This document shows positions 1-15,625 of a stretch of 15,625 nucleotides of DNA, piece by piece (the first letter of the stretch is position 1; every line of letters starts with the position of its first letter). Location of the stretch: assembly GCA_043822705.1 (NCBI GenBank), contig JBDRBK010000089.1:1-15625 (forward strand), in the 5' to 3' direction. Below the pieces are notes generated by a model. The model saw only the letters and a list, made by a program, of their open reading frames with translations. It did not search any database and was not told the DNA's origin. Source of the DNA: Fidelibacterota bacterium. Its GTDB lineage: Bacteria > Fidelibacterota > Marinisomatia > Marinisomatales > TCS56. Position numbers and translations under genes: made by a program.

Positions 1-1446
1 ATCTGATTCTCCGGAGGAGGCATACATGGCAGCAATTTCGGGATCGGCGGAGTTGGTCATATACTGGAGGTAATAAGCGTCACCGGAATAGGCGTCATAA
101 TCGGTGGCTGCATCAAAACCGGGATTGTCATCATCCACGCCACCGGTGATGGTATTGATCACCTGCGGCGATAACTCGCGGTCATACAGACTTTCGTAAA
201 AAGAGAAACCGATATTCAGACCGATGAAGGGTGTAACGCGCAGATTTCCGCCCCAGGTCACTTCGGTGACTGAATTGGTCAATTCATGATAAATCTTGGT
301 GGTATCACCGTAGGCGCCCCAGGGCAGTCGGGGCTGCATGACAATCAGGCTGGAAAAACTGGAATCGGCATTGATAATCGCATCCCGTGGTGCCTTGGAA
401 GCGAAGAATGCCGTCCTTATGAACCGGTTGGAAAATTGAACGGCGGCGCCATTCAAAACATATTCGATGGAGCGTGTGGCATCGGGAAAGATACCTTCCG
501 CGCGCTTGGTGAAACCATAACCAGTGCGCCGGGGACTGAAAAAGTCACCGGTTTCCAGCACTACACCATTACCGAAAGCAGCGGTATAGTTACCAACGAT
601 CAGACGGTCCAGACGCAGAAATCCCAGATCGACGTTCTCCAGCGACAGATAGCCTTTCTCACTTACCAGATCTTCCGGGTCGCCCATGTTCTGCCGGAAG
701 ACATAGCCCGCTTTCCAGTGACGACCGTACACGGCAGTGAGTTTTCGGTAATTTTCCGGTCGGTCGGCATCAGCAAATGCGGCAATGTTGCCTTCATCGT
801 CGGGATTGGTGGTCACCGGTACCGTACGGTATAACTGGGTAAAACGCAGGTGCGGTCGCGGTTTGGCGGTGGAGTCGGTCTCGAACCGGATGAAATCGAT
901 CAGGTTGCGATAGCCGTAATAACTGATACCAGGAGCATTACGCAATTCAAAATCGCCATAAATCTGCCCAAGCCGTTGCTGCTTCAGCACCGCCACTACG
1001 TCGATCGGGCTCAGATTGGGTAAGGCGATCAGATCGTCATAATTCATTTTATTGATATCGGCCGGTTCGAATGAGCGATCCAGCCAGATTTCTGACAGTC
1101 CCTCGGTATTGCCTTCCGCCGCCAGCCATTGATCGACCTTATAGGCGGCCACCTGACTGTTTTCCAGAAAGTCGGATAATTCCGGCAGCCACACCGCCAC
1201 CAGCGGTTTAAGGCGATAGACATCTTCGATTGTGAATTCCGGCAGATCGACCAGATCATAAATAGTAGTGAAAAACCGTTGACTTTCAAGCCGTTGCGCG
1301 ATTGCTGCAATCTGCGCAGCCGAAAGCGGCAGAGTTTTCAATTCCTCCAGAGTAGCTTCATTCAGGTCCAGTTTAGCCTCCACCCCAAATGCTAAAGTCA
1401 GGATGATCAAACCGATCACAATATATTTTGATTTCTTTTCCAACAC
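1..1446 (-). CDS. Helix-hairpin-helix (ComEA-like) domain outer-membrane protein, 3'-truncated by the window edge (at least 482 aa)
   Basis: Not in the ORF track; translated by hand. GTG at 1446 lies 7 nt after TAAGGA and the frame stays open to position 1. It begins with signal peptide MLEKKSKYIVIGLIILTLAFGVEA. Two ComEA-like units follow: LDLNEATLEELKTLPLSAAQIAAIAQRLESQRFFTTIYDLVDLPEF..LKPLV and ADINKMNYDDLIALPNLSPIDVVAVL..FELRNAPGISYYGYRNLIDFI. After these comes a beta-strand-rich region containing LIVGNYTAAFGNGVVL, a motif typical of the FCB-group HhH+barrel protein family. Confidence 0.85.
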   Translation of the reverse strand, partial: MLEKKSKYIVIGLIILTLAFGVEAKLDLNEATLEELKTLPLSAAQIAAIAQRLESQRFFTTIYDLVDLPEFTIEDVYRLKPLVAVWLPELSDFLENSQVAAYKVDQWLAAEGNTEGLSEIWLDRSFEPADINKMNYDDLIALPNLSPIDVVAVLKQQRLGQIYGDFELRNAPGISYYGYRNLIDFIRFETDSTAKPRPHLRFTQLYRTVPVTTNPDDEGNIAAFADADRPENYRKLTAVYGRHWKAGYVFRQNMGDPEDLVSEKGYLSLENVDLGFLRLDRLIVGNYTAAFGNGVVLETGDFFSPRRTGYGFTKRAEGIFPDATRSIEYVLNGAAVQFSNRFIRTAFFASKAPRDAIINADSSFSSLIVMQPRLPWGAYGDTTKIYHELTNSVTEVTWGGNLRVTPFIGLNIGFSFYESLYDRELSPQVINTITGGVDDDNPGFDAATDYDAYSGDAYYLQYMTNSADPEIAAMYASSGESD

Positions 1447-1456
1447 GGTTTGGTCC

Positions 1457-2338
1457 TTAGCGCCGGGCAAAACGGATGCCGAACTGGTGTGTCAGGGGCA
1501 GGACCGGATGACTCAGCAGGCTGTAGCCGATCTTGAAGCCCGCCACCTGCACTTCCATTCCACCGCCAAAGCGATTGGGATTGGACTGTACCCCCAGACG
1601 CAGGATCACCCAGTCATTCAGTCCGTACTGGAAACCGCCGTTGATGATGATCTGATTGGCACCCAGCAGACGATCCAGATTAAGTGATGTCACCAGCCGA
1701 TCGAATGGTACGTAAGCGATGCCGATGTTCATCCGCCGCGGCAAATATGAAGTCGATGCGCCACTGCCGATTTCCGGTGAATTGATGTTTTTCAGATAGG
1801 CGCCAACCCGGTGCTTATTACGCAGCACTGCTACCAGACCGACATCCAGTCCGAAAGCGCTACCAGAGGCAGCGGCAAAGCCGTCACTGCCGTCACCACT
1901 CAGTCCGGCGCTTCGCCCCAGATCCCAGGTATAGTAATTGAGGCTATAGCCCAGCAGCAGCCGCGTGTTGCGATCCTGCTGCAGATGGAAACCGTTGGAA
2001 AAACTGTAGACCTGCTCGTTGGACAGGGTCGTACCGGAATAATCGGTCTTTAATCCCTGGGTGGAAATACCGATACTGCCCAGCACCGGAACACGCATAA
2101 CCAGTCCAAAATCCAAGTACGGCAAGTTGACAATCTTGCCGCTGCCGGCCCTGAATTCCAGTGTTTTCACTTCCGCCAGGCCGGCCGGATTATGATACAG
2201 ATTACTGCTGCTGCCGGGATTTGCCACTACCGCTCCGGCCAGGGCGGTGGCTTCCACGCCGGTGTAGATATAATCGCTGGCTACCTGAGCGGACACCATT
2301 GTCAGAGAAAATAGGATTCTCGTGAGTAGTTTATTCAT
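1457..2338 (-). CDS. PorV/PorQ-like (FadL-related) outer-membrane beta-barrel protein, 293 aa
   Basis: Signal peptide (..TMVSA|Q), GVEATALAGAVVA..SSNLYHNPAGLA N-terminal motif, FGLDVGLVA and GAYLKNINSP..LPRRMNIGIAY motifs, amphipathic strands, C-terminal HPVLPLTHQFGIRF. Confidence 0.75.
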   Translation of the reverse strand: MNKLLTRILFSLTMVSAQVASDYIYTGVEATALAGAVVANPGSSSNLYHNPAGLAEVKTLEFRAGSGKIVNLPYLDFGLVMRVPVLGSIGISTQGLKTDYSGTTLSNEQVYSFSNGFHLQQDRNTRLLLGYSLNYYTWDLGRSAGLSGDGSDGFAAASGSAFGLDVGLVAVLRNKHRVGAYLKNINSPEIGSGASTSYLPRRMNIGIAYVPFDRLVTSLNLDRLLGANQIIINGGFQYGLNDWVILRLGVQSNPNRFGGGMEVQVAGFKIGYSLLSHPVLPLTHQFGIRFARR

Positions 2339-2351
2339 TATGTGTCGCTCG

Positions 2352-3902
2352 CTAAAATTTTACGCCGATGACAACCGGGGCGATATCGGTGCTGGTCTTG
2401 CCCGACTGAAAATCAGTCGCCTCAATATGCATGAAATAGGTTCCGGGTGGAACGATTTGCCCCAGATGATCGCGACCATCCCAGCCGGCCCAGGATTCGG
2501 TGCGCTGCACTTCGCCGGCTTCGGCATAGAATTCATCCACCAGTGATGTGATAAATCGACCGGAAATATCGAAGACCCGCACGATCACCCGCGAATTAGC
2601 CGGGAAGGAATATTCGTAATCCAGGTGCTCGCCCATGGTGGGTATCAACACAAACGGCGCTGGATTGATGCTGGCCTTGCTATAATCACCCGGATAAATG
2701 CAATCGCCATACTCATTGGTTTGAGCGTAGGGATCTGGGCAACCGTAGATTTTGGCAATATCAAAATCTTCACTACTGGTTACATTTATCTGCTTTTCCC
2801 CCTGATACTCTTGTACCAACCCGGTAGCCTGAATCACATATTTTTCGAATGGGGGAGTTATCAGATAGGCACGGGGTGAATTGGGAATATCCCAGTCACT
2901 GGGCCAGACAGTACATTCCAGCCGGTAACCGTCAGGGTCTTCCAGTGTAATCGAATGCGGTCCGTTATAGACAGTCACGTCAAAATAATCAACCAACAAA
3001 CCCTGAATAATAACAGTCTGATTATCATATAATCCGTTAATAATGTCAATGAATGGTGTCAGATCTTCCGTTCCCGCCAGGCAACTGCCGTCATCTCTGG
3101 TGGCCGCCGGATTATAATTCGGCGAGGTGGGATTGGTGCAACCATAAATGATCTCTGGATGGAATACGACTTCCCAAGCCGCTGTGAGATTTTCGCTGGT
3201 TTCATCATGGCCGGTGATTCCGTTACCCGCAGATTGGGATTCGCCCGTTTCAACCAAGGATATTCTCATATATGATGAATCATTACCATGAGTATAAAAA
3301 TAACTCTGCTGATCGACAGGAGTATCACTCAGGTAAGTTGATATTCCTGATTTATCAATCCCGTGTGAATTATCCCCCCACAGGAAGTAATCCACATCCT
3401 GTACCGTCGTCGATGTTCCGTCCCATTTGAACAGAATCAGCATTTCCGGACTGCCCAACATATCCGTGGCGAAAAAGGCCGGCCCCAATGAGATAGTGGT
3501 CTGCCCCTCAATTGCATTCTCCATATCCTCATACAGAGAAAGGTCTGGAGCATGACCATAATATTCGGCAAATAAGGAATCATTGTGCATGCTAACTGTC
3601 AAGGTTTCACCAGCAGCCAGAATTGTACCTGACGGAAAACGTGCAATGAAGTCAGAAAAGGAAACACTCCAGTAATTGATTCCGTCTGGCAGATTATAAT
3701 AGTATTTAAATGATGACTTTTTCACAGCATCGGTAAGGTAGTAATCAGACAAATCCACGGCAGCATTGGTCGGGTTTACCAGTGCGACCATTTCAGCTTT
3801 TGTAGGTGTAACACAAATCCGCTGGAACAATATATGATTGCTCGTGGCCGACACCAGCGTTTGTCCAATTATAACAATTAACAGAAGATACTTTTTATTC
3901 AT
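2352..3902 (-). CDS. Secreted lamin-tail-domain + OB-fold protein with FlgD-like/T9SS-type C-terminal domain, 516 aa
   Basis: Signal peptide; LTD motif AEMVALVNPTNAAVDLSDYYLTD; GCTNPTSPNYNPAATRDDGSC motif; OB-fold-like region (VIIQGLLVD..ITLEDPDG..VIQATGLVQEYQGEKQI); CTD INPAPF..VRVFDISGRFITSL..WDGRDHLGQIVPPGTYFMHIEA. Start overlaps the upstream stop (TAATG). Confidence 0.8.
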   Translation of the reverse strand: MNKKYLLLIVIIGQTLVSATSNHILFQRICVTPTKAEMVALVNPTNAAVDLSDYYLTDAVKKSSFKYYYNLPDGINYWSVSFSDFIARFPSGTILAAGETLTVSMHNDSLFAEYYGHAPDLSLYEDMENAIEGQTTISLGPAFFATDMLGSPEMLILFKWDGTSTTVQDVDYFLWGDNSHGIDKSGISTYLSDTPVDQQSYFYTHGNDSSYMRISLVETGESQSAGNGITGHDETSENLTAAWEVVFHPEIIYGCTNPTSPNYNPAATRDDGSCLAGTEDLTPFIDIINGLYDNQTVIIQGLLVDYFDVTVYNGPHSITLEDPDGYRLECTVWPSDWDIPNSPRAYLITPPFEKYVIQATGLVQEYQGEKQINVTSSEDFDIAKIYGCPDPYAQTNEYGDCIYPGDYSKASINPAPFVLIPTMGEHLDYEYSFPANSRVIVRVFDISGRFITSLVDEFYAEAGEVQRTESWAGWDGRDHLGQIVPPGTYFMHIEATDFQSGKTSTDIAPVVIGVKF

Positions 3903-6544
3903 TATTTCAATAACGTTATTTTATTAGTAAGGCTTAGATTTTCTGAAGTCAAGCGTGTGAAGTAGATTCCGCTGGACAGAAACTGGCCGTTAGAATCCTT
4001 TCCATCCCATATCACCGAATACATTTCACTGCCATTGCGGAAATCATTCACCAACGTATTAACCAACTGTCCATTCAAATTATAAATATCCAGTCTTACT
4101 TTACCGCTGACTTCCAGTTGGTAGCTGATTGTAGTGGTCGGGTTAAACGGATTAGGATAATTCGACATCAAATTAATATTCCGCGCGACCTGTGGTTCGT
4201 CCAGCCCGCCAAGCACCACAATATCATCTGTGCTAAGAGGGTAGATCATATATTCGCCATAGGCATAATCGACGACGCCAATGATTGTTTCATAGGTAAC
4301 ACCAGCCGTCGGGTTTACCCATACGCCATTAAAATAATAATCATCGATTTTGGCCTGACCGCTGCCATCATTGACATACCAGCTGTTATATTGATTGACC
4401 GAGTCGACGGTTACATTCATTAATTCAACCAGCATACCCTCGTACTGTTCACCTGTAGCCGAGCAGGAAATTCCAAGATCACCACTATTTATTGCCACCG
4501 GATCAATGCTATTGCCATTGGAATTGATCGTAAAACTGGTGACTGTCTTCAATTCCGACAAGCCATTGTATTCGGTTACTGTGGCGGTAACAGTAACTTC
4601 ATCGCCGACGGCGGGATTGACACTGGTATCATAAACCAGAATGCCGCCCCAAGATGTTGCATCAGGCTGCTGCAGGAAAAAATTAGGATAGGTACCCGGT
4701 TTAACGGCGGTTACGATTCCAGTTACAGTAACTGTCTGGTTCAGCAGTGTTGAAGGATAGCAGTCACTGGGCCCGGATCCAGCCTGATCGGCATACTGGA
4801 TATCGTATATCGATAGACTACCTACCTTAATTGTTACTTCATCGGTAGCAGATTGGGCATCATTATCAAACACGGTAAGCTGAAATACAAAGGTGGCAAA
4901 TTCACTCGGCGCAGTAAAGGTAACGACTGCTTCTTCGTAATCACTCAGAGTTACAGCGGGACCTTCAAGCTTCTCCCAGAGATAGCCGACAATTGTTCCG
5001 TCGGAATCGGTGCTTCCGGTGCCGTCCAGGGTTACCAGAGCGCCGAAGTCTACCTGTTGGTCTCCACCGGCATCGGCTACCGGTATTGTAAGATCAATAT
5101 AAATATCAAGGTCATCATCATCACGGGGGATGATCTTGTATGCCAAATGAGTGTAGTTCAAAGGACCGGTAATCGAAATAAACTGGTCATCCAAAACAGG
5201 AACGTAGGAATAATGACCGGAAGTTGAATTATCGATCCGCATATTATTTGTTCCATCACTCACTTCCCATTCACCGAAACCGGCATCAACGAGTGATACG
5301 GTCACATTTTCAATCTTTACCAAGACACCTTCCCACGGTTCCCAGTCGGATTGGTTCAGAGTAAGCACTTGAGCCGCCGGCGGTTCGTTGCCAGCACTAT
5401 TAACGACCAGATTGGTGATATTTTCAATCTCTGATTTACCGTCATATTCAGCGTATTCGCCAACCAGGGTCACGTTATCACCACGCGCCACAGTGTAATT
5501 GAAAGAATAAATATTGATTCCCGAATACTGCCCGGTGCCGTCCTGAAGGTAGAAACTGCTGGTACCATCAGAAACTTCGCCGGTTCCAGCGGTGACGATA
5601 CCACTAATCCGGACCAATGAACCAAGAGTAACCGTACCGGATTGGATAGCAAAGATGGTTACTGTCTCCGGTATCTGGTAGGACTGTTGAGATGAAGTTG
5701 AAGTCTGACTGGCATCATCAGTGGCCTTAATAACAAAATATACTGTCGTCCCAGCTGCCTGGGCGGGGATAGCGCTGGACGTTTGATAAATATCGCCCGT
5801 GGTTATGGTCATAGAGATTGAATTTGGATAGGTCGTGCCGTTGGTTCCCCAAGTTAATACTACGGTACTTACCGCATTATCATCGGTGACGGTGGCACTG
5901 ACGCTGACCGCATCGACACCTGATGGCAGAATTGGATCAATGGTGATACCAGTGATAACCGGAGGTATGTCTGACCCGGCGGCCAGAATAGTCTGATTAT
6001 TATTCACGGTGCCAAAGGTCCAGGTATCCTCACTCTGCCAGGTAAAATTGGAATAGACATTACCTGAACCGCCTAATTGCAACGATAGGCCAGTGGCGCC
6101 GGTGCCATCCTGAAAAACACCAATATCAATACTTGTTACACCATTGGCAGCTCCGTCGACAGCTGTTAAGGTACCTTCATAACTCAGAAATTGAATCAAG
6201 GAGCCGGAATAACTCAGTGCAATCCCATCTGGAGCACCATTTTGGATACCGTTGGATGGATAAGTATAATAATAAAACGTAAATCCATTATTCGTATTGC
6301 CAGCAGTAAAGGAATCAAGAGTCTTTGTACCATAGGCTGCCCCACCGCTACCATTGTACAATGTAACCGAAAAATTGACTAAATCCGTATAGGTACTGGG
6401 AACTGCAACTTCAATCGCCTCATTTGCATCTGTACTAAGGTTATCATAATGAATTTCATTAATCCAGGCATTTGGTACCTGTCCGTGCAAAAACGAAAAC
6501 AAAACTAAACAATAAATAACAATGCTAATCACATTCTTTCTCAT
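3902..6544 (-). CDS. T9SS type A sorting-domain protein: LTD-like + Ig-like + 2x YhcR/ExeM-like OB-fold modules + PKD, about 880 aa
   Basis: ATG at 6544 is 6 nt downstream of GAGGAG (track starts at GTG 6547). Signal peptide ..FLHG|Q; WINEIHYDN..NEAIEV..GIQNGAPDGIAL..QFLSYEG domain seen at N-termini of ExeM/NucH-like nucleases; two OB modules (IQ..V.G.VTA..F(Y/F)LQ..GD.V....EY.G.SE..E..EG.LV...NVTV); PKD PVADAGGDQ..LDGTGSTDSDG; CTD NYPNPFNPTTTISY..IYNLNGQLV..WDGKD..LSSGIYF..KITLLK. Confidence 0.88.
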   Translation of the reverse strand: MRKNVISIVIYCLVLFSFLHGQVPNAWINEIHYDNLSTDANEAIEVAVPSTYTDLVNFSVTLYNGSGGAAYGTKTLDSFTAGNTNNGFTFYYYTYPSNGIQNGAPDGIALSYSGSLIQFLSYEGTLTAVDGAANGVTSIDIGVFQDGTGATGLSLQLGGSGNVYSNFTWQSEDTWTFGTVNNNQTILAAGSDIPPVITGITIDPILPSGVDAVSVSATVTDDNAVSTVVLTWGTNGTTYPNSISMTITTGDIYQTSSAIPAQAAGTTVYFVIKATDDASQTSTSSQQSYQIPETVTIFAIQSGTVTLGSLVRISGIVTAGTGEVSDGTSSFYLQDGTGQYSGINIYSFNYTVARGDNVTLVGEYAEYDGKSEIENITNLVVNSAGNEPPAAQVLTLNQSDWEPWEGVLVKIENVTVSLVDAGFGEWEVSDGTNNMRIDNSTSGHYSYVPVLDDQFISITGPLNYTHLAYKIIPRDDDDLDIYIDLTIPVADAGGDQQVDFGALVTLDGTGSTDSDGTIVGYLWEKLEGPAVTLSDYEEAVVTFTAPSEFATFVFQLTVFDNDAQSATDEVTIKVGSLSIYDIQYADQAGSGPSDCYPSTLLNQTVTVTGIVTAVKPGTYPNFFLQQPDATSWGGILVYDTSVNPAVGDEVTVTATVTEYNGLSELKTVTSFTINSNGNSIDPVAINSGDLGISCSATGEQYEGMLVELMNVTVDSVNQYNSWYVNDGSGQAKIDDYYFNGVWVNPTAGVTYETIIGVVDYAYGEYMIYPLSTDDIVVLGGLDEPQVARNINLMSNYPNPFNPTTTISYQLEVSGKVRLDIYNLNGQLVNTLVNDFRNGSEMYSVIWDGKDSNGQFLSSGIYFTRLTSENLSLTNKITLLK
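4220..4816 (-). repeat. Intragenic protein-level repeat, copy 2 (OB-fold tandem module, aa ~578-776 of the 881-aa track ORF)
   Basis: LSIYDIQ..VTVTGIVTA..FFLQ..GILVY..VGDEVTV..EYNGLSEL..EQYEGMLVELMNVTV..WYVNDGSG..IDD..GVVDYAYGEYMIYPLSTDDI aligns by eye with copy 1. Confidence 0.8.
5108..5662 (-). repeat. Intragenic protein-level repeat, copy 1 (OB-fold tandem module, aa ~296-480 of the 881-aa track ORF)
   Basis: VTIFAIQ..VRISGIVTA..FYLQD..GINIY..RGDNVTL..EYDGKSEI..EPWEGVLVKIENVTV..WEVSDGT..IDN..GPLNYTHLAYKIIPRDDDDL. Confidence 0.8.
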
Positions 6545-6620
6545 CACACGCTCCTCTTCACTTAATTTTGCGACGTTGTTTAATTTAATTAAAAATATTC
6601 ATTAACCAGTCATACAAATC
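6545..6620 (-). promoter_or_regulatory. AT-rich upstream region with strong RBS (GAGGAG, 6551-6556); likely promoter of the four-gene cargo unit
   Basis: Very AT-rich intergenic tract; weak sigma70-like TTGTAT-N18-TTTAAT on the minus strand. The RBS is clear, the promoter is tentative. Confidence 0.4.
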
Positions 6621-6651
6621 CGGTTGTTCCCGGCACCCAAAAGACTACACC

Positions 6652-6669
6652 TGACCGGTCGGCCGATCA
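6652..6669 (-). terminator. Possible weak hairpin/terminator at the end of the asparaginase gene
   Basis: Minus-strand UGAUCGG-CCGA-CCGGUCA, a 7-bp stem including one G-U pair, overlapping the stop codon; the U-run lies about 9 nt away, so non-canonical. Confidence 0.2.
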
Positions 6670-7650
6670 TTCGGTGTCGACATAACCGACAATATTGCCG
6701 ATATGTATCTGGCGCAGGTTATGGATCGGGGTACTGGAATAATCCGCCAGTTGCAGCAATTCCGCCTCGGTCAGCAGGTTCAGATGTTTCAGGACCGCCA
6801 TGGTCGCCGGGGGATTGGCGCGCTGGGCGCCGTCCAGCACTTTAACGGCCATTCCCCAGACCTCACCGTCGGGCCGCCGGATGGCCAGTCCCCGCACCGC
6901 CTCGCCGCCGCCTTTGGTCACCGCCCGCCCCTGCAGCACTTCCATGAAATCGGTATCGAAGCGTTTTTCGCCGGCGATCAGATAGGGATTGGCGGTCATG
7001 GCATCGTATAAAATGTTCAATTCCGGGAAATCGCCACCGGCCAGCTTCTGGAACATCCGGGCGATGCTGTACAACGGCAGGTAAGGCGTCGGCAGGCTGC
7101 AACCGTCGACGCCGATCGGCAGCTCGCGCAGACCGCTGAAGCGCTCCACCTGCTCGAAAACCGCTTTCTGCACCGGGTGATCGGGGAATGTGTAGCCTTG
7201 GGGATCAACGTTCAGTTTACGGGCCAGACACAGCATACCGGCATGTTTGCCGGAGCAATTGTTGTGGAGTGGTCCCGCCTCTTGACCGGCGCGGATCAGG
7301 TTATACAGCGATTCCTTGTGATAGGGTTCTTGCCGGCCGCATTCGTAATCATCTGCGGTGTAACCCAGTTTGTCCAGCATGGCGGCGGCGGTGCGCACAT
7401 GAATATCCTCGCCGCTGTGGGAAGAGCACATCAGGGCCAGTTCGGCCTGGTTGAAACCGGCTGCTGCCGTGGCGCCGACCACCACTGAAGCAGCGGCCTG
7501 AAACGGTTTAAGCGATGATCGGATGCAGGTCAGGTACTTGGGGTCGCCGCTGCTGAATACAATCCGGCCCGCGGCATCCACCACCACGGCGTAGGCGGTA
7601 TGAATACTTTCGATATAGAGACCACGGGTCACGGTGCATAAAATCGCCAT
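6667..7650 (-). CDS. ansA: L-asparaginase II (class 3, Rhizobium etli-type; Asparaginase_II family)
   Basis: Motifs RSSLKPFQA, CSSHSGE, HNNCSGKHAGML, DGCSLP, KGGGEAV, AVKVLDG. ATG at 7650 follows GAGGTG at 6 nt spacing (track starts at 7659). Confidence 0.93.
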   Translation of the reverse strand: MAILCTVTRGLYIESIHTAYAVVVDAAGRIVFSSGDPKYLTCIRSSLKPFQAAASVVVGATAAAGFNQAELALMCSSHSGEDIHVRTAAAMLDKLGYTADDYECGRQEPYHKESLYNLIRAGQEAGPLHNNCSGKHAGMLCLARKLNVDPQGYTFPDHPVQKAVFEQVERFSGLRELPIGVDGCSLPTPYLPLYSIARMFQKLAGGDFPELNILYDAMTANPYLIAGEKRFDTDFMEVLQGRAVTKGGGEAVRGLAIRRPDGEVWGMAVKVLDGAQRANPPATMAVLKHLNLLTEAELLQLADYSSTPIHNLRQIHIGNIVGYVDTE

Positions 7651-7789
7651 CGTCGTCACCTCACTGGTTGCAGTGATTTTTCATCTCGGATTCGTTCATA
7701 AACAATGCCAAATACGTTTATACGGTAACGCGGAAGTTACACATTTCACCGCGATTTTCTGCTACATAAAGCTTTACCCGGACCTGCGC

Positions 7790-8623
7790 TTACTTGACGA
7801 TCCGGGAGGCAAAAACAAACTGGAAGCCGGCGGCCTGCAGGCGCGGGATTTCGCTTCGCAGTACGGCCAGAGTATTGGGCCGGCCGTGACCGATAGCAAT
7901 GGCGGCGCCGTGTTTCTGGGCATAGCGGGCCAGTTTTTCGACCTGTTTGCGGATCAGTTCCGGATCGCTGTCATTATCCAGAAAAATATGGCGATGGGCG
8001 ACCGGTACCCCGATGGCGCTGATTTTCTTTTCCGCTACCGTCTTCCCGGTGGTGCGGCTGTCGATAAAATATTTATCAGTCTCTTTCAACTGGCTGCCGA
8101 CGATCGTCATCAACCGCTCACTCTCGGTGGCCTTCGAGCCCTGGTGATTGTTCATCCCCCGGGCCTGGGGAAATTCATCCAGCACCCGCCGCATCCGCCG
8201 CTCGATCTCACCACTGGTCATGTCCGTTTTCAGGATATAGTCATCTTCGCCGGCCTGGTTGGACTGCGATTCCATGGGCATGTGGATGATCACTTCGTAG
8301 TTGGCGGCAAAGGCCTTTTCGGCGATCTGGTGGCTGTAGCTATGACCGGGAATGATAGCGTAGGTCAGGTCGGCGTCCAGGCGCAGAAAGGACCGGGTGA
8401 CATCGTCAAAGTTGTAGCCGAAATCGTCGATGATAATTGCGATCAGCCCGACCGGGGCCGGTCGGACCTCGACTTTTTTCTCGGGCGGCGGCTGGGCCGG
8501 CTGGACCGTATCGCGGCGGCCGCGGCCGAAGATCAACAGCACGACCACGGCGGCAACGATCAGGATCGCCAGAAAGATCGGGGCCGGGCGCAGAGCCGGA
8601 GAATCACTGCTAAACAATTTCAT
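7790..8623 (-). CDS. Divergent polysaccharide deacetylase family protein (YibQ-like), N-terminal membrane anchor
   Basis: TM helix IFLAILIVAAVVVLLIF, Pro-rich linker, motifs IAIIIDDFG, HMPME, GMNNHQGS, YFIDSRT, IFLDN, AIAIGH. Confidence 0.93.
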   Translation of the reverse strand: MKLFSSDSPALRPAPIFLAILIVAAVVVLLIFGRGRRDTVQPAQPPPEKKVEVRPAPVGLIAIIIDDFGYNFDDVTRSFLRLDADLTYAIIPGHSYSHQIAEKAFAANYEVIIHMPMESQSNQAGEDDYILKTDMTSGEIERRMRRVLDEFPQARGMNNHQGSKATESERLMTIVGSQLKETDKYFIDSRTTGKTVAEKKISAIGVPVAHRHIFLDNDSDPELIRKQVEKLARYAQKHGAAIAIGHGRPNTLAVLRSEIPRLQAAGFQFVFASRIVK

Positions 8624-8643
8624 TCAGACGCAACCGGCAAAAC

Positions 8644-9519
8644 TCAGGGCAGATTGACCGACAGATCCAGCATCTGTGGCAGCCCCAGTTGCTGGGAACC
8701 GAACCGGATTCCATAATTAATACCAAAACGGCCCACCTGCAATCCGATTCCCCCGGATGCCATTACGACCGCCGAGGCTATTTCAGTACCCAGACTCACC
8801 GTCAGCCGATCCCAGGTGGACCGGCTGCCGACCCGGAATATCGGTCCATTTACCAGGGTCGACCATTCGCCGGTTAATCCGATGCTGGTCGGTACCAGGG
8901 GATGGTCGAAGCGGTAGCCGGCACCAACCAACAGGCGCAACGGCAGTTGCGGTATTTCCTGCACCATAACATTCATCCGTCCCAGATTCAGTAACGCAGC
9001 ACCGATAGTCAGATTTTTCCCTACCGACCGGGTGCCGCCCAGATCGAACGCCATACCGCTGGCACCCGCCGTATGTAACTGGATCTGCAACAGACGCATG
9101 GTTACTCCCACCCGGCTGCCGCCGAAGGCACGGGACCAGCCGCCTTCCAGGGCCAGGGAATAGGCGGCGTAATTAGCCAGCGGATCATCGCTGGGCCGTT
9201 CATCGCGGTAGGGCAGGTCGTCCAGGCCCAGGTAGCGCAACCGGACGCTGCCGACGTCGGAATTCAATCGGAAACGGGCATTCAGGGTGGAAACCGCCAC
9301 GCCGGTAAACCAGTCACCGTAACAGAAATCCACCTGCGGCCCGGCCCCGATTTCGGGCACCACCGCGGGATTGGTTCCCGCTGCATTCGGCAGGGCCACC
9401 TGCCCACCCAGCGCCAGCTCAATCGCTGATGACGGCACCGCCAGAAACTGGGTGCCGGTGGCCGGCAGCAGGCCGGTCAATAACAGGATTAACAGTACTG
9501 TCTTAAAAATTGAAGGCAT
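8644..9519 (-). CDS. PorV/PorQ family outer-membrane beta-barrel protein
   Basis: Likely start MPSIFKTVLLILLL (ATG 9519; alternative 9531; the track start at 9585 overlaps the upstream gene heavily). Motifs QFLAVPSSAIELALGG..TNPA, GMAFDLGG, GAALLNLG..LPLRLLVGAGY. Confidence 0.78.
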   Translation of the reverse strand: MPSIFKTVLLILLLTGLLPATGTQFLAVPSSAIELALGGQVALPNAAGTNPAVVPEIGAGPQVDFCYGDWFTGVAVSTLNARFRLNSDVGSVRLRYLGLDDLPYRDERPSDDPLANYAAYSLALEGGWSRAFGGSRVGVTMRLLQIQLHTAGASGMAFDLGGTRSVGKNLTIGAALLNLGRMNVMVQEIPQLPLRLLVGAGYRFDHPLVPTSIGLTGEWSTLVNGPIFRVGSRSTWDRLTVSLGTEIASAVVMASGGIGLQVGRFGINYGIRFGSQQLGLPQMLDLSVNLP

Positions 9520-10471
9520 AGGTGAATACATGGGCCAGTCCGGTTGGTAGTTCATAGACAACGGCATAATCAAGATAGGCGTCATTTTCCTTCCAGAAGG
9601 AATAATTCATCCCGACCCCCATGGCCACCCGCGTGTTGCCGAAGCCGCCACGGACGAAATAGCGTTCCGACCAGCGGTACTCGGCGCCGAAACGGACGGC
9701 TGAGCCCAGGTAATAGCCTTCCTGCAGGTCGACGCAGTAGCCGTAGTCGGCCGTCAGCAGAATCGTCGCCAACTGGTAGCCGGCGCCCAGCCGGAAAAAA
9801 GTCGGGAAATAATCATTATAAACCCGGCCCTCCTCATCAAGGGCGTCGCTGGTGTTCCAGGCGTATTTCGAGTTGATATCGGTGGCCGTCAGAGCGACCG
9901 TCAGGTTGGGTATTTTGCGGTACATAATCCCCAGGTCAAAACCGGTGCCTTTGCCGGTCAGGTCGCTGGAATTGATCGGCAGCCGATTGAACAGGAGTTT
10001 GATATTGATGCCGACCGCCAGCCCGGGACTGATCTGATTGGCGAATGAAATGTACAGCGCGTCTTCGCTGGTGGTAAGTTTTTCGGTCTTGAAACCGGAA
10101 TAGCTGCGGCCGTCGATATTTCCGACGCCGGAGCTGATCCAGGCAAAACCGAGTCCGGCGGTGGGCGGCAGCCCGGTGGAGAAACTGGCGGCCAGGAACT
10201 GGCGGTCCAGCGGCAGGCTGTGGTGCAGCACTGTGGCTTGTTTTTTATCGAGGAATACTACACCGGCGGGATTGTGGTAGGCGGTAAAACCACGGTCCAG
10301 CTCGGCGGTGAAGGCGCTGCCCATGGCGATCGACCGGGCGCTGGTGCCGATCCGCAGGAACGACCCGGAATAGCCGGCATAATCGCGGGCCGGCGTCAGG
10401 CCGACCAGCAGCGCTGTCAGCGCCAGTAACCGCAGACCGGGCCGCTGCCAAGGATAATAATTATGCTTCAT
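9503..10471 (-). CDS. PorV/PorQ family outer-membrane beta-barrel protein
   Basis: Signal peptide from MKHNYY (ATG 10471; alternative ATG 10528 abuts the upstream stop). Canonical FLRIGTSARSIAMGSAFTA..AYHNPAG motif, GTGFDLGIMY, C-terminal aromatic HVFTYAFNF. Confidence 0.88.
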   Translation of the reverse strand: MKHNYYPWQRPGLRLLALTALLVGLTPARDYAGYSGSFLRIGTSARSIAMGSAFTAELDRGFTAYHNPAGVVFLDKKQATVLHHSLPLDRQFLAASFSTGLPPTAGLGFAWISSGVGNIDGRSYSGFKTEKLTTSEDALYISFANQISPGLAVGINIKLLFNRLPINSSDLTGKGTGFDLGIMYRKIPNLTVALTATDINSKYAWNTSDALDEEGRVYNDYFPTFFRLGAGYQLATILLTADYGYCVDLQEGYYLGSAVRFGAEYRWSERYFVRGGFGNTRVAMGVGMNYSFWKENDAYLDYAVVYELPTGLAHVFTYAFNF

Positions 10472-10528
10472 TGTTCTCTCATCTGTCGCCGGAATCGAGC
10501 GACCTGACTGCGACTGCATGTTTTTCAT

Positions 10529-12151
10529 TTAGCGCACCACGATCAGTTTCAGCCAGTGATCCGCATTATCATAATTCATCCGGATAAAATAGGTTCCGTT
10601 GGCCACCGGCCGGGCGTTGGCATCGCGGCCGTCCCATTTATAGGTGCCCAGATCGGGATCGCGGCGGTCGAATTCCTCGTGGTACACCAGTTCCATGGCG
10701 AAATTGTAGATATCCATGGCGATCACATAGGATTCCTCCACCTCCAGATGGAACCGCACGTAGTTATCGCCACCGTCGCCGCTTTGGAAGGGATTGGGAT
10801 AGGCGTAGACGCCATCCAGCTCGACACGGAAAATCCGCCAGTTCAGACCGTTCAGGTCGGTGGTGCGGGCCAGACCGTCGCCGGTTCCGATCCACAGGGC
10901 GGTGCGAACAGTATCCAGCAGGACCGAATAGACCGCATCGGTGGTGATCTCGTCGGTCAGAAAAACCTGCCCGCCGACGGTCGGCAGCGATTGCCGGGCC
11001 GGGCGGTACAGGACCCAGTTGTGGCCGTCGTCGGAACGCCACAGACCCTTGTCGGTGGCGGCGAAAACCAGCGAATCGAAAGCCGCCACGTTATAGGCCC
11101 GTTCACCGATCAGGGTCGTGTGCCAGGTTTCACCGTCGTCGTCGCTGTAGCTCAAACCGCGGTTTTCACGGCTGTCGGTCCCCAGCGTGACCGCCCAGAT
11201 AACCCGCCGGCCGTTCCAGACCTGGCGCGCCAGGCTGACCACCCAGTTTCCGGAAAGATTGTCGTCGGGATAGAAATAATGCTCCCAGTCGATACAGCCG
11301 TTCACGTTATCGACGATGCCGCGATTAATGCCATTGGCTGTGCCGACCCAGACCGTATCGCCGTAGGCCAGAACGGAAAAGCCTTTGTGGTTGTGTTCGC
11401 CGGACTGCCAGGGATTGGAGCTGCCGCTGATGGGATCGCGGGGATTGAGCCGATAATCCGCCAGCAGACCGTCTTCGTACAGGCTGGCATCGCAGGTGGG
11501 AAACTCGGCCTGATCGTCCAGCGGCAGCGGTATCCGCTGCCAGACGCCGGTGCTGAAGCGATAGCGCCGCAGCCCGCCGGACCAGGAAGTGATCCAGAGG
11601 TAATCGCCGGAGATCGCCGCATCGTAGGTCACGTTCTGCTGCGGCACCGTCACCGGCAGGGCCTGAAACTGGCGGCTGCCGAACCAGGTGACCAGCGAAT
11701 CGTCGTCGGCTGCTTCCACCGGTTGTTGGAAATAGCGCCAGCCGTTAATAGCGGCGGTGGTAATTGCCAGTCCCTGCCCGGTGGATACGCCATCGGTCAG
11801 TCCGGCCACGGCCATGGCGATCCGTTCGCCGTCCACCGCCAGCGCCGCCACCCCGCCCGCCGGCAGGATGCCGGTCAGGCTGTTGTCGGTCAAACCGGAT
11901 TGGGAATAGAAGGTCGCCACCGTCAGCGAATCGCTATGGATCCGCGACAATCCCTGGCCGGTGCCGATCCAGACCAGCGAGTCGCCCTGGATTCGAATAT
12001 CGGTGATAGCATTGCTGTACAGTCCGGCGGCGGTACTGTCGGGCACGCTCAGCCTTTTGGACAGCTCGAAGCAGCCCGGCGCCTGGGCCGACAGGGTAGC
12101 CGCCAGCAGCATGCCTGTCACTAAACCAGTAAAATATTTTAGGAGCTTCAT
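10529..12151 (-). CDS. Secreted beta-propeller protein with T9SS/FlgD-type CTD (PorZ-like architecture), 540 aa
   Basis: Signal peptide ..TLSA|Q; repeated blades VWIGTGQGLS, VWVGTANGIN, LWIGTGDGLA; Asp-boxes SYSDDDGETW, WRSDDGHNW; CTD VYAYPNPF..IYNFAMELV..WDGRDANARPVANGTYFIRM..KLIVVR. ATGA overlap with the upstream gene. Confidence 0.8.
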   Translation of the reverse strand: MKLLKYFTGLVTGMLLAATLSAQAPGCFELSKRLSVPDSTAAGLYSNAITDIRIQGDSLVWIGTGQGLSRIHSDSLTVATFYSQSGLTDNSLTGILPAGGVAALAVDGERIAMAVAGLTDGVSTGQGLAITTAAINGWRYFQQPVEAADDDSLVTWFGSRQFQALPVTVPQQNVTYDAAISGDYLWITSWSGGLRRYRFSTGVWQRIPLPLDDQAEFPTCDASLYEDGLLADYRLNPRDPISGSSNPWQSGEHNHKGFSVLAYGDTVWVGTANGINRGIVDNVNGCIDWEHYFYPDDNLSGNWVVSLARQVWNGRRVIWAVTLGTDSRENRGLSYSDDDGETWHTTLIGERAYNVAAFDSLVFAATDKGLWRSDDGHNWVLYRPARQSLPTVGGQVFLTDEITTDAVYSVLLDTVRTALWIGTGDGLARTTDLNGLNWRIFRVELDGVYAYPNPFQSGDGGDNYVRFHLEVEESYVIAMDIYNFAMELVYHEEFDRRDPDLGTYKWDGRDANARPVANGTYFIRMNYDNADHWLKLIVVR

Positions 12152-13047
12152 CGGACCGCCACCAGCAGGGTTAGAATTTCGGAACGTTCGCCCGCCAGAT
12201 CGGCGGCCTGGAAAGACCAGCGGAACAGGCCGGTCTTGGTTTGTCCGCTTTCATTAGTCAGGCCGTATACCGGAACGGCAAAACTGAAAACACCGTCATT
12301 TTTCACCTCGTCACCGCTGGTCAGATCCGGGGCGTACAGAATCACTTCGCTGCCGTCGTCATAGAGATAGATCGGCTGACCGCGGTTCAACAATGTATCG
12401 GGCCCCACGTGCAGGGAAGTGAAACCGACCCAACTCAGGTCGTTTAAGCCGTTGGGATCGGTTACCGTCGCCCGGATCAGGACCAGGATCATGGAATCGT
12501 CGACCGGACGTGTGATCACGAAATCGGTATCGTTCGCGGTAATGACAAAGGTGCCGGCAGTATCCAAATCGGCGGCGATCAGCACCGGCGCCAGATTACC
12601 CAGATGAGTGGAATCGGTGACAATTGCAATGGTATCGATATAATCGGCGAAAAATCGGAAATAGACCAGTCCCGAATCATTGATCGTGATCGGGTTGGAC
12701 AGCAGCGCGCCACTGTTGCTGACCCGCCGGGAATAGATTCCATCCCGGGCCAGAATGTCCCCCAAAGTGCCGCCATCGTTGAGAAAGAGCGAATCGACCG
12801 CACCGCTCAGACCGCCGGTGCCGTACCAGACCACTCCGGCCGTATCGAGCGGTGCACCGGCATAAGTGGTCGTAATGGTGGCGGCGAAGTAGAGTTCATT
12901 TTCCACTTCGTTGAAATTGAATTGAATATCGGTGATCGGCGGCAGAACGGTGGTATCGTCCGGGGCCGGGGCCGGACACCCCCAGAACAGGAGGCCGATC
13001 AGCAGCAAACCCGCTAAACGCATGGGTTGAATATAGGAGCGTGTCAT
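12148..13047 (-). CDS. Lipoprotein with two choice-of-anchor X-like (LxDxG..D....DG(I/V)(Y/F)S) motifs
   Basis: Lipobox LLFWG|C after hydrophobic stretch; motifs LFLNDGGTLGDILARDGIYS and LYDDG..GDEVKNDGVFS. Start uncertain (13023, 13047, 13086 or 13089). Confidence 0.72.
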   Translation of the reverse strand: MTRSYIQPMRLAGLLLIGLLFWGCPAPAPDDTTVLPPITDIQFNFNEVENELYFAATITTTYAGAPLDTAGVVWYGTGGLSGAVDSLFLNDGGTLGDILARDGIYSRRVSNSGALLSNPITINDSGLVYFRFFADYIDTIAIVTDSTHLGNLAPVLIAADLDTAGTFVITANDTDFVITRPVDDSMILVLIRATVTDPNGLNDLSWVGFTSLHVGPDTLLNRGQPIYLYDDGSEVILYAPDLTSGDEVKNDGVFSFAVPVYGLTNESGQTKTGLFRWSFQAADLAGERSEILTLLVAVR

Positions 13048-13089
13048 GGCCGGTTCAAGCCTTTGTTTTACTAATACTTGTATCATCAA

Positions 13090-14025
13090 TCAGGGTTCTT
13101 CGCGGTAAATATGGTGGATAAGCAGGGTCCCAACCTGTTCCAGGCTGGCGGCCGAGCAGTGGCGCGGCAGGTCGCTGTGGGTGTGCCAGTAATTGTCAAA
13201 CTGGTTGGGATAATCGAAATCGATCAGGTCTACGGCCGGAATTTTCGCTTCCTCCCAGAGCGGCACATGATCGTCGTACACCACCGGTCCCAGCCGGTTC
13301 TGGAAGGCAGGCAGCTTCAGGCGCCGGGCCGTTTCCCACAGCTTCCGGACCAGTTCCGGATTGTGATTATGCGAATAGCGTTCCACCGGGATCGTCAATT
13401 CGCGGTCGCCGATCATGTCCAGTACGATCGCCTCGGCCGGGTGCGGCAGCGGCAGGTTGCGGGCAAAAAACCGCGAACCGCGGGCAAACGAGGCCGGATC
13501 GCCATTTTCACCCAGGTCCTCGCCATCGAAAAAGACGATGTCGACCCCCATCACCGGTGGCCGATCGGCCAGGATTCGCGCCACTTCCAGCAGCACGGCC
13601 ACGCCACTGGCGCCGTCGTTGGCGCCGATAATCGGTTCGCCGCGGCGCGCAGGATCGGGATCGCGGTCGGCCCACGGCCGGGTATCCCAGTGGGCGCCTA
13701 ATAAAATCCGCCGCTGCGCCGGACGGTTGAACTGCCCGATGATATTGGTCAGGGCATGTTGTTCGCCGGTGACCGGGTCGGTCAGTTCAAACGGCTGGGT
13801 AATGACCGTATCGGCCAGGACCGTCAGTTGCTCGAGGAGATAGGCGCGGCAGGCCAGATAACCAGTGGAACCGGGATTGCGCGGCCCGAAGGCGCATTGC
13901 CGCTCGAGCTGAGCAAAAGCTCGTTCGCCGTCGAAATTCGGCACCCCCCGGCGGCAACCAGCCAACGTCAGCAGTCCCGCAAAAACAATTAACCCGGTGC
14001 GAAAATTCTGGTGCGTTCTACTCAT
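13090..14025 (-). CDS. M28 family Zn-peptidase / glutaminyl-peptide cyclotransferase-like lipoprotein, 311 aa
   Basis: Lipobox TLAG|C; FGPRNPGS, LGAHWDTRPWAD, GANDGASGVAVLLE, FFDGEDLG, LDMIG, DDHVP, DLIDFDY..YWHT. Confidence 0.9.
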   Translation of the reverse strand: MSRTHQNFRTGLIVFAGLLTLAGCRRGVPNFDGERAFAQLERQCAFGPRNPGSTGYLACRAYLLEQLTVLADTVITQPFELTDPVTGEQHALTNIIGQFNRPAQRRILLGAHWDTRPWADRDPDPARRGEPIIGANDGASGVAVLLEVARILADRPPVMGVDIVFFDGEDLGENGDPASFARGSRFFARNLPLPHPAEAIVLDMIGDRELTIPVERYSHNHNPELVRKLWETARRLKLPAFQNRLGPVVYDDHVPLWEEAKIPAVDLIDFDYPNQFDNYWHTHSDLPRHCSAASLEQVGTLLIHHIYREEP

Positions 14026-14037
14026 TCCGGCCTGATC

Positions 14038-15624
14038 CTATCCGCTGATGGCGATATTGACATCAAAACCGAAATCACGGTCGATCTTGCGCCCGCTGAT
14101 GTTATTGTCACTCTCGCGGTACTCGTAAATAACACCGCCGCTGACCTTGGATGTGAAAGTGTAGGAGATGCGCAGGCCGGCCTTCCAACTGGTCATTTCA
14201 CGATCCAGGGTAAAGCCTTCAGCAATATCATTGGTCTTCCTGGTTTCACTTTCATTATAATCGAAATTAAAGGTGAAAGTGACGGTATTCTGAATATTAA
14301 AATCCTTCATGAACGGTAACGGAATCGAAAGTCCGCCCTTGTGACTGTAATTGGCGCTGCTGGTCAGCGATTTGTCAATTTTCTTGGTGAAACCGTTTTC
14401 GAGACGGTCGACTGCTTTGGAGTAATTGACCCGCGTGTTGACCGAGATTCCCTTATTCAGGGCCATAGTCACTCCCAACAGCGGGGCGAAATTAGCAGAT
14501 ACCTTGGAACTGCGTTCGTAGTCCTCGTAATCGTCAATAAACGAGCCCACTGTCAGCAGCGGCATATCGTCCAGAACGATGTCATCGAACCGCCAGTTAT
14601 GATTTTCCGAACCCTTGAAACTGTGGTCCAGTGTCACGGTGCGGGCGATCTTCTTGATCAGGGGCAGTTCCTGTAGGCCGGTCCAGCGCAGACTCCAGCT
14701 GGGGAAGGGGATGCCGTTTTCAAGGCGGTCGCCGTAGGGCAGCAGGTCGCGGGTCAGGGTGCGGGTTTCCACGCCCGTGCCACCGATCGAACTGGAGATG
14801 CGTTGCGAAAAACCCAAAGTCGTGGTGATCGACTTGGTCAGCTTGAATCCTGAGTTCAAACCGATATCCTGGTCGTGGGACCAGTCGCCGGTATTGCTGC
14901 CGACATCGGCTGCGTGGGTCAGACCGTGGTCGGGCAGCCAACCGAACTTATAACCGGCGGGGACTTCACCCTGAACACCGATACCGCTGCGGTTCAGGTT
15001 CGAGGAATAGCGGAAGCTGATCGGATTAATATTTTTACTTAGTTCGTGGATTTTCCGTAAAACCGGTTTATCAGCGGCTGATTTCTCCTTTTTCTGGATT
15101 TCCTCATCCTCAACCGCACCGCGGGCCCGGCGGACCGGAGCCTTCGCGGGCGGTTTATAAACCAGTTCCACCAGCTTGGTCGGATTCAATGACAGGCTGG
15201 AAGAAAATTTAAGGGCCGTGCCGATATTGGCGCCATCGATGGTGCTCGACAACGGCTTGCTCCAGCGGTAGCCCGCCGAATAATTGAAATTGGGGCTCAG
15301 CCAGTCCAGCAGCGCCGGCGTATAGGTCAGCGATAGGTTTTCCGTGGAGTTGGTGACGATACCCGGGTCCAGATCGCGAACGGCCATCCAGGCATAACCG
15401 CGATAATGCTCCAGATCGCTGGTCGCGTTGCGGGAATACTTGATCGATTTCAGCGACTCGGTCATTTTATAGTCAACGGTATATGCCCGCGTCATACCAA
15501 GACTATAATCGGTGGTGGTCTTTGTCCCGGCCCGCGGTTCCTTCTCGGTATAGGTCTCACTCACATTCAGATTGGTGCTGATATTGGTGGGCGTGTAATA
15601 AAGATGCAGATCGCTCAGTTTATT
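14038..15624 (-). CDS. sprA: SprA/Sov-family T9SS outer-membrane translocon, C-terminal part (5'-truncated by the window edge)
   Basis: Frame is open beyond the track start to the window end (NKLSDLHLYYTPTNISTNLNVSE..). SprA-like features: LDWLSPNFNYSAGYRW, PAGYKFG, PFPSWSLRWTGL, TLDHSFKG, NFAPLLGVTM, ISYTFTSKV, terminal strand FGFDVNIAI. Confidence 0.82.
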   Translation of the reverse strand, partial: NKLSDLHLYYTPTNISTNLNVSETYTEKEPRAGTKTTTDYSLGMTRAYTVDYKMTESLKSIKYSRNATSDLEHYRGYAWMAVRDLDPGIVTNSTENLSLTYTPALLDWLSPNFNYSAGYRWSKPLSSTIDGANIGTALKFSSSLSLNPTKLVELVYKPPAKAPVRRARGAVEDEEIQKKEKSAADKPVLRKIHELSKNINPISFRYSSNLNRSGIGVQGEVPAGYKFGWLPDHGLTHAADVGSNTGDWSHDQDIGLNSGFKLTKSITTTLGFSQRISSSIGGTGVETRTLTRDLLPYGDRLENGIPFPSWSLRWTGLQELPLIKKIARTVTLDHSFKGSENHNWRFDDIVLDDMPLLTVGSFIDDYEDYERSSKVSANFAPLLGVTMALNKGISVNTRVNYSKAVDRLENGFTKKIDKSLTSSANYSHKGGLSIPLPFMKDFNIQNTVTFTFNFDYNESETRKTNDIAEGFTLDREMTSWKAGLRISYTFTSKVSGGVIYEYRESDNNISGRKIDRDFGFDVNIAISG

Positions 15625-15625
15625 G

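Follow-up and report, generated by a model that had tools for sequence, protein, structure and literature searches.

A conserved operon of Marinisomatota with T9SS cargos, an HhH-bearing outer-membrane barrel and EEP enzymes: a probable DNA/RNA salvage locus

The closest known system to the locus described here is ddbABCDEF (bioRxiv 10.1101/2025.03.18.642099 / PMC12478041; related Riemerella genes RA0C_RS04915/04920), on which the depletion of DNA by B. thetaiotaomicron is reported to depend wholly. The ddb locus likewise brings an outer-membrane transporter together with a binding protein and nucleases that are secreted; the transporter DdbC is a TonB-dependent receptor, the binders are lipoproteins, and DdbD is a DUF5689 protein that resembles the HIN domain of p202. 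In contrast, the putative binders of the present operon are T9SS cargos with CTDs, and the place of DdbC is taken by an unrelated HhH-tipped barrel, the TonB-dependent receptor family having no match among the scanned core operon proteins. Moreover, the operon holds two extra FadL-family barrels and a nucleotidase-type gene, and the OB module matches HIN in the operon and DUF5689 in a relative. The second point of reference is given by ExeM of Shewanella and Xds of Vibrio, in which LTD, OB and EEP form a single chain, the OB region being needed for EEP activity and the LTD being largely dispensable (PMC6085458, PMC6746945). Their N-terminal LTD and tandem OB are homologous to the operon cargos, and the EEP motifs are intact in the operon, which, however, splits the OB and LTD domains (in cargos with CTDs) from the EEP domains (in proteins devoid of OB). 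Lastly, T9SS cargo-barrel pairs are described in which PorQ anchors PorZ, whose CTD is uncleaved, and PorV anchors PorU (PMC8545088), and in which type B cargos use adjacent cognate barrels (PMC12618676, PMC9143113); in the PorU-PorV, PorZ-PorQ and type B/PorP-SprF pairs, the CTD gene lies, as here, directly upstream of a FadL-superfamily barrel gene (PMC8545088, PMC9143113, PMC12618676).

The locus lies in a window of 15,625 nucleotides (the whole stretch of DNA that was analysed), in which four minus-strand open reading frames follow one another from cargo A to the HhH gene with intergenic gaps of -1, 13 and 10 nt. The initial annotation had described four co-oriented genes with these gaps behind an AT-rich leader carrying an RBS, and each of these elements is found in the sequence as reported. 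Promoter-like sites occur at chance level in the promoter/terminator scan (13 against 11.2 +/- 2.9 expected), and signal peptides were assigned by eye. Among sequencing runs, a search listed no RNA data set containing the sequence and three DNA runs with a small share of it. The features are listed below.

6545-6660, minus strand: AT-rich leader, read from the sequence, with a GAGGAG RBS 6 nt before the cargo A ATG (6544)
3902-6544, minus strand: cargo A, 880 aa, with signal peptide, LTD-like region, Ig-like spacer, OB module 1, PKD, OB module 2 and type A T9SS CTD
5105-5668, minus strand: cargo A tandem-OB module 1 (about residues 293-480), one of two stretches matching the ExeM/NucH profile
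4190-4816, minus strand: cargo A tandem-OB module 2 (residues 577-785), two OB folds by AF2 and structure searches
3905-4159, minus strand: cargo A type A T9SS sorting domain (TIGR04183, 33 bits against a cut-off of 23)
2352-3902, minus strand: cargo B, 516 aa, with signal peptide, LTD, single OB and a locus-specific PorU/PorZ-like CTD
2355-2681, minus strand: cargo B CTD, a distinct conserved subfamily ending in APVVxGV (71-sequence alignment)
1457-2338, minus strand: 293-aa FadL-superfamily barrel, distantly PorV/PorQ-like, predicted anchor of the cargo B CTD (profile scores, synteny)
1-1446, minus strand: N-terminal 482 aa of the HhH protein (about 830 aa), with signal peptide, two ComEA-fold HhH units and a large beta-barrel
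1204-1377, minus strand: HhH unit 1, acidic, without GIG hairpin (HHH_3, E 0.0049; orthologue model compared with ComEA)
883-1068, minus strand: HhH unit 2, better conserved, near-neutral, without GIG hairpin (alignment consensus, model helices)
3018-6526, no strand: swapped-in allele comprising cargo A and the N-terminal half of cargo B (GC, second allele, homologue comparison)

The HhH gene is open at the window start, where it is cut by the contig end, and contig C171 overlaps this end by exactly 141 nt and carries the continuation of the gene (G000:C171, L029), from which the full length of the protein is obtained by arithmetic (482 + 395 - 47). On C171, at least four additional co-oriented genes come after the HhH gene, joined by overlapping stops and starts: one codes for a 450-aa barrel, one for a nucleotidase-like/EEP fusion of 643 aa and one for an EEP lipoprotein of 308 aa, and the fourth is hypothetical but conserved. 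The operon therefore comprises eight genes or more, the four window genes are its front half, and the “four-gene unit” proposed initially has to be enlarged; it also contains nuclease-family enzymes, two EEP-family proteins with signal peptides and intact EEP motifs being encoded downstream. The gene of the SprA translocon ends inside the same window, on its other side, and continues on C178; after SprA come a PorZ-like gene and two PorV/PorQ genes. The two upstream genes of true PorV/PorQ type reach 91.8 and 65.1 bits (NF033709, cut-off 90).

Strong matches to the full-barrel profile (E<1e-30) are present in 111 of the 276 sampled genomes of the phylum, and 93 further genomes are weakly positive (best E 8.8e-9 or poorer), the weak stretches listed being HhH units in short ORFs. 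A gene-neighbourhood survey, which had been suggested as a check, reveals that the gene order is conserved across the phylum and largely kept in distant lineages. Specifically, among 80 sampled Marinisomatota loci, which include two single-contig genomes, and counting for each gene the loci long enough to test (related loci, not independent ones), the small barrel lies directly upstream of the HhH barrel in 69/69, the gene with the cargo B CTD directly upstream of the barrel gene in 62/62 and a type A OB cargo is present in 27/32, and on the downstream side 66/66 have a FadL-like barrel and 58/59 a gene of the nucleotidase type. Counted in the same way, 80 sampled distant metagenome loci retain the small barrel (58/58), the cargo B CTD upstream of it (36/50), the FadL-like barrel (60/68) and the nucleotidase-type gene (51/53), and cargo A is found in 2/31. 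In these distant loci the small barrel adjoins the HhH barrel even where cargo B is absent, and it is tied more tightly to the HhH barrel than to any cargo. In several relatives, a gene coding for an EEP-CTD or an endonuclease I-CTD protein is located directly upstream of cargo A. In the rebuilt alignments, rows with X were dropped, two from A4 and two from A7.

Named distant homologues belong to WOR-3, TA06, Eisenbacteria, Gemmatimonadota and Caldipriscus, and one Atlas cluster of homologues is mostly made up of Cloacimonadota. In Bacteroidota, a full-length homologue of the HhH barrel (WP_121956131.1; hhalign 99.7%, 547 columns) carries one HhH unit; in Parabacteroides, its gene comes after one for a protein homologous to the 293-aa barrel (98.7%), whereas the Bacteroides, Phocaeicola and Prevotella loci (three of the four Bacteroidota loci) are devoid of the small barrel. 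These four loci further differ from the operon in that the cargo, FadL and nucleotidase profiles match none of the neighbours and no nuclease gene is adjacent to the HhH-barrel homologue. The operon is strongly conserved and apparently undescribed: a literature search, covering mainly openly accessible papers, retrieved no description of the operon or of the barrel family, and no functional study of the Bacteroidota homologue was found in the literature.

The front of the operon has been exchanged. The segment 3018-6526 has a GC content of 44.9% against 52.7% for the genome, and a second allele in the same bin (on C160) has the same flanks (87% and 91% nucleotide identity) and different cargos. 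Cargo A is closest to more distant genomes (42-48% over its length), as is the N-terminal half of cargo B (58-59%); near kin are instead closest for the C-terminal half of cargo B (79-83%), the barrel (70-93%) and the HhH gene (78-80%). The low GC and the distant relatives of cargo A and of the cargo B N-terminal half, together with the near kin elsewhere, indicate that the OB and CTD of cargo B belong to the core and that cargo A is exchangeable; the allele swap thus separates core parts (cargo B OB and CTD, barrels) from exchangeable ones (cargo A, cargo B LTD).

Cargo A matches the ExeM/NucH profile NF033681 in two stretches of the OB region (E 8.2e-22; 77.8 bits against a cut-off of 300) and contains a PKD match in addition to its type A CTD, which scores above its cut-off. 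The two OB modules align with each other at 30%. Module 2 is modelled by AF2 as two OB domains (pLDDT 95.5), both halves of which match the OB folds of MCM, RPA, aaRS and STN1 in VIA (Z 9-11), Foldseek matches include HIN, RPA and POT1, and its profile matches the N-terminus of the solved EEP protein 9SF8 (E 1.7e-11); hence the OB fold assigned to the cargo module from the letters alone is upheld, the structure searches pointing to OB and not to other folds. While the window cargos themselves have no PF18942 (DUF5689) match, an orthologous cargo A does (E 3.2e-11), and so does a second OB cargo encoded on C16. As for the LTD, initially placed in both cargos, that of cargo B finds support (E 7.6e-8; 33.1 bits, cut-off 34.3), whereas the N-terminus of cargo A, tentatively LTD-like by a motif, matches no LTD profile of Pfam at E<=0.1. 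Cargo B also has an OB match (E 0.0058). The description of the cargos as nuclease-less agrees with an EEP profile search, EEP being the sole nuclease domain searched, in which none of the 134 cargo A and B sequences match. The caveat that the cargos are acidic extends to the family, the median net charge being -22 across 102 OB modules.

The claim that both cargos end in T9SS/FlgD-type CTDs is borne out for cargo A and more weakly for cargo B, whose CTD is FlgD/PorU-like at low score. Among 71 cargo B CTDs, the PorU model matches 65, the type A model 53 and the PorZ model 11, and the type B model TIGR04131 matches none (0/71 at E<=0.05); the closest type is therefore that of PorU/PorZ, as in known T9SS cargo-barrel pairs, and not that of the type B pairs. 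A profile of this CTD scores 162 and 161 at the two alleles of the locus and at most 46 on the other ORFs of the genome, whereas the CTD type of cargo A matches 81 ORFs in the genome; judged by profile scores, the cargo B subtype is locus-specific and the cargo A CTD ordinary. It follows that the small barrel, which had been called dedicated to both cargos, could be so only for cargo B, not for cargo A with its common type A CTD. Its designation as PorV-like stands as a family resemblance, with 70 of 73 orthologues weakly matching NF033709 (best E 4.4e-18), but the 293-aa protein itself remains below the cut-off (PorV_fam, 32.5 against 90 bits). In a mirror-distance test, for which 42 complete loci were reduced to 34 non-redundant ones, the cargo B CTD tracks the HhH barrel (0.72), the FadL barrel (0.72) and the small barrel (0.58), with correlations of 0.27-0.37 for the cargo A CTD, all of them confounded by shared ancestry and linkage; once the HhH signal is removed, the partial rho between the cargo B CTD and the 293-aa barrel is 0.09, so that this barrel is not singled out.

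The HhH protein was annotated as a ComEA-like HhH domain on an outer-membrane barrel, and modelling corroborates this view. Its HHH_3 match (E 0.0049) is below the cut-off; however, the AlphaFold2 model of a 77%-identical orthologue (pLDDT 79.8) displays a signal helix, two helical HhH units and a barrel at residues 194-826 with about 25 strands tallied, and unit 1 superposes on ComEA 8DSS with a Z of 11.2 and an rmsd of 1.3 A over 65 residues. Outer-membrane barrels usually have their N-terminal domain facing the periplasm, and the N-terminal HhH units are thus expected to be periplasmic. The large barrel has no solved close relative by Foldseek or VIA, which return generic matches only: those of comparable size are ushers (FimD/PapC, Z 12.8-13.1, rmsd about 5 A, 10% identity) and MtrB, and matches to TonB receptors are generic too (TM <=0.30). 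At lumen positions predicted by strand periodicity in two alignments, conserved R/K outnumber D/E (23 against 14 in A1, 19 against 9 in A9), with a small excess over the whole barrel region (32 against 26; 16 against 13). The ComEA consensus features a G-h-G hairpin with a following basic residue. The protein shares with ComEA the tandem HhH fold, but its two units are fused to an outer-membrane barrel, the GIG hairpins are missing and a canonical ComEA is encoded separately. The earlier reservation that the HhH motifs are degenerate applies family-wide, the G[ILV]G hairpin being missing in 83/83 unit-1 and 82/83 unit-2 sequences, with median net charges of -5 and +1, respectively. A second HHH_3 match in the genome (on C130) was rejected as a barrel relative, as it belongs to a protein that is probably Tex by its sequence features. 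Riemerella RA0C_RS02645 was not accepted as a member of the family either, its HhH being placed at residues 236-301 and the protein predicted to be periplasmic (PMC8459023).

Downstream, the family of the 450-aa barrel has its nearest relatives in FadL/TbuX (E 1e-12 to 1e-10) and is homologous to the 293-aa barrel (98.5%). The nucleotidase/EEP fusions contain all five EEP motifs in 41/53 sequences and the TWN-type and SDH motifs in 53/53, and the EEP lipoproteins contain all five in 9/23 and the first and last in 23/23. Conversely, the GNH motif was not found in the 53 fusions, and GD is changed to GN in every fusion with a readable motif except one. Accordingly, the 643-aa fusion of the window's genome, which reads GN where GD is expected and GQY where GNH is expected, and which carries an EEP domain instead of 5_nucleotid_C, departs from a UshA-like 5'-nucleotidase, whereas the stand-alone 545-aa nucleotidases of other lineages retain both GNHD (16/16) and the 5_nucleotid_C domain.

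Given the gene content and order, the folds, the intact EEP motifs and the allele swap, all of which are demonstrated, the operon on balance likely captures extracellular DNA/RNA, would pass fragments through the HhH barrel and likely degrades them with its own EEP and nucleotidase enzymes for nucleotide and phosphate salvage. Both cargos would leave the cell through the T9SS translocon SprA; cargo A would take the general type A route, in keeping with its being the exchangeable part, and cargo B would keep its PorU/PorZ-like CTD and be retained at a small barrel, for which the neighbouring 293-aa protein, its predicted anchor, is the simplest candidate. The acidic OB modules may bind nucleic acid, possibly via divalent cations, and could stand in, in trans, for the OB part that ExeM and Xds require in cis, because the EEP domains of the operon have no OB of their own; the OB requirement of those enzymes suggests that the operon is a split version of their architecture. 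The barrel, with conserved Arg/Lys enriched in its predicted lumen, would then let fragments cross towards the HhH units on the periplasmic side, and EEP enzymes located at the surface or in the periplasm (joined in other lineages by an intact 5'-nucleotidase) would yield nucleosides for the CNT transporter and DeoC, the genome encoding a CNT nucleoside transporter and deoC, both common genes. Against salvage, no energy source for import is evident in the operon. On the same side stand the HhH units without hairpin, the acidity of the OB modules and, in the lineage of the window's genome, the degeneracy of the nucleotidase-like domain. So do the four Bacteroidota loci, where the homologous barrel has neither a nuclease nor a nucleotidase next to it, the complete dependence of DNA depletion in B. 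thetaiotaomicron on ddbABCDEF, and the partial correlation that fails to single out the 293-aa barrel as the partner of cargo B.

Competence, one of the functions considered at the outset, emerges as the weaker option. The barrel would here be a pilus-independent gate for intact transforming DNA, with the ComEA units ratcheting DNA to ComEC, and the ComEA fold of unit 1 (Z 11.2), the presence of ComEC and the lack of a secretin match in the window's genome (a 93%-complete bin, so that incompleteness may account for it) and in 16 of the 111 barrel carriers, one closed genome included, are in its favour. The ddb locus is, in addition, related to a transformation system (bioRxiv 10.1101/2025.03.18.642099), and the outer-membrane route of DNA in P. 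gingivalis is described as unresolved (PMC11532111). This reading is nonetheless decidedly unlikely: elsewhere in the genome there is a separate gene for a ComEA of canonical type, which carries KIG/GIG hairpins, a secretin (T2SS and T4P not separated) is present in 95/111 carriers and in 7/7 other genomes of the family, and transforming DNA would not survive the nucleases and nucleotidase encoded alongside. The separate ComEA, ComEC and, mostly, secretin genes point to feeding rather than competence, and the nucleases and nucleotidases in the operon make salvage the better reading. As a general rule, “no pilus, so the barrel replaces the pilus” was rejected, since 208/276 genomes of the phylum have a secretin. 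Moreover, the essential ComEA of P. gingivalis is described as periplasmic, with its domain at residues 94-165 (PMC11532111), and the Riemerella HhH protein needed for transformation as periplasmic and ComEA-like with different domain positions (PMC8459023).

Two further explanations keep the genes together and change what they do. HhH-like domains are structural in the T2SS protein GspK, and the locus might be a surface platform without import, in which cargos and nucleases work outside the cell, adhering to eDNA or digesting it, and the barrel serves as scaffold or as export/assembly channel, its HhH units being structural. We regard this as unlikely, even though the HhH hairpin and basic residues are degenerate throughout the family, Bacteroidota copies included, the operon has no energiser and the nearest large-barrel matches include ushers: these matches are generic, the basic predicted lumen is conserved, and a periplasm-type nucleotidase without CTD lies downstream in 51/53 distant loci, which fits substrate import. 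Likewise, the EEP and calcineurin-like families include non-nuclease phosphoesterases, and the locus might act on a phosphoester or polyanion other than nucleic acid (a phospholipid, a sphingolipid, a teichoic-acid-like polymer or polyphosphate); the kinship of the downstream barrel with FadL/TbuX lipid and hydrocarbon channels and the acidity of the OB and HhH parts would suit this. The co-occurrence of three independent nucleic-acid-linked folds, the homology of the OB module to the ExeM/NucH and DUF5689 modules, the recruitment of endonuclease I-CTD genes upstream and the 5_nucleotid_C domain of the intact nucleotidases argue against such a substrate and render it very unlikely.

A bolder and more tentative proposal is that the HhH barrel may represent a further kind of gate for nucleic acid in the outer membrane, third after pilus/secretin and TonB systems and dependent on neither. 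A trap on the periplasmic side would be built into it, its interchangeable OB “lids” would be anchored by way of the T9SS, and it would occur from Marinisomatota through WOR-3, Eisenbacteria, Gemmatimonadota and Cloacimonadota as far as gut Bacteroidota; the operon would then be a split ExeM arranged around its own pore. If the salvage reading holds, it would provide a new class of outer-membrane channel and, for the Marinisomatota, abundant uncultured marine and subsurface bacteria, a machinery for tapping dissolved DNA for phosphorus, nitrogen and nucleosides. The homologues in culturable Bacteroidota (Parabacteroides, Bacteroides, Phocaeicola, Prevotella) make the central claim directly testable. 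In favour of salvage, UBA2242 Marinisomatota MAGs were found in DNA-amended cultures in a study whose accessible part names no extracellular nuclease for them (PMC8630151), and a UBA2242 record carries the locus (L103).

The nucleotidase-like/EEP fusion, encoded in the part of the operon that continues on another contig of the same genome, pairs a domain whose metal-binding motifs are degenerate with an EEP domain that is intact, and this arrangement is kept in 53 loci. The nucleotidase-like domain is possibly a nucleotide-binding pseudo-enzyme. This fusion, a T9SS gene run beside the operon and a gene pair elsewhere in the genome that includes a further OB cargo are located as follows.

L029:5637-7568 (the locus of the operon's continuation): the nucleotidase-like/EEP fusion
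Window 8644-15625, minus strand, extending onto contig G000:C178: T9SS gene run comprising the SprA C-terminus, an M28 peptidase lipoprotein, a choice-of-anchor X lipoprotein, a PorZ-like CTD protein and two PorV/PorQ barrels, followed by genes for a divergent polysaccharide deacetylase and for asparaginase II
L116:4481-9949 (contig G000:C16): two genes, one for a 725-aa protein and one for a 1091-aa cargo

The T9SS run likewise lies ahead of the operon in several relatives. In the C16 pair, the 1091-aa cargo carries four OB/DUF5689 modules and a CTD; the 725-aa protein has no Pfam match and receives from the Atlas an Fn3-like lead with no name. Several relatives (L038, L039, L041, L101, L108 and L123) have a pair resembling this one immediately after the EEP gene of the operon.

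The same bin also holds a second allele of the operon locus (L030, G000:C160:1-6454), in which asparaginase is 96.5% and the barrel 92% identical to those of the window, whereas cargo A (843 aa) and the N-terminal half of cargo B (689 aa) differ from their counterparts; this allele may be a strain variant or a duplication.

Across the phylum survey, the barrel, any HhH match and secretin were absent from all 21 small genomes (~1 Mb) of family f12. The HhH barrel gene of Bacteroidales (L130, L211, L213) has fixed housekeeping surroundings, consisting of nadA, an RNA methyltransferase, DUF4294 and a radical SAM gene; at these loci Parabacteroides has the small barrel, which Bacteroides and Phocaeicola lack. 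Five distant loci without cargo B upstream (L140, L146, L153, L180, L185) encode a ~430-aa protein together with a second paralogue of the small barrel downstream of the nucleotidase, and the ~430-aa protein has a CTD match in L146, L180 and L185. Lastly, in a distant homologue (P0201, 1251 aa), a TPR region is fused N-terminally, before the HhH units and the barrel.
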